Source: Clostridia bacterium
GTDB lineage: Bacteria; Bacillota; Clostridia; JAAYHZ01
Reading direction: 5' to 3'
Assembly: GCA_050950825.1 (NCBI GenBank)
Contig: JBMNIH010000002.1
Coordinates: 256,001-320,000 of the forward strand
Length of the DNA: 64,000 nucleotides
Both the position numbers and the translations under genes were made by a program. Each line of letters starts with the position of its first letter. Position 1 is the stretch's first letter. This document shows, piece by piece, positions 1-64,000 of this stretch. The notes under the pieces were generated by a model. That model searched no databases. It was not told where the DNA came from and worked only from the letters and a program-made list of their open reading frames with translations.

Positions 1-211
1 CTTCTCTTATGACGCTTACCGGGTGGCACAGGTTATCCAAAGGCTTCATGGAGTTTACGTCTACGGTTAAGCATTTTTCTCCTAGAAAATCCGTTAACTC
101 CTTGTTCCCTCTTCCTCTTTTATGCCCCGGCACATCAAACGGAACAATGCGGGCTTTTTTAAATTCTTCCAAAGCTTCGTATATCGGCGCCCTTCTTTGA
201 TCCAAGTGCAA
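1..211 (-). CDS. speA: Arginine/lysine/ornithine decarboxylase, PLP-dependent (N-terminus only, runs off window)
   Basis: Manual translation from TTG at 211 (RBS GGAGGG): MHLDQRRAPIYEALEEFKKARIVPFDVPGHKRGRGN...DVNSMKPLDNLCHP. The PFDVPGHK motif is typical of Orn/Lys/Arg decarboxylases. Directly follows speD. Not in the ORF track. Confidence 0.85.
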   Translation of the reverse strand, partial: MHLDQRRAPIYEALEEFKKARIVPFDVPGHKRGRGNKELTDFLGEKCLTVDVNSMKPLDNLCHPVSVIRE

Positions 212-228
212 CGTAAAAACCCCTCCTT

Positions 229-990
229 TCAGTAGATATTGATGCCGCTGAAAATCTCGATCATTTCTTTCCGCAATACATTCGTAATTCTTAGCCTTTC
301 CTTCGGGGGTATTTCGTATACATCGACGTTAAAGAGGTAGTTCTGCAAGTCGATTTCCTTGATCAAAGCTTTCGTATGGAATATATTGGACTGGTACACG
401 TTAATATCGATCATATCATATTTTTGCAATATGTCTTCGGAAATGAAATCTTGGATGGATGTTATTTTATGATCGATAAAAATCTTCTTGCCTTCTACGT
501 CGCGGGTAAATCCTCGAACACGATAATCCATGGTGATGATATCCGAATCAAAGCTTCCGATAAGAAAATCCAACGTGGACAAAGGTGTGATTTTACCGCA
601 GGTGGAAACATCGATATCCACTCGGAAGGTCGCAACGGAATTGTCGGGATGATACTCCGGATACGTATGGACGGTGATATGGCTTTTATCCAAATGGGCA
701 GCGACGGTGTCTTTTACCGGAGGAATCTTCGGTTCTTCGGAAATGAGGACGGTGACACTGGCCCCTTGGGGCTCGTAATCCTGCAAAGAAACATTCAGTA
801 CGGTGGCTCCGATCATATCCGTAAGCTTTAAAAGAATGTTTTTTAGCCGCTCCGAATTGTATTGCTCGTCAATGTAAGCAATATAATCCCTTTGCTCCTG
901 CTGCGTTTTGGCATAGCAAATATCGTAAATATTGAAGCTTAATGTTTTTGTTAAGTTATTAAATCCGTACAGTTTGATTTTGTTGTTCAT
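229..990 (-). CDS. speD: S-adenosylmethionine decarboxylase proenzyme
   Basis: [19 protein letters not shown]-terminus, [21 protein letters not shown] self-cleavage motif, DVSTCG. Start placed at ATG 990; an in-frame ATG at 1053 is the alternative. Confidence 0.95.
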
Positions 991-1137
991 GATCGTCGGG
1001 TTTAATCGATACAAACACGAAAGCCTGCATCCGGCCCTTTCGTATTCGTCCATCGATTAACCGGGAATCTCACCGCCTTTCTGTAGTAATAAAAAATCAA
1101 GTTGCTTATGCGCTTCAAGCTTTGTAAAAGGTGATAC

Positions 1138-1170
1138 AAAAAAAGTGTGTCGCTACAGTCGGCAACACAC
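1138..1170 (-). terminator. Intrinsic terminator (attenuator) in speD leader
   Basis: GTGTGTTGC-cgactgta-GCGACACAC followed by T7 on the minus strand. Confidence 0.85.
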
Positions 1171-1470
1171 CCGTGATAGATATCGTAATTGTAGAAGACG
1201 ACGCAGCGCCTTCCTTGCCGTTTTTTAAACGGGCAATCGTCAGAGCATTTTAGTAAGAACTACCTTAACTACTCTTATTGACCTTTTCACAAGTGTGTAC
1301 CGCTGTACACGTTTACGGTTTATAGTAACCAACTTATAAAATTCGAGCGTATGCTCAATCAATAATGCAGCTATCGCTGCAGCGGCAGTCGACCCGGCTG
1401 TCCGTTAGCCTTTTACCCTTCGGGCGGTCATTCTTACTACAATGCATTTATGTCTGCATCGTTCGGGAAT
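1138..1470 (-). ncRNA. Structured cis-regulatory leader/attenuator of speD-speA (riboswitch candidate, context matches ldcC-type motif)
   Basis: Lies between a sigmaA promoter and an intrinsic terminator. Long-range stem 1431-1445/1245-1259, several internal hairpins, and an antiterminator pairing 1287-1302/1160-1176. Confidence 0.75.
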
Positions 1471-1476
1471 GGAACG

Positions 1477-1505
1477 AGTTTAGCACGTTCACCCTCCCTT
1501 GTCAA
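1477..1505 (-). promoter_or_regulatory. sigmaA promoter of speD operon
   Basis: TTGACA-17 bp-TAAACT with extended TG. Confidence 0.85.
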
Positions 1506-1527
1506 CATATTTCATCTATATATATTA

Positions 1528-2754
1528 TTATATGAAAAACACCCCGCCCGGTTCATATATGTATTTTCCGCTTAAATAGTGCCGTTTTATACTTCTTTCC
1601 AAAGTCGTTCTTTCCGGCAAATCCTCCAAACGCTCGTATCGATCAAAAAAGACAAAGGTTATGGCTCCTCTGCCGCTGCTGTAGGTCGGAAAACGCATGT
1701 ATTTATTCTGAAACGTTACGATGTTGGAGTCCGGCGGCAGCATGTCGGCCAGCTGCGGGTCCATCAACCACGAAAAGCATACAAATGCTTTAAACCGGAA
1801 TTCGGGAAAGCATTTCGAAATAACCTCCGCCGACCTTTTGTAGGATTCTTCGCACAGTTCGGGAGTCAATTTTTCACCGGCCGGGATATGAACGCTGAGG
1901 ACAGGATCTTCGGGACTTAGCACAATACGCCAATCGGATACGGGAAGCTTGGTCCTTTCTTTTAATGCGCGACCGTTCTTCCCTACAAGATGGCCTTCGA
2001 AATATTCTTCCGTTTGAACAAAGCTTGCATCAAAGGATCCCTCATCGTCTTCATACCCCGGAATACCTAAAACCATACCGTCCCTGTGGAGTCTTACGCC
2101 GGTCATCATCATAAGCCGTTCGCCCTTTTGGTTTTCCAACACGTAAACAGGACCTTTAAACATGGAGCGCATTTCGATGTTCAATCGCCCTACGCGCAAA
2201 ATGGTTACGTCGATATACCGCTGGATCCAATTAAAATATCGTTTATCAAAGCCGTATCGGTCCGTTTTCCTTTTGTAACCTTTTAAGCATTCTTCGTAAG
2301 CCGTATGGGTGGCAAAGCGAATATCCGTGGGCACACCCCGCTCTTTCAGCACGGAATCGATTCGAGGAATTTTGGATAGCAAGGTAAAAAGCAGTGCAAA
2401 GTCATACGGCGCAGGGTCTTCTCCCGGAGAAAAAGAAGGAACCTCCAAAGCGCCTATTTCCCTTTTGAAAGACTCCCGATCCTCCATAGCCAAGTCAAGA
2501 AGCAGAATATACTGCATAAGCTCAGGAAAGCTTTTTAATTTTTCCGCCGCATCCAAAACCTCATCCAGCGTATTATCGAAAAGCCTGTACTTTTCATGAA
2601 GCTCCAATATATACTCTCGGCCGGGATAGATACCTCCGTAGCCTACAAAGCTTTCTTTTAGCCTTTCGTTAAAAAGGTTCCATCGATCGGGATAACCGGA
2701 GATCTTCAGCTTTTTCATCAACTCTTCTACGGAATTTACCATGTTGATTGCCAT
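1528..2754 (-). CDS. Acyltransferase-domain protein (GNAT-like N- and C-terminal domains)
   Basis: 408 aa; GRLNIE, LSVHIPAGEKLTPELCEESY and FVCFSWLMDPQL motifs typical of this family. Confidence 0.7.
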   Translation of the reverse strand: MAINMVNSVEELMKKLKISGYPDRWNLFNERLKESFVGYGGIYPGREYILELHEKYRLFDNTLDEVLDAAEKLKSFPELMQYILLLDLAMEDRESFKREIGALEVPSFSPGEDPAPYDFALLFTLLSKIPRIDSVLKERGVPTDIRFATHTAYEECLKGYKRKTDRYGFDKRYFNWIQRYIDVTILRVGRLNIEMRSMFKGPVYVLENQKGERLMMMTGVRLHRDGMVLGIPGYEDDEGSFDASFVQTEEYFEGHLVGKNGRALKERTKLPVSDWRIVLSPEDPVLSVHIPAGEKLTPELCEESYKRSAEVISKCFPEFRFKAFVCFSWLMDPQLADMLPPDSNIVTFQNKYMRFPTYSSGRGAITFVFFDRYERLEDLPERTTLERSIKRHYLSGKYIYEPGGVFFI

Positions 2755-2768
2755 ACCTTACCTTCCTT

Positions 2769-3623
2769 TTACCACATCCGATTCCATTCTTCGTTAAAAC
2801 GAAGACTTTCTTCTTCGTTTTTTAATATACGCAGAACATTTACGGCCCGGTCTACCGCCATTTGGGTGTAAGCCTTTCCAATCCTCTCGTTTACGTTTAA
2901 GGGAGGGTCTCCCGCATAGGAGTTAGGATAATCCGCGTTCCAAAAATGGGCGGTGTATATTCCCGCTTTCGTCAAATGATCAAATCTTTTCGTAGAAGCG
3001 CTGCTTTCCGCTTCGTACTTGTCCGTTCGAACCAGCTCCGGATAGGTGCCCAGCATTCCCGCCGTTTCGCAAAAACCCCCGTGTTCGTCGGTTTTCTTTT
3101 TTACAACGTAATCGTTTAAAATATCCAAATCCTCCCGGGTTAAATAGGAGAACCTCTCTTTATTTTCTTGAATGACCTTCAGCATATACGACGGATGCAA
3201 AAGATTGTTGAAGAACGTGTAGACCACGTAATCCTTTTTCCTATAAAGGGTCGTACGAATGAAATTATTCAAAAAAGCGATATTCCCTCCGTGACCGTTA
3301 AACAAAAGAATTTTCTTAAACCCGTTTCGGGCAATCTCATCGCACAATTCCGTCATCAACGAAAGGAGCAGCCCGCCGCTTAAAATAACGGAGCCCTTGT
3401 GTTGATGCAAGCCTTGGATGTCGCCGAAATAAAAGCAGGGAAATACGCAAACCGGTTCGATTTCCGAAGCCGTTTCCAAAACCTTATTTGCTTCCAATGT
3501 ATCGGTTCCGACCGGCAGATGCTGCCCGTGCTTTTCAAGGCATCCGACGGCCATTGCACAGACCCCTTTGGATATTTTTATGGCATCATCAAATTCTTCT
3601 TCCCTCAAATACGCCCACAACAT
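2769..3623 (-). CDS. Creatininase-family amidohydrolase
   Basis: GCLEKHGQHLPVGTD, NGHGGN and EHGGFCET metal-binding motifs; RBS GGAGGAG. Confidence 0.9.
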   Translation of the reverse strand: MLWAYLREEEFDDAIKISKGVCAMAVGCLEKHGQHLPVGTDTLEANKVLETASEIEPVCVFPCFYFGDIQGLHQHKGSVILSGGLLLSLMTELCDEIARNGFKKILLFNGHGGNIAFLNNFIRTTLYRKKDYVVYTFFNNLLHPSYMLKVIQENKERFSYLTREDLDILNDYVVKKKTDEHGGFCETAGMLGTYPELVRTDKYEAESSASTKRFDHLTKAGIYTAHFWNADYPNSYAGDPPLNVNERIGKAYTQMAVDRAVNVLRILKNEEESLRFNEEWNRMW

Positions 3624-3724
3624 AGACGATCCTCCTCCCGCCTATTATCAAGCTTATTATACCATGCAAATGTTCCCATGCCACCTTTTTTTATCCTAAG
3701 CAAATGTGCTTGGCCTTACCGGCT

Positions 3725-3761
3725 AAAAAAAGCCGTACTTCGGAATTCATCCGAGTACGGC
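3725..3761 (-). terminator. Intrinsic terminator after SBP gene
   Basis: GCCGTACTCGGA-loop-TCCGAAGTACGGC followed by T7 on the minus strand. Confidence 0.8.
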
Positions 3762-3779
3762 ATATTTTAATCCTTACCA

Positions 3780-5720
3780 TTAATTAATAGTCGGCCAAAT
3801 AATGGTCAAGTCCGGTGTCTTGTAGTATGCAAATTGATCGCTCATGTAGAAATCTTTCACGAGCTTTTCAAGACCTGCATCGTACAAACGGTTGATGTAT
3901 TGCTCCCACTCGGTTTCGTAGTTGGAGATTTGTCCGTTCCAAGAACGATTACGGAAGTCGGCAATGATGTTGTTAATGTCGCCGCTGATGTTCGCCCAGT
4001 AATCGTTGTATTCTTTCATCATATCGTCGGGTACATATGTGGAGCTCCAGTACTTGATGGGCTCAATGCAGTAGTATTTGTACCATTCTTCTTCGTAAAT
4101 CCTTCTTGTAATTTGCGACTTCGCTTCATGAGAGAACAAGTCCGGTCCGCCGGTGGAGAATATTCCGATGAATCCGCCGTATCTGCTGTAGTGAGGAGGA
4201 ATCTTCGTGGCGTCCGTTTGTATTCTTGCGGAGTTCCAAGGCTCACCGCTCCATGTGTAATGTACGCCTTCGATTCCGAAACGTACTTTGGACCAGAAAG
4301 GATCGTTTAAAGCAGCCGTATTGGCATCGTTCCACATCGTCAAAACACGGGCAAGCTTTTCGTCGGAAACTTGTTTTCCTACCAACCAGGTTCTGAAGGT
4401 ACCCGAACCGAAAGCGTCAAGATTGTATCTTCTTGTTCCCCATTTGTTGTTCGGTTCCCAACCGTATGCATTGCCTAATACCGGCCATACAACGAAGGTT
4501 GCCGATTCGTCACCGGCATTGAGCCAGATGCTCTGCGGCGGCTGTCTGTCGGAGTATTCGGGGAAGTCCGGTCTGCCGATGTACTGCATGTCGCAGAAGA
4601 AGTATCCGATTTTACCGGTCATCCAGTTTGCCAGCAGGTTGTCGTACCAAGAACCTTGAGGCGCCAAGCTCTGGAAGCCTTCAGGCAGGGTTCTTATGTA
4701 CCCTTTGTCTCTCATTTCAACGGCCCACTTCATGTAGTCTCTGTATCCTACATAAGCGTACCAAGGTACAATGTCTCCCGTGACGGGGTCTTCATACAGG
4801 AAGTTTCCGTCGGAGGAAATGACGCCGAATTGTCCCCACCAAAGATCCGTCCAGTGAGAGCGGAAGCTGTGATCAAATATGACGGCTCCGTATGTATCGT
4901 CTTCACCGTTTCCGTCCGGGTCGTCTTCCGTGAAGGCGCGGAAGATATCGTTCATATCTTCGAAGCTCCAAATATAGCTGGTTAGATAAATTTGCCCGCT
5001 GTATTTGCCCAATTTTTCGTCGGTTAAGGTTATGGGTGTCAGCAAGCTGTCATCAATACTATAACCGATGTTCTCCAGCCAGTCGTAACGCATCAACGGA
5101 ATGTTGTAATACCATTTGTTGTCCACTACATAGGAAATACCGTAGAAGTTATCGGACAAGGAACCGTCTTCATTTCTGCAGTTGTTGTGGATATAGGAAG
5201 TCGGCTCGTTTTGCAGCATCAATTCATAGTAATACGGGAAATATTTTTTGTACATTTCGATGTTGATCAGTCGAGTCAGCCCTTGTTCGTACAATTGGGG
5301 AGGACCTAAAGGAGAGTGATCCAAGTGGCTGATATCGGGCATATCGCCTGCCGCCAACATCATGGCGATTCCTTCCGGGTCGTATGTGCTGATTGCCCAC
5401 GGCTTCAAATCAATGTTGTACCTTTCTTCCAACATCTTTTCGTCGAATCCGCCTTCAACATAATCCGTTGTAATGGTAGCAATCCAAGTAATTTCAAAGA
5501 ATTCGGCAAAAGGATTTTCTTCTACGGCTTGCGTAGTCGTTGCCGCAGTCGTGGTTGTTTGTCCCGCTGTAGTCGTAACGGCTTTGGTTGTTGTCGTTGC
5601 GGCAGCGGTTGTCGTTGTTGTTTCCTGCGACTGCTCCGTCGAACTAGAGCAAGCTACCATTGAGAACATCACACCAATAACTACAAGTACACATAACAGT
5701 TGTTTTACGTGCCTAGACAT
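3780..5720 (-). CDS. Extracellular solute-binding lipoprotein (ABC sugar type, LplA-like), paralog 1
   Basis: Lipobox MVAC, Thr/Ala-rich linker, FTEDDPDGNGEDDTYG, FGIEGVHY, C-terminal WEQYINRLYDAGLEKLV. Confidence 0.85.
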   Translation of the reverse strand: MSRHVKQLLCVLVVIGVMFSMVACSSSTEQSQETTTTTAAATTTTKAVTTTAGQTTTTAATTTQAVEENPFAEFFEITWIATITTDYVEGGFDEKMLEERYNIDLKPWAISTYDPEGIAMMLAAGDMPDISHLDHSPLGPPQLYEQGLTRLINIEMYKKYFPYYYELMLQNEPTSYIHNNCRNEDGSLSDNFYGISYVVDNKWYYNIPLMRYDWLENIGYSIDDSLLTPITLTDEKLGKYSGQIYLTSYIWSFEDMNDIFRAFTEDDPDGNGEDDTYGAVIFDHSFRSHWTDLWWGQFGVISSDGNFLYEDPVTGDIVPWYAYVGYRDYMKWAVEMRDKGYIRTLPEGFQSLAPQGSWYDNLLANWMTGKIGYFFCDMQYIGRPDFPEYSDRQPPQSIWLNAGDESATFVVWPVLGNAYGWEPNNKWGTRRYNLDAFGSGTFRTWLVGKQVSDEKLARVLTMWNDANTAALNDPFWSKVRFGIEGVHYTWSGEPWNSARIQTDATKIPPHYSRYGGFIGIFSTGGPDLFSHEAKSQITRRIYEEEWYKYYCIEPIKYWSSTYVPDDMMKEYNDYWANISGDINNIIADFRNRSWNGQISNYETEWEQYINRLYDAGLEKLVKDFYMSDQFAYYKTPDLTIIWPTIN

Positions 5721-5909
5721 AACAAAACCTCCTTAATTTATGTTTTATATATCTATCGACTTTTACACCTGCTCCTTTTGCAGATGTTTTTCGCTTTTAC
5801 ACAAAACAATTCTAAGGAGCTCCGGTCTGTCACTACTAGGGACCGTTTCAACTCGTATATATTATTTTTTATGCTATAAATAAATATTTTTATACCTAAT
5901 TTTGCTATT

Positions 5910-5938
5910 ATTATAATAGGTATAAAAATATTTGTCAA
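5910..5938 (-). promoter_or_regulatory. Consensus sigmaA promoter of SBP1, overlapped by a 17-bp inverted repeat
   Basis: TTGACA (5933-5938)-17 bp-TATAAT (5910-5915); IR arms 5882-5898 and 5917-5933. Confidence 0.8.
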
Positions 5939-5955
5939 TATATATAATAATGACA

Positions 5956-7731
5956 GATAGTGTCAACTTACTGTAGGGAAAAAATGAATAGATGACATCC
6001 TGAATTTTTGTTAGAGCAACACTACTATGGGAATGCTGCTAATAGCAAGAATCCCTCATATAATCTGCCGGATGGAGCAGACTCTTCACGTATTCGTGGT
6101 TGTTGTCTACCCAATTATATCACATCAACATCACCTTTTGTAAGAAGTCGGGTTTTCCCTACAATCTTATCCACACAAGCCTCTTAACCATTTCAATTCA
6201 TTGTATAAACCGGTTTTATGCCCTTTCGCAAGAACCGTTAGTTTACTGTTCCATACATTCTCATAACCGCTTGATAATCTCCTTAATTCTTTTATCAGTA
6301 TTTCTTGTTCTTCTCGTTTTTTGACCGCTGCTTTTCTTCGCTTTTGTGCCATAACCAAGTCATATACCCTTCCGCCGTTCTTTGTATAGATCAATAACTT
6401 CGACATCTTTTCTACACCGATTTTAGACCATCCTCCGGGGCGTGTACTCAAACGATCGGAATATACATGACTTATATGACCTTCCGCACTACAGCCGACA
6501 ATTTCAGCCCCCTTGTCTTTTTTTATTTTTATCCCGTCCCAATTATTTAATATATATCGCTTTGCACCTTTTATGGTTTCCAGTTTGCTATCATTGCTTG
6601 TCAATTCAATTATTTTTTCAAATGTCTCCTTCACTTTGTTTTTATCGGCATGGTTTATCGCTTCCTCCAGTTCTTGCCGTATCGTTCTGTCATCCAAATG
6701 AGCCGTTGCTTGTTTAATGTATTTTTTTAGATGGAAGTTATCCAACACAAACTTACTCTTTGGCAGCCAATTCAGACCATTCTTAATCCATGAAGCTCCG
6801 TCACCCGATAAGTATATGGTTTCCAAGCATTCGACATCGTACTGTTCGTCTATGTAGTCCGCCACTTTAATCCAAAGATCATCCGTGTTTTCACATATTT
6901 CTCCGAAATAGCGGACATTCTTTAATACATTTCTGTTTTTGCTGCTTTTTTCCGTATCAATTCCCTCATGCACATAAACAAGTTTCGGTGTGACTTTCTT
7001 TTTTGTGCCTTTCTTTTCTTTTGATACACACTTGGTTTGTAAAGATACATAATCCTCATCCGCCTCGACGTACAATGTTTTCAACTTCTTCTTTTTTTCC
7101 ACCTTTATTTCGGGCTCGATGATCTCCGGATTATGTATTTTCTTCATTACCGCTTGTTTGCTGATTTCATCAAGGTATGTGGCCATTTCTCCCGCTTTCC
7201 TGTAACTGCTTTCAACGGCTTCTTCTATTACATTAATAACGACATCTGCACTTACTCTATCATGCGGTTCTATTCCTATAATCTTATCGACCAAGTATTC
7301 TCGTTTACCTCCATTTTTCAGCTTAAAATATGTCCTGCTATATCTAACCTCTCCGAAAATCGTTAAAATCTTGTTTTCGTCTTTTCTGATAATTTCCCGG
7401 TACTTTTTTCTCTCTTCATTGTTTCTCAATAGATCATCCATATCTTCAATTACTTCTTGTAAGATATTTCTAATAAGTTCAAACACATCTTCTTTTAAAT
7501 TCAGGATCAAGTCTGCCAAGTCTCCACCGTTACTTACAAAATCTTTAACCCTTTTTTCAATATTTTTTACCCCAAATTCGATAAAATGGTTTATACTATT
7601 GTACATAGATGACATCCTTTCTTAAGAATATTTGTTTTAGGTTTATTAAATATATCTTAACAGGATGTCATCTTCTTTTCAATTATAGCTGGTATTTTAT
7701 TCCTCAATCCCTACAGTAACTTTACTCTATG
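5956..7731 (-). mobile_element. ISLre2-family insertion sequence, complete (~1.78 kb)
   Basis: Imperfect terminal IRs GATAGTGTCAACTTACTGTAGGGA / CATAGAGTAAAGTTACTGTAGGGA; 9-bp target duplication ATAATGACA at 5947-5955 and 7732-7740. Confidence 0.93.
6167..7606 (-). CDS. ISLre2-family transposase (UPF0236)
   Basis: LYVEADED, GDGASWI, LDNFH, GCSAEGHISHV...RP.GWS motifs. Start at 7606 by RBS; the ORF track gives 7615. Confidence 0.92.
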   Translation of the reverse strand: MYNSINHFIEFGVKNIEKRVKDFVSNGGDLADLILNLKEDVFELIRNILQEVIEDMDDLLRNNEERKKYREIIRKDENKILTIFGEVRYSRTYFKLKNGGKREYLVDKIIGIEPHDRVSADVVINVIEEAVESSYRKAGEMATYLDEISKQAVMKKIHNPEIIEPEIKVEKKKKLKTLYVEADEDYVSLQTKCVSKEKKGTKKKVTPKLVYVHEGIDTEKSSKNRNVLKNVRYFGEICENTDDLWIKVADYIDEQYDVECLETIYLSGDGASWIKNGLNWLPKSKFVLDNFHLKKYIKQATAHLDDRTIRQELEEAINHADKNKVKETFEKIIELTSNDSKLETIKGAKRYILNNWDGIKIKKDKGAEIVGCSAEGHISHVYSDRLSTRPGGWSKIGVEKMSKLLIYTKNGGRVYDLVMAQKRRKAAVKKREEQEILIKELRRLSSGYENVWNSKLTVLAKGHKTGLYNELKWLRGLCG

Positions 7732-7764
7732 ATAATGACATTATTGCTTTTAACCGAATTTAGG

Positions 7765-8223
7765 TCAATCTTTCGTATCTTTTTTTGATTGTACTTTTTC
7801 GGAGTTCGATTTTAACACATCTATGGCATTCGTGATCACGGAAGGAATGGGAATTCCCATTAGTCCCGCATTTTCGATAATGCTTAACGCTTCATTTACA
7901 ATATAGCCGATGGTTACCGCATCCCTAATGAACGTAGAGCCAACCGCCAAATCCAATCGATGAGCGATAAGAACGATTAACAAAATCATCCCTTTCTTTG
8001 AAAGGCCCTTCCAACCGGCTTTCGATTCCAATCCCCCTTTTTCGGATTTGTCACTCTTATGAAAAACGGCAGCCACGATGAAGCCGGAAAAATAATCGAT
8101 AGCCATAAAAATTACTAAAGTTGTCAAGGCGGAACTCCAACCTCCGAAAAGCATGGAAATAAATGCACCGATAGTTCCGAGAATGCTACAAAAACCGATT
8201 TTGAACTTGCAAAATTGATTCAT
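7765..8223 (-). CDS. Phage holin family protein (toxin secretion/phage lysis holin)
   Basis: FGGW...LVIFMAIDY, S..GWKGL.KK, NEALSIIENAGLMGIPIP motifs. Start at 8223 by RBS; the track gives 8235. Confidence 0.9.
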   Translation of the reverse strand: MNQFCKFKIGFCSILGTIGAFISMLFGGWSSALTTLVIFMAIDYFSGFIVAAVFHKSDKSEKGGLESKAGWKGLSKKGMILLIVLIAHRLDLAVGSTFIRDAVTIGYIVNEALSIIENAGLMGIPIPSVITNAIDVLKSNSEKVQSKKDTKD

Positions 8224-8271
8224 TTTAACCCCCACTTTTTTGATTATGTATCTTTATCCGCCTTGATGCTT

Positions 8272-8300
8272 TATTATATGCACCGAGGTTTTTGATTGTC
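8272..8300 (-). promoter_or_regulatory. Putative sigmaK (late mother-cell) promoter of holin
   Basis: GACA-16 bp-CATATAATA matches the ACA-n16-CATAnnnTA consensus. Confidence 0.55.
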
Positions 8301-8447
8301 TCAATCGAAAATTAAGTCCATAGAAAAAATACATAAAAAAGCAAACCTCTTCATTGTCGGATATTTGAATATGATAGAATTATGGTAGATTATTCAAGAA
8401 CAATATAAAAATCGACAGCGGTGTATGCGGAAGGAGGAAGGATTTTG

Positions 8448-9887
8448 ATGAACAAGAACGTACCTATTTTAGCCGGAGTTGCAAAAAGAGAGATAACGGC
8501 GCAGGGCGGGCGGCCCGTAAACGACCCCCTCTATGCAAGGGTACTTGTTATGGATGACCGTACAAAAAGAATAGCGATCATCGCCATGGATACCGTAGGC
8601 ATAGGCGGTCCTTTTGATCTTGGAGATGACTTTATGGATAAGCTTCGTGCTCGTATCGTATCCGAACTGTCCATTGATCCTAGCGGCATATTAATAAATG
8701 CAACCCACACCCACACGGAAGGTCCGATGCTTTGTAACCAAGATGCGGTTCTTGACAGAACCTTTGAAGCCGTAAAGGAAGCATGTGACAACCTTCGCAT
8801 CGTTACGGTAGGCTCGGGTATGGCTATGGAGTCAAGCGCCATTATCAACCGTACGCTGCGGCTTAAGGACGGGACACACCAAACCGTGCGCCAAGCTCAT
8901 CCCTGTCCGCAGGACGAAGACGTGGAAAGTCTTGGTCCCGTCGACCCGTCTATCGGGATCCTTCGTTTTGACTCCGAGGATGCAAAGCCTTATGCCATCC
9001 TATACACCTATTCGTGCCACCCTTTGTTGGGCGTACCGGACAAGGCGATCACGGCGAATTTTCCGGGTTTTGCCTCAAAAATTATCGAGGATTGTACCGG
9101 CTGTTCGGCGATCTTCCTTCAAGGCACCCTTGGCGACGTGTGCGAGGTCTTGTACAAGGATGTTACGCAGCCCATGGATAGCGAACCGGTAGGAAGGCTA
9201 CTCGGAATTAGTACGATAAAAGGGGCTCGGGAAATACAAACCCGGTCCGTATCCGTCAATGCCATAACGGAAAAGGCGGAGCTTCCGCTGAGGGTAGATA
9301 TTCCGGCGCGAATCGATGATTTAAAGCAAAAGCAGGAAGAGCTTTTGGAATCCTTAGGAGCCATGAGCCTTAATTTTAAAACCTTCCTTCCCCTGTATAT
9401 CCGGCATATGATGGATCCGAAACATCCTTCCGATTATTCGTACAGGTACATGCAAGCCCGGGACGATCGGCTGCATCACTTAGACGCTCAAAACAAAGCT
9501 CGCATACAAAAGTATCTACAGAACATTTGCACCATGGAAAAGCTCTGTAGAATACGGAGCGATATGAAAACCCTCGAGTATCATGATAAAATGATTCGTG
9601 ATCTCGGAAAACAGACGGTTTCGTGCGAAATCGTCGGCATACGCATAGGGGATTTCGTCATGATATCATCCCCTGCGGAAATGCTTGTGGAAACGGGGCA
9701 AATCATGAAATCCTCTTCGCCCTATCGGCACACCTATGTGATATCCCCCTCAAACGGGTATGTACATTACGGAGCACCCGCTTCTTATTACGACAAGGGC
9801 GGCTACGAGGTGACGGAATGCATGCTGGCACCGGAGTGGCAGAAGATCTATGAGCGGGTTGCCTTGGATATTATCCGTCGTCTTTGA
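8448..9887 (+). CDS. Neutral/alkaline ceramidase-like hydrolase
   Basis: DPLYARVLV, ATHTHT.GP, NR, CHP, FLQG..GD and GGYE motifs; RBS AAGGAGG before ATG 8448. Confidence 0.7.
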   Translation: MNKNVPILAGVAKREITAQGGRPVNDPLYARVLVMDDRTKRIAIIAMDTVGIGGPFDLGDDFMDKLRARIVSELSIDPSGILINATHTHTEGPMLCNQDAVLDRTFEAVKEACDNLRIVTVGSGMAMESSAIINRTLRLKDGTHQTVRQAHPCPQDEDVESLGPVDPSIGILRFDSEDAKPYAILYTYSCHPLLGVPDKAITANFPGFASKIIEDCTGCSAIFLQGTLGDVCEVLYKDVTQPMDSEPVGRLLGISTIKGAREIQTRSVSVNAITEKAELPLRVDIPARIDDLKQKQEELLESLGAMSLNFKTFLPLYIRHMMDPKHPSDYSYRYMQARDDRLHHLDAQNKARIQKYLQNICTMEKLCRIRSDMKTLEYHDKMIRDLGKQTVSCEIVGIRIGDFVMISSPAEMLVETGQIMKSSSPYRHTYVISPSNGYVHYGAPASYYDKGGYEVTECMLAPEWQKIYERVALDIIRRL

Positions 9888-9929
9888 GCGTTTGATATAT
9901 ATCAAGAAGTCTTTTTTTCGGAAAAAAAC

Positions 9930-9969
9930 AAAAGGGCCGTTTTCACTTGGAAGTGATAACGGTCCTTTT
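9930..9969. terminator. Bidirectional terminator
   Basis: AAAAGGGCCGTT-TTCACT...AGTGA-AACGGTCCTTTT between convergent genes. Confidence 0.75.
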
Positions 9970-9992
9970 CTTCTTTCCCGTATAAAGGAAGC

Positions 9993-11783
9993 CTATTCTT
10001 TCATCTTGAATTTGTCACCGGGATCGTATTTTTCAAAAGCCGGGTTGTTGTATATTTCATCCACCAGTCTTTGTAATCCCGCTGCATACAATTGATCGAT
10101 ATACTGACTCCATTCGCTGTTAATGTCGGCGACCTCTCCTTCAATGACTCTTTGCTTAAAGTCGTAAAAGACCGTAGATATTTCGGAACCGACTTCGTCA
10201 TTTATTTCTAAAAATATTTGGTACAGCTCTCTTCCCATATAGACTTCGGAGCGGTACTTTTCGGGGTTCAAAGCGTACTTTTCGAAGAGCCCGTGGGCAT
10301 GCATATACGGCATGTATGCCCAATACCCGTTATTAACGGCATTGTCGATTTGCTGTTGTACAACGGAGGGGTATACAAATAAAGTAAATACATTGGTTTT
10401 TCCTCTGTATTGTTCCGGCAGATCCGCTCTCGGCGTGCTTATCCTGTTGCTTACATACGGTTCTCCCGCCCACTTCCAATGGATACCTTCTATACCGTAT
10501 TGGTATCGCAAATAGATGTCTTGGCTGCTGAAAACGGTGTACTGCAGCAACCTTAATATTCTTTCGAGCTCTGCATCCGAAACTTGGCTTCCTACCATTT
10601 GGACACGCCAAGTACCCGTACCGAAAGGATCGATGTTATAGGTCTTGTTTACCGCCACACCGTTCGGACCTCGAAACATGGGACCGATCACAAAACGAGC
10701 ATTTTCGTCGGTGTTTAATAAAATGTTTTGAGGAGGTAAAACCCTGTAGGCGTCGCTGTTTAAGTTTAGATAACCGCCGCCGTTGATTTGCATAATGCCT
10801 ACTCGATTTGTCAACGAAACCTGCTGGTATTCGGTGTACCAGTAATCGATACCCGGAAGCTTTCTCATGTATCCTTTTTGAAGCATGTCGGATATCCATT
10901 TCAAGTAATCTTTAAAGGGAGTGTAGGCATAATAGGGTACGACATTGCCGGTTGCCGGATCTTTGTATAAATAATTTTGATCTTCCACGAAGCCGAATAA
11001 TCCGTATTGCGACATATTGACCGTTGCATCGTAGTCCAAATACATCATTCCGTATGTATCGTCTTGGCCGTTTCCATCCGGATCATCCTCGGTAAACTTC
11101 TTCATGATATCCAACAAGTCATCAAAAGACATGTTCCCTTCGGTAAAATAGATGTTGTCGTTGAATTTTTCATAACCTTCCACCGTCATTTTAACCGGGG
11201 TTAACCTGCTCGGGTCGATTCCGTATCCTACGGCTTCAAGCCAATCCAGGTTTACACAGGTTGCATCATAGAAGTATTGGCATCCGCTGATATTAACGTG
11301 AGTTAATCCCAAATACTCGTCGTCTTTGCCTTCTACCAAGTTATACATGAATCCGACAGGCAATCTTTCCAATAAGGCATAATACCCGGGAAGATAGTTT
11401 CGGATCATATCGATATGTATGGAACGTGTCAGCTGTTCTTTATACATATCTTCCGGGCTACGAGGGCAAGCAGGCATAAAGAAAAAGTCAGGAATATCGC
11501 CGGCTGCAACCAAAGCCGCCATTTGCTCCGCGTTTCTCGAATCAAGAGGCCAACAATTGAGGTCAATGTTGAACATTTCTTCAAGCTCCGTTTCATCCCA
11601 TCTTCCCTCAATGTAATCCGCATTTTCTTCGGTTAACCAAGTAATTTCAAAAAATTCTTCGAAGGGATTTTCTTCAACCGCCGTCGTTGTCGTTTCATTT
11701 TTTGGCTCTTTTTCCTCCGATCGACTGCAAGCACAAGTCATAACCAATAAGACTATAAGAAGTAGCGATAGTATTTTTCTCAT
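9993..11783 (-). CDS. Extracellular solute-binding lipoprotein, paralog 2
   Basis: MRKIL...TCAC lipobox, EENPFEEFFEITW, FTEDDPDGNGQDDTYG; clear paralog of 3780-5720 and 24813-26633. Confidence 0.85.
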   Translation of the reverse strand: MRKILSLLLIVLLVMTCACSRSEEKEPKNETTTTAVEENPFEEFFEITWLTEENADYIEGRWDETELEEMFNIDLNCWPLDSRNAEQMAALVAAGDIPDFFFMPACPRSPEDMYKEQLTRSIHIDMIRNYLPGYYALLERLPVGFMYNLVEGKDDEYLGLTHVNISGCQYFYDATCVNLDWLEAVGYGIDPSRLTPVKMTVEGYEKFNDNIYFTEGNMSFDDLLDIMKKFTEDDPDGNGQDDTYGMMYLDYDATVNMSQYGLFGFVEDQNYLYKDPATGNVVPYYAYTPFKDYLKWISDMLQKGYMRKLPGIDYWYTEYQQVSLTNRVGIMQINGGGYLNLNSDAYRVLPPQNILLNTDENARFVIGPMFRGPNGVAVNKTYNIDPFGTGTWRVQMVGSQVSDAELERILRLLQYTVFSSQDIYLRYQYGIEGIHWKWAGEPYVSNRISTPRADLPEQYRGKTNVFTLFVYPSVVQQQIDNAVNNGYWAYMPYMHAHGLFEKYALNPEKYRSEVYMGRELYQIFLEINDEVGSEISTVFYDFKQRVIEGEVADINSEWSQYIDQLYAAGLQRLVDEIYNNPAFEKYDPGDKFKMKE

Positions 11784-11943
11784 TAAGATACCTCCTTTCA
11801 TTCATTCCTTGGTTTTTTTTCAAAAAATAAATTTCTTTGTATCTTAATCTTATCTTCCTCCCCGAACAATACAATGAAACGGTTAGCCATAAAACCGCCA
11901 TTCCTGTCTGATTTTTTTAATTGAAAAACCGACTGAAAATATG

Positions 11944-11982
11944 AAAAAGTCGGAACCCTATATTAGGCTCCGACTCTTTTTT
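11944..11982. terminator. Terminator after sialidase-like gene
   Basis: AAAAAGTCGGA-CCTA...TAGG-TCCGACTCTTTTTT hairpin with flanking A/T runs. Confidence 0.7.
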
Positions 11983-11989
11983 GCATTTT

Positions 11990-13066
11990 CTATTTCATTT
12001 TATTTACAATCATTTTTAGCCTCGCTTTTTCCGTCACGCACCGTCCTTGCCGAATGTCTTCTTCGGTAATTACGGCCATAAGAATCTCCTTTGCGTCATA
12101 TCGTTCTCTGTCATAGATGATATAAACGGTTCCGTCTTCCGCCTGTACCCCGTCGGGATAGGAAACCCGGCTTCTTTCGTCTATCGTTATTTTGTATTTC
12201 CAAGTCATCCCGTCATCCTCGGACAGCATGGCCGTAAGATGACTCCTGCCCGTAAAATTCAGGTGGTTTACCAACAAAAGGTTACCCGATTGCAGTCTTC
12301 GGATAAAAAAGCGGGAATTGGGACCGCCCAATCCGGAATCTCTTCCCGGCGTCCAAGTCTTTCCTTTGTCGAAGGAATAGCTTTCACCGATACCGTATTT
12401 TGTCCGAACCAACATCCATAAGGACCCGTCCTTTTTCTCGACAATCATGTGTTCGTCAAAAGCCCGGTCCGGTACATCCGCCCGCCCTTGAAGGCGAAAG
12501 TTTTTGCCTTGGTCGTCGCTGATGTACACATTGGAGAATCGTTCTTCTTCCAAGCGATTGAATTCGGAATCTCTGCATTTCCAAACGGCACAGGGAAAAA
12601 GCCACTCGCCCGTTGAAAGAATCGTAGGCTTGTTAATCATGATACCGTGGCATATGCGAATAGGCGTACTCCAAGCCGCATCATCATCGTCCGGATTTTC
12701 CATAACCGATGCCCAAACCCCGGCACGACCGTCATACAAGGTGTAGCTTTGGCTCCAAAACCACCAAAGCCTTCCTAAAGGATCGATCCATAAGCAAGGG
12801 TCAAATGCCCTCACCTTGTCGGGAGGATCGATTACATATAAAGGATCGGACCAAGTAAGCCCGTTGTCATCGCTTTTTAGTAACAATACGAAGTTTTCCG
12901 AGCCTTCTCCCTTGCCTCCGCTGTAGAAGGTAGCGTATAGGCGACCTTTTCTCGTTCTTTCGATACCGGGTATGCCCTGCCATAGACGTTTCATGTAGAG
13001 CCCATCATGCTTTTGATCCAATTTTTTCGGAAGCACCGTCAAAAGAGCCAAATCCTTGTTTTCCAT
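11990..13066 (-). CDS. BNR/Asp-box sialidase-family protein
   Basis: Four Asp boxes (SDDNGLTW, SDDQGKNF, SFDKGKTW, SEDDGMTW) and SYP. QGIP replaces the canonical FRIP; no signal peptide. Confidence 0.85.
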   Translation of the reverse strand: MENKDLALLTVLPKKLDQKHDGLYMKRLWQGIPGIERTRKGRLYATFYSGGKGEGSENFVLLLKSDDNGLTWSDPLYVIDPPDKVRAFDPCLWIDPLGRLWWFWSQSYTLYDGRAGVWASVMENPDDDDAAWSTPIRICHGIMINKPTILSTGEWLFPCAVWKCRDSEFNRLEEERFSNVYISDDQGKNFRLQGRADVPDRAFDEHMIVEKKDGSLWMLVRTKYGIGESYSFDKGKTWTPGRDSGLGGPNSRFFIRRLQSGNLLLVNHLNFTGRSHLTAMLSEDDGMTWKYKITIDERSRVSYPDGVQAEDGTVYIIYDRERYDAKEILMAVITEEDIRQGRCVTEKARLKMIVNKMK

Positions 13067-13176
13067 GTTATTTGTTCTCCTTCCTTTGTTCGTTTCCGAT
13101 CAATTTCATTATATCGAATAAATGAAAATTTCTTTATTTCAATCGAAAAAATCAATAAATAAAGCGAATACTATCA

Positions 13177-13205
13177 TTGACAGAATGAAAGATACGTGTT
13201 ATTCT
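13177..13205 (+). promoter_or_regulatory. sigmaA promoter of SDR gene
   Basis: TTGACA-17 bp-TATTCT with extended TG. Confidence 0.75.
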
Positions 13206-13209
13206 TTCT

Positions 13210-13227
13210 TTGTTAATATATTAACAA
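13210..13227. promoter_or_regulatory. Rex-type operator
   Basis: Perfect palindrome TTGTTAATATATTAACAA, matching the clostridial Rex consensus TTGTTAAnnnnTTAACAA, over the predicted +1. Confidence 0.75.
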
Positions 13228-13279
13228 TAAAGCTATAGAATATTCCGTTCGGGAGAATATTTGGAATCGGGAGGTATGT

Positions 13280-14038
13280 ATGTTTTCACTGAAAGGACGG
13301 GTAGCGGTCGTAACGGGAGCATCATCGGGATTAGGCCTTCAAATGGCCCAAGGCTTTGCCAAGCAAGGCGCAGACCTGGTGATTATGGCCCGAAGAATGG
13401 ATCGATTGGAAAAAATCGCAGAAGAATTCAGAGCCCAAGGAGTAAGATGTCTACCTCTAAAATGTGATGTCACCAATACGGAAGAAGTGAATCGGGCTGC
13501 GGAAGCGGCATTTAAAGAATACGGAAGAATCGACATTCTCGTGAACAATGCCGGCGCCTCAAGAAACGCCGGGGTATTGGAAATGACCGACGAGGATTGG
13601 AATTTCACCATCGAAGCGGATTTAACAAGCGTGTTTAAAGTCACGAGAGCCTTTTCCAAGTATATGGTCGAGCAAAGATACGGACGTATCATTAACATTG
13701 CCTCCATATACGGACAAGTGGGCAACACCGCTATGGATACCATCGCTTACCACTCCTCCAAAGGCGGAGTTATCAACTTTACAAGAGCCGTTGCGGCGGA
13801 GCTTGCAAAATACAATATAACATGCAACTGCATAAGCCCGGGCTATTTTGAAACGGAATTGACAGCCGATACGTTGAAAACCGAAGCGTTTACGAACTAT
13901 ATGAAAGCGACCGTTCCTTTGAGACGCTACGGAAGGCCCGGCGAATTGAATGCGGCTGCCGTGTTCTTAGCCAGTGAAGAAGCCTCGTATATCACGGGTC
14001 AAAACATCAAGGTTGACGGCGGATATACGGCAGTATAA
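13280..14038 (+). CDS. SDR-family NAD(P)-dependent oxidoreductase (gluconate 5-dehydrogenase-like)
   Basis: TGASSGLG, NNAG, YHSSK, PG.F.T and ITGQ...VDGG motifs. Confidence 0.93.
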   Translation: MFSLKGRVAVVTGASSGLGLQMAQGFAKQGADLVIMARRMDRLEKIAEEFRAQGVRCLPLKCDVTNTEEVNRAAEAAFKEYGRIDILVNNAGASRNAGVLEMTDEDWNFTIEADLTSVFKVTRAFSKYMVEQRYGRIINIASIYGQVGNTAMDTIAYHSSKGGVINFTRAVAAELAKYNITCNCISPGYFETELTADTLKTEAFTNYMKATVPLRRYGRPGELNAAAVFLASEEASYITGQNIKVDGGYTAV

Positions 14039-14073
14039 CGAAACCACACCCTATTGATACCTTTATATATACG

Positions 14074-14107
14074 GCGCTGTCCTTATTTGGGACAGCGCAA
14101 TTTTTTT
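14074..14107 (+). terminator. Intrinsic terminator
   Basis: GCGCTGTCC-loop-GGACAGCGC followed by AA and T7. Confidence 0.75.
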
Positions 14108-14169
14108 CTTATTCATAGAGGAGAAACCCGATTCGCATTGAATATATACTAAAGCATAAATGGAAGCGG

Positions 14170-14967
14170 GTGATTCTTATTAAAATCGGTATAACAGGTT
14201 GTTTAGACAGATTGCCAATCGTAAAGGCAATAGGCTTTGATTTTGTAGAACCCGGCGCATACAACGTGTACGGCATGTCGGAAGAAGATTTTTCAAAATT
14301 GGAACAAGATATTCGGCATCACGAAGTTCCGGCATCGGCTTTTAACATGTTCTTCCCCACGGAGATAAAGACAACGGGAGATGATGTGGATTACGACAGG
14401 ATTGCCGATTACTTGCACAAGTGCTTAGCCCGGTGCAAAAAGCTAGGCGGAGAAGTTGTGGTATACGGAAGCGGAAACTCGCGAAAAGTGCCGGACGGCT
14501 TCGATTTTGAAAAAGCTTGGAGGCAGCTGGTAACCTTCTTCAAGCTTGCCGGAGATATTGCGGTCCAATACAATATCACCATTGTCATTGAACCTCTTTA
14601 CAAGAAGAATACCAACATCATTAATACCGTTGCCGAAGGGTTAAGCTTATGCAAAGAAGTCGATCATCCCGGCATCCGGCTTTTGGCCGACAGTTTTCAT
14701 ATGATTCATGAAAACGAAAGCCCGGAAATCATTCTGAAAGCCGGTTCCGAATATTTGCATCACATCCATATCCGGGACGATACGGAAGGCTTCCCTTTGG
14801 AAAAAGACCGCCCCTATTTTACAACCTTCCTCTCCTATTTAAAGAAAATCGGATATGATAAAACCCTAAGCTTCGAAGTAAGCACAAGAAAAATGACGCC
14901 GGATGAATTCGAAGAAAAAGCCGCAGCCGGATTAAAGCTGCTAAAGGAATGGATGGAAGAAGCATAA
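14170..14967 (+). CDS. Sugar phosphate isomerase/epimerase (xylose isomerase-like TIM barrel)
   Basis: GFDFVE, IEPL, ADSFHM, HIHI.D and SFE metal ligands. Confidence 0.88.
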   Translation: MILIKIGITGCLDRLPIVKAIGFDFVEPGAYNVYGMSEEDFSKLEQDIRHHEVPASAFNMFFPTEIKTTGDDVDYDRIADYLHKCLARCKKLGGEVVVYGSGNSRKVPDGFDFEKAWRQLVTFFKLAGDIAVQYNITIVIEPLYKKNTNIINTVAEGLSLCKEVDHPGIRLLADSFHMIHENESPEIILKAGSEYLHHIHIRDDTEGFPLEKDRPYFTTFLSYLKKIGYDKTLSFEVSTRKMTPDEFEEKAAAGLKLLKEWMEEA

Positions 14968-14988
14968 CGCGTTAAAAAGGGGGATGTT

Positions 14989-15994
14989 TCATTTGCTATT
15001 TCCTTTTATACATTTACTTTTGAAGGAGCAATCACTGCAATCTTCGCATGTATAAACCGTTTTCTCGCTCAAAAATCCGTTTTTGCTTCTTTTCTTTATT
15101 ATATCGCTAACGACAAGTTTTCTCTTGTTATGACAGACGTAATAATCTCCTTCTGCATGGTATTCCATATTTTCCATAAGACCAATGTCATTTTTATATT
15201 TCTTGGTTTTGGATTGTTCGTAATTTAACGGTTTAATATACGCCGATTGGCCGTTTTTATCCAAGTAAATATAGTTTTCTTCGCTTTCGTATCCTGCGTC
15301 CGCGACAACTTTTTTGTATTTGAATTTTAAATGGGATCTCATTTCATTCAAAAAAGGTATTAGAGTCGGTGCATCCGTTGTGCATTGATTCACCGTTACC
15401 CATGTTATGTACTCGGAGTCAACGCCATGCTGAATGTTATATGCCGCTTTCAGCTGACCGTTGCCCATAGCGTCCTCTTTCATTCTCATAAACGTCGCAT
15501 CGTGATCCGTTTTTGAAAAACTGTTGCGGTCTCCGCATACATGTATGTTTTTCGTATATTCCTTCAGCTTATCCAAATAATTCTCCAAAGTCTCAATGGA
15601 TCGTTGGAAAGGTGTTTTTCTCTTCCCTTTTCCATGTACGAACTCGATGTTTTCTTCCTTCTTTATGGCATACAGTCTCTTGCGTAACTTTTTAACGTGT
15701 TTCATTTCGACTTGATTATTGTATACTATTTTGATTCCGTACTTTTCCTCGCATTCCGCGAAGAAATCCGCCAATTTTGCAAGCAACTTCTCTTGATTTT
15801 TTGTGACCGCTCTTTTCCAGACAAAAGTGTATTTGTTTGCACACGCCTCTATTTTCGTGCCGTCAATAAATATGGCGTCGCCGGATAATTCTCCGATATC
15901 ATAGAGAAATTCGGACATTTCACTCAAAATTCTTTTGGCACAAGGTGTGAAATGCAAGCTTCGAAACCTGGAAAACGTTGCATGATCAGGTACC
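14989..15994 (-). pseudogene. IS1182-family transposase, central fragment (5' part deleted, 3' truncated)
   Basis: PDHATFSRFR, IDGTKIEA.ANKYTFVW, SKTDHDATFMRMKED.M.NGQLK and ADAGY.SEENY motifs. Ends at KCIKGNSK* without the usual C-terminal DDE segment. Confidence 0.88.
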
Positions 15995-16113
15995 GGCAGC
16001 GTAAAGTAAGTTTCGGATAATAATCAATGGAAGAATATAACAAATAGAAAGAGGACCCCGATTGTGATATGATTAAATTTCCATACAAAAAATCACAAAG
16101 GAAGGTGTCCTCT

Positions 16114-17598
16114 ATGTATAAAAGTATACTACATTTTATTGAAAATGGGTTAGTCGAAATTGAAAAAATGATGGGTGATATTCTGGCAGGTAAAAAAGAT
16201 GCCGATGATTTGACTGCACTCGTTAATAAAGTTACGTCAACGTTAGCGGTCAGCCTTATAGTGGATTTGTACGAGAAAGCTGATAACGATATACGAGAAA
16301 GCAGCGTGAGAAAAAAGTATTGGAATGTCGAGCACAGGAACAAAAAGAAAACCATCGTAGATGTCATGGGTAAGGTTGAATTCTGCCGAACCGGATATTG
16401 TGCGAAAGGAACGGGTGAGTATGTATATCTTTTGGATCAGGTGCTCGGATTTGAACCGCACCAGAAGGTAACGCTAGGCGCAGCTGCGAGAGCCTTGGAA
16501 GAAAGTATAGACAGCAGTTACCGCAAAGGCGGAGAGAATGCAAGCATAAAAGCGGAAGAAGGCATTAGCAAACAAGCCGTGATGGATCTGGTACATGAGA
16601 TTGAGGCGGACATGCCGATGCCGGAACCGGAAGGAAAGAAGAAGATAAAAAGGCTTCATGTCATAGCCGATGAAGATCATGTGGCGGCACAGTTTTGGAA
16701 TGAAAAGGGCGATTTGAAGCGAGATGCGAGGGGCCATAAGATTAATACCCTGATGCCTAAGCTTGTTTGTGTATTCGAGGATATTATCAATGAATCGGGG
16801 GAAGCATCCAAGAATCCCAGATATAAGCTGATCGGAAAAAAATACTTTTGCGGTATTTACGAGGGTGGCAAAGGCAACGAAAAGCTTTGGATGGAGGTTG
16901 CCGAATACATAGAAAAAACATACGATACGGACTATCTTGAGAGAATATACGTAGTCGGAGACGGAGCTTCGTGGATAAAAAAAGGATGCGAATATTTGGA
17001 GAACAGCAAATATGTCCTTGATAAATACCATATGATGAAATATATAAACAGGTCAGTGGCGCATCTTTACGATAGCGCGGACGAGGTGAAAGACTGGATT
17101 TGGGGAGCCTTGAATCGTTTGGACAAAAAGGAATTGAAGAATATCTATGAGCAGATCCTGAAGGTTACGGAAAGTGAAAACAAGAAGCAAGAAGTGGAAG
17201 ATGCGTTAAGATATTTTCTAAATCATTGGCAAGGGATAAAAACCCGAGTGGAAGAAACAAGCGGCTGGACATATTGCATAGAAGGGCAAATAAGCCATGT
17301 ATTGTCGGCAAGAATGAGCAGCAGACCAATGGGATGGAGCGAATTGGGTTGCGACCGCATGGCAAGGCTCAGAGCGTACAAAAGAAACGGCGGTAAGATT
17401 CTTGACTTGCTAAAATATCAAAAACAACGAAAAAAGCAAAAGGAAAGGCGTGAAGCACAAGAAGAATTGATAAGAGATCTGAGAAGAAGACATTCAAAAT
17501 GGACGTATGCGGAAGATACCAGACGTCACATACATGGTTTGGAAAGGAGCAGTATGAAGTGGCTAAAGAATATGACCACACTGGCTTGGGACGCATAA
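16114..17598 (+). CDS. ISLre2-family transposase (UPF0236)
   Basis: ADEDHV, GDGASWI, LDKYH, EGQISHVLSARMSSRPMGWS; RBS GAAGGTG before ATG 16114 (track start 16069). Confidence 0.92.
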   Translation: MYKSILHFIENGLVEIEKMMGDILAGKKDADDLTALVNKVTSTLAVSLIVDLYEKADNDIRESSVRKKYWNVEHRNKKKTIVDVMGKVEFCRTGYCAKGTGEYVYLLDQVLGFEPHQKVTLGAAARALEESIDSSYRKGGENASIKAEEGISKQAVMDLVHEIEADMPMPEPEGKKKIKRLHVIADEDHVAAQFWNEKGDLKRDARGHKINTLMPKLVCVFEDIINESGEASKNPRYKLIGKKYFCGIYEGGKGNEKLWMEVAEYIEKTYDTDYLERIYVVGDGASWIKKGCEYLENSKYVLDKYHMMKYINRSVAHLYDSADEVKDWIWGALNRLDKKELKNIYEQILKVTESENKKQEVEDALRYFLNHWQGIKTRVEETSGWTYCIEGQISHVLSARMSSRPMGWSELGCDRMARLRAYKRNGGKILDLLKYQKQRKKQKERREAQEELIRDLRRRHSKWTYAEDTRRHIHGLERSSMKWLKNMTTLAWDA

Positions 17599-17641
17599 GC
17601 AGCTTGAACCGCTATGACTTTGTAACCGTGTGACGGTAGGC

Positions 17642-17805
17642 TTTATGCCGCGAAAGTCGCTTTACGATGAGTAGACGGCATGTTAGGCTTGTCTGCCTGG
17701 CATCAAACACACAAAGCCGTATCCGGCTTCACCCTGTAGGAAGATGCCGCAGAGGCCACTAAACATGCCGGCAGAGGCTCGTCGTAAAGCGAACCGTGGA
17801 ATAAA
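17642..17805. repeat. Long imperfect inverted repeat (rod-like structure) in ISLre2 3' non-coding region
   Basis: Nested pairings 17657-17671/17778-17792, 17676-17684/17762-17770, 17699-17704/17743-17748 and an inner hairpin 17714-17729. Confidence 0.7.
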
Positions 17806-17990
17806 TGAGTACTTTACTTGTGCATTTGCTATTGTCTTCATGAATTCTTGAATAGGGGTGATGTGTAATAATCAATTAAAAAAACAAATGTGGAAAAATT
17901 GATGGAAATGATATATGATACAGACAAGATTTAATCTTATCATAAGGGTGAACTCTCTCTTTTTATTTCCGAATGTATATTGACGCTATC

Positions 17991-18061
17991 TCTATTGGAA
18001 GTTTTAGTTGATAATTTCTTCGTTTAAATGTATACTTCTTATTAAGTTTTAAGTTTTTCAT
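17991..18061 (-). pseudogene. IS1182-family transposase N-terminal fragment
   Basis: Manual translation MKNLKLNKKYTFKRRNYQLKLPI; YQLKLP is typical of the N-terminus of this group; abuts the ISLre2 end. Confidence 0.7.
18008..18036 (+). promoter_or_regulatory. sigmaA-like promoter antisense to the IS1182 transposase start
   Basis: TTGATA-17 bp-TATACT. Confidence 0.6.
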
Positions 18062-18121
18062 ATTGTTATTTTACCATAAATCCCTTGCTTCTTGGGCATC
18101 GGGATTTATTTTTTATCAATT

Positions 18122-18169
18122 AAAAAGAGGCTGTGCACTATTTCTTTTTAGTGCAACAGCCCCTTTTTT
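18122..18169. terminator. Bidirectional terminator / IS1182 boundary hairpin
   Basis: AAAAAGAGGCTGTGCACTA...TAGTGCAACAGCCCCTTTTTT immediately after the GH stop codon. Confidence 0.7.
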
Positions 18170-18170
18170 A

Positions 18171-20204
18171 TTACCAATTCATATAATTCGGTTCTTCTTC
18201 CGCCGGTTGACTTGCCTTTGTCGAAAAAATCCGATTAATGGATTTTTTATCGTCCGTATTCTTAAAGGTATGCACAACTCCCGGTTCCAAATACATTATG
18301 GCCCTATCGCGGGCATAGTCGGCGAGAAAATAATCCTTTTTCGGTTTCGGATCGATTTGAGAAATTTTTCTTCCGTGAAGAGGAAGAATGATGACTTCGT
18401 CTTGCCAAGTAAATATGTATCCGGTGTCGTTCTCCTCCGTAGGATAATAGATTACCGTTTCTCCTTTTATCGTCATTCCGTTGATTTTATCCCCGTCTTT
18501 TAAAACCCAATTCCCGAAGCTATCCATATACACCCTGCCGTTTGGTCTGAATTTGGTCATTTGCAGAAGATTACCTAACTGTCGCTTTTGCTCGATCGAA
18601 AATTCGTTTCTATGGTCCGGATTTCCGTAAATGTAGCTTCCGTTCGGATACTTTGCAAAATCATGAAATTGCTTCAGATAATAAATGGAAGGAACGGCGT
18701 ACAAAGCGGCACTGATGTAATGGGCTTTTATCCACCGGGTGAACATCAAAGCACCGTCCGAATCAATAGGTAAATCGGGGCATCCTAAGCTTGCAATCCT
18801 TGCTCTCATCTCTTTTTCGATAACGCCACAGTGGGTATCGTGCAAGCGATTAAAGTCGATGACGTGCTCAAATCTCGGATCTCCCACTGTTGCGTTGATC
18901 AATACGTCCGGTTTTACCTTCTTCGCTTCTTCGTAAAACATTTCATAGAATAAAAGCAGTTCCCTCATCCCGATTCCTTTTTCCGGGTTTTCGTAAGAAC
19001 GGGTTACGGCAGGATCTCGTAAAAGCCCCAAAAAGTCCAACTTGATTCCGTCTGCGTTGTACTGACCTTCCTCGTCACCGAATAGAACCCGGACAACCTC
19101 TCGTATAAATTGCCTTGCATTGTTCGAGGTGTAGTCGATGGCATAACAGCCGGGGAAGCTTTTAAAGTAGGGCGACTTGTATTCATAATCCGTCAAAACA
19201 CCGAGTCTTTGTGTCCTTGTCGTAAAGCCGTTAGTTATTTTGTCAAACAAAGGCGTTTGCCAAAGGATAACGCGATGGCCTCTATCATGCAAGGAATCGA
19301 TGAGACCTCGAAAATCGGGGAATCGATTTTTATCCGCTATCGGTTCAAAGGCATGAGGCGGCTGCCACGAATCGTCGATGATTAAGTTGATGTTCTTCAT
19401 TCCCCACTCTTCTTCCGCAATTCGCACTTGCTCCAAAACCCATTTTTCATCGATGAATTGTCCGACTTTTCTTTCTAACATTTGGTCGCCATAGGTACAA
19501 ACAAACGGATTCTTCCACCAGTCGGGAAGCTCGGTGAACTTTCTTTTTTGAGGCTTGTACAGCCCGAATTCAAAAAGCTTATTCCGAAATACGGTAACGG
19601 CATCCCATTCGTCCTCGGGAAAGGTAATGAGGATACCGGGCATACGGTAGACACCGCCTTGGGGTATGACTTTATTACCGCCGCAGCTTTCCACCAAAAC
19701 GGAATGATCCTCGTCCATTTTGCATGTTTTTGAATCCGGAATGTCCAAAAGACCGAAGGATACCCAACCGTAAGGACTGCCGATGGAAAACGACAGCAGG
19801 CAAGGAGAAAAGTATCCGTTTTGAGAAATGTCCGGCAGCCGATGGTAATAGTCCATATTCTTACCGCCGTTGTTTCGAGGCTGCGGGCAAAAAGCTCGGT
19901 CAATGCCTTTCAAGTCGACGGTTCGGACTCCGTCGGTAAATATGCGGGCTTGAAAGATAGGCGTTTTTTCTTCGAATGTTTTTTCGTATCGAACGATTAT
20001 ACAGTCATCGTATAAATCGAAAGTCATGGTTTCGAAGTCCGATGAAAAACGTATGGTATTTTCATCGGTTGTTTGTCGGGTAAAACGAGAGAAAACCTTG
20101 TTCACCGAGGCCGAAGCCGGAAGGGACAAAAAATCCTTGCCGTTTCTCTTCAAAGTCAAGACATTGTCTTCGATAATGCAATCGTATTTTCCTTTCTTGA
20201 TCAT
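18171..20204 (-). CDS. Clan GH-D (GH36/GH31-like) TIM-barrel glycoside hydrolase
   Basis: IIDDSWQ, RFPD, GIKLDF (nucleophile) and RLHD (acid/base) motifs; RBS GGAGG before ATG 20204 (track start 20288). Confidence 0.7.
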   Translation of the reverse strand: MIKKGKYDCIIEDNVLTLKRNGKDFLSLPASASVNKVFSRFTRQTTDENTIRFSSDFETMTFDLYDDCIIVRYEKTFEEKTPIFQARIFTDGVRTVDLKGIDRAFCPQPRNNGGKNMDYYHRLPDISQNGYFSPCLLSFSIGSPYGWVSFGLLDIPDSKTCKMDEDHSVLVESCGGNKVIPQGGVYRMPGILITFPEDEWDAVTVFRNKLFEFGLYKPQKRKFTELPDWWKNPFVCTYGDQMLERKVGQFIDEKWVLEQVRIAEEEWGMKNINLIIDDSWQPPHAFEPIADKNRFPDFRGLIDSLHDRGHRVILWQTPLFDKITNGFTTRTQRLGVLTDYEYKSPYFKSFPGCYAIDYTSNNARQFIREVVRVLFGDEEGQYNADGIKLDFLGLLRDPAVTRSYENPEKGIGMRELLLFYEMFYEEAKKVKPDVLINATVGDPRFEHVIDFNRLHDTHCGVIEKEMRARIASLGCPDLPIDSDGALMFTRWIKAHYISAALYAVPSIYYLKQFHDFAKYPNGSYIYGNPDHRNEFSIEQKRQLGNLLQMTKFRPNGRVYMDSFGNWVLKDGDKINGMTIKGETVIYYPTEENDTGYIFTWQDEVIILPLHGRKISQIDPKPKKDYFLADYARDRAIMYLEPGVVHTFKNTDDKKSINRIFSTKASQPAEEEPNYMNW

Positions 20205-20221
20205 CACAACCTCCAATGTTT

Positions 20222-21358
20222 TTAGCCTTTTCTTCCGTGGATTCGATAGTAGTTCAAGCCCTCGATCAGCGTTTTTATATTCTCCCATTTCACTCCGGGT
20301 ACCAAGGAACTGGACAAACCCAATATGAGGCCGTTCTTAGGACCGTTTTCCACCAAGAATTTTAATTCTTTTTTCACATCCTCCGGTGTACCGAAGGGCA
20401 GGGTGACGGTTACCGAAACGCCTGCTTGAATCACCAATTCCTCTCCGTCTCTTGCTTTCATTTTACATAGCTTCACGTAATCGATACCGTCTTCGTATTG
20501 GAAGCCTTGGAATCCCTTAATGCCGCATTCCAAAAGATAGGGCACCATAGGCATAATGTTGCCGTCGCAATGCCAAATGACCGTTACCCCTGCATCGATA
20601 ACGGGACGGAAGCATTTTTCAAAATACGGAAACCATATTTTCTCCATGCTTTTGATATTCACCAAGGTCCCCCTGGAATCGGTCATATCGTGGTCCGCTC
20701 GATACAAAGGAGGAAGCTTGTATTGTTTATACATCTTGGCAACCGCCTTGTTTTTAAGATAAGCCAATTCGCTTTGCAATTTGAAATCCCGCTCTATGAT
20801 TTCGGGATACAGAGCATAGGCACAAAAATAGTTTACATACCCGTATGTACCGTATCGCATGTACGGGAAAGGACAGAACCCGTAACCGGTTCTCAGAATA
20901 TCCTCCCCGAACAACCGTTGAATCTCCGTTTCTCGTTGTATGACATCCCGGATATATTGCTCTTCGTCGAATTCTTGTATGGCTTTTTTCAAACCGGGGA
21001 AAATAAATTTCTCCATATGGGCGACAACATCCTCCGGAGATTCGATTTTCATGTTGCTCACGATAATTTCTTTTGCTCCGGTGGTTGCGCTTCTTCCTCC
21101 CTCGTATCCGTAATCGCCCATGGACAGGGGATTTTCCGGTATGAATTGGTCGATTATATCGACGTTCATATTTTTTTGGGCTTTCAAGTACACATGAACC
21201 GGGTCTTTCTCGTAGCTTCCCGGGAGTACTTTTGCAATTCTTTCAATGACGCTGTGCTGCATAATATGAAGCAAAGCAATGGGAATCATGGAGGAAGGTT
21301 TTCGCATGATAGTATCCATAACATGCCGTTTCTTTTCACAATAATACGAAAAATCCAT
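20222..21358 (-). CDS. Uroporphyrinogen decarboxylase / MtaA-CmuA-like family protein
   Basis: HD...RG, WHCDGNI, LP.GTPEDV and GLILG.SS motifs; RBS GGAGG before ATG 21358. Confidence 0.8.
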   Translation of the reverse strand: MDFSYYCEKKRHVMDTIMRKPSSMIPIALLHIMQHSVIERIAKVLPGSYEKDPVHVYLKAQKNMNVDIIDQFIPENPLSMGDYGYEGGRSATTGAKEIIVSNMKIESPEDVVAHMEKFIFPGLKKAIQEFDEEQYIRDVIQRETEIQRLFGEDILRTGYGFCPFPYMRYGTYGYVNYFCAYALYPEIIERDFKLQSELAYLKNKAVAKMYKQYKLPPLYRADHDMTDSRGTLVNIKSMEKIWFPYFEKCFRPVIDAGVTVIWHCDGNIMPMVPYLLECGIKGFQGFQYEDGIDYVKLCKMKARDGEELVIQAGVSVTVTLPFGTPEDVKKELKFLVENGPKNGLILGLSSSLVPGVKWENIKTLIEGLNYYRIHGRKG

Positions 21359-21424
21359 GGTATGTATCCTCCCGTTTTTACAGGATAGCAATATCGGCAT
21401 TTTCCAACCTTATTTCATCATATT

Positions 21425-22027
21425 TTATTCTTTCTCCTTCGTCAATGAGGACACGGAAGATTTGTAAGCAAAATACAACGCTTCCCAATCCTGAAGAAAA
21501 TACGGCAAAAGATTCGGCCTTCTTACAACGGCAAGAGGGTGGTAGGAAACAAATACGGAAAATCCTTTCGTGTTATGAACCTTTCCTCGAAAGCATTTTA
21601 CCGAGGCTTCCTTTTCTTCAAAAAAGCTTTGTACTGCCGTATCCCCTAAGCAAAATATATAATCGGGTTTTTGAAGCTCGAGCTGAAGGAAAAGATGCTT
21701 CATGCAATTATTTCTCGCCTCTTGTTTGTTATACTTTCTTCTCGGACGGCATTTTAGGATATATGTGACAAATAGGTCATCCGGTTTAAATCCGACTTTA
21801 TGCGCTGCATATTGGAGCATACGCCTTGTGCCGCAAACAAAAGGATTCCCTTCCTTATCTTCTCGCTCTCCCGGATTATCCAATAGAACCGTAATCGAAG
21901 CCTGCGGGTTTCCCTCTCCCCAAATCATTCTTTTTCTTTGTTTATATAATTCGCACCTTTGGCAATCCGTCATTTCCGAAGGTATGACGGCTTCCGGCCA
22001 AAGAAAAGAAGAAAATGTCGATTCCAT
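21425..22027 (-). CDS. Uracil-DNA glycosylase, family 4
   Basis: CQRCEL, GEGNP, PG..ED..G.PFV, KCRP, CLG and YHP motifs with Fe-S cysteines. Confidence 0.9.
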   Translation of the reverse strand: MESTFSSFLWPEAVIPSEMTDCQRCELYKQRKRMIWGEGNPQASITVLLDNPGEREDKEGNPFVCGTRRMLQYAAHKVGFKPDDLFVTYILKCRPRRKYNKQEARNNCMKHLFLQLELQKPDYIFCLGDTAVQSFFEEKEASVKCFRGKVHNTKGFSVFVSYHPLAVVRRPNLLPYFLQDWEALYFAYKSSVSSLTKEKE

Positions 22028-22191
22028 CTTATACACTCCGATTCACTGCAATTTTAAGGCATGGAAAAATTAAATTGTCTTTTTTTTTTATTATTTATTC
22101 CTCAATCTTTCTATGGGTAAAACCGATAGCGTTTTCTATCATAAAAATCTTATGCATAAATTACAAAAAACGCATGGAATAATATCGAAGC

Positions 22192-22693
22192 GATAGTGTC
22201 AACTTACTGTAGGGAAAAAATGAATAGATAACATCCTGAATTTTTGTTAGAGCAACACTTCTATGGGAATGCTGCTAATAGCAAGAATCCCTCATATCAT
22301 CTGCCGAAAGGAACAGACTCTTCACGTATTTATGGTTGTTGTCTACCAGATTATATCACATCAACACCGCCTTTTGTAAAAAGTTGGGTTTTCCCTACGA
22401 TCTTATCCACACAAGCCTCTTAACCATTTCAATTCATTGTATAAACAGGTTTTATACCCTTTCGCAAAAACCGTTAGTTTACTGTTCCATACGTTTTCAT
22501 AACCGCTTGATAATCTCCTCAATTCTTTTACCGGTATGTCTTTGTTCTTCTCGTTTTTTGACCGCCGCTTTTCTTAGCTTTTGTGCCATAACCAAGTCAT
22601 ATACCCTTCCGCCGTTCTTTGTATATATCAATAGCTTTGACATCTTTTCTACACCGATTTTAGACCATCCTCTAGGTCGTGTACTCAAACGAT
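22192..22693 (-). mobile_element. ISLre2 remnant (right end plus transposase 3' fragment), diverged copy of 5956-6456
   Basis: Same GATAGTGTCAACTTACTGTAGGG end; RLSTRPRGWSKIGVEKMSKLL; small frameshifting deletion; identity stops at about 22693. Confidence 0.9.
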
Positions 22694-23468
22694 GGGTATC
22701 GGAAAAACTTTTAAAGCCGTTTCCGCAACCTGTCCCGAAGCCGTCGGAGGTCATCGGTTTGAAAGAACCCTTTTGCTTTCCGATATTTCGTCAAAAGATT
22801 GCTACATAATCGATGTTTTTCGAACCGAAGAAGGTTCCGGCGGTAACCGGGATCGGTACGGCTGCATAATAAATATTCAAACGGACACCTCCATAAAAGA
22901 GCAATGGCATGTTACATGGGAAATTGACGATTCCTATTACCAAATGCATCATGGAGATTTGCCGGTTTATTTAGAATATACCGATGTCAGCGGTCCTTCC
23001 ACGGTCATTTTGTGTGAATCTTGGGTGGATTTATGGAGAGATAAAAAAGACAGCAAAGGAACCGACCGAATGGGAGATTGGATACCTATGTTAATTACAA
23101 GGAAAACCGGACCGGAAGGGCTAAGTTCCGTATGCGTAAGTGTCATCGAGCCATACGAAGGACGGACGAATATATTTTCCGTAAAAAGATATTCCGCGAC
23201 GGATTTTAACGGTACCGATTCGGAAAGCAACGTGGCAATAGTAATTTTATTGGAAAACGGTTTAAAAGTCTTTATCGTATTTACGGACCAAGAACCTGAG
23301 AATCGACAAGATGATCAAAATATTTTCGGGTTCCTCAATGGGATCACTATGAAAAACTTGAAGGTGAAGTGTTATCACTGAACGAATCTTTTTGAAGTAC
23401 ATATAAAGAACGGAAAAATCGATTGCATGGAAGGAAATCCGGAGATACCGGTGGAAATTTCATATTAA
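22694..23468 (+). pseudogene. 3' relic of a heparinase II/III-like gene (paralog of ~28612-29579)
   Basis: IGKTFKA.SA.CPEA.G..RFERTLLLSDIS and LCESWVDLWR shared with the intact copy; two internal deletions; nonsense TGA at 23379-23381; original stop at 23468. Confidence 0.88.
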
Positions 23469-23622
23469 AAGAAAAAACTCATTTCCCTTTTACTGTTTTG
23501 TTAGGTAAAATGATATAATAATAGCAACATATGGGTGATTAAGATTGCAGTATATGTACTAACGTTGCATTCAAGGCATGTTAACTGTTCCCCGATCCGT
23601 GATGCTTATATAATCTTTATTT

Positions 23623-24588
23623 TTGTATCCTTATAAAGAAAGGGTAACTAAAAGGAAAGAACAATCCGCTCTTCATAAAATAGACGCTATGTTGGGTCAA
23701 TACCATAAGTTTGATGTGTCTCTTACTCCCCTTGTACTGAAGGTTTATTTACCGATTATTCAATTCTCCGATATTCCGGTGAATACCTATCATAACGTAA
23801 GACACAATCACAGCAATTATGAATTGCAGTTTTTTGTTGAAGGGAACGATCTCGTAGAGATTAATAATTACGTTATTCCGATTTCCAATAACAGCCTTCT
23901 TCTCATTACCCCCGGCGAATACCACCGACAAAAAATGACCGAATGTTGCGCTTTAAAGTACTGTATACGTTTTGATTATATGATCACCGATAAAACGTTG
24001 AGTGTTCATGAGGTTCCATGGTGCACCGAAATCATAAAAATCCTCACGGAGTCGCCTTTTCTACATATTGAAAATTGCGATATGTTACTTCATTTCTTTA
24101 ACCAAATTCGTGAAGAGTCTCAAAAAAAAGGATTGTTTTATTTCGAAAGAATTCACGTACTTTTATCGGATCTTTTTATTTCAATTTTCCGATTGATTGC
24201 CGATAAGTTTCACGGACATCAATCCGATAACCGAGACATTGAAAAAGAAGATTTGGTTTTGGACCTGTTTTTTGAAGAGCTATATTCCATACCGACATTA
24301 ACGGCGGAAGATATGGCATTACATATCGGTATCAGCGTACGACATTTGAACCGCTTGTTAAAAAAGAACTATAACCTTACGTTCCGACAGAAGCTGACAG
24401 CAACACGAATCGAAGTCTCGAAAGGACTTTTAAAAAGCACGGACCTGTCTATCGAAGATATCTCCGAAAAAACCGGTTTTTCCTCCGTAGAGTATTTTTA
24501 TAAATGCTTCAAACATAACACCGGGATGACTCCAGGAGAATTCAAAAGAGAAAGCATAAAGAATTGTTTTCACGAATCTACTTTTTAA
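23623..24588 (+). CDS. AraC-family transcriptional regulator (cupin + HTH), start codon uncertain
   Basis: HNHSNYE cupin, ISVRHLNR and GFSSVEYFYKCFK...GMTP; paralog of 29811-30749. Confidence 0.88.
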   Translation: MYPYKERVTKRKEQSALHKIDAMLGQYHKFDVSLTPLVLKVYLPIIQFSDIPVNTYHNVRHNHSNYELQFFVEGNDLVEINNYVIPISNNSLLLITPGEYHRQKMTECCALKYCIRFDYMITDKTLSVHEVPWCTEIIKILTESPFLHIENCDMLLHFFNQIREESQKKGLFYFERIHVLLSDLFISIFRLIADKFHGHQSDNRDIEKEDLVLDLFFEELYSIPTLTAEDMALHIGISVRHLNRLLKKNYNLTFRQKLTATRIEVSKGLLKSTDLSIEDISEKTGFSSVEYFYKCFKHNTGMTPGEFKRESIKNCFHESTF

Positions 24589-24812
24589 ATTAATTCTCTC
24601 ATCCATCAATGTCGAATACCTATTTCCCTCATAGATTGCAATAAATCAATATAGCCAATATCAAAGTCCTTGCAAACCTTACACACCCCGTTAACTGCAA
24701 TTTTTAGACATGAAAATTTTAAATTGTCTAGTACTTCCATTATGTCCGGAAACCCTCCCCGCTAGTATGAAAATAGATGACTGTAACCGTATGAATTACA
24801 GGAGGTGCTAAA

Positions 24813-26633
24813 ATGAGAAAATGGTTGAGTGTCCTATTAGCTTTTCTTATACCGGTTTCCCTCATATCGTGTTCAAAAGCCGATAAAGATGTCGCTCAAA
24901 CAACGACAACCCAAACGGCCCAAGTAACGGAAGAAGAGCCGAATCCTTTCGAAGAATTCTACGAAATTACTTGGTTAACACAGTTGAATGCGGACTGGAA
25001 AGACGGAAGATGGGATGAATTGGAGTTAGAAGAAATGTTCAACATAGACCTGAAAGTATGGCCTATGGACTCCTACAATGACTATGAAAGCGTAGCAGCC
25101 CTTATTGCCGCGGGAGAAATTGCAGATTTCATGCGTATCCCCCGTGCGCCTATGGAACCTTGGCAAATGTACGAACAAAAATTAATTCGTTCCATTCCTC
25201 TGGAAATGTTCAAAAATTATTTGCCGGGCTACTATCGTCTGTTGGAAATGATGCCCATCGGATTCAAGTACAATTTGGTTGACGGTACAACCGACCAATA
25301 TTTAGGTATAACCAATATTGGCTTTGCGTCGGCACAATACTTTTACGATGCTACCGCCGTGAATTTGGATTGGTTGGAAGCCATCGGCTACAGCATACCG
25401 GAGGCGGATTTGAAACCGATTAAAATTCCTACGGAGGGTTATGAGAAGTGGAGCAATCAGCTTTTTGTAACGGACGGGAAATTCACCTTTGAAGAAATGA
25501 ACGATATGCTTAAGAAGTTTACCGAAAACGATCCTGACGGAAACGGACAAGACGATACCTTTGGTATGCTCTATCTCCCGGAAGCGGCGGACTCGAATAT
25601 GACCCAAGAAGGATTGTTCGGCTTCTGTCATGAGCCTAATTACCTGTACAAAGATCCGGTCACAGGAGATATTGTTCCGAGAGAAGCCTATACGCCCTAT
25701 CGTGATTACCTGCTTTGGATTTCGGAATCCTTGACCAAAGGTTACATCCAAAGACTTCCCGGAATTGAATCTTGGTATACCGAATACCAACAATTAACAC
25801 GAACCAATAAAATCGGAATTATTCAAATCCATAGGGACGGCTATCTTTACCCCACGAATTCGACCTATGCAAACCTTCCTCCTCAAAGCATTTTACTGGA
25901 TACGGATCCTACCGCTCGTTTTGTTATCGGGCCCATGTTCTACGGACCGTACGGTACGAAAAACGGTATGGCCTACAGCATTGACACCTTCGGTACCGGT
26001 GCCGCCCGCGTTGAGATGATCGGCGGACAAGTAGACGACGGAAAACTGGAAAGAATACTTCGAATGCTGCAGTACATCATTTACACAAGTGAAGACATAT
26101 TCTATCGTTATCATTTGGGTATCGAAGGCATTCATTGGAAATGGGCCGGAGAACCTTATCAAAGTGCAAAAATTATTGTTCCTCAAGAAGATCTTCCCGA
26201 ACAATACAGAGGAAACACAAAAGTGTTTACATGCTGGCTAATGCAGTGGCCTACAGCGGAAGCTGACGCATATAACGCGTTAACCCACGGTTATTGGTCC
26301 ATGCCCGCATTTATGTATGCCTATGATCTGTATGAAAAGTATGCTTTAAAACCTGCAAAATACATATCGGAAGTATACATGGGAAAAGACTTGTATATGC
26401 AATACAGAGAAATCCGCGACAAGGTCAGCGACCAAATGGCAGTGGTAGCGGCGGATTTTAAGCAACGTGCATTAACCGGCCAAATTACGGATATACGAAG
26501 CGAATGGTCACAATATATTGACCAATTATATGCCGCAGGCCTTCAAGAACTGGTGGATAAGATCTTTAACAATCCGGCTTACGAGCCCTATGACCCGGGC
26601 GATAAGTTTAAAATCAAGGGACCGTTGTATTAG
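24813..26633 (+). CDS. Extracellular solute-binding lipoprotein, paralog 3
   Basis: Lipobox LISC, NPFEEFYEITW, FTENDPDGNGQDDTFG; RBS GGAGGTG. Confidence 0.85.
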   Translation: MRKWLSVLLAFLIPVSLISCSKADKDVAQTTTTQTAQVTEEEPNPFEEFYEITWLTQLNADWKDGRWDELELEEMFNIDLKVWPMDSYNDYESVAALIAAGEIADFMRIPRAPMEPWQMYEQKLIRSIPLEMFKNYLPGYYRLLEMMPIGFKYNLVDGTTDQYLGITNIGFASAQYFYDATAVNLDWLEAIGYSIPEADLKPIKIPTEGYEKWSNQLFVTDGKFTFEEMNDMLKKFTENDPDGNGQDDTFGMLYLPEAADSNMTQEGLFGFCHEPNYLYKDPVTGDIVPREAYTPYRDYLLWISESLTKGYIQRLPGIESWYTEYQQLTRTNKIGIIQIHRDGYLYPTNSTYANLPPQSILLDTDPTARFVIGPMFYGPYGTKNGMAYSIDTFGTGAARVEMIGGQVDDGKLERILRMLQYIIYTSEDIFYRYHLGIEGIHWKWAGEPYQSAKIIVPQEDLPEQYRGNTKVFTCWLMQWPTAEADAYNALTHGYWSMPAFMYAYDLYEKYALKPAKYISEVYMGKDLYMQYREIRDKVSDQMAVVAADFKQRALTGQITDIRSEWSQYIDQLYAAGLQELVDKIFNNPAYEPYDPGDKFKIKGPLY

Positions 26634-26795
26634 TCCGTTTTGTATGGGAGCAGTCATATTATTCGGCTGCTCCTGTTCCATCCAATATTCTTCAGTCTAC
26701 GGTAGCGACTGTTGTGGAATCAATCTGTGGTCTTGTATAATTAATTTAAGTCTGACGGAGGTATGCCGTGGAGGCTTGTTCTGCGGCGAGATAAT

Positions 26796-29579
26796 ATGGG
26801 AAAAACTAAGAGTGTTTTCTTTCACAAGGACCTTTTGAATATTATCAAAAAAAATGCATGGAACAACGCCGAAGCAAGAAACTCTTTGACGGAAAAAGCG
26901 GCTCCTTGGCTTCACATGTCGGATGACCAATTATGGAATCTGGTATTTTCATCAAGCATAAAAAGAGCCTACCATGTTCTTTCCGACGGATATTGCCCCT
27001 CTTGTCGCTGCGAAGTTCCTTTGTTCAACTGGATTATTGATGTATGGAACCGCCCATACAAGGTTCAGTGTCCGGGATGCAAGGAGTTCTTCCCGAAAAA
27101 CGATTTTTATGCCTTCTATCAATCCGGAATTGATAAAAACGGCCAATTTAACTACGATATTGCCGATCGTTCTTTGCTTATTAACCAAGAAGCAAGAAGT
27201 CCGGATGAAATCCGGTTTGGTGTTGATGACGGAAACGGCTATTCCCGGGACGGTCGTACCTGGATGTTTATTGCTTACTATATGCTTTTCGGGCATTGGA
27301 CTCGGCTTGTCATAGACGGTATTAAAAACTTAGCCAAAGCTTATGCCGCTACAGGTTATCCCGTATATGCAAGGAAAGCTTGCATTTTATTGGATCGAGT
27401 AGCTGATGTTTACCCGGATTTTGATTTCATGACACAAGGGATTATGTATGACCGGAAAAACGTGGACCACGGATATGTTTCCTATTGGTTCGTCTCTTGT
27501 CTTGAAGTTCGTGATTTGGCCATCGCCTATGACATGATTTTTGATGCCGTTAAAAACGACCGACATCTTGTATCTTTTCTTAAACAAAAGTCTGTTGAAT
27601 CAAGCTATCCGGTTACAAAGGATTCGTTCGAAAAGATACAAGAAAACATTGAAACCCGCATTTTTCGCGATGCCCTCCGCAATTCCCATAAGATTAAATC
27701 CAACGTTCCTCAGACCGATATAACCAGGTGCATGGTGGAAACGGTTCTGGAATGGCCAAATAATAAAGAAAAAATTATGGAGCAAATAGCTTCCATCACT
27801 CACCACACCACAGCCGTAGACGGAACAACAGGCGAAAAAGGATTGGTGGTGTACGGATCTCACGCCGTCTGGGGCTACTCCAATTTTATATGGTATTATG
27901 AAAACATGCAGCCGGGGTTCATCGAAGAATTATTGAAAATCCATCCGATCATCAAGGATTCCTATCGATTCTTCATCGATACTTGGTGTCTGCAAAAATA
28001 TTACCCCCGTATCGGTGACACCGGCGCATTTGCACAGCCGGATACCGAATACGCCGTATTATACTACTCCAAAGACTATTACAAGCATTCCTATTTAGAC
28101 CCAAGCATTGAAACGGTGTTGTGGAAGATGTACGAAATCACCCATGACCCGGACTTTGCAAAAATCATATACATCAGCAACGGATATACGGCAAAAGGCG
28201 CTTTCCGATTGGACATAACTCGACCGAATTTATGCAAAGCGGAAAATGCTTTGGAAGAAGTCATACGATGCAGCGGTTATTATCTCGAACAAAAAAGCGT
28301 GAATAAAGAGAATTGGCGTCTTGCTCTCCTCCATTCCGGTGAAGCGGAATACAAGAGGGCTGTGTGGCTTCATTACGACTCCGGCGGATACCACGGCCAT
28401 CATGACGGATTGACGGCGGGATTTTACGCAAAAGGTTTGGACTTGATGCCGGACTTCGGGTACCCTCCCGTACATTTAGGCTGGGATTATGGACGCAACC
28501 CAAAGTTTGCATGGTATCGATCCACAGCCGCTCATAATACGGTATCGGTAGATTGGAATGACCACGCGGCCCATGCAAAGTTTCAATCGGACATGGGAAA
28601 AATTCTTATGTGGAGTATCGGGAAAACATTTAAAGCTATATCCGCCGCTTGTCCCGAAGCCATAGGAGAAAATCGATTTGAAAGAACTCTCTTGCTTTCC
28701 GACATATCGGTAGAGGACTGTTACCTAATCGACGTTTTTCGAATAGAAGGCGGTTCGGAACACGTAAAATTTATGCGCACAACTTTCGGAAAGATAATAG
28801 AACATCCTTTTCATTTAACAGAGTTTGACGGCAGCAAATGGGATCGATACGGTTGCTTGAGGAATTTTAAGTCAGATATACCCTTTGAAGATCATTGGTA
28901 TGTTACGTGGGAAATTGACGATTCCTATTACCGTATGCATGAAGGAGATGTGCCGGTTTATTTAAAATATACCGATCTCAGCGGACCTTCGACAGTGATT
29001 TTATGCGAATCTTGGGTCGATTTGTGGAGAGGTAAAAAAGACAGCAAAGAAACTGACCGGATGGAAGATTGGATACCTACAATAATAACGAAAAAAACCG
29101 GTTCAAACGGTTTTCGCTCCGTGTTTGCTAGCGTCATAGAACCGTTTGAAGGTCGTTCTAATATTCATTCCGTCAAAAGATACGCGGTCTCGGATGCAGA
29201 AGGGAAAAATTCGGAAAATAATATTGCCATTGAAATTCTTTTGGAAAACAATTTGAAAGATTATATCGTTATTTCCGATCAAGAAAACGGAAGCGGCCAA
29301 AACCGACAAGCCTTATTTTCCGTACCTTTTTGGAAATTGGAAACCGATGCTCGAATTTGCATCGTTCGTTACAAAGCGACAATAGAAGGCACCTCGGAAA
29401 GCCTTGAACCGGTATGTATCACCATCATGGACGGAAGCTATGTAACCATGAAAAATCTCAAGGTAAAATGCTTCGGCAGAGCGAACCTTATTGAAGTTCA
29501 CATGAGTGACGGAAAACTCGATTGTAAAATCGACAGCCCGGATGGAAACACCGAGATGCCGGTGGAAATCACCTATTGA
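26796..29579 (+). CDS. Heparinase II/III-family protein with N-terminal CxxC pair
   Basis: HGHHDGL, PDFGYP and WY.STAAHNTV.VD motifs; CPSC...CPGC; track start 26763. Confidence 0.75.
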   Translation: MGKTKSVFFHKDLLNIIKKNAWNNAEARNSLTEKAAPWLHMSDDQLWNLVFSSSIKRAYHVLSDGYCPSCRCEVPLFNWIIDVWNRPYKVQCPGCKEFFPKNDFYAFYQSGIDKNGQFNYDIADRSLLINQEARSPDEIRFGVDDGNGYSRDGRTWMFIAYYMLFGHWTRLVIDGIKNLAKAYAATGYPVYARKACILLDRVADVYPDFDFMTQGIMYDRKNVDHGYVSYWFVSCLEVRDLAIAYDMIFDAVKNDRHLVSFLKQKSVESSYPVTKDSFEKIQENIETRIFRDALRNSHKIKSNVPQTDITRCMVETVLEWPNNKEKIMEQIASITHHTTAVDGTTGEKGLVVYGSHAVWGYSNFIWYYENMQPGFIEELLKIHPIIKDSYRFFIDTWCLQKYYPRIGDTGAFAQPDTEYAVLYYSKDYYKHSYLDPSIETVLWKMYEITHDPDFAKIIYISNGYTAKGAFRLDITRPNLCKAENALEEVIRCSGYYLEQKSVNKENWRLALLHSGEAEYKRAVWLHYDSGGYHGHHDGLTAGFYAKGLDLMPDFGYPPVHLGWDYGRNPKFAWYRSTAAHNTVSVDWNDHAAHAKFQSDMGKILMWSIGKTFKAISAACPEAIGENRFERTLLLSDISVEDCYLIDVFRIEGGSEHVKFMRTTFGKIIEHPFHLTEFDGSKWDRYGCLRNFKSDIPFEDHWYVTWEIDDSYYRMHEGDVPVYLKYTDLSGPSTVILCESWVDLWRGKKDSKETDRMEDWIPTIITKKTGSNGFRSVFASVIEPFEGRSNIHSVKRYAVSDAEGKNSENNIAIEILLENNLKDYIVISDQENGSGQNRQALFSVPFWKLETDARICIVRYKATIEGTSESLEPVCITIMDGSYVTMKNLKVKCFGRANLIEVHMSDGKLDCKIDSPDGNTEMPVEITY

Positions 29580-29810
29580 AAACGTGAATCCGTCATTTCC
29601 CGATTTACTGTTTCGGTTGATAAACCGGTATAATTGTGCAGTAAAAGGAGGTTAGTAAGGGATTTAGTTTGATATTTAATCGGAAAAACAACGGTTAGCA
29701 GGTTATTAAAAGAGTATAAAAAAAAAGAATATTTTTAATATCTTTAACCGAAACCTTAATACATAATTTTTATACTTTTATTTTATACATAAGGCGAAAG
29801 GGAGAATTAG

Positions 29811-30749
29811 ATGAAAGGACAAATTCATCTTAATGGCGAAAAACTGGACGCCATGTTGGGTAATTACTTAAAGTTCGATGTGTCCATTAATCTCCTTGTG
29901 CTCAATGTCTATTTGTTTATTGATCAATTCATCGATGATAAGTTGGATATGAGCAATAACGTAAGACATAACCACAGCAATTTCGAGCTGCAGTTTTTCC
30001 GAGAAGGAAATGCCGTCTTGGAAGTCGGCAACAACCTTCTTCCCGTTTCTCAAAACAGCCTTCTTCTTATTGCCCCCGGTGAATACCACCACCAGAAATT
30101 ATCCGAAAAATATGCTTTAAAGTATTGCCTACGTTTCGACTATATCATCACGGATCGATCGGTAAGTGTAAACAATGTGCCTTGGTGTGCCAAAATCATT
30201 AAAATCCTTACGGAATCACCTTTTCTGCATATAGATAATTGCTTCATACTCCTTGATTATTTAAACCAAATAAAAAGCGAACTTCAAAAAAAAGAATTGT
30301 TATACATCGAAAGAGTACATATTTTATTAACGGATCTTTTTATAAACATCTTTCGGTTGATTATTGATAAGCTCCACGGTCAACAACTTACCGATCAAGA
30401 TGTTGAAAGAGACGACTTGGTTTTAGACCTATTCTTTGAAGAGCTTTATTCACTACCAACGTTAACAGCAGAAGACATGGCAAAGCATATCGGTATCAGC
30501 GTACGACACTTAAATCGTATACTGAAGAAAAACTACAACCTTACGTTCCGGCAGAAACTGATAGCAACACGTATTGAAATTTCCAAAGGACTATTAATGA
30601 GCACGGACTTGTCCATCGAAAAAATTTCCGAGAAAACGGGTTTTTCTACTTCGGAGTATTTTTATAAATGCTTTAAGCGAATCACGGGAATGACTCCCGG
30701 CGAATATCGAAATAAAAGCAGGAAGGAAACGGATAGAAATAAATCATGA
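29811..30749 (+). CDS. AraC-family transcriptional regulator
   Basis: HNHSNFE cupin and C-terminal double HTH (GFSTSEYFYKCFKRITGMTP); RBS GGGAG. Confidence 0.92.
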   Translation: MKGQIHLNGEKLDAMLGNYLKFDVSINLLVLNVYLFIDQFIDDKLDMSNNVRHNHSNFELQFFREGNAVLEVGNNLLPVSQNSLLLIAPGEYHHQKLSEKYALKYCLRFDYIITDRSVSVNNVPWCAKIIKILTESPFLHIDNCFILLDYLNQIKSELQKKELLYIERVHILLTDLFINIFRLIIDKLHGQQLTDQDVERDDLVLDLFFEELYSLPTLTAEDMAKHIGISVRHLNRILKKNYNLTFRQKLIATRIEISKGLLMSTDLSIEKISEKTGFSTSEYFYKCFKRITGMTPGEYRNKSRKETDRNKS

Positions 30750-31325
30750 GAATTTATCTTGAATTTTTAGAAATCCTTCCGGCTTTATCAATAAGTGAAC
30801 TTGCTTCGATACAAAAACTGCCGTTACCGGGTTACGATTGAAATCCGAAGAATATGCCAAGAATCAGGTTCGATGATAAAGACAGACCGAATGTTAAAAT
30901 TTTGGTAGTACTATGCGAAAGCAAACCTGTAGACTTTTTGCAAGTAAACTAAATCTACTATTACAACAAGGTATTCCTAAAAGTCGATTTCATCGCCGTT
31001 TTGCCTGGGTTTAGAAAAAGCGGATTGGGATTGGTTTTGCTAAGATATTTAAAACGGTTATTGTCCGACCCGATACCCGGTCATAAGTACATGGGAATGA
31101 TCGGATTGACGGAAGTCGAGAATTCGTTAGATCCATTTTCCTAAAAACGCCTTCTTCTATACTCAAAACTAGGAGCACAAATACATCGAGATTTAGTAAA
31201 TAAAACACCGGATTATCCCGATGCTTATGTTGTTTTTTACCCTGCTTCGAAGTCCTATTCCGACATTTCCACACCGGTTCTTGCATGGCAAATATGGAGA
31301 ATTTCACAGTATACGATAAAGCAAC

Positions 31326-32984
31326 TCAAAGAATATGTCGTTGATTTTGATTACAAGCATGTAAGAGCGGAATGGCAAAATATAAATAGCAATGAAAAAT
31401 CGGCATGATCTTTGATCGTTGCAATTTATAATAATCGATTAATTCATCGATATGTTTTTTGTATTCTTCCAACAAGTCGGCTTGATCGAGCATTTCTCTT
31501 AAGTCGTTCTTGATCCGGTCGGCCGTAACCCGGCTTTCCGGATCCTCTAGAAAATGATCCAAAACGGATTGTAAGTATTCGGTACGCTTTTGCATACTTC
31601 GCCTTTGGTTATCTGTCAGTTTCAATAAATCAAATGCATCTTTGTTCTGCACGGATACAATCGCCTTGTATAACGGTGGGAATTCGGCTTTCTTGGCTAG
31701 GTTTTTGTATTCGTCTGTCCGGTCAAAGGCTTGGTTGTTGAAAGGAAATAACCGGTTCGAAAAATTGGCAATTAAATTGTGAAACAGGTATACGGTTAGC
31801 CCGTCTTTATTATAAGTGATGATATCATTAACAAAACGATAACCGGAAAGCACCCCTTTATCCGTACCGAAAGTTAATAAATCCGCGACTTCTTCATCGG
31901 TAAACAGCCAATTGACAAAACTTAATGCTTTTTCAGGTTGGTTACATGTATAGGGTACAAAAATCGGTTGAATGCTCAAAATATTTCTATAAACGGTGTT
32001 TTCCATATCAATCATAATCGGAGAATAATGATTCATGGTATGATCGTCGTCGAATTCCGATAAATAAAGGCATCTTCGTATTTCATTAAAAAGATAATCG
32101 TCTAGCCACATGGATACTTCATTATTTGTATATTTGGAAACCGTTGTTGGCCACGAATGAGTAAAATAGGATTTTTTGAAGAAAGGTTCGAAAAGCTCCA
32201 TGTAAATGTCAAGAATTTCGGTATCTTCGATAAAATAGGGCTTGCAGTTTTCATCCTCCAACTTGTAAACCACCTGAAAATCATCTATTAAGTTCCTTGG
32301 GGAAGTTGTCAACGGGTAATAACCCGCTTTTATCGTTGCGACTCTTAAAAGATCTTGGGGATAAACCGATATTTTCACGGTTTTTACCGGATCTTTGTCG
32401 CTATTTATCCGTTCCAATAGCGCAAAAAGCATGTCAAAATTTTTGATGTATTGAATTTGATATGTATCCTTTAACTCATTCTTAACCATTAAGACCAAGT
32501 GGCTGATATCCGGTACTCCGGCATACAAAGCATACAGATCCTCCCCTCTTTTGAAAATGCTCATGATTTCGTCGAATTCCGGCATGTTGGCATAGACATC
32601 GGGGCAATAACTAATATACGGTGTTAAGTTCATATAATAAGATTTCTGAACCCATTCTTCCTGCCAATATATCCGAGCCTCGTTTAATGACCAAATTTTT
32701 GACGGAAAAATCAAATCGAAACTTAATCCGGATTCAAGATAAGTTAAATACTCGTTTTTACTCGGGTCATTTACGGGGTCGGTTATGAATTCCACGGGAA
32801 ATCCGAATTGTTTTTCGCTTAAATACCCGATCTCGTAAAGAAGATTATAGAAACGGTGTAGATTAATCCACGCATAGGAATTAGTTATAGAAAATCCGAA
32901 ATCGGTTTCTTGGCTGTGTATAAGAACCTTTAACGGCCGGTTATCAAAAACGTTGTCCTCATTAAGAGGAAGAACTTTTTTCAT
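31326..32984 (-). CDS. Divergent solute-binding-protein-like protein lacking a signal peptide (possibly degenerate)
   Basis: NLTPYI...PD, LYAL, CNQPEKALSFVNWL...LL.FG pattern resembling clostridial sugar SBPs. Confidence 0.55.
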   Translation of the reverse strand: MKKVLPLNEDNVFDNRPLKVLIHSQETDFGFSITNSYAWINLHRFYNLLYEIGYLSEKQFGFPVEFITDPVNDPSKNEYLTYLESGLSFDLIFPSKIWSLNEARIYWQEEWVQKSYYMNLTPYISYCPDVYANMPEFDEIMSIFKRGEDLYALYAGVPDISHLVLMVKNELKDTYQIQYIKNFDMLFALLERINSDKDPVKTVKISVYPQDLLRVATIKAGYYPLTTSPRNLIDDFQVVYKLEDENCKPYFIEDTEILDIYMELFEPFFKKSYFTHSWPTTVSKYTNNEVSMWLDDYLFNEIRRCLYLSEFDDDHTMNHYSPIMIDMENTVYRNILSIQPIFVPYTCNQPEKALSFVNWLFTDEEVADLLTFGTDKGVLSGYRFVNDIITYNKDGLTVYLFHNLIANFSNRLFPFNNQAFDRTDEYKNLAKKAEFPPLYKAIVSVQNKDAFDLLKLTDNQRRSMQKRTEYLQSVLDHFLEDPESRVTADRIKNDLREMLDQADLLEEYKKHIDELIDYYKLQRSKIMPIFHCYLYFAIPLLHACNQNQRHIL

Positions 32985-33032
32985 CTCAATTCCCTTTTAT
33001 TCCGTCATCGGACATTATGAACTTCTCCGTCA

Positions 33033-34625
33033 TTACTTAAATACCCATATTGCATCCTGCAAAGCATCGACAAATTCTTGGTAATAGGATTCGCTAAAAA
33101 TCTCTTTAGCTTTGATCACATTATCGATACTTATATTCGGATGCATGTATTGAGCAACGGTGTAACGGTCTCGAGCCGACGGAAACAAATCGTTGTAATA
33201 ATCTCTCGTTTCATATTTATATTGACCCTGATACTTTAATCTTGCCTCCGCCAATTTTTCATTATGGATTTCGATTTTCGAGAGGTTTTGAAGCATTTTT
33301 TTACTCAGTTCATTCAACACGAGATTTTTGTATTTAATTTCCTTTAAATAATTGATCTCATTTTTATCTTTCACGAATTGGTTTTCAACCCATGCAAAGG
33401 AGTCTCCCGTCCCGATAGGAAACAAGAAAACGGTATCATCGGTGCGGGTGATGACATTTTTTTGATTGTCAAATGAATAATGAACGTCTTCCATGCCGAA
33501 TGCAACCAGTTTTCGCGCTTCGGTTTTTTCGAAAAGCCAATCGATAAAGGCGACGGCTTTTTCTTTTTCCGTACAACGATTGCTGACGACGAAGTACCGA
33601 AAAGAGCTCAATTGCATATCATAATCGAAATTGCTCGTATTGTTGATCAAGTGAAATATCTTGTAGTCTTCCGGGTTTACATCCGGAATAATGCTTGTAA
33701 GACAAGCGTTAAACTCTTGAAAGTCAGGAATTAGTTGGTACGTCCGGATACCGCGCTTTTCAAAATCTTCTTTCATGATAATTACGGCATTAAGAATATC
33801 GGTTTTATCGATACGATAAAGTATTAAATCGGGGTCGTCTTTTTTTAGAAGATAAGTGTAAGGAGGAGATAGAACGTTGTAATACCCTTCATGATCGACG
33901 ATCATTTGCATGCATAAACTGCTTTCAACGAATATTTTCTTATCATCGCCTTCGATATCCGACGTTAAATCCATACAAACATCTAACGCCTCGTAATAGG
34001 TCGTGATTGACTGCAAATCGTATTTTTCGCAAAGCTCCTTTTTCACAAGAAGTATCGGCAGCATGGGAAGAGAAAATTCCGACATCATGATTCCGTATAT
34101 CCTTCCGTCGATCATTGAGAATTCTTTGAAAGCCGGATAAGAGTGATAAAAAGCATAGGTATACGGCGCATGATGATAAATCAAATCGGTAAGGTCCGCG
34201 ATCACCTCATTTTGCACGAGTTTGTATAAGTTATCTATAATGACATCGGATCCATAGAGGCCGTTTGCCTGAAAAATGTCCGGTGCGTCTCCCGAATCGA
34301 TCAACAGCTTTAAAAAGTCTGAATATCTTTTATTCGGATCGGTAAATACGAATTCGACGGTAATACCTAACGCATTCCGGCTTAAAATATTCAGCTCATC
34401 GATGATCATATCGACGCTTTCCTTTTGCCTATCCGTTAAAATTCGATCGCATAAAACCGTAAATCGGGTATCGAAATTCGCAGCAGGTTCCGCCTTTTCT
34501 CCTGCTTTTGTCGTTTCGGTTTTTAATTCCGTTACGGAAGATTCATTCGCCGGAAGATTCGCATCTTATCCTGCACTGCATCCGGTCAAATAAAGAATCA
34601 AGAAAATCAATAAGACCTTTTTCAT
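33033..34625 (-). pseudogene. Divergent SBP-like lipoprotein with nonsense codon after the lipobox
   Basis: RBS AAGGAGG, then MKKVLLIFLILYLTGCSAG*DANL... TAA at 34566-34568 is in frame with ORF 33033-34409 (SGDAPDI, ADLTDLI, IDGRIYGI, EKAVAFIDWL, FGMEDVHY). Confidence 0.8.
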
Positions 34626-34997
34626 AAAGCCTCCTTATGAATAACATAATTTGGTTTTAATCGGTTTTCAATGATTTTCAAAGACTATGAAAACCAATAT
34701 AATAAATCAAAGAAACCCAAAAAGAAAAGAAGTATACGAATTTTCACTAGATCTCGGCATTCTTATTTTTCCGCTCGTTAACAAAAAGCACGTACATCGA
34801 AGTCATATTATTACAAATAAGGGAAACACACTACCACACATATACATTATATAACAAAATAAAAAATTGTAAATATATCTGTTTTGTTTATATAATTTAT
34901 ATATTCTATAAAAATATCAAAGTCCTACAACCGTGTTATGCAGGTTTTCGGACTTTGATAATTCCAAAATGGATTGTGTTTTGCTTCGACTCTTCTT

Positions 34998-35651
34998 TTA
35001 TCTACGCTTTCCTCGCTTTTTTACATCTTCTCGGATTGCCGAAAAGCAAGCATCGTCGACGGTTCCCTTCTCGCGGAATGTTGTGATCGTACTTTCCATA
35101 ACCTTGAAATTTAACGTTGTTCCCTCACTGTCGGCAAGGTAATCTAAGGCTCTGTCCGATGAGATTCCGAAATTACCTGCGGTTTGCACCGCATCCATAT
35201 TGGCACCTAAGAAAATAAACTCCCAGCCGAATCTTTCTTTTTGCCTTTCAATCAGAGCTTTAATCTTTTCGATGGAGTATTCTCGGCTTGAATTCTCTTG
35301 TCCGTCGGTAATGATCACAAACAACACCTTTTCCGCACGATAGTCTTCCGCCGTGTGTTTTTGTACGTTACCGATTTTTTCAATGGTAAATCCTATGGCA
35401 TCCAAAAGTGCCGTCGAACCGCCTACCGTGTACTCGTTTTCCGTTATGGGGCTAACCGCTTTAATATCAATTCGATCATGAAGCAGTTCATAGCCGTGAT
35501 TAAAAAGCACCGTGGTAATACGGCAGTCCCCTTCGATTGCCTTCTGTTTAATCAGCATGGAATTGTATCCGCCGATGGTGTCCGATTCCAATCCGCTCAT
35601 TGATCCGCTTTTGTCAAGTATAAATACCAGCTCGGTTAATCCTTTTTTCAT
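34998..35651 (-). CDS. vWA domain protein
   Basis: MIDAS DKSGS, T(ALLDAIG), ITDGQENSS and FLGAN; RBS GGAGG before ATG 35651 (track start 35666). Confidence 0.9.
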   Translation of the reverse strand: MKKGLTELVFILDKSGSMSGLESDTIGGYNSMLIKQKAIEGDCRITTVLFNHGYELLHDRIDIKAVSPITENEYTVGGSTALLDAIGFTIEKIGNVQKHTAEDYRAEKVLFVIITDGQENSSREYSIEKIKALIERQKERFGWEFIFLGANMDAVQTAGNFGISSDRALDYLADSEGTTLNFKVMESTITTFREKGTVDDACFSAIREDVKKRGKRR

Positions 35652-35710
35652 TTTCACAACCTCCAATGATTAATTTCAAACTCAGAATACCGCTTTGCAA
35701 AGAGGTTGTG

Positions 35711-35727
35711 GTCGCTTTAAAAGCGAC
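35711..35727. promoter_or_regulatory. Palindromic operator candidate upstream of vWA gene
   Basis: GTCGCTTT-A-AAAGCGAC, perfect 8-bp arms, no U-tract. Confidence 0.55.
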
Positions 35728-35749
35728 AAATTTCTTCATTGTGATGTTT

Positions 35750-36781
35750 CTATCCGCCTAAAAGCGGCTGGTCATATGCAAACAAAACCTCGTTAATTCG
35801 GAAGATATCGTAAATGCCGTTTGCAATAAAGTATTCTACGATAACGTCGAACTTGACAGCCTTTGAAAGAGCATAACCTGCTCGTTTTAAAAAAGCATCG
35901 GTTTCATCGAGGTTCAATTTCAATGCTACCGCAAGAGCAATGACGGTACGTTTACTAGGCACATAGCTTTTATTGCTCCTTATTTTCGAAAACAATTTGC
36001 GATCAAGGTTCGCTCGTTTATATACTTCCACATCCGTCATTCCTTTTGCATCAATCAAACGAAAAAGCATTCGGGAAAAGGGCTCATCCAAGTTTCCGAT
36101 CAAATCCTCAAGCCGGTCGGCAATCATGGGAGCCAAGGAAATCGAGTCTCGTAAAATCGCGTCCTTATATTCTTCCTTCATTTCGTCCGCACGAGTTAAG
36201 GCTTCCCATTCCGTTTCAAGGACTTTTCGTCTCTTGGCTTTTTTTGAATCGACGTAATGATCGTCTATGTAGCTTTCTACGGCGCCTAACAATTCACGGC
36301 TTATGATAAAGGAGGATTTATCGAATACCGCCAATGTGACATCCATATCGTGATCTTGTAGGAAATCTTGAATGGCAGAAGTCGCCACCTTTAATGCTTC
36401 GTCTTTCGGATAGCCGTAGATTCCGCTTGAGATCAAGGGAAAAGCAATACTTTCGCAATTGTTTTTATAAGCTAACTCTAATGAATTTAAAAACGCGGCT
36501 CGAAGCTCTTTTTCGTTTTTATCCTTGTTTCTTTCCGAATAGACGGGCCCTGCCGTATGGATGATATACTTGGCAGGCAGATTAAATCCCGGAGTAATAA
36601 CCGCTTCACCGGTCTTAATCGGGGCCAATTTATCGCAAGCGGCCTGAAGCGGCTCCGCCCCCGCCGCATGAAATATGGCTCCGCAAACACCGCCTCCTTG
36701 TTTCAATTCGGTATTTGCGGCATTCACAATTGCATCTACTTTCATCTTTGTGATGTCTTGTCTTATGATGGTAAAAGGCAT
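35750..36781 (-). CDS. Macro domain (ADP-ribose-binding) protein with C-terminal XRE-like HTH
   Basis: DIT, AIVNAAN, GGGVCGAIF and FPLISSGIYGYP macro motifs; C-terminal EVYKRANLDRKLFSKIR HTH-like segment. Confidence 0.9.
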   Translation of the reverse strand: MPFTIIRQDITKMKVDAIVNAANTELKQGGGVCGAIFHAAGAEPLQAACDKLAPIKTGEAVITPGFNLPAKYIIHTAGPVYSERNKDKNEKELRAAFLNSLELAYKNNCESIAFPLISSGIYGYPKDEALKVATSAIQDFLQDHDMDVTLAVFDKSSFIISRELLGAVESYIDDHYVDSKKAKRRKVLETEWEALTRADEMKEEYKDAILRDSISLAPMIADRLEDLIGNLDEPFSRMLFRLIDAKGMTDVEVYKRANLDRKLFSKIRSNKSYVPSKRTVIALAVALKLNLDETDAFLKRAGYALSKAVKFDVIVEYFIANGIYDIFRINEVLFAYDQPLLGG

Positions 36782-37055
36782 TCGGATTCACCTCCGCCGA
36801 AATTATTCAAAAAAACTTTTGGCATAACCGTTATTATCCCTTCACTATCCATCGTATACAAATTATTCAATAAACGCAATTGATCGTATGCAAAAAACTT
36901 GTTTTCCTTTTACTAGCATTTATATTATTAATACGAAATTATCTATATACGTTTTATGCATTGACGATAAATATTATTAAGAATATACTATGCAAATAGA
37001 GAGGTCCTGTGTAAAACACGGAACAAACTATTTTATAGGGGAAAGTGATTTTTGT

Positions 37056-37757
37056 ATGTATAAAAGATTTTTGGTTTTTTTATTTCTCTTCCTTTTCGTA
37101 TCGGGACTTACGGCATGCCAAAACACGGAACAGCTTCCTCCCGTCTCTTCGGAATCGGAATCGGAATCCGTTTCCGAACCCGAACAATCGCAATCGGAAG
37201 AATCGCCTTTGAGCCTATACAAATCGGTTTTATTAAACGATATTCCTTTTTTCAGTGACAATCGAGAGCTGTTCATCTCCGAGATTAGCCGGGTCGTAAG
37301 CGAAGACAGCAGCGTGAAAGCAAAAGCGACAAAATTTGCGTTGATCGACCTTGACAAAGACGGAGCTTTGGAAATCATCCTTTGGCTGGTCGTAAATGAC
37401 AACGACGATTTCGGGTTTGAAATATTACGCCGTAAAGACGATAAGGTCTTAGGCTACACCTTGTGGTATCGCGCCTTTATGGAATTAAAAGAAGACGGAA
37501 CCTTCTCCTTTTCCGGCGGTGCAGCGGATTTCGGATACGGTACCATTGCTTTCACGGAAGACGGTTACGAGGTAAACAAAATATCCTACAGCGAGTCTTC
37601 CTTTGATTCCGACAACAATCAAACCGTCTCCTATTTCGTTAACCAAAAGAAAGCGTCAAATGAAGACTTTCTGGCAGCTATTGACGAGCAAAGCAATAAA
37701 AAGGATGTCGTTTGGTATGATTTTTCGGAGGAAAACATAAAGACTCATATCCGATAA
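37056..37757 (+). CDS. Hypothetical lipoprotein
   Basis: Lipobox LTAC, Ser/Glu repeat linker, DLDKDG..E Ca-binding-like loop; track start 36990. Confidence 0.75.
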   Translation: MYKRFLVFLFLFLFVSGLTACQNTEQLPPVSSESESESVSEPEQSQSEESPLSLYKSVLLNDIPFFSDNRELFISEISRVVSEDSSVKAKATKFALIDLDKDGALEIILWLVVNDNDDFGFEILRRKDDKVLGYTLWYRAFMELKEDGTFSFSGGAADFGYGTIAFTEDGYEVNKISYSESSFDSDNNQTVSYFVNQKKASNEDFLAAIDEQSNKKDVVWYDFSEENIKTHIR

Positions 37758-37818
37758 GAGTTCTTTCGACGAACGAAGCTTCTAAACCGTTTAAACCGTT
37801 TTTTCTACCGTGATTCGC

Positions 37819-37860
37819 AATTATGAAATGAATGATGTCGCAATCATTCATTTCATAATT
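37819..37860. repeat. Perfect 18-bp inverted repeat (possible terminator between convergent genes)
   Basis: AATTATGAAATGAATGAT-gtcgca-ATCATTCATTTCATAATT. Confidence 0.7.
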
Positions 37861-37906
37861 CTCGTATTTGTGCTATGTCCCCTTTCGTCGAGAAAATATA
37901 TATTAT

Positions 37907-39863
37907 GATTCTACTGCAAAAACTCAAGTAAATCTATACAATTAATGTACCTAGAAAATTTCATAAAAGGCTCTTAAAAAGCCTCGAAACACTTGAAAAC
38001 ACTAGACTTGAGACAGGTTTTATGGTAAAATAGATATGTTTCATTAATCCATATTTTGAATTTTCCGGAGATATATTTTATGTTCAGAGCAAACGATTCA
38101 CATAAACAACAACCGATTTTCTCAAGTCTCGATTGGATGCATGAAAAAGCACGCGAAAGATTTAAAAAATCTTGGGCACCTGTATTCTATGAACATGTAT
38201 TTTGCCATATCAACGAAGAACCTTTTGCGAAATTGTACAGCAAGACAGGCAGACCGAATACACCTGTGAATATATTGCTGTCTTTGGAATATATCAAGTA
38301 TATGAAAGATCTGAATGATCAAGATCTTTTGGATTCCCTATATCTTGATTATCAAACGACTTATGCCGTCGGAGGGAAAATGCTTGGCGAGATTTACATA
38401 TCGGAAAGAACGCTGTATTACTTTCGGGAAAGAGTATATGAATATTTGACGGAGCATCCCGAGGACGAAAACCTCTTATTCGGTCAATTCATAGAGTTAC
38501 TGAGGAATTTTGCGAAACTGACAGGAACCTCGCTCGACGAACAAAGAACCGATACGACCATGTTCGTAAGCAACATCAAGAAAGCGGGTCGATTGGCATT
38601 GGCTTACGACGTATTGGAGAAAGGGGTAAAAGCCATTCCGAAAGAACAAAGACCCGAATCAATGGGGAAGGTTCTTGAAAAGGATTTCAAAACCGAAATG
38701 CTGCATAAGGTAAGAACCGTCGATACGGAAAGCAGGCTTACGACGCTTTTGTCTATGAGCGCGGAAGCTCTCAAGATATTGAAGGAACTGCCCGACAAGA
38801 AAGAATCGGACGAAGTTCGCATACTTGAACGGTTCATCAAAGAACAGTCGGAGACCGATGAAAACGGTAACCTTGTACCGAAGAAGAGCAAAGAAATCTC
38901 GTCCGATTCGCTTCAATCCGCCTATGACGAGGACGCCACCTATCGAAAGAAAGGCAATAAAGGGCAAAGCGGCTATGTACTTGAGGTATCGGAAACCTGC
39001 TCGAAAGACAACAAAGTTCAATTGATTACCGATTACGCCGTTAAGCCCAACATTGTAAGCGACAAAGAAATATTAAGCGGGCGAATCCGAAAGGTCAAAG
39101 AAAACACCGGATGTACCGACATGTACATAGACGGAGGTTTTCACTCGGAAGATGTATACAAAGCCGCGGAAGCCAATGATGTCCAAATTCATTTGACGGA
39201 CATGTGCGGACGGAAGCCGTCGGACAAGATCTCGGTGAGTGAGTTTGAAATAAAAGAAGAAACGGGATTGATTGAAAAATGCCCTGCGGGTCATATGCCT
39301 TTCCGATCGGTTAGAGCGAAAGGACAATTGGTGGCATACTTCGAAACAGATGTTTGTCTGCAATGCGAGCATTTTAACAGATGCTACAGCAAGCAACAGA
39401 ACAAAAACTGTGTGGTGAGAATCAGTGAAAAAGCAATGGAAACCGCAAGGAAACGAGTAGAAATAGCCACTTGCAGGAAGGAAAACGTTAGTAAGAGAGC
39501 GGGAATCGAAGGAACCGTTTCGGCGTTGAAACGCACAGGACTGAATAATATGAAGGTACGCGGTTTGATTAAATCAACCGTTGTATGCGGATTCTTATCA
39601 ATGGCGCAGAACATAAAACGAGTTATCAAATTTTTGCAAGGCGGATATGCAAAAGTAACAACTTGACAAACAAATGGGATTATTGTGCCTTTTATTAGGC
39701 AAAAGGTAAAAAACACATGAAAACTACCTCGATTTGATATCGAATCGAGGTAGCTGATACCCAAATTCGGGACGTTTATCGCAATTGAATACCATAAATT
39801 GGATTTTATTATGTCATTAGTGTAATTTTACGAGTGTAAGAATGAGCTTTTTGCAGTAGAATC
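37907..39863 (+). mobile_element. IS1182/IS5-like insertion sequence, complete (~1.96 kb)
   Basis: IRs GATTCTACTGCAAAAA(C/GC)TCA at both ends; 7-bp duplication ATATTAT at 37900-37906 and 39864-39870. Confidence 0.9.
38080..39666 (+). CDS. DDE transposase (IS1182/IS5-like)
   Basis: GRPN.PV, RTDTT, D.DATYR.K, YIDGGF, CPAG...C..C and RAGIEGT.S.LKR motifs; RBS GGAG before ATG 38080. Confidence 0.88.
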   Translation: MFRANDSHKQQPIFSSLDWMHEKARERFKKSWAPVFYEHVFCHINEEPFAKLYSKTGRPNTPVNILLSLEYIKYMKDLNDQDLLDSLYLDYQTTYAVGGKMLGEIYISERTLYYFRERVYEYLTEHPEDENLLFGQFIELLRNFAKLTGTSLDEQRTDTTMFVSNIKKAGRLALAYDVLEKGVKAIPKEQRPESMGKVLEKDFKTEMLHKVRTVDTESRLTTLLSMSAEALKILKELPDKKESDEVRILERFIKEQSETDENGNLVPKKSKEISSDSLQSAYDEDATYRKKGNKGQSGYVLEVSETCSKDNKVQLITDYAVKPNIVSDKEILSGRIRKVKENTGCTDMYIDGGFHSEDVYKAAEANDVQIHLTDMCGRKPSDKISVSEFEIKEETGLIEKCPAGHMPFRSVRAKGQLVAYFETDVCLQCEHFNRCYSKQQNKNCVVRISEKAMETARKRVEIATCRKENVSKRAGIEGTVSALKRTGLNNMKVRGLIKSTVVCGFLSMAQNIKRVIKFLQGGYAKVTT

Positions 39864-39866
39864 ATA

Positions 39867-41474
39867 TTATCGGTATTCGCCGAAAATTTGCATGCTTTGC
39901 ACGAGAGACGCATCATGGGTTTCTTTCAGTTTCCAATGAAGATCTTCTAACAATTCAAAGGTAATGTCCTCATTAAAAAAGTTTATAATTAGGAAATCCG
40001 AGCGTTGTCCTTGGATGATTGCATCGGAAAATCTCGTTAATCTGTATTCTTCCAAGAACTTATCTCTGTTGGTCCGATTTTTGAAAAAATCCATGAAGGC
40101 TTCGGCATAATCTTTCATGTATCTTATATCGTTTTTGCTTTCGAATATAAAATTCTTGAGTATTTTGTCTTTGATATATACGGCATCGCCGATATCGCCT
40201 ATGAGTGAAAAGCCTTGGGTCATCATACCGGATCCGGTACCTATCGGAACAATCTGTTTAAAGCTTACCTTACCGTCTCGACGAATCACTCTTTTCTCCC
40301 GGTCGTATTCGCAATTGACGCCGTCGATACCGTAACCGAGCAATCTTCGAGCTTCATCGTTGGAAAGAAGCCAATCGATATATTGCAACGCAAGCTGCTT
40401 TTCCTTGCATTGATTGCCGATGACAAAATAAATCAATTGGGAGGGCAGGTTGTAATCCTCATACAAAGGGATAATAAGGTATTCGTTAAGAAGGTCTGTC
40501 AGTTTATTATGAATCATGAATTCCATTTCGACGGCGATTAACTTATCGATCGCCGCATCGATCCGGTTATTTATAAAACTCTTTACATACTTTTGCCAAT
40601 TCGTTTGCAAACCCAAATCGGCAACCTCCCTCTTTACCGCAATTAATTGATCCCATAAATCCGTTTCATCGATGCGGTACACTCTTCGATCGGATCCGTC
40701 GGATTTCATAAGGTATATGTAAGGAAGCTCCCCGAACAGGCTGAAATAACCTGCTTTAGCAACTTCACGGCTTAAAATGCTTTCGGAAGACACATAGACC
40801 TTATTCATTTGATCCGTTCGATTTTCCGCAATTTTCTTGCATAGATCGTAAGCGGATTCCCAATCCACGATTTCATAATCCGCGTACTGTTCGGCAATCG
40901 ATTTTCGAATAATTAAAACGGGAACGTACTCCAAAAACTCATCGGGAATAACAATGCCCAAATGCTCTCCGTTAATTTCGGAAAGCTTTTTAAATTCAGG
41001 ATATTTGTCGTAGAACAAAGAGATGTACGGGGTTTTCTCGTTGATGTAGGAAGATATGTCCTCGACATATCCGTTGTCGTAATACGAGAAAAGCATATCG
41101 TTATATATATAGGCTTGTAAGCCGTCTTGCCCTTCATAAAAACGAATACCGAATCTTCCTCTTACAAAGCTAATGTCCGGAGCGTCTTCCTTCCATAAAG
41201 GTTCTTGGGAATAACTGTCGGAATTAACGATACGGATCGTAACCCCGAGAACGGACCGGCTTAAGTCGTTCAGCTTGTTTATGATATTGGAATCTTCATT
41301 GGATAGTGTTCTTCCGAGATATGCGGTAAATTCCACGTTTTTCATCAGCGGATTGTATTCTACGGTCTTGTCGGGCATGGATACTTCGAAGCCGTTAGGG
41401 TTCGAGGATTCGCAGCCGGAAGCGATTAAAATGAGGAGCAAGAGAACTACGGTACAAAAAAGCATCTTTTTCAT
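39867..41474 (-). CDS. Divergent SBP-like lipoprotein
   Basis: Lipobox ASGC; APDI, EDISSYI..KTP, INGEHLGI, ALQYIDWL, YGIDGV; homologous to 33033-34625. Confidence 0.65.
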   Translation of the reverse strand: MKKMLFCTVVLLLLILIASGCESSNPNGFEVSMPDKTVEYNPLMKNVEFTAYLGRTLSNEDSNIINKLNDLSRSVLGVTIRIVNSDSYSQEPLWKEDAPDISFVRGRFGIRFYEGQDGLQAYIYNDMLFSYYDNGYVEDISSYINEKTPYISLFYDKYPEFKKLSEINGEHLGIVIPDEFLEYVPVLIIRKSIAEQYADYEIVDWESAYDLCKKIAENRTDQMNKVYVSSESILSREVAKAGYFSLFGELPYIYLMKSDGSDRRVYRIDETDLWDQLIAVKREVADLGLQTNWQKYVKSFINNRIDAAIDKLIAVEMEFMIHNKLTDLLNEYLIIPLYEDYNLPSQLIYFVIGNQCKEKQLALQYIDWLLSNDEARRLLGYGIDGVNCEYDREKRVIRRDGKVSFKQIVPIGTGSGMMTQGFSLIGDIGDAVYIKDKILKNFIFESKNDIRYMKDYAEAFMDFFKNRTNRDKFLEEYRLTRFSDAIIQGQRSDFLIINFFNEDITFELLEDLHWKLKETHDASLVQSMQIFGEYR

Positions 41475-41832
41475 AATTTACCTCGCTAATCTCGTAGTGC
41501 TTTATAAATACATATAAGCGAAAAAAGATAATAACAAATAAGTTCGCCCTGAGATCCACACCGTAAAACAATAGAACAAATTATCATATGATATCTTTTA
41601 TATTATTTGTTCTCTATATTGCCATTATATAGCAGTATATAAATATGTCAATACAAGCCTATTCCATTGCTTTCCGATAAGCTTTCATTCGTTTTCATTT
41701 GCATGCATGCTCTTTAATTTCCGTTCGGTTAATCCCTTGTATTTATTTCCACGAGTGCTATAATGGATGAAGTTAAAATTTATATATTTTATATATACTG
41801 TTTTTTAACTTAACGAATGAAAGGATTTGCAT

Positions 41833-43251
41833 ATGGTTTTTTCCAGCTTGGAGTTTTTGTTCTTGTTTTTACCGATTACATTGCTTTTGTATTATGCCGT
41901 TCCAAAAAAGTATCTTAAGTGGCGAAACGTTGTACTTTTAATAACCAGCCTTATATTCTACGGTTGGGGCGAACCGATATATGTCTTTCTCATGATAGCC
42001 ACCATTACCGTAGACTATATCTGCGGATATTACATCGACAAATACCTTGATACGAATCCCGGAAAAGCCAAAAGAGTATTGATAACGGCGGTTGTCATTA
42101 ATTTGAGTATTCTGGGCTTTTTTAAATACTACGATTTTTTAGTAAGCAACTTAAGACGCATCCCCGGACTGGAAGGATTGCCGCTTTTAAATCTTAGCCT
42201 TCCCATCGGAATTTCCTTCTACACCTTCCAAGCCTTAAGCTATGTTATTGACGTTTACCGACGAGATGCAAAGGTTCAAAAAAATATCGCCACCTTCGGC
42301 GCTTACGTTACTTTGTTTCCTCAGCTGATCGCAGGTCCCATCGTGCGCTATAAAGACGTGGACAAGATGCTTCGAAAGCGGGACGAAAACATCCCCTTGT
42401 TTGCATCGGGAGTTCGAACATTTTTAGCCGGGTTTGCAAAGAAAATTTTATTAGCTAATGTAGCCGGGGAGATTTGGAACGCCCAAGCGGCTATTCCCCT
42501 TGATCAAAGGACGGTAGCGGGAGCATGGCTCGGTCTTATCTGTTACGCCTTTCAAATCTATTTCGACTTTTCAGGCTACTCCGATATGGCCATCGGTTTG
42601 GGAAAAATGATCGGCTTTAAGTTCCTTGAGAACTTTAATTACCCTTACATAGCCCGCTCCATCACGGATTTTTGGAGACGCTGGCATATGTCCTTGTCTA
42701 CTTGGTTTCGAGAATACGTCTATTTTCCCTTAGGCGGAAGCCGCTGTTCGACAATCGTTAATATCCGCAACCTTTTAGTAGTTTGGTTCCTTACGGGATT
42801 GTGGCACGGAGCAAGCTGGAACTACGTCCTTTGGGGTTTATACTATTTCGTCCTTCTGGTTATTGAAAAGCAATTGCTTCAAAAATTCCTATCGAAGCTG
42901 CCGGCATTTTTCCAACATTTTTATACGCTGTTTTTCATTCTTTTCGGATGGCTTTTATTCGTATTTGAGGATCTATCCGCCGGTATGAAGTATTTGGGCA
43001 ACATGTTCGGTGTAGGCACCGTAGCATCGTTTACGCAAATAGACATCTATAATATTGTCCGTTTGCTGCCGTTTATCGCCGTATGCGTTATTGCCTCTAC
43101 ACCGCTTCCGAAAAGATTGTTTTACAGGCTGTACGAAAAATATACATGGGTTCGTGCCCTTGCCTATACGGCCGGAGTTTTGGTTTTTGTGTTGGGATTA
43201 TCCTACCTGGTGGATTCTTTCTACAATCCCTTCCTGTACTTTCGATTTTAA
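41833..43251 (+). CDS. MBOAT-family O-acyltransferase (AlgI/PatA-like)
   Basis: LPIGISFYTFQALSY, FPQLIAGPIVRY, QIYFDFSGYSDMAIG, FWRRWH, GLWHGA, YNPFLYFRF. Confidence 0.95.
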   Translation: MVFSSLEFLFLFLPITLLLYYAVPKKYLKWRNVVLLITSLIFYGWGEPIYVFLMIATITVDYICGYYIDKYLDTNPGKAKRVLITAVVINLSILGFFKYYDFLVSNLRRIPGLEGLPLLNLSLPIGISFYTFQALSYVIDVYRRDAKVQKNIATFGAYVTLFPQLIAGPIVRYKDVDKMLRKRDENIPLFASGVRTFLAGFAKKILLANVAGEIWNAQAAIPLDQRTVAGAWLGLICYAFQIYFDFSGYSDMAIGLGKMIGFKFLENFNYPYIARSITDFWRRWHMSLSTWFREYVYFPLGGSRCSTIVNIRNLLVVWFLTGLWHGASWNYVLWGLYYFVLLVIEKQLLQKFLSKLPAFFQHFYTLFFILFGWLLFVFEDLSAGMKYLGNMFGVGTVASFTQIDIYNIVRLLPFIAVCVIASTPLPKRLFYRLYEKYTWVRALAYTAGVLVFVLGLSYLVDSFYNPFLYFRF

Positions 43252-43293
43252 CGGATATAAAGATATCGTTTGCAAAGGAGAACGTTTGGTACC

Positions 43294-44979
43294 ATGAACA
43301 AAAGACCTGAAAAAAATACGGACCAAGAGATCCTGTTGGACTTACAAATAAGGTGCGCCGCAAAAACCCCTGCCGTCGAGAAGCTGACGGTGTTTACGTT
43401 CCTTTTGTTGATTTTTGTCTTGGCAATCCTCTTTTTCATTCTTCCCGACAAAGCCTTTTCGGAACAGGAAAATCGCGCCCTTCAGCAGGCTCCCAAAATT
43501 TCGTACTCGGAAAAGCCTTTAGGAAGGCTTTTAGACGGAAGCTACACCGCCGATATTGCAAAGTATTACGCCGATCAGTTTCCTGCCCGTGATCTTTTCA
43601 TAGGCGTTAAAGGCTTTACGGAAATAGCCCTCGGGAAAAAGGAAAACAACTCCGTACTGCTTGCAAAAGACGGATATTTAATCACCCGACCCTCCGACCC
43701 CGATTACGAAGCGCTGGAAGAGAATTTGGCCTCCGTCGCCGATTTTGCGGATTTGATGAAACGGATGGACATACCGGTGACTCTTGCCGTCATCGGTCGC
43801 ACTTATGAAGCGATGAGTAGCTATCTTCCGGATTCCTTCCCTAAAGACCTTACAAACCGGTCTTGGGATTACGTACAATCCGTTGCGGACGGCAGCCAAA
43901 GCTTGCATTATGTTAACCTGTTAGAGCCCTTAAAGTCCATGATCGATAACGGACAAGCGCCCCGTCCCATATACTACCGAACCGACCACCACTGGACCAC
44001 GTTAGGTGCCTATTACGCTTACGCAGAAATTATAAATTCCTTCGGGCAAAAGAATTTACAGCCTGTTCCGCTTTCTAAGTTTACAATCGAAAATGCATCG
44101 ACAAGCTTCTACGGCACTACTTGGAGTAAGGCCGGCATGAAATGGATCAAGCCCGATGTTATGGAATATTTTCGATACGAGGGCGATAATGATTACATAA
44201 CGACGATTGAAGATACCGGGCAAAGCTTTACCGGCTTTTACGACCGAAGCTATTTAAGCAAAAAAGATAAGTATTCTTCCTTCCTCTCCGGAAACAACGG
44301 AAGAACGGATATCCTTCGCGCCGACGGTCAAAAACGGGAAAAGCTTTTGGTTATGAAAGACAGCTTCGCTCATTCCATGATACCGTTTTTGGCCATGCAC
44401 TATGACCTTGTGGTTCTCGACCTTCGCTATTATTCCGAATCCGTTCCAAAACTGGTATTAAAAGAAGGTATAAGCCGTGTACTGATTATCGGTAACATGG
44501 AAAACCTTTGCCAAACTCCCGTTTACGGAAACCTCTATTACGGAGCCGAACAAGCGTTGGATGCATATAACCGCAGCTTTTATCCTATCCGCGACATCCG
44601 GGTTAACGGAAACTCCATTGAAAACTATACCATTGCATATCCCGATATACCGGAATATGAAAAAGCCGCGTCGCTTTTGCACGATGCAATCCTTGAAAAA
44701 ACGGGATTCGACTTGAATACGATGATCCTAAAAGAATATGATGATATTGATCGAGCCATCGTTTTGTCCGATACGGGTTTGTCCGCAGAGGGCTTGGTTA
44801 AGTTCTCGGTGGATGGGAACAATCTTACGATTTGTTCAACCGCACAAGAGGGCATCATCGGAGCCGTAGAAACGTTTATAGATACATATTTAAAAGAAGG
44901 CACGGGAGCCTTCAATTTCCCGGCCGACTATGTTTACACGGATTTGTCCGGCGAATTTGCAATCATCATGCCGGAGTAA
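43294..44979 (+). CDS. DHHW-family (AlgJ/AlgX/PatB-like) membrane-anchored O-acetyltransferase with extra C-terminal domain
   Basis: N-terminal TM helix, SEQENRAL, YRTDHHWT and KDSFA motifs. Confidence 0.88.
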   Translation: MNKRPEKNTDQEILLDLQIRCAAKTPAVEKLTVFTFLLLIFVLAILFFILPDKAFSEQENRALQQAPKISYSEKPLGRLLDGSYTADIAKYYADQFPARDLFIGVKGFTEIALGKKENNSVLLAKDGYLITRPSDPDYEALEENLASVADFADLMKRMDIPVTLAVIGRTYEAMSSYLPDSFPKDLTNRSWDYVQSVADGSQSLHYVNLLEPLKSMIDNGQAPRPIYYRTDHHWTTLGAYYAYAEIINSFGQKNLQPVPLSKFTIENASTSFYGTTWSKAGMKWIKPDVMEYFRYEGDNDYITTIEDTGQSFTGFYDRSYLSKKDKYSSFLSGNNGRTDILRADGQKREKLLVMKDSFAHSMIPFLAMHYDLVVLDLRYYSESVPKLVLKEGISRVLIIGNMENLCQTPVYGNLYYGAEQALDAYNRSFYPIRDIRVNGNSIENYTIAYPDIPEYEKAASLLHDAILEKTGFDLNTMILKEYDDIDRAIVLSDTGLSAEGLVKFSVDGNNLTICSTAQEGIIGAVETFIDTYLKEGTGAFNFPADYVYTDLSGEFAIIMPE

Positions 44980-45015
44980 GACTTTTTAAAGCATATATTT
45001 GGAAAGGAGCAACCT

Positions 45016-46935
45016 ATGATTCGAATACGGAGCACTGCGCTTCTTCTGATATTGACAATTATCATCGCTTTTACGGGATGTACGGGCCGACAGCAAAATA
45101 ATGGCGAGCCTGTTGAGACTCACGAACCGAAAAACGTCGACATTCCCGTAACGGCAACGGAACTTCCCGACTTATCGGCAAAGGAAATTGCCGATGCGAT
45201 TATGTCGATTTTTGAAGAACAAGAGCTTTCGCCTATGACTCGGTATTTCTACGGTGCAAAGGAAGGGACTCCGGAGTACTTCGAACCGGAACGCAGCGGA
45301 TGGCTGATTACGGGAAAAATGAATACCGATCCCGTCATGGATTCTTTGTCCGATTACGCCTTTTATGTACCGAAGGGCTGGTACGCTTTTGAAGTGGACG
45401 TCCTCAAGCTCAAGGATTCGGCCGATCTATCGAAAGCGATTGCGTATTTGGAGGCGCGCCAAAAACGCCAAAACGGTCCCGACCTTGAGTTCTACAACCC
45501 TACGGACCTGCCGCTCATTCGAAACGCTTCCATATTTGCCGTCGGCAATTATGCCATTATGCTGGCAACGAGTGATAATGACAAGGCACGGCAAGTCGTC
45601 GCCGATTTGTTCGAAGGAAAAGCGCAGCTTAGGACCGACATTGTAACGGACCCCGTTGATGAAGAACAGATTAAAGGATATGACTTTTCGGAAGCTTCGG
45701 AAGATATTGTACAAATACCGTCCGTAAACAATATCGACATTACCATGTTGGAGCCCGAGTCAAAGAAAGACTTGCCTCCCGACCAAATAACCGCCATTCC
45801 GGAAATCACGGTTTCCAAATACACCCACAATACCATGTTCCTTTTGGGAGGTACTTGCGAGGAAGGTGCCGTTATCCGGGTTCGCGGCGGTACGGAAGAG
45901 ATCAATTCCCGAAGCGACTACGGTGATTGGCTGGTAGAAGTGCCTATCGATCCCGAAAAGCCTTCTACCCTGTACCTGACGGCCGAAGTCTCCGGTAAAG
46001 AAGAAAGCGATACCGTAAAATTCATCGTACGGCCTCAAGAAGGCATCACCTTGTACGAGGACAGCGGTGTTTTCGGTGTGGTGGTGGGAAACGACTATTT
46101 TACTTGGTTCCAAGACTGCATCCCCACCTTTACCGGCAGCAATCTGCTAAAAGAAAATGAAATCGAAAACTTAAAAAGCCGTTACGCCCGAAAGGTTGAG
46201 AATTTACGTTCCCGTGACTTGGACACCGAAATTATTATTCTCATGGTTCCTTCACCCATGCGAATCTACGCGGAACATGTTCCCTCCTATATTCAGCAAA
46301 CCGACGGGATCACCTTGACCGACCAATTCAATGAAGCCATGAAAGAAGCGGGTATTACCGTCATCGACCTTCGCGACGTTATGTTCGCTCATAAATACGA
46401 TCCGTTTAAGATATTCCACCGTACCGACTCCCACTGGAGCGAATACGGCGCTTATTTCGGCTATATCGAATTGATGAATTACATCGCCAAGAAGTTCCCT
46501 GATGCCGCTCCCCGGCCGGCTTCCGACTTTGAGTTTTATAACAAAAAGGTTAACTACGGGGACATCTACGCTACTTTAGGCTTAGGGCGTACGGAGCTTA
46601 AGGAATACTCCGTATTTGTCAACTTTAAATTCAATCCCCCCGGAGGCTTTCGAAATATCTACAACGGCGACAGCTTGGTTATCGACCACAATGTCACCGG
46701 CAAAAGCCACGTAACGGAAAGCAACCTAAGAGGATTGAATCTTCCTACGGCCTATATCATGCGGGATTCCTTCTGCGGTCCCATCTTCAACTTCTTGACG
46801 GACCGCTTCTCCGCCATCACATGGCAGGCCATGTGGGATTACACCTTTGATATTTACCGCATTTCGCAAGCCAAACCGGACTATTTGATCTACATAATCA
46901 ACGAGCGGAATATCAAGAACATTATGTATGAATAA
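45016..46935 (+). CDS. Lipoprotein with C-terminal DHHW/AlgX-like domain
   Basis: Lipobox FTGC; RTDSHWS and RDSF motifs; N-terminal DUF4358-like and Ig-like segments are inferred. Confidence 0.75.
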   Translation: MIRIRSTALLLILTIIIAFTGCTGRQQNNGEPVETHEPKNVDIPVTATELPDLSAKEIADAIMSIFEEQELSPMTRYFYGAKEGTPEYFEPERSGWLITGKMNTDPVMDSLSDYAFYVPKGWYAFEVDVLKLKDSADLSKAIAYLEARQKRQNGPDLEFYNPTDLPLIRNASIFAVGNYAIMLATSDNDKARQVVADLFEGKAQLRTDIVTDPVDEEQIKGYDFSEASEDIVQIPSVNNIDITMLEPESKKDLPPDQITAIPEITVSKYTHNTMFLLGGTCEEGAVIRVRGGTEEINSRSDYGDWLVEVPIDPEKPSTLYLTAEVSGKEESDTVKFIVRPQEGITLYEDSGVFGVVVGNDYFTWFQDCIPTFTGSNLLKENEIENLKSRYARKVENLRSRDLDTEIIILMVPSPMRIYAEHVPSYIQQTDGITLTDQFNEAMKEAGITVIDLRDVMFAHKYDPFKIFHRTDSHWSEYGAYFGYIELMNYIAKKFPDAAPRPASDFEFYNKKVNYGDIYATLGLGRTELKEYSVFVNFKFNPPGGFRNIYNGDSLVIDHNVTGKSHVTESNLRGLNLPTAYIMRDSFCGPIFNFLTDRFSAITWQAMWDYTFDIYRISQAKPDYLIYIINERNIKNIMYE

Positions 46936-46941
46936 AGTATA

Positions 46942-46974
46942 AGCCGTATTTCATTGAAGAAATACGGCTCTTTT
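46942..46974. terminator. Terminator between convergent operons
   Basis: AGCCGTATTTC-loop-GAAATACGGCT-CTTTT. Confidence 0.75.
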
Positions 46975-46988
46975 CTATTTACATATAT

Positions 46989-47765
46989 TTAAAGCGTCAG
47001 GATACGAGGTTTTAAGGTCAGGGATTCGGGTGAAACGGTAACAAGCATTGCATAAATACGGTCCGGGGTTTCGACAAGCCCGGGAAGGGTCGTATAGCAA
47101 ATTCCGTCGGATACGCTTTGGTAGCCGCTATGCATGTGTCCTTGAAAAACCGCCGTAACCTTACCGGTTTTTGCGAATATTTTCCGCACCGAACATGCAT
47201 TTCTTAAGTTATGAGGGTCATAAACACCGGAAAAATTGTCTAAAAGCGAATGAGAGAATACGATCGCCCGGTCTTCTTGAGCATTCATTAATGTCTTCTC
47301 AATCCATTCCAGCTGCTCTTCGGAGACATAGGTTTTTGTCCATTCGCAAGGTCCCCCTTCGGAATCGATGCCGCTCGGAAGACCTTCTTCATTGTAGTTG
47401 GTGTCCAGTACCAAAAACAATACTCCTCCGAAAGAAAATGCATAATATCCTCGATCATCCGGATAATTCCAAAGACGAGTGAGGAAGCTTCGGGATACGG
47501 CGTGTACATCATGGTTACCGATTACAAAGTGACAAGGAAATCCTCCGTATAACAAGGCGGCGGTTGCGTCCTCGCATTCTTTGGCTGCATTCGGACTTCC
47601 TTCGACCATATCTCCCAAGCATACGGCAAAGGAAACACTTTCGTTTTGAAAAATCTCGGTACATCTACGTATTTTTTCTAAAGAATTCGAGTAGAAGCGA
47701 CTTCCTCGGGAAGGAATTTCTCCGTATTGCGGGTCCGCAATTAATCCGAAGGTAAATGTTTTCAC
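46989..47765 (-). CDS. Calcineurin-like metallophosphoesterase (ADP-ribose/CDP-alcohol diphosphatase-like)
   Basis: ADPQY, R.Y..SL.K, LGD, GNHD and GHMH motifs; GTG start by RBS AAGGAGG (track start 47786). Confidence 0.85.
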   Translation of the reverse strand: MKTFTFGLIADPQYGEIPSRGSRFYSNSLEKIRRCTEIFQNESVSFAVCLGDMVEGSPNAAKECEDATAALLYGGFPCHFVIGNHDVHAVSRSFLTRLWNYPDDRGYYAFSFGGVLFLVLDTNYNEEGLPSGIDSEGGPCEWTKTYVSEEQLEWIEKTLMNAQEDRAIVFSHSLLDNFSGVYDPHNLRNACSVRKIFAKTGKVTAVFQGHMHSGYQSVSDGICYTTLPGLVETPDRIYAMLVTVSPESLTLKPRILTL

Positions 47766-47782
47766 GGCACTTGCCTCCTTTA

Positions 47783-48445
47783 TCAAAGATTCCCTTTAAA
47801 AAGATGCGGTGTGCACCCTAATGCGGTTATCCGCGGATGAATGATTCCGTCGTTTTCCTCGAAATTAACCGTTGTTACGGATGAGGTTGCAATGAAAAAG
47901 GATCTCCAGTAAAACGTAGCGGGCATGTTTGTAAGGATACCAAGCAGGGCAAAGCCGAATCCCAAATGGCAAAAAAGTGCGATGTCCCCGTCTTTAAGCG
48001 GACCATCGGCGGTAAAAGCGCCGTTGTTGTATGTAATGCCCTCAAGTGCCAGAAAGTCCTTAAGCCCTGAATGGATTTCGGCGAATTTTTCTTCTCCTAT
48101 AGGCGGCTGAAAAATCGGATCCTTTAACCATCCGCCCGGATACCTTTCGCAGGCGGCCAGACGCTCGGGCTCGGCATTCCATACGGCCACCTTCCCTCTT
48201 TTCGGATGATCGTACACAGGCAAATGCAATTCTCTTGTCCAAGGCAAAATCGTTACCGGAAGACCAAGACGCTTTGCGGTAGACTCCGCCGTTTCCCTTG
48301 CTCGCCCCATGGGCGAAGAAAAAATGCTTCGTATGGGCAGCGTTTCCGTATACCGTACAAGGGCTTCCGCTTCTTCTCTCCCCTTCGGGGTTAAGCAATC
48401 ATTTTGGTAGTTCGGGTCTCCGTGGCGAATAATTTGAAGCCGCAT
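47783..48445 (-). CDS. Histidine phosphatase family protein
   Basis: RHG, SSPMGRARET and FCH.G motifs. Confidence 0.9.
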   Translation of the reverse strand: MRLQIIRHGDPNYQNDCLTPKGREEAEALVRYTETLPIRSIFSSPMGRARETAESTAKRLGLPVTILPWTRELHLPVYDHPKRGKVAVWNAEPERLAACERYPGGWLKDPIFQPPIGEEKFAEIHSGLKDFLALEGITYNNGAFTADGPLKDGDIALFCHLGFGFALLGILTNMPATFYWRSFFIATSSVTTVNFEENDGIIHPRITALGCTPHLFKGNL

Positions 48446-48553
48446 AAATTACCTCCCTGGGCATATATAACATATGGCTGCAAAGCTTTTAACAACAGTA
48501 TACCGGTTTCGCCTCCTAAAACTCAACGACAACCCGTATTCGACAAGAGGATA

Positions 48554-49420
48554 TTATTCGAATTTTAGCATATGGGAATCGCAAACAGGCCTGTATCCGA
48601 TTTTTTGATAAATGCTATTGGATGTGGGGTTCGCCAAATCCGTGTATAATACACACTTTGTGTATCCGTTGTCTAATGCCAATTGGCTGATTTGGGCGAC
48701 ACAAGAAGTGGCATATCCCTTCCCTCGATAACAAGGAGGAGTATATACAAAAGCGATGCCGACGGCCGTTTGCAGTTCTCTTGTATACCCTGCCATGGAG
48801 ACGGGTATTCCGTCCACTTCCAAAATATAGATCTTTTTGGAGGATATTCGGTATCGATACATATCGATGTCTCGAGGCTCACGCATTGCGGTACCGCCGG
48901 ATTCGGTTGATGCATTAAACGCCTCAAGCCGGTACGGGAAAAAGTACAAATCTTTTTCGTTCAATAAACGGACGGTACCGAATTGCTTCACCTCCGGGCT
49001 TACGGTCGTAAGCTCGTATATACGTTGGTTCATAACGGTTTTATAGGTTTGTCCCTTTCGAGCCGTATATTCTTTTGCAAAATATTCCGCCAAGCTTTTT
49101 TCCGTTATTACGCCGGGAATTTCACAGTCCTTAAGTCCGTCTATCAGACACCGGATGGCTTCGGGATTCATGGTATTGTCCGTTGCATACAGGGTGATAT
49201 TATGAGGCGGCGTCATAAGGGCGGTAAGTCGTATACCCTTTGCATCCGAAACGGTTGCCATCAGCCAGTATGCCGGATCACACCGGCTCGTTTTATCCTT
49301 TCCTTCATGCCCGATGATGACATTGCCTAGGATAATCATATTTTGCGACTCGCTAAGCATTAGCACGTCATATGTATCGTTGTAGAATTCATGTACATCC
49401 GTATACCGTTTGAATTTCAT
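48554..49420 (-). CDS. GNAT-family N-acetyltransferase
   Basis: VYTPP.YRGKGYA and LYTDLANPTSNSIYQKIGY. Confidence 0.9.
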   Translation of the reverse strand: MKFKRYTDVHEFYNDTYDVLMLSESQNMIILGNVIIGHEGKDKTSRCDPAYWLMATVSDAKGIRLTALMTPPHNITLYATDNTMNPEAIRCLIDGLKDCEIPGVITEKSLAEYFAKEYTARKGQTYKTVMNQRIYELTTVSPEVKQFGTVRLLNEKDLYFFPYRLEAFNASTESGGTAMREPRDIDMYRYRISSKKIYILEVDGIPVSMAGYTRELQTAVGIAFVYTPPCYRGKGYATSCVAQISQLALDNGYTKCVLYTDLANPTSNSIYQKIGYRPVCDSHMLKFE

Positions 49421-49432
49421 AACATACTCCTT

Positions 49433-49970
49433 CTAGTCATCCAAAGAAGACGATTCAAGATCAAACTCTACAATTTCTCCGTTCTTAGGAAGCAGTTTAC
49501 TCGTTACGGCCTGAATCATCACTCCGTGGCAAGCGACGATGGCTTTCTTATTTGATGCATACTTCAATAATACACGAATAACACGTTCTTTTATGGATTG
49601 CGCTTCTTCCCACTCTTGATCCTCCGAAGAATGCACTCCGTTATATCTTACATATTCATCATAAGCCCGCTCCGCCGTTTCTTCATCCTCGTAGATGTAA
49701 TTCCGATTCGCCGGCCATTCATGCAGATCCGTTTCAATGGCTATGTCAATGCCCAATTCCTTGGATAAAATGGCTGCCGTATGTACCGCTCTTGTATACG
49801 GCGAGCAGAGAATGATATTCGCATCGGATAATCTTTCGTCTTTTGGCGGTTTCCTTTATTTGAGCGATTCCTTCTTTCGATAATCCTGCCGGATTGACGC
49901 CGAACCCTTGGTGTATTTTGACATTCCGTTCCGAATAGTCCGTCTTTCCATGCCTTATGAAATGAAACAT
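49433..49970 (-). pseudogene. Histidine phosphatase, frameshifted
   Basis: RHG N-terminus (49746-49970). Removing one A from the run at 49841-49844 restores DERLSDANIILCSPYTRAVHTAAILSKELGIDIA, joining ORF 49433-49756. Confidence 0.82.
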
Positions 49971-50062
49971 CGTGCTCTCCTTGCGTTTTGATTTTATTCC
50001 ATTGAATTACATACTACATTTTCCAATCGAAAACTCAAAGTTAAAATTTTAGACAAAAGTTT

Positions 50063-51217
50063 TTAAGGTTTGGATCCGGCATATGCGATTTCCTTCTCGG
50101 TTTTTGTCCTCATTCGAAGGATACCTGCCATTTTATCGGATAAGGTCGTATCGATTTCTCTCACTTTTTCAATGTATGATTCTACATTTTTAAATTCTTT
50201 TATCTTATGACCGAAAAGAATTTCTTCCATATGGTTTCGGATCATATGAGCACCGTTTAATTGCTTTTCATCTTGAACCGTACCGATCAGCATCAGGGTA
50301 TCTACCAAGCAATCCAAAACCTCTTCTTTTATAAAAGGCTTGTCCAACCTATTTGTATACCCCTTTAATTCTTCATCCCATTTCCGATCGTTTAACGCCG
50401 CTTGTACAATCTCTTTCGACCGCCCGACGGCGCACTTGTTTCCTTGGCACGTTTGACAATATGCCCGGCCTAGGCAAATATTGTCCAAATCCTCTTTCAT
50501 ATGCAAATAATAATCGCGGAGCCGCTTCGATTTGACAGCAAGATCCGACCGAATTCCTTCCCGATTTCTTCGGATTAAGGTACGAACCATCAGGAATGTT
50601 GTTAAGGCCAAAACACTCAAGACCGGTATTACAATGTACCCATTTAAAAAACGACCCGGGACCGTTTGGCAGAGCTTCTGAAGTCCGAAAAACATAAAAA
50701 TGGCAGCCGCCAGTAATCGGATACCGAGCTCCGGAATCTTATCGCCTAACTTTTTACCCACAAATATTCCCAAGGCGCCGGTGGCGATCATCCCCGATAC
50801 CGTTCCCGCCAAGATCATGACCGGATATGCGGCATCCGCCGCCAGCGTGATCGCCGTTAATTGGGTCTTATCGCCCAGTTCGCCTAAGAAGAAAGCCACG
50901 GCAACGGTAACCGTCGGTCCGAATTGTATTTTCAGCTCTTCCTCTTCTTCCTCGTTATCGGGCTTTAACGTCCAAAGTGCAAATCCCACAAATGCGGCTC
51001 CGGCAATCATCTGTATAGTGTTGACAGGAATCCATTGGGACAGATAGCTTCCCAGAACAACCGCCAAGCCGTGGTTCAAAAACGCTCCCAATCCTATCCC
51101 GATCAATACCTTTCTCACCGGATATCGCGTAGCAAATGCCAAGGCCAGAATTTGGGTCTTGTCCCCCATTTCGGCAATGAATATGAGTAAAAATGCCCGT
51201 ACCATATCTTGAATCAT
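50063..51217 (-). CDS. TMEM165/GDT1 (UPF0016) Mn2+/Ca2+ exporter with Cys-rich C-terminal extension
   Basis: Two ExGDKT motifs (EMGDKTQ, ELGDKTQ); RBS GAGG before ATG 51217. Confidence 0.92.
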   Translation of the reverse strand: MIQDMVRAFLLIFIAEMGDKTQILALAFATRYPVRKVLIGIGLGAFLNHGLAVVLGSYLSQWIPVNTIQMIAGAAFVGFALWTLKPDNEEEEEELKIQFGPTVTVAVAFFLGELGDKTQLTAITLAADAAYPVMILAGTVSGMIATGALGIFVGKKLGDKIPELGIRLLAAAIFMFFGLQKLCQTVPGRFLNGYIVIPVLSVLALTTFLMVRTLIRRNREGIRSDLAVKSKRLRDYYLHMKEDLDNICLGRAYCQTCQGNKCAVGRSKEIVQAALNDRKWDEELKGYTNRLDKPFIKEEVLDCLVDTLMLIGTVQDEKQLNGAHMIRNHMEEILFGHKIKEFKNVESYIEKVREIDTTLSDKMAGILRMRTKTEKEIAYAGSKP

Positions 51218-51249
51218 AAAAAAATTCCTCACATTATCCGTTTCGAATT

Positions 51250-51297
51250 AAAAAAGACCTTCAGATTACCGGGTAAACGCCGATAATCTAAAAGTCT
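51250..51297 (-). terminator. Riboswitch expression-platform terminator
   Basis: AGACTTTTAGATTATCGG-loop-CCGGTAATCTGAAGGTCT followed by a T run; overlaps the 3' strand of the aptamer P1. Confidence 0.8.
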
Positions 51298-51398
51298 CGC
51301 TACCTTTAATTAATGATACCATTAAAGTTGATAAGACCAAGATTGCTCCGGTATGTTGATCTTATCTTGGTTTCCCACAGCTACTCCCTTTTAGAATC
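51285..51398 (-). ncRNA. yybP-ykoY manganese riboswitch
   Basis: AAAAGGGAGTAGC...GATCAACATACC...GCGAGACTTTT signature upstream of a UPF0016 exporter. Confidence 0.9.
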
Positions 51399-51404
51399 GT
51401 TGCA

Positions 51405-51433
51405 ATTATATCAAGGTGAATGATTTTTGTCAA
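51405..51433 (-). promoter_or_regulatory. Consensus sigmaA promoter for riboswitch/TMEM165
   Basis: TTGACA-17 bp-TATAAT with extended TG; the -35 overlaps the upstream gene's stop codon. Confidence 0.85.
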
Positions 51434-53169
51434 TCCGTTCCTTTGGTTTCAAAAACCAATGCGGCATACAAAGATGCGGTCCAGCCGTAATCTCTAATGG
51501 ATTGCATTCTTATTTTGAAATTATACGGTTCGATAGGTTTTCCCTTTCGATTCAATTTGGCAGGGGATGTTCTGTTCGTACTGTCATAGTATTCATACAG
51601 ACAACCGTCGTGTTTGTACCAAAAAGCAATGGCATCGATGGTTTTTTGTGCAATGCTTTTTGCAAGCTCAGCATATCCGTAGTCCTTTAATCCCCGGATT
51701 ATCATGTAATTGTAATTGATCCACACCGGTCCTCGCCACATATCCGTACCGAAGGTAGGATCGTCCTTCGATACGCACGGTATCGGAAGCTCCGTATTAA
51801 AGGAATTATCATCCGTTAAATGGTTATACAGGCATTTCGCTCTGGAGGTATCGCATATTCCTGCAAACAACGGAAGAAAGGAAGCCACGGTTTTTACCTT
51901 TTTAAACCTTCCGTTTGAAAGGATTCGATCGTAATAGAATTTATCTTCTTCGTCCCATAAATAATCATTGACCGCATTTTTTATATCCTTGTAAACTCCA
52001 TTCCAGTATTTCGCATCGGAAAACTTGGCTAATGCCAAAGCCATTTTCTCCATGCATCTAGCCTCGTTCGCCATAAAGCATGAAAAATCGATACAATCCA
52101 TCTCAACAACGCCATCGAACCTCGGAGAATTATCCATACCGCTTTCGTCGCATCGGCATACGATACTATCCTTGTTTACTTTCCATTCGAATAGTCGATT
52201 CTTGTTGGTATCTCGGTTTTCCATATTCCATTTCAAGTAGTTTTCCAACCGTTCATACGCTTCTTCTAAAAAACCTTTATCATGAAAATGTTCATACAAG
52301 TCATATACGCCCCAAGCCAACACGGGTGGCTGGGTAATACGGGAGCGTTCTCCCGTTGATACCGCCATATGAGGAATAAAGCCGTCTTCTTCCTGAGTCG
52401 TTAAGACCGCCCGAATGCTGTCATAAGCGAGCTCCTTGGAAATATGCTTGTTTCCGAAGGAATGAAACACCGAGTCCCACAGCCATATCTTTTTATGGGG
52501 CAATCGATCCGGTGTCGTCCACATGGTATTAAATATACCCTCGGGCGAATATACTTGTGATTTCATAACCGAGAAGCTTTTGTAAAGCGTCATTTCCGTA
52601 TCTTCATCGAGACCTTCAATCTTCGGAAGCTTTTCAAAAAAGCCGATCTTTTTCTTGGACTCATTTTCTACATCGGCTTCCATTGCTTTCTTTAACTTAT
52701 TTATTGCATCCTCTTCCGATACCTTGCTGTACGATAAAGCGAATCGAATACTATCGTCTTCTTCTTTTTTGGTAAAAGCAAAGGTTTCTCTATCGAATAT
52801 GAATACATTCATTTCGTGGTTGACTTTTACGTTATTCGATCCCGGAGAAAACACGTAAGGAACGGCGCACTTGGGTGCCAAACCGATGACGGTATTTTCC
52901 GTATGGAATAAAAATACCAAAGGCAGCTTCCGTCCGGTTTTTCGATGCAAGACATGCATCTTAACGATATCGGATGCAACCGACTCGTATTCAATATCGC
53001 CGATGTCTTTAAAGTAAAACCCTAAAACGATATGATCGCTCGCGTGAAAAATGACACCGTTCATATCACCGCAAAGAGTACCCGTCAAACTGTTTTCATA
53101 TGTATTAACGCCATCCAAACCGGAAAATGCAAACAAGCTTCCCTGGCCCCAAATATTCGGTAAAACCAT
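51430..53169 (-). CDS. GH63/trehalase-like (alpha/alpha)6 glycoside hydrolase
   Basis: WLWDS.FH, TQPP, ESGMDNSPRFD, WRGPVWIN.NY and EYYD motifs; RBS GGAGG before ATG 53169. Confidence 0.88.
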   Translation of the reverse strand: MVLPNIWGQGSLFAFSGLDGVNTYENSLTGTLCGDMNGVIFHASDHIVLGFYFKDIGDIEYESVASDIVKMHVLHRKTGRKLPLVFLFHTENTVIGLAPKCAVPYVFSPGSNNVKVNHEMNVFIFDRETFAFTKKEEDDSIRFALSYSKVSEEDAINKLKKAMEADVENESKKKIGFFEKLPKIEGLDEDTEMTLYKSFSVMKSQVYSPEGIFNTMWTTPDRLPHKKIWLWDSVFHSFGNKHISKELAYDSIRAVLTTQEEDGFIPHMAVSTGERSRITQPPVLAWGVYDLYEHFHDKGFLEEAYERLENYLKWNMENRDTNKNRLFEWKVNKDSIVCRCDESGMDNSPRFDGVVEMDCIDFSCFMANEARCMEKMALALAKFSDAKYWNGVYKDIKNAVNDYLWDEEDKFYYDRILSNGRFKKVKTVASFLPLFAGICDTSRAKCLYNHLTDDNSFNTELPIPCVSKDDPTFGTDMWRGPVWINYNYMIIRGLKDYGYAELAKSIAQKTIDAIAFWYKHDGCLYEYYDSTNRTSPAKLNRKGKPIEPYNFKIRMQSIRDYGWTASLYAALVFETKGTD

Positions 53170-53524
53170 GCGTATACCTCCCTTAGAAAATGTCTTCATT
53201 CCATCCATAGTCTCATTTTTTAATCGGTTTTGAACCGACAGAAATAATGCCGTTTAATCGTTAGCGAAATATTAAAGATCCGATTTACTCTTTTTTTGCC
53301 TTTGAATACCGTGACGTATACAGGACTTATGCCTTTGATACGAGGTTTTCCGAAAACTCCGTTTGAAACGGATACTTGAATAGTCGTATGCATACCGATA
53401 ATCCGGGGCGGCGGTAAAATGTGATCTTTCACTACCGTATCGGAAAACGTGGAATGCATCCTATCGGTCAAAATCGGACAATCGAGACCCGATAAAAGAA
53501 TCTCGCTTGCATCGTACAATATTA

Positions 53525-55405
53525 TTAATCTTTAAAGATTCGAACACGGAAGCTTCCTTCTTTAGGAACGGTCCTTGTTATGACCATTCGGTATAGTCCT
53601 TCATCTCCCCAAACCGACTTTAAGCGCTCATCCGAGACATCGCAATGCTCGATGGCCGTTTTCGTATTTTTCTTATCGTATTCCATGAAAAACCATGTAT
53701 TTGCATCGATTGAAACCCGAACAAGTTCGGTCATGTCGCATCCGTCGTCTATAACCGCCGGCTTTTTCCACATCATAAAGTTTAAGCTTATTACGTTGTT
53801 TTCATTTTCAAAAGAGAAGGTATCCGTAATTTCGATAGATGATTTTTCGTCCGGGTTTTTCCCTCGATTCATACGATATGTTCGGTTATAATATTGGACT
53901 TGTGCCGCTTTCGGATAAGCGTTTTGAATGTCTAAGGAAAACGTAACGGCTTCATCCGTCCTTGAATAAAGTACGTTCGATGCACCGTATTCCCTGCCCG
54001 GCCGTTGCATGATTCCGTTTATAGTAGGGACATTGTGATATTGAGACTGCATCGTCCATATGTCATACCTTTGAGAACTGAAGGTTTTCTTTGTATAGGT
54101 TTCCACCCCGATATCAATGATTCCGGGTAATCCGTCTACAAATACAATACAGGAACCTACATCGTTATGGTTGTGGCTTTCGTCGTTGTGTCCCCCCTTA
54201 GCCGCCAAATAGAGTCCGGCCGATGAACCTTCTTTCTCTCGAGCCGCCATAACCTGTATACCGTCCATCCACACATCCTTCAAATAGGGAGGCTCCGATT
54301 TATAACTTGTCAGCTCTCCGAAATTGAAAACCGCCGGAAGAGCGCGTCGGAGAGCTTCCGCGCAAAAACAGGCACTTGAAGGTACACCTGCGGCAAACGA
54401 TACCATATTCTCATCTTGTATTCTTTTGCCGTATAGATAAATCATATCTTTTGCAACATTGATCTTTGCACTGCCGTCGGCAAAGTTTATAAAATATTGA
54501 TCGGCTATATGACAACGATATATGAAACGACCGATTTGACGCACCAAATTGTCCGAGAAGAAATCGATTTTACCGTCGGAAGCCAAGTACAGTTGATCAA
54601 GACAGTCGAATAAGGCTCCTCCTGCTACACCCCAATAGGTTGTACCTTCATCGCATCCTCCGTCATCGTGGTAAGTGTCCATAAAGGAGTCCAGACATCT
54701 TAACATTTTTTCTAAAGCCTTTGCCCTTCTTATTTGGTCATATTCATTAAGCAGAAAAACACTCATCACGTTTGCAATTATCCACGGAGTCCAATTGTTA
54801 ACCTTCTTCGTTGTCACGCCCATCCACCAAAAATCTTCTCGATGAATAAAGGGCTTTTTTATACGATCCTCCAATTCGATATCAATTCTCCGAGTTATTC
54901 GCGGGGTTACCTTGTTCAGTTCATCCGAAAGCAGGTATTTTGTCCATGCCAAAAGCGCCCCCGTTTCGGCTGCAAACAAGTCGATGTATCTGTCTTCCAC
55001 ATCGGGCAATGGCTCGACGGGTCTTACACCGTTATGGGCCGATATTCCCCAGAAGGATTCCTCACAAATGCACCAGATACCGTTGATAATATCGTCGATA
55101 AATCTTCCTTTTCCTTCTACGCATTCGCCCAATACCAAGGCCGCTAATGCCTTTCTTCTTGGAAAGTGATTGTCCTCATAGGCTTTTCTGTCGCCGGTTC
55201 TCATGAAAGCCATAAAATCAACCGCAGTAAGAGTCGGCCATTGAAACCCGAGGTATTTCTCCGCTTCCGCTATGCAAATATTCGCCGCTTCGTCCGAAAC
55301 ATTCTCCCACTTTTCTCTTTCCGTTGCCGTAGGATACGGATGATAATCGTGAACATTTTTTATGAGGTCCGTAATTTGATTGCTTTTTAGCCATTCGGTG
55401 AACAT
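53525..55405 (-). CDS. Heparinase II/III-family protein
   Basis: DLFAAET, NNWTPW, DGGCDEG..YW, NFAD, KGGHNDESHNHNDVG and MQSQYHN motifs; RBS AAGGAG before ATG 55405. Confidence 0.88.
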   Translation of the reverse strand: MFTEWLKSNQITDLIKNVHDYHPYPTATEREKWENVSDEAANICIAEAEKYLGFQWPTLTAVDFMAFMRTGDRKAYEDNHFPRRKALAALVLGECVEGKGRFIDDIINGIWCICEESFWGISAHNGVRPVEPLPDVEDRYIDLFAAETGALLAWTKYLLSDELNKVTPRITRRIDIELEDRIKKPFIHREDFWWMGVTTKKVNNWTPWIIANVMSVFLLNEYDQIRRAKALEKMLRCLDSFMDTYHDDGGCDEGTTYWGVAGGALFDCLDQLYLASDGKIDFFSDNLVRQIGRFIYRCHIADQYFINFADGSAKINVAKDMIYLYGKRIQDENMVSFAAGVPSSACFCAEALRRALPAVFNFGELTSYKSEPPYLKDVWMDGIQVMAAREKEGSSAGLYLAAKGGHNDESHNHNDVGSCIVFVDGLPGIIDIGVETYTKKTFSSQRYDIWTMQSQYHNVPTINGIMQRPGREYGASNVLYSRTDEAVTFSLDIQNAYPKAAQVQYYNRTYRMNRGKNPDEKSSIEITDTFSFENENNVISLNFMMWKKPAVIDDGCDMTELVRVSIDANTWFFMEYDKKNTKTAIEHCDVSDERLKSVWGDEGLYRMVITRTVPKEGSFRVRIFKD

Positions 55406-55676
55406 GGGGTATCGGCTCCTTTTTATAAAAGTAGGTCTTTCATAATGATTATATATTTTTGAATCGTTATTTATCAATGTGTGTGCCAAAATTATAAAGC
55501 TTTAACAACACATAGAAAAAGATCATTTACGTTTAAATCCATGCCAATACCATATACAACAAAACTTTTAAAAGCAAATAGACCTTTGTAATCGGCTATT
55601 TTCAAGGATTTCAAAGATCTTTTCGCTCTTATGGACTGTTAAATTTATAGGTGGTAATAATCCATTGATTTGTTAC

Positions 55677-57222
55677 TTACTCATGTTCCTTTTTCGGTGA
55701 CATCATCGCAATTTTGATTTTTTCTCGTAAAGCATCCGTGTCCGATAAATTATATAGCTTTAAGTATTCATTATATGAACCGGTCTTGTTACGAATATAG
55801 GAATCGATACCGGATATCAAGCGATATCGCTCATCCAAAAAATCAATTGCTTCGGAATCACTATTTCTTAGCTCGTTTATGGCCATTATTAATGCTTGAA
55901 AATTGCTTTCATACTCGTAAGCACTCTTATTCATTCCCTGAGCCGAAACATATTCGCTTAAAAAAGAATTCCATAAACCGAAATCGTGAGTCAATTTCGG
56001 TTCTATATACGGATTCTCAAATCTTAATACTTCAAAATTATACATATTATTATGCTCTATACCATTTGGGGTGTTACTATAGTTTCGATTCTCAATTCCG
56101 TAACGAAACAGAATATAATTATCTTGGTCCCACTCCAAAACGTGTAAGAAAATCAATGCCGCATCGATGTTTTCGCAGGTCGAACTAATAAAATATTTGG
56201 GTTCGTACCGAAGAACGCCGTAAGGAGCATTGGTTTTGATCGGCATCACGGTGTAGGATTGCGTGAAGTTTGCGGTGTTGCTATATATCTGCTTTCGGAA
56301 AGACGAATAGGACACAAGCTCTATAACCGGAGCAACCGGAGGCTTTACCTGCTTTGTCGCTCCGTAACTTGAGTTTTTATATTTCACAGGGTCCGTCCAA
56401 CCCTCATCCCACCGGAACGTTCGATACTCCAAAGTCCCTAGCGTAGCGTAAATTTTCTCGGCATATTCGAATGCATCGATAAACAAATCATTATCCTCAA
56501 AAAACGTCAATTTATCATTGTCAAGAAGAATATTGTACGACCTTAACATGAGCGGAAGTCCGTTGTCGTAGAGAATAAGCCGGGAAATGAAATCGAAATT
56601 AATAATTCCGTAATAGCCGCTATCGATGTGATTGTTCAACTCCAAGTAAATGTCCGCTACTTCATCTAAGGTCAAATAGCGATTCTTATCTTCTATTTCA
56701 TAAAAGTCGTTATGAATCACAAGAGTAAATAGATTATATACAGGGCTTTGGCATCCGGGTATTGCCATGATCCTTCCCTCGTATGTAATTTCTTCGGATA
56801 AGCCGGGGTCTCATTCGAGCATCATACGAATTTCCGGATAAAAGCTGTTAACGTAATCCGTTATGTCCGCTGCATAACCCTTATCCATGATTCGGTACTT
56901 AAGATCAAGCCCGGTTACGTTCGCCACATAAATGTCGGTGTTATCTCCCGAAGATAATCGCAAATCCATCACCGTACTTTTTTCTTATGGACTCCGTTAA
57001 TTCCTCTATTCGCATATCAAAATCCGCAAATGCTTCTTTCGTACCGCCGGGGTAAAGATATAGAAACAAAAGCTCCTTTGTCTGATCGATTGGGTATGTA
57101 GATTCCGAAACATTATCGGAAGTGTTTTCGGTGATTAACGGGCTATTTTCGGAACATGAGGCACCAATCAGGATGAAAAATATAATGACAAGAATTAAAA
57201 ACCGTTTAATTCTTTTATCCAC
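55677..57222 (-). pseudogene. Divergent SBP-like lipoprotein, frameshift plus nonsense
   Basis: Lipobox GASC in ORF 56941-57222; frameshift near 56950; then DIYV...AADITDYV..FYP...E*DPG with TGA at 56811-56813, in frame with ORF 55677-56768 (YGIENRNY). Confidence 0.75.
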
Positions 57223-57798
57223 CTTTTACACCTCCTAATTTATATTTCACAATATAATTATAATATAAAAATGAAGAAATGTATAATTCATACACTGTCC
57301 GGAATCCGATTTAAAAATGAACTTATTCCGTCTTTCTGTGCTTTTGCCTGTATTTCATAATCTACGCCTTTTTTTCCGTTGCCGATTTATATGTAATCTA
57401 TATATAATACACACCACATATAAAATCATAAATATTATTTCATACTTGGTAAGTATTGTATTTGTCAATTTTGTATGATGCATGACAAAAATTCGATATA
57501 ATTATTAAATTAATGGAATTTTACTCACCGATTCCATTTACTCAAAAAACCGTGCGCTTAAATAAAAATCATTTCTCGGAAAAGAAATATAATTTCGCAA
57601 AACGAATTATTTCTGTTCGTAATTTTCAAAATTATTCAATCGTCAAAAAGATTTCTTGTCAATATTATATTATTTTCTTCTTGATTTCGTAAGGAAAGTA
57701 GCGCGAAGAGGCATAAAAATCGTCAAAAATCCTTTATAATGGAACTATAGAAATTTTCGTATCTAGAAAATCCATATAGAACCGAACGAGGTGATGAA

Positions 57799-58392
57799 AT
57801 GGAGCAAAACCCGTGGAATGCGGCAAAAGAATCGTTGCAAATAGAAATACAAGCATTGAATTTTTTGTCGGAATACATGGACCATGATGCCTTTGAGCAA
57901 GCTACGGATGCATTGGCAAGCGGACAAAAGATCATCACATGCGCCAGCGGTACTTCCGGTATAGCGGCAAAAAAGTTTGCTCATTCTTTATGCTGTATTG
58001 AAAAAAACGCCATGTTTTTGCCGCCTTGCGAAGCATTGCATGGAGGATTAGGTGCCTTAAAGAAAGAAGATGTTATGGTCATGGTATCAAGAGGAGGCAA
58101 AACCGCCGAGTTGCTACCGATCATTGATGTATGCAATAAAAAGGGGGCTGTTTTAATCGGGGTAACGGAGAATTTGGAATCGCCATTGGGCAAAAAGTCG
58201 GATATTGTTTTGCCCGTAAAGATCGAAAAGGAAAGCGATCCTACCGGTTTAATGGCAACCGCAAGCTTTATCGTGACCGTGGCTCTTTTTGATGCCTTAT
58301 TGTCTGCATTAATAGTTAAAACCGGCTATACTCGAGAGCAATTCGGTCTGATCCACCCCGGAGGAGCCGTGGGTCAGCTGTTGAACAAATAA
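57799..58392 (+). CDS. SIS-domain sugar-phosphate isomerase (KpsF/GutQ-like, no CBS)
   Basis: SGTSGIAAKK, EALHGGLG, SRGGKTAE and HPGGAVG. Confidence 0.88.
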   Translation: MEQNPWNAAKESLQIEIQALNFLSEYMDHDAFEQATDALASGQKIITCASGTSGIAAKKFAHSLCCIEKNAMFLPPCEALHGGLGALKKEDVMVMVSRGGKTAELLPIIDVCNKKGAVLIGVTENLESPLGKKSDIVLPVKIEKESDPTGLMATASFIVTVALFDALLSALIVKTGYTREQFGLIHPGGAVGQLLNK

Positions 58393-58407
58393 AAAAGGAG
58401 ACGGAGC

Positions 58408-59109
58408 ATGTATAAAGGAATAAATATAAAACCGCCTTTTTTTGAAATAGGTCCGAAAGCCTATCTATACGGCGAAGAAATGTTGGCTTTGGCTAAAGTT
58501 ATTGATAAAACGGCCATCAAGTACGATGTAGATATTATAGTCACGCCCCAAGCCGTGGATATCCGATTGCTGGCGGAAAATACCGAGCGAATATTGGTGT
58601 TTGCACAGCACATGGACTATTTAAGGCCGGGAAGAGGAATGGGAGCCATGCTGCCGGAAGCCGTAAAAGCCGCCGGAGCAAAAGGCGTGATGTTGAATCA
58701 TGCCGAACACAAATTAACCCCGGATGTGCTAGAGAAAACCATTCAAAGAGCGGACGAAGTCGGATTGGCTACCATTGTTTGCGCGGATACCGTGGAAGAG
58801 GTGAAAGCCATCGCACATATGGCTCCGAATATTATCGTTGCAGAACCGACGGAGCTCATCGGTACCGGACAAACCAGCAGCATGGAATATGTAAGGAAGA
58901 CCATAGAAACCGTAAGGCAAATCAACGAAGAAATTATGGTTCTGCAAGGAGCGGGAATCAAAAACGGTAACGACGTATACCGTGTGATTTCAAGCGGAGC
59001 CATGGCAACAGGAAGCACCAGCGGAATTATCTTGGCAAAAGATCCGTATGCCATGGTAGAAGAAATGATCTATAACCTGCGCTTGGCGTGGGATCGAATT
59101 CATAAATAA
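58408..59109 (+). CDS. Triose-phosphate isomerase family protein (short, archaeal-like type)
   Basis: FAQH.D, LNHAE, AEPTELIGTG and GAGI motifs; EIGPK in place of N(W/F)K. Confidence 0.85.
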   Translation: MYKGINIKPPFFEIGPKAYLYGEEMLALAKVIDKTAIKYDVDIIVTPQAVDIRLLAENTERILVFAQHMDYLRPGRGMGAMLPEAVKAAGAKGVMLNHAEHKLTPDVLEKTIQRADEVGLATIVCADTVEEVKAIAHMAPNIIVAEPTELIGTGQTSSMEYVRKTIETVRQINEEIMVLQGAGIKNGNDVYRVISSGAMATGSTSGIILAKDPYAMVEEMIYNLRLAWDRIHK

Positions 59110-59132
59110 TTACTTTTTGGGAGGAAACGAAT

Positions 59133-59633
59133 ATGGCAGTTTACAGAGGAACCATCGAATTGCAATCAAGAGATCACAAACCGCATTTTCACAATGTCAC
59201 CGACAAAGTGAAGGAAATCGTAAAAGAATCGGGTATTAAAAACGGTATTGTGGTAGTGTATTCACACCATACCACCTGCTCGGTTATAACCCAGGAATGT
59301 TCGCATGACCTTACCTATTACGGAAGAGAATACTTGCAACAGGATTTAATCAATATCATGGAAAAATTAATTCCGACCTGCCAACACGAAGGTCAATACT
59401 TGCATCCGGGTCCGAAGCATATTGAATTTGCATTATCCATTCCCGGCGAAGTCGCCAAGGGAAGCCTTAACACGGACGCTCACTTACGTTCCTGTATATT
59501 CGGCCGTTCCGAAACCATCGTATTGGTTGACGGCGAATTGAGCCTTGGAGATTTCGGATTTATCTATTTCATCGATTGGGACCAGGTTCGTGAACGTAAA
59601 AGAGTGTGCGAGGTTCAAATTATAGGTGAATAA
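59133..59633 (+). CDS. yjbQ: YjbQ/UPF0047 family protein
   Basis: HTTCSV..QE, NTDAHLRS and LG..G.IYF.D.D motifs. Confidence 0.85.
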   Translation: MAVYRGTIELQSRDHKPHFHNVTDKVKEIVKESGIKNGIVVVYSHHTTCSVITQECSHDLTYYGREYLQQDLINIMEKLIPTCQHEGQYLHPGPKHIEFALSIPGEVAKGSLNTDAHLRSCIFGRSETIVLVDGELSLGDFGFIYFIDWDQVRERKRVCEVQIIGE

Positions 59634-59635
59634 AA

Positions 59636-61078
59636 ATGGAAAAAGAATTGAGAATCGGATGGTGTGAAAAAGATATAACGCCGGCTAAACCGGTGAGTTT
59701 ACTGGGACAGTTCTACAAAAGGGTATCGGAATATGTCCACTCCCCTATTACCGTAACCGTATTGGCCGTCGAGAACGGAGAAGACCAATTGGTCTTAGGT
59801 TCTTGCGATTTATGTTCCGTAACCGCCGATGTCATGGAAACGGTACGTGAAAGATTGGAAGGAAAATGCGACGGTTTGGACCTGTCTAAAATAATCTTAG
59901 GTGCAACCCATATTCATACCGGTCCGATCTTCGATTTAAAACCTCAAGAAGACCTTTTTGGCTTGCAGACCGCCGCAAGATATCTTCCGGAACACTTAAG
60001 GCCTCTTGCCGAAAAATACACCGACGATATGATGACACCTTATGAGTACGGAGTTTTCCTTGTTAATCGTATAGCGGAAGCCATCGAAGAAGCTTGGAAC
60101 AACCGTAAACCCGGCGGCTATGCTCCGGGTTTTGCCCGAGCGGTCGTAGGACATTGTCGTCGGACTACGTATTCGGACGGAACGGCAAAAATGTACGGAA
60201 GAACCGATACCGAAAATTTTGTATCTCTTGAAGGAGGAAACGATTCCGGTATTGAATTAATGTATATCTTTGATCGTCAAGAGCAATTGACCGGTATCGT
60301 TATTAACGTAGCATGCCCTTCCCAAGTAATCGAACACAAGAACGTTATTTCCGCAGACTATTGGGGAGAAGTGAAAAGATTGTTGCGGGAGAAATACGGA
60401 GATCATCTGTATGTTCTTCCCCAGTGCAGTGCCGCAGGGGATCAATCTCCCCGAGACCTTATACGGCGCTTCAAAAATACTCATGAAGCCGACTTTTATG
60501 ATTTTGAAGGATTGATCGAAATCGGCAAAAGAATTTCAAATGCGGTAATTCAGGAATACGACTATGCAAAGAACCGGATAACCTTCGATTCCGTAATATC
60601 GCATAAAGTGGAAATGATCGATTTTCCCACTCGAAGGGTAACGGAAGCGGAATACTTGGAAGCGAAAAAAAGCTTTGAGGCTTACGTAGCAACCCGACGG
60701 AACAAACGTTATGCGGCAGGCGAGATTTCATCGCTGCACGGATATGCCGGTATTATGCGCAGGTATGAAACGCAGGATGAGAATCCTTACTATCGTGCGG
60801 AAATTCATACGGCTCGCTTGGGTAATCTTGCTTTTGCAAGCAACCCCTTTGAATTGTTTTTAGATTACGGTTTGCAAATCAAGGCATTGAGTAAGGCAGA
60901 CCAAACATTCATCATACAGCTTGCCAACGACAGCGGTTCCTACTTACCCACGGAAAAGGCGGAAAAAGGCGGACATTACAGCGCCGTAGTTGCAAGCGGA
61001 AAAACAGGTCATGAAGGAGGAGCCATTTTGGTGAACAAAACGTTGCAATCCATTAACGAAATGTTCACTCAACAATAA
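59636..61078 (+). CDS. Neutral/alkaline ceramidase-like hydrolase
   Basis: DITP..PV.L.G, ATHIHTGP, ACPSQ, ISADY, AAGDQSP, PFELF and YLPT...GGHYS. Confidence 0.7.
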   Translation: MEKELRIGWCEKDITPAKPVSLLGQFYKRVSEYVHSPITVTVLAVENGEDQLVLGSCDLCSVTADVMETVRERLEGKCDGLDLSKIILGATHIHTGPIFDLKPQEDLFGLQTAARYLPEHLRPLAEKYTDDMMTPYEYGVFLVNRIAEAIEEAWNNRKPGGYAPGFARAVVGHCRRTTYSDGTAKMYGRTDTENFVSLEGGNDSGIELMYIFDRQEQLTGIVINVACPSQVIEHKNVISADYWGEVKRLLREKYGDHLYVLPQCSAAGDQSPRDLIRRFKNTHEADFYDFEGLIEIGKRISNAVIQEYDYAKNRITFDSVISHKVEMIDFPTRRVTEAEYLEAKKSFEAYVATRRNKRYAAGEISSLHGYAGIMRRYETQDENPYYRAEIHTARLGNLAFASNPFELFLDYGLQIKALSKADQTFIIQLANDSGSYLPTEKAEKGGHYSAVVASGKTGHEGGAILVNKTLQSINEMFTQQ

Positions 61079-61092
61079 AAAGGAGTCGAGAC

Positions 61093-62442
61093 ATGATAAA
61101 AGCAGGTTTTGTTGGATTCGGAGAAGTTAACACACCGAAAGAAATAATTATTAATAAGTGTGAAAGTGCCGCCAAATCCTTAAAGGATCAAGGCTTGGCA
61201 TTGGTTGAGGTGTTTCCCGTCTCGGACGATTACGAAGAAAACGATATCCGCCGGGCCATCAACATGTTAAGGGGTCAAGATTTTGATACGTTGATTCTCT
61301 GTGTTGCAGGGTGGATTCCCACCCATGCCGTGGTAAAAATAACGGAGGAGTTTAAGCATATTCCTATGGTGCTGTGGGGGTTGTGCGGCCGGTACGAGCA
61401 AGATCGACTTGTCACAACGGCGGACCAAGCGGGAACCACGGCTCTTCGAAAGGTTTTTGCCGATCTCGGATACTCTTTCATCTATGTATACGACATCATA
61501 GGAAAGCCGTCAAAAGCACCGAGGGTGGCAACCTTCTGCCAAGCGGTTACGGCTGCGAAAAAGCTAAGGCAATCCAAAGCCGGTATGATGGGATATCGGG
61601 ATATGTATCTATACGGCACTTTGTTCGACGGAGCATCGTTGAAAAAAACGGTAGGTCCGGAAATCGAAACGTTTGAAATGCTGGAAATGGTACAGCGATA
61701 TGAAAAGATATCCGAAGAAGACAAGCAAAATGTTGTGGATCAAGAAGTATCCAAATGGACTTTTTTGAAAAGCCCGGACCCGAATATGTTGCGAAAGGGC
61801 GCCGGCTATTACCTGGCATTGAAGCAAATTATACAAGAACGACGATACGAAGCCATCTCATTAAAAGACGTGGACGGCATGAAGAAGCTTTTGGGATTTC
61901 CGCCGGCCATGATATTCATGCTGTTGGCCGATACCTTGGGAATTTGCACCATTCCCGAAAACGATTCGTTAGGCTGCATCACGCAAATGATGATAAAGTT
62001 TGCTACGGGTCAAATCGGTGCGTATCTTGAATTCTATGAATTTATGGAAGACCGCGTTTTAGCCGGTGTTCCGGACTATATTCCCAAGGAAATTACCCAA
62101 GGGGAGACCACGGTGGTACCCGCCGCCTTCGGTGAGCTTTCCCAAGGCATCTTGAATGTATCCAAGGTGAAAACAGGACAATTGACTATGTGCAGATTGA
62201 CCAAAAATGACGACGGCTATGTAATGCACATGGTAAAAGGAGAAGGAATCACACCGAGAAAATGGGAAGAAGCGGGATGGACGCAGCCCGCACCTCAATT
62301 GCCCGGTTTGGAAATTTTATTGGACGATGTGGAAGGGTTTGCCGACAAAGTAATGAGCCAACACTATATCATCGCTTACGGTGATCAAACCCAAGTTCTG
62401 ACGGATTTGTGCCGTTTATTGGGCATCAAAATCCTTTCGTAA
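61093..62442 (+). CDS. L-fucose/L-arabinose isomerase-family protein
   Basis: P.VLW, IPENDSLG metal site, GQLTMCRL and C-terminal QHYIIAYGD. Confidence 0.75.
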   Translation: MIKAGFVGFGEVNTPKEIIINKCESAAKSLKDQGLALVEVFPVSDDYEENDIRRAINMLRGQDFDTLILCVAGWIPTHAVVKITEEFKHIPMVLWGLCGRYEQDRLVTTADQAGTTALRKVFADLGYSFIYVYDIIGKPSKAPRVATFCQAVTAAKKLRQSKAGMMGYRDMYLYGTLFDGASLKKTVGPEIETFEMLEMVQRYEKISEEDKQNVVDQEVSKWTFLKSPDPNMLRKGAGYYLALKQIIQERRYEAISLKDVDGMKKLLGFPPAMIFMLLADTLGICTIPENDSLGCITQMMIKFATGQIGAYLEFYEFMEDRVLAGVPDYIPKEITQGETTVVPAAFGELSQGILNVSKVKTGQLTMCRLTKNDDGYVMHMVKGEGITPRKWEEAGWTQPAPQLPGLEILLDDVEGFADKVMSQHYIIAYGDQTQVLTDLCRLLGIKILS

Positions 62443-62477
62443 TACGATGTAAAGTTAAAAAACGAATGAAATTCAAG

Positions 62478-62504
62478 GAAGGCGGATCGGTCCGCCTTCT
62501 TTTT
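62478..62504 (+). terminator. Intrinsic terminator
   Basis: GAAGGCGGA-tcgg-TCCGCCTTC-TTTTT. Confidence 0.85.
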
Positions 62505-62532
62505 CATGTCACACAGCCACTCTCTTTGACGG

Positions 62533-64000
62533 TTACAACCAAATATCAAAGACGGACACTCCCCCGGGAGTAACACGTCCGACAAAAGTATCGTTTCCGA
62601 TTCTCTTGGGCGGCAACACCGGGTATTTACTCGCAATCTCAATTCTTTTTATTTCCGAAGGAGCGGTAATTTCAGCCCCTACATACCGACGAAGGTCGTC
62701 ATTGATGATGTATAATCGGTATCTTCCGTCCTTCATATTCATGGCCAAGCAAGAAGCTCTCTTTACCTTAAATTGTACCTTCGAGCCGTCTCGAATAACG
62801 GATGCCAAGGCTTGTAAAAATCCTTCGGACACCTTGGCAAACACCATATCTCCTCGGAAGGTGACGGGATCCTGCATCAACATCGGTGCACAGGGAAACT
62901 CGGGACCTTCATCGGGAATACTCAACGACCGATTGACCGTATCTTCGTCAATCTTTTTCAAGTCGAAAGCAAAAACTCCTTCCTTATATTTTGACCAAGG
63001 GTCGGTAAAACAAAGGTCCGGTACGATTCCGAGCTCTTCCGGTTGAAAGCCCTTCATTGCGGAATATGTACAAATGACGGCTCCTCCTTTATATGAAGCT
63101 ATACTCATTTGCTCTTTGCGGGATAACAGATCGAAATCCGGAACAAACAAAGGACCTGAAAGCCCTTCCAAATCCTCAACCCTTGCGGCCGTTACCATAA
63201 CGGCACCGCGTTTGGCCAACTCATAACAGTATTTGTGAGGAGTGTAGCGTCTTTGGGATATGTATTCCGGCAATAGGGCATTCATAACGGAATCCGACCA
63301 AATAACGGTAGGTGCCAATACTTCTTGGGGCGTCTCCTCATACGCTATATCAAACAGCACTTTCAGTCGTTGCCATTCCTCTTTTCGAATTCCGTCCCCT
63401 AAGCAAACCATATAGCCCTTCATGCACCGCTCAAGCTCCCCTTTTTTATTTTGTCGGAAGAATGACGCTAATGTGTAGATGTCTCGTTCAAGCAACGGCG
63501 CCGCATGGTGTAAGATGTCCCATTCCTCGGTGACATCCTTCACTCCCAATAAACAACGGTAATCCGCTTTCGGCGCATAAATACTCATAAACATGGACAT
63601 GGTCATATACTGATGATACCGCCAAATCGGCCGGTCCGTCCGGTCGTTCATGTAACATCCGTTAGGTACGGTCTCGGGTATAAGGCAATCCACACCGGCG
63701 TCAACCAACCCTTTGTAATCCAACCCGTAACGATACATGGCTTCGAAGGGTTCGGAGCACCAAGCATTATTCACGGCAACGATCTTCCCTATTTTGTGAA
63801 TCTTATCGCAAATCTTTTTCCAAAACCCGTTCCACCGCTTTACATAAAATTCGATCCACTCTTGCCTTATGTTATACCAAATATAGTCGCGCCGACGTAT
63901 AATCGCTTCGTCGCTGTCGCAATGAATTTCATTCATGAGTTCATCGGGAAGCTTTGCACCGGTCATCACTAAAAACTGATCGACCATATCGGATGAATAA
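62533..64000 (-). CDS. Hypothetical protein, possibly glycoside hydrolase-like (5' end outside window)
   Basis: Frame open to the window edge (...YSSDMVDQF); more than 484 aa; GH42-like DYS...F/W..F pattern is only suggestive. Confidence 0.6.
   Translation of the reverse strand, partial: YSSDMVDQFLVMTGAKLPDELMNEIHCDSDEAIIRRRDYIWYNIRQEWIEFYVKRWNGFWKKICDKIHKIGKIVAVNNAWCSEPFEAMYRYGLDYKGLVDAGVDCLIPETVPNGCYMNDRTDRPIWRYHQYMTMSMFMSIYAPKADYRCLLGVKDVTEEWDILHHAAPLLERDIYTLASFFRQNKKGELERCMKGYMVCLGDGIRKEEWQRLKVLFDIAYEETPQEVLAPTVIWSDSVMNALLPEYISQRRYTPHKYCYELAKRGAVMVTAARVEDLEGLSGPLFVPDFDLLSRKEQMSIASYKGGAVICTYSAMKGFQPEELGIVPDLCFTDPWSKYKEGVFAFDLKKIDEDTVNRSLSIPDEGPEFPCAPMLMQDPVTFRGDMVFAKVSEGFLQALASVIRDGSKVQFKVKRASCLAMNMKDGRYRLYIINDDLRRYVGAEITAPSEIKRIEIASKYPVLPPKRIGNDTFVGRVTPGGVSVFDIWL

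What the first reader, a model, noticed from the sequence alone, without database searches (positions are those of the whole stretch)
1138..1505. Polyamine-operon leader with a complete switch architecture (orphan riboswitch candidate)
Seen: a sigmaA promoter drives ~330 nt of structured RNA ending in a T7 terminator before speD-speA. The 5' segment GCAUUGUAGUAAGAA (1431-1445) pairs 14/15 with 1245-1259 and encloses about six small hairpins in multiway junctions. The same segment can instead pair with GUCGUCUUCUACAAU (1188-1202). CGGUACACACUUGUGA (1287-1302) can form ~16 bp with UCACGGGUGUGUUGCCG (1160-1176), which includes the terminator's 5' arm, so it is a candidate antiterminator. It is otherwise buried in the internal junction. 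Known: the ldcC orphan motif occurs upstream of Arg/Orn/SAM decarboxylases in Bacillota, and to my knowledge its ligand is unproven; the described spermidine riboswitch is a SAM-I variant whose signature I do not see here. Inference: a polyamine-, dcSAM- or arginine-sensing transcriptional OFF switch with a readable expression platform.
Basis: partly seen in the sequence, partly recalled or inferred. Interest (0 to 1): 0.8.

Follow-up and report, generated by a model that had tools for sequence, protein, structure and literature searches.

The report
Polyamine-operon leader: enlarged ldcC RNA switch
The leader in front of this bacterium's spermidine-synthesis operon is a member of the known but ligand-less "ldcC" RNA family, and comparison with relatives shows that the family is about four times larger than its database model and is wired to a terminator like a classic OFF riboswitch.

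Summary
On the minus strand there are a sigma-70-type promoter (1505-1477), about 330 nt of structured leader and a hairpin+U7 terminator (1172-1138) before speD-speA. The leader is not a new orphan. Rfam's ldcC/SpF59 model (RF02440) hits 1430-1382 above its gathering score.

That 54-nt model covers only the 5' quarter of what is conserved. A 221-position covariance model built here matches the window (1455-1240, 129 bits). It also matches every ldcC instance I fetched: 60 of the 120 15-mer scan loci (the other 60 are chance matches) and 16 of 16 distinct Rfam-found loci. Covariation supports its helices.

The antiterminator principle recurs family-wide: the conserved ACUUGUGAAA strand pairs with the terminator's 5' arm. 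The second pairing (1188-1202) is not supported.

Downstream genes are SpeA-like, SpeD, PotA or carboxynorspermidine-dehydrogenase-like. The window's operon encodes the whole arginine-to-spermidine route. This argues for an end-product (spermidine-type) OFF switch, but ligand binding is untested.

Two genomes carry the 3' domain without the ldcC module.

The parts
1477..1505 (-). Sigma-70-type promoter: -35 TTGACA 1505-1500, 17-nt spacer, extended -10 TG-n-TAAACT 1482-1477. The inferred start of transcription is about 1470-1466.
   Evidence: 10 of 12 matches, TG present. Both hexamers are conserved in the same-genus relative. An RNA-library contig of run X19 ends at 1466 (weak hint only).
1240..1455 (-). 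Full conserved RNA (extended ldcC RNA): a 5' ldcC module plus a 3' domain, enclosed by an outer helix.
   Evidence: Model R1 (221 positions, 50 bp) matches 1240-1455 over its full length at 129.4 bits, E 6e-30.
1382..1430 (-). ldcC module as modelled by Rfam. P1 is 1430-1426/1394-1390 and P1b is 1425-1422/1418-1415. The bulge carries ACGGACAGCC, and the 3' tail is ACUGCCG.
   Evidence: RF02440, 43.8 bits against gathering 37.2, E 8.5e-6. It is the only gathering-level Rfam hit in the whole window. Pairs are mapped.
1431..1445 (-).
   Evidence: It pairs 14 of 15 with 1259-1245. The helix is present with differing sequences across the family.
1245..1259 (-). 3' strand of the closing helix P0b.
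   Evidence: The window and G001 carry GUAAGAA/UUCUUAC where other members carry GCAAGAx/xUCUUGC, a change on both sides.
1367..1380 (-). P2, a hairpin of variable sequence (GCAGC-GAUA-GCUGC).
   Evidence: All 3 modelled pairs show changes on both sides across 66 sequences.
1276..1364 (-). 3' domain. P3 is 1364-1357/1283-1276. The P3a hairpin is 1356-1345. P4 is 1341-1332/1294-1285. The P4a hairpin is 1330-1317. The P4b hairpin is 1310-1295. Together they form two stacked three-way junctions.
   Evidence: Pairs are mapped. For the extension alone, 96.5% of cells pair against 91.6% in shuffles (0 of 500 reach it) and 45.3% or less when slid; 15 of 35 pairs change on both sides. RNAalifold predicted the same helices on a plain MAFFT alignment.
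1285..1307 (-). Switch strand. The 3' strands of P4b and P4 (including the conserved ACUUGUGAAA) pair either within the aptamer or with the terminator's 5' arm.
1270..1275 (-). Nearly invariant internal AGAGUA, complementary to (UG)CUCU at 1247-1242. This is a possible pseudoknot or a competitor of the outermost helix.
   Evidence: Internal AGAGU:ACUCU complementarity holds in 293 of 308 cells. The 5'-terminal AGAGU pairs in 256 of 308 cells. The two cannot be resolved because the letters do not vary.
1191..1234 (-). Two linker hairpins between the aptamer and the terminator. They are not conserved in sequence in the same-genus relative.
1138..1176 (-). Intrinsic terminator: stem 1172-1143, loop 1161-1154, U7 1144-1138. 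The 5' flank and 5' arm (1176-1154) form the antiterminator's partner.
   Evidence: The 5' arm is identical in G001 while the 3' arm differs yet still pairs.
991..1137 (-). Spacer of 146 nt between the terminator and the speD start. It holds a long hairpin and is absent from the same-genus relative.
   Evidence: single copy in the genome; -41.8 kcal/mol, z -2.6.
229..1053 (-). speD (E. coli-type S-adenosylmethionine decarboxylase). The start that fits homologues is the ATG at 990.
   Evidence: Pfam AdoMet_dc. TIGR03331 scores 407.8 bits against a cut-off of 255.8.
2..211 (-). 5' end of a SpeA-like PLP decarboxylase (Orn/Lys/Arg decarboxylase family). The operon continues beyond the window with speE, speB, a carboxynorspermidine-synthase-like gene and nspC.

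Best explanation
The leader is a cis-acting RNA switch of the ldcC class that controls premature transcription termination of a six-gene spermidine-synthesis operon.

Transcription starts about 1470. The first ~230 nt fold into a two-module RNA. The modules are the 54-nt ldcC module (1430-1382) and a ~110-nt 3' domain made of two stacked three-way junctions (1364-1276). They are clamped together by helix 1445-1431/1259-1245.

The 3' strands of helices P4b and P4 (1307-1285, including the family-invariant ACUUGUGAAA) are also complementary to the 5' arm of the downstream terminator (1176-1154).
- If the 3' domain is held in its folded form, that strand is unavailable. The terminator 1172-1143+U7 forms and the operon is OFF.
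- If the domain is not held, the strand pairs with the terminator's 5' arm (12-21 bp). Termination is prevented and the operon is ON.

Shown here: family membership, the extended conserved structure with covariation, and the recurring terminator/antiterminator complementarity.

Inferred: the folded state is stabilised by direct binding of an end-product polyamine, most likely spermidine or a close analogue. My odds are about 0.8 for a regulated terminator switch of this wiring and about 0.45 for direct sensing of a spermidine-type polyamine.
For: 1. Membership. RF02440 hits at 43.8 bits against gathering 37.2. It is the only gathering-level Rfam hit in the window.

2. Extended structure.
- Model R1 matches the window over its full length (129.4 bits).
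- It also matches 65 other loci among the 126 sources searched. All 60 ldcC-like loci of the 120 scan hits match. The other 60 are chance 15-mers without ldcC context.
- All 6 Rfam-found loci of 61 relatives and all 11 Rfam-found Bacilli loci match it too.

3. Covariation.
- 95.4% of cells pair against 88.0% in shuffles (0 of 500 reach it) and 47.7% or less when slid. 25 of 50 pairs change on both sides.
- For the extension alone: 96.5% against 91.6%, and 15 of 35 pairs.
- RNAalifold on an unfitted MAFFT alignment finds the same helices.

4. Expression platform.
- My scan found a hairpin plus U-run within 300 nt downstream in 64 of 64 loci that have downstream sequence.
- The best duplex between the P4b/P4 3' strands and the terminator's 5' arm averages -12.4 kcal/mol. 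Shuffled arms give -6.6 and non-cognate arms -10.5.
- z is below -2 in 41 of 64 loci, and 60 of 64 duplexes use the conserved CUUG. The window gives -17.7 with z -5.1.

5. Energetics in the window. The antiterminator fold is 5.4-7.0 kcal/mol better than the aptamer fold when the transcript ends at 1154-1150. The two are equal once the terminator is complete, -101.3 against -101.6.

6. Gene logic.
- The first downstream ORFs of 63 loci are OKR_DC_1 17, AdoMet_dc 17, ABC_tran/PotA-like 16 and Sacchrp_dh (carboxynorspermidine-synthase-like) 12.
- The window's operon is speD, speA-like, speE, speB, a carboxynorspermidine-synthase-like gene and nspC.
- Synthesis and uptake are all shut by the same OFF design, which fits an end product as the signal.

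7. Weak hint of the terminated RNA. Metatranscriptome contigs of 3 of 4 runs, from different studies, stop at 1136-1151. One spans 1151-1466.
Against: - No ligand was or could be tested.
- A3 is fitted to the model's structure, and the sequences are related. Both inflate pair counts.
- The two long helices of the 3' domain (P3, P4) are almost invariant. Only 1 of 8 and 2 of 11 of their pairs change on both sides. Their pairing rests mainly on one-sided G-U/A-U changes and on an A.C to G.U exchange at their end.
- 23 of 64 loci have an antiterminator z of -2 or weaker. Several 'terminators' from my simple scan are poor, for example L082 at -4.2 kcal/mol.
- The non-cognate duplex mean (-10.5) is close to the cognate mean (-12.4), because most of the complementarity lies in the invariant strand.
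- The unconstrained minimum-energy fold of the complete leader already contains aptamer-like helices plus the terminator (-107.3). Thermodynamics alone would therefore give constitutive OFF.
- Contigs cannot show true RNA ends. One RNA contig (X17, 1110-1390) runs past the terminator, though by only 28 nt, short of the 31 needed to count as bridging it. X15's contig reaches 1519, upstream of the promoter.
- Lactobacillales, from which the name SpF59 comes, were not examined.
Confidence: 0.6

Rival explanations
1. The same RNA and terminator/antiterminator wiring operate, but the folded state is stabilised by an RNA-binding protein, itself responsive to polyamines or another signal, rather than by a small molecule.
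For: Long stretches of invariant sequence inside helices (P3, P4) and in single-stranded joints (GAGUAGUAAAAGU, UAUAUAG) would also suit a protein-binding site. No ligand has been reported for ldcC since 2017 in the library searched.
Against: The RNA occurs in named Bacilli, Clostridia and a Negativicute (record titles, hits). It sits before four different gene classes. No regulator gene is seen as a constant neighbour, although I did not survey neighbours systematically. Multi-junction architecture with conserved joints is typical of metabolite aptamers (established knowledge, recalled).
Confidence: 0.17
2. It is a riboswitch, but the ligand is not spermidine. Candidates are putrescine, agmatine, cadaverine, dcSAM/SAM/MTA or arginine. 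Alternatively it senses total polycation load through many weak sites, in the manner of the Mg2+ M-box, rather than one specific polyamine.
For: All regulated genes lie in or next to arginine-to-spermidine metabolism. The RNA is large and carries conserved U.G wobble pairs in P3 and P4: U.G in 56-60 of 63 and 55-60 of 65 sequences. Such pairs are known cation sites (recalled, not tested).
Against: - dcSAM, SAM and MTA do not fit the 12 of 63 loci that control only the dcSAM-independent carboxy(nor)spermidine route, nor the 16 potA loci.
- Arginine, agmatine and putrescine are substrates of enzymes that this OFF switch would shut. That is the wrong sign for a substrate signal.
- No SAM-type aptamer is detectable.
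Confidence: 0.15
3. The terminated leader is mainly a trans-acting small RNA (as the Rfam name SpF59 sRNA implies), or it is a constitutive attenuator without a signal.
For: Rfam files the family as 'Gene; sRNA'. RNA-library contigs cover the leader as a separate piece. The full-length minimum-energy fold is the terminated form.
Against: The RNA always lies directly upstream of, and on the same strand as, polyamine genes: 62 of the 63 first ORFs hit one of four polyamine-related Pfam families, and the one left, a 43-residue fragment cut by its locus end, starts like a SpeA-type decarboxylase. The terminator's 5' arm co-varies with the variable P4b strand. Examples are window UACACACUUGUGAA/AUCACGGGUGUGUU, L009 GCGCAGACUUGUGA/ACGCAAGUCUGCACA and L036. 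A constitutive terminator would not need this.
Confidence: 0.05
4. Attenuation is driven by translation of a leader peptide (speFL-type or uORF-type polyamine sensing) rather than by RNA structure.
For: The window has a 40-codon ORF inside the leader (1362-1240, TTG start).
Against: The frame is not conserved. Read from the equivalent UUGAUUG, it stays open for 30 or more codons in only 6 of 56 relatives, with a median of 9 codons. Hairpin length changes shift the frame, and base-pair covariation is seen instead.
Confidence: 0.02

Closest known systems
ldcC RNA motif (Weinberg et al. 2017, PMC5737381; Rfam RF02440 'SpF59 sRNA (ldcC RNA)')
   Same: The window matches the covariance model above its gathering score. 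It has the same hairpin with bulge, the same conserved ACGGACAGCCGGGUC and the UGCCG tail. It has the same position in 5' UTRs of Arg/Orn/SAM decarboxylase and PotA genes. The ligand is equally unknown (passages of section 30 read).
   Different: The published description (hairpin with a bulge plus a possible pseudoknot) and the 54-position Rfam model cover only 1430-1382. Here every ldcC instance examined carries a further conserved ~110-nt two-junction domain, an enclosing helix and a terminator wired to that domain. Two genomes have the 3' domain without the ldcC module. I could not see the paper's supplementary alignment, which may show flanks.
Spermidine riboswitch, a SAM-I variant (Salvail et al. 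2023, PMC10853860)
   Same: It is a terminator-based OFF switch upstream of speE/speB/speD/ldcC-type genes in Bacillota, with the same regulatory logic: the end product shuts polyamine synthesis (passages read).
   Different: There is no SAM-I-like aptamer. No SAM-clan or any other Rfam family hits within 1-4000 at E up to 10. The fold differs, being ldcC hairpin plus two three-way junctions. Per the same paper the SAM-I variant is rare (13 representatives), whereas this RNA occurred in 6 of 61, 11 of 151 and 6 of 151 sampled genomes.
M-box Mg2+ riboswitch and other large cation-responsive leaders (recalled, no call)
   Same: It is a large multi-helix leader RNA in Bacillota whose compaction would hide an antiterminator strand and allow a terminator to form. 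The presumed ligand is cationic.
   Different: There is no sequence or model similarity. Multi-site cation binding here is only a conjecture.
speFL / uORF polyamine sensing (cited in PMC10319736, passages read)
   Same: Polyamine pathway genes are controlled from the 5' leader.
   Different: Those systems need a translated leader peptide. No conserved ORF exists here.

Membership tests
ldcC RNA motif (Rfam RF02440) | Scores at or above the family's gathering threshold against the covariance model | tested here: met
   43.8 bits against 37.2, E 8.5e-6, model positions 1-54 of 54. The hit is repeated in the whole-window gathering run and the own-genome search.
ldcC RNA motif (Rfam RF02440) | Hairpin with an internal bulge that carries highly conserved nucleotides | tested here: met
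   P1 is 1430-1426/1394-1390 and P1b is 1425-1422/1418-1415, with the bulge AAAAGGCUAACGGACAGCC. Across 66 sequences, all 5 pairs of P1b and 1 of the 5 pairs of P1 change on both sides.
ldcC RNA motif (Rfam RF02440) | Possible pseudoknot formed by invariant nucleotides (3' tail UGCCG) | tested here: inconclusive
   The tail ACUGCCG is present at 1389-1383. The letters do not vary, so covariation cannot test the pairing, and the mutual-information scan found no extra supported pairing there.
ldcC RNA motif (Rfam RF02440) | Lies in the 5' UTR of Arg/Orn/SAM decarboxylase or PotA genes | tested here: met
   It lies upstream of speD (TIGR03331, 407.8 bits) and a SpeA-like OKR_DC_1 gene.
ldcC RNA motif (Rfam RF02440) | Host belongs to Firmicutes/Bacillota (or a few Spirochaetes) | tested here: inconclusive
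Named records with the same extended RNA are Bacillota: Paenibacillus, Priestia, Blautia, Oscillospiraceae, Acidaminococcus and others.
Spermidine riboswitch (SAM-I variant) | SAM-I-type four-way-junction aptamer | tested here: not met
   No SAM-clan hit in 1-4000 at E up to 10.
Spermidine riboswitch (SAM-I variant) | Spermidine-triggered intrinsic termination | not testable with these tools
   A terminator and antiterminator are present. Ligand response needs a bench assay.
Riboswitch in general (aptamer plus expression platform) | Conserved structured domain supported by covariation | tested here: met
Riboswitch in general (aptamer plus expression platform) | Mutually exclusive terminator and antiterminator that share a strand with the conserved domain | tested here: met
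   Window pairing 1298-1287/1176-1165 competes with P4/P4b and with the terminator stem. The pattern recurs in 60 of 64 loci, with z<-2 in 41 of 64.
Riboswitch in general (aptamer plus expression platform) | Direct, selective binding of a metabolite | not testable with these tools
   No call can test this.
T-box, lysine and other characterised leader families | Match to the family's covariance model | tested here: not met
   Only RF02440 and a chance snoRNA match (18.7 bits against 42) appear at E up to 10.
Leader-peptide attenuators (speFL-like) | Conserved translated short ORF in the leader | tested here: not met
   The frame stays open for 30 or more codons in 6 of 56 loci, median 9 codons.

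The most novel reading that the evidence does not exclude
The published 54-nt ldcC motif is only an accessory 5' module. The real sensor would be the unmodelled ~110-nt 3' domain: two stacked three-way junctions with conserved U.G wobbles, directly wired to the terminator. This domain can stand alone (L146, L150). It would define a second, widespread class of spermidine/polyamine-sensing riboswitch in Bacillota that governs synthesis by both spermidine routes and uptake. If only the short motif was ever assayed, that would explain why no ligand has been reported for ldcC.
Probability: 0.35. Interest if true: 0.8.

Novelty: new member of a known kind. Interest (0 to 1): 0.62.

Why it matters
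ldcC has been an orphan riboswitch candidate since 2017. In the library searched, the only validated bacterial polyamine riboswitch is a rare SAM-I variant.

The conserved unit is about 220 nt, with a consistent OFF platform and a gene set that points to spermidine. This gives a concrete construct (1455-1240, or the equivalent from a cultured Paenibacillus or Priestia) and a short ligand list for in-line probing and termination assays. A long-open question thereby becomes directly testable.

It also shows that the Rfam model under-describes the family, and that a stand-alone 3' domain exists which current annotation cannot see.

Tried and rejected
1. It is present but at chance level in the window (z -1.1) and absent as a family feature. 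Rejected.

2. Leader peptide. The window's 40-codon ORF is not conserved. Rejected.

3. Other Rfam families (SAM-I, T-box, lysine and others). There is none at E up to 10 in 1-4000 and none at gathering level in the whole window.

4. Extra pseudoknots. A mutual-information scan of A3 gave mostly in-model pairs and lineage-linked columns. The only new candidate is an A.C/G.U exchange that extends P4. My idea that the P4a loop pairs with the AAAAGU joint was looked at only by eye. That look gave no clear support, and I did not test it formally.

5. Which AGAGU pairs with the 3' ACUCU, the 5'-terminal one or the internal one. This stays unresolved because the letters are invariant.

6. Spacer 991-1136 as a repeat or mobile element. 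It is single copy in the genome.

7. Lactobacillales. The order of G071 held only 4 genomes and is evidently another order. I found no way to reach Streptococcus or Lactococcus genomes, so whether their ldcC RNAs carry the extension is untested.

8. Literature.
- 'ldcC motif' gave 1 paper and ldcC plus riboswitch gave 6.
- The six polyamine/putrescine/agmatine/cadaverine riboswitch terms gave 2 papers.
- SpF59 gave 2 papers, both irrelevant.
- The potA/speA/speD/speE/potB motif terms gave 0.
- potABCD plus riboswitch gave 15. I read passages of two and both were unrelated.
- Subscription journals and supplements were not visible.

9. RNA runs.
- Parts of 200-1800 without contig cover in some runs (for example 897-1148 in X16) are no evidence.
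- RNA libraries may contain DNA.

Full report
WHAT IS THERE. All features lie on the minus strand. A sigma-70-type promoter has TTGACA at 1505-1500, a 17-nt spacer and TG-n-TAAACT ending at 1477. About 330 nt downstream sits an intrinsic terminator: stem 1172-1143, 11 pairs, loop of 8, then U7 at 1144-1138.

Then come a 146-nt spacer and speD. Its ORF runs 1053-229, and the start that fits homologues is the ATG at 990. It scores 407.8 bits on TIGR03331. Next is a SpeA-like PLP decarboxylase whose first 70 codons are the last thing in the window.

I fetched the contig beyond the window. The operon continues with speE (NF002010, 398 bits), agmatinase (TIGR01230, 272 bits), a carboxynorspermidine-synthase-like gene (412 bits, below the model's cut-off of 800) and nspC (TIGR01047, 502 bits). 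A MATE transporter follows after a gap. The leader therefore controls a complete arginine-to-spermidine pathway by both known routes.

The leader folds much better than shuffles: -113.5 against -90.8+/-5.3 kcal/mol, z -4.3, and 0 of 100 shuffles fold as well.

I read the coordinates off.
- 1445-1431 is GCAUUGUAGUAAGAA. It pairs 14 of 15 with 1259-1245.
Their continuous core is 12 bp, 1298-1287 with 1176-1165 (-17.7 kcal/mol, z -5.1).
- When the transcript is cut inside the terminator loop, the minimum-energy fold extends this helix to about 21 bp, 1307-1287 with 1176-1154.
- The proposed alternative partner 1202-1188 does form 7+4 bp. It is at chance level (z -1.1) and has no counterpart in relatives: median z -0.08, and z<-2 in 5 of 59 loci.

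IDENTITY. cmscan of 1-4000 against all 4227 Rfam families at E up to 10 gives one real hit. It is RF02440, 'SpF59 sRNA (ldcC RNA)', at 1430-1382, 43.8 bits against a gathering score of 37.2. It is also the only gathering-level hit in the 64-kb window and the only copy in the genome.

The ldcC motif was described in 2017 as a hairpin with a bulge plus a possible invariant pseudoknot. It lies upstream of Arg/Orn/SAM decarboxylase and PotA genes in Firmicutes, and its suggested role is in polyamine homeostasis (PMC5737381, section 30, passages read).

In the library I could search, no later paper treats it. The only validated polyamine riboswitch there is a SAM-I variant (PMC10853860), and the window shows no trace of it. 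So the element belongs to a known, still ligand-less class. It is not a new orphan.

THE FAMILY IS LARGER THAN ITS MODEL. I printed the six Rfam-found loci from 61 related genomes. They share a long, almost invariant stretch 3' of the 54-nt model.

I then scanned genome contigs for the motif's 15-base core. I aligned 17 of them and let RNAalifold predict a structure on that unfitted alignment. From this I built a 221-position, 50-bp covariance model, R1.

Results with R1:
- It matches 66 places in the 126 sources searched. These are the window (1455-1240, full length, 129.4 bits, E 6e-30), the five relatives and 60 of the 120 scan loci. Two of the 60 are cut by a locus end.
- The other 60 scan loci have no ldcC context around the 15-mer and are chance matches, mostly in GC-rich DNA.
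- In a sample that did not depend on the 15-mer, Rfam's model found 11 of 151 Bacilli genomes. All of those loci match R1 over its full length. That call also held two handle loci, one of which (L128) matched model positions 25-193 only.

Thus every ldcC instance I obtained has the extension. Named carriers include Paenibacillus, Priestia, Brevibacillus, Neobacillus, Weizmannia, Blautia, Ruminococcus, Butyricicoccus, many Oscillospiraceae, Christensenellaceae and Acidaminococcus.

STRUCTURE.
- The outer helix P0b is 1445-1431/1259-1245.
- The ldcC module has P1 at 1430-1426/1394-1390 and P1b at 1425-1422/1418-1415.
- P2, a variable hairpin, is 1380-1367.
- P3 (1364-1357/1283-1276) closes a three-way junction that holds hairpin P3a (1356-1345) and the long helix P4 (1341-1332/1294-1285).
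- P4 in turn closes a second three-way junction with hairpins P4a (1330-1317) and P4b (1310-1295).
- A conserved joint follows, AAGAGUAG... at 1276-1262.

Support from the 66-sequence alignment:
- 95.4% of cells form standard pairs, against 88.0% when partners are shuffled (0 of 500 shuffles reach it) and at most 47.7% when partners are slid. 25 of 50 pairs change on both sides.
- For the 35 pairs of the extension alone, the figures are 96.5% against 91.6% and at most 45.3%, with 15 pairs changing on both sides.

Caveats:
- The alignment is fitted to the model and the sequences are related.
- P3 and P4 are nearly invariant, with only 1 of 8 and 2 of 11 pairs changing on both sides. Their support is mainly one-sided G-U/A-U exchanges.
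- An A.C to G.U exchange at the end of P4 adds some support: 38 A-C, 17 G-U.

P0b, which the model left unpaired, is seen as a duplex of differing sequence in most members. The cognate mean is -8.8 kcal/mol (n 63) against -6.5 for non-cognate strands (n 3906). An ungapped register count gives 64-100% pairing over the first eight positions, with several pair types. The window and its congener carry GUAAGAA/UUCUUAC where others have GCAAGAx/xUCUUGC.

The invariant 3' ACUCU can pair with a 5'-terminal AGAGU (256 of 308 cells) or with an invariant internal AGAGU (293 of 308 cells). Which one is used, or whether they alternate, cannot be decided.

EXPRESSION PLATFORM. My simple scan found a hairpin followed by at least four U within 300 nt downstream in all 64 loci that have downstream sequence. 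The energies run from -4.2 to -24.7 kcal/mol, and a few are doubtful.

I computed the best duplex between the 3' strands of P4b+P4 and the terminator's 5' flank and arm.
- It averages -12.4 kcal/mol. Shuffled arms give -6.6 and non-cognate arms -10.5.
- z is below -2 in 41 of 64 loci.
- 60 of 64 duplexes include the invariant CUUG.
- The variable P4b strand and the terminator arm change together: window UACACACUUGUGAA/AUCACGGGUGUGUU, L009 GCGCAGACUUGUGA/ACGCAAGUCUGCACA, L090 GGCAUAAAACUUGUGAAAU/UUUUUGCAAGUGAUAUGCCG.

In the same-genus genome the terminator's 5' arm is identical. The 3' arm differs but still pairs.

In the window the antiterminator fold beats the consensus aptamer fold by 5.4-7.0 kcal/mol when the transcript ends at 1154-1150. 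The two are equal once the terminator is complete, -101.3 against -101.6. A few kcal/mol of extra stabilisation of the 3' domain would therefore decide the outcome. This is the standard design of a transcriptional OFF riboswitch.

WHAT SIGNAL. The first ORFs downstream of 63 loci fall into four classes. Three further loci had no ORF in reach.
- 17 are Orn/Lys/Arg-decarboxylase (SpeA-like).
- 17 are AdoMet decarboxylase.
- 16 are ABC ATPases of the PotA type (13 with TOBE_2).
- 12 are saccharopine-dehydrogenase-fold proteins nearest to carboxynorspermidine synthase.

One variant precedes an agmatinase-like gene. Synthesis by both routes and uptake are all placed under the same OFF design. The carboxyspermidine route does not use dcSAM, and putrescine, agmatine and arginine are substrates of the controlled enzymes. 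I therefore infer that the common end product, spermidine or a close triamine, is the likeliest signal. This is inference from pathway logic, not a measurement.

EXPRESSION. The stretch is held by DNA runs labelled sludge, digester or bioreactor metagenomes and by six metatranscriptome runs. I laid four RNA runs from four studies, all as contigs. Pieces cover 1136-1519 (X15), 1149 to beyond 1800 (X16), 1110-1390 (X17) and 1151-1466 (X19).

Three of the four stop within 15 nt of the terminator. One piece begins at 1466, just downstream of the -10 box. Contigs cannot show RNA ends, DNA may be present in the libraries, and I laid no DNA run beside them.

RIVALS.
- A leader peptide is excluded by lack of frame conservation.
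- A protein-dependent attenuator, a different ligand, or multi-site polycation sensing remain open.
- A purely trans-acting sRNA or a constitutive terminator is unlikely, given the constant cis position and the co-variation of the terminator arm with P4b.

VARIANTS. R1 also found leaders that Rfam's model misses.
- In G036 (L146, before speD) and G237 (L150, before a SpeA-like gene), the 3' domain, outer elements and terminator are present but the ldcC module is replaced by unrelated sequence.
- In G225 (L151, before an agmatinase-like gene), the ldcC module is present but the 3' domain is truncated.

The 3' domain, which is the part wired to the terminator, can therefore stand alone.

VERDICT. 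The window holds an ordinary member of the ldcC family.

The useful result is about the family. Its conserved unit is about 220 nt, it has a readable OFF platform, and its gene set points to spermidine.

Noticed in passing
L146 1501-1682 (genome G036) and L150 (genome G237, G237:C3:16355-16549): These leaders have the complete 3' domain, the outer elements and a terminator, but no ldcC module. They lie upstream of speD and of a SpeA-like gene respectively. Rfam's RF02440 does not detect them.
   Followed up: partly
L151 (genome G225, G225:C163:1979-2156): This variant has an ldcC-like core differing by one base and a truncated 3' domain that lacks P3a and most of P4/P4b. It lies upstream of an agmatinase-like ORF and still has a terminator.
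   Followed up: no
L152 (G000:C2:249001-256300), just beyond window position 1: The operon behind the leader combines both spermidine routes. The genes are speD, a SpeA-like gene, speE, speB, a carboxynorspermidine-synthase-like gene and nspC. They are tightly packed or overlapping, and a MATE efflux gene follows after about 170 nt.
   Followed up: partly
window 991-1137 (-): A 146-nt spacer between the terminator and the speD start is absent from the same-genus relative. It is single copy in the genome and folds into a long hairpin (about 1068-1000) that covers the upstream ATG at 1053. The true speD start (ATG 1053 or ATG 990) and its ribosome-binding site are unclear.
   Followed up: partly
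alignment A3 columns 336 and 444 (window A1342 and A1284): An A.C (38 sequences) to G.U (17 sequences) exchange flanks helix P4. This is the pattern expected of an isosteric wobble pair. The window itself has A/A there.
   Followed up: no
alignment A3 columns 240-241/445-446 and 341, 343/440, 438 (window 1358-1357/1282-1283 and 1338, 1336/1288, 1290): There are conserved U.G wobble pairs, a tandem pair in P3 and two in P4. They are kept as wobbles in 55-60 of about 64 sequences instead of drifting to Watson-Crick pairs. They may be cation or polyamine sites (conjecture).
   Followed up: no
window 1270-1275, 1242-1247 and 1453-1456 (-); A3 columns 1-6, 454-458, 493-497: Two AGAGU copies, a less conserved 5'-terminal one and an invariant internal one, compete for a single invariant ACUCU at the 3' end of the RNA. 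This is a possible pseudoknot or a second switch point.
   Followed up: partly
window 1528-2754 (-) and 2769-3623 (-): Upstream neighbours on the same strand are a GNAT_C/NAT_N acyltransferase-like protein (408 aa) ending 23 nt before the -35 box, and a creatininase-family protein. RNA-library contigs of X16 and X17 run from that gene into the leader, so read-through from upstream is possible.
   Followed up: no
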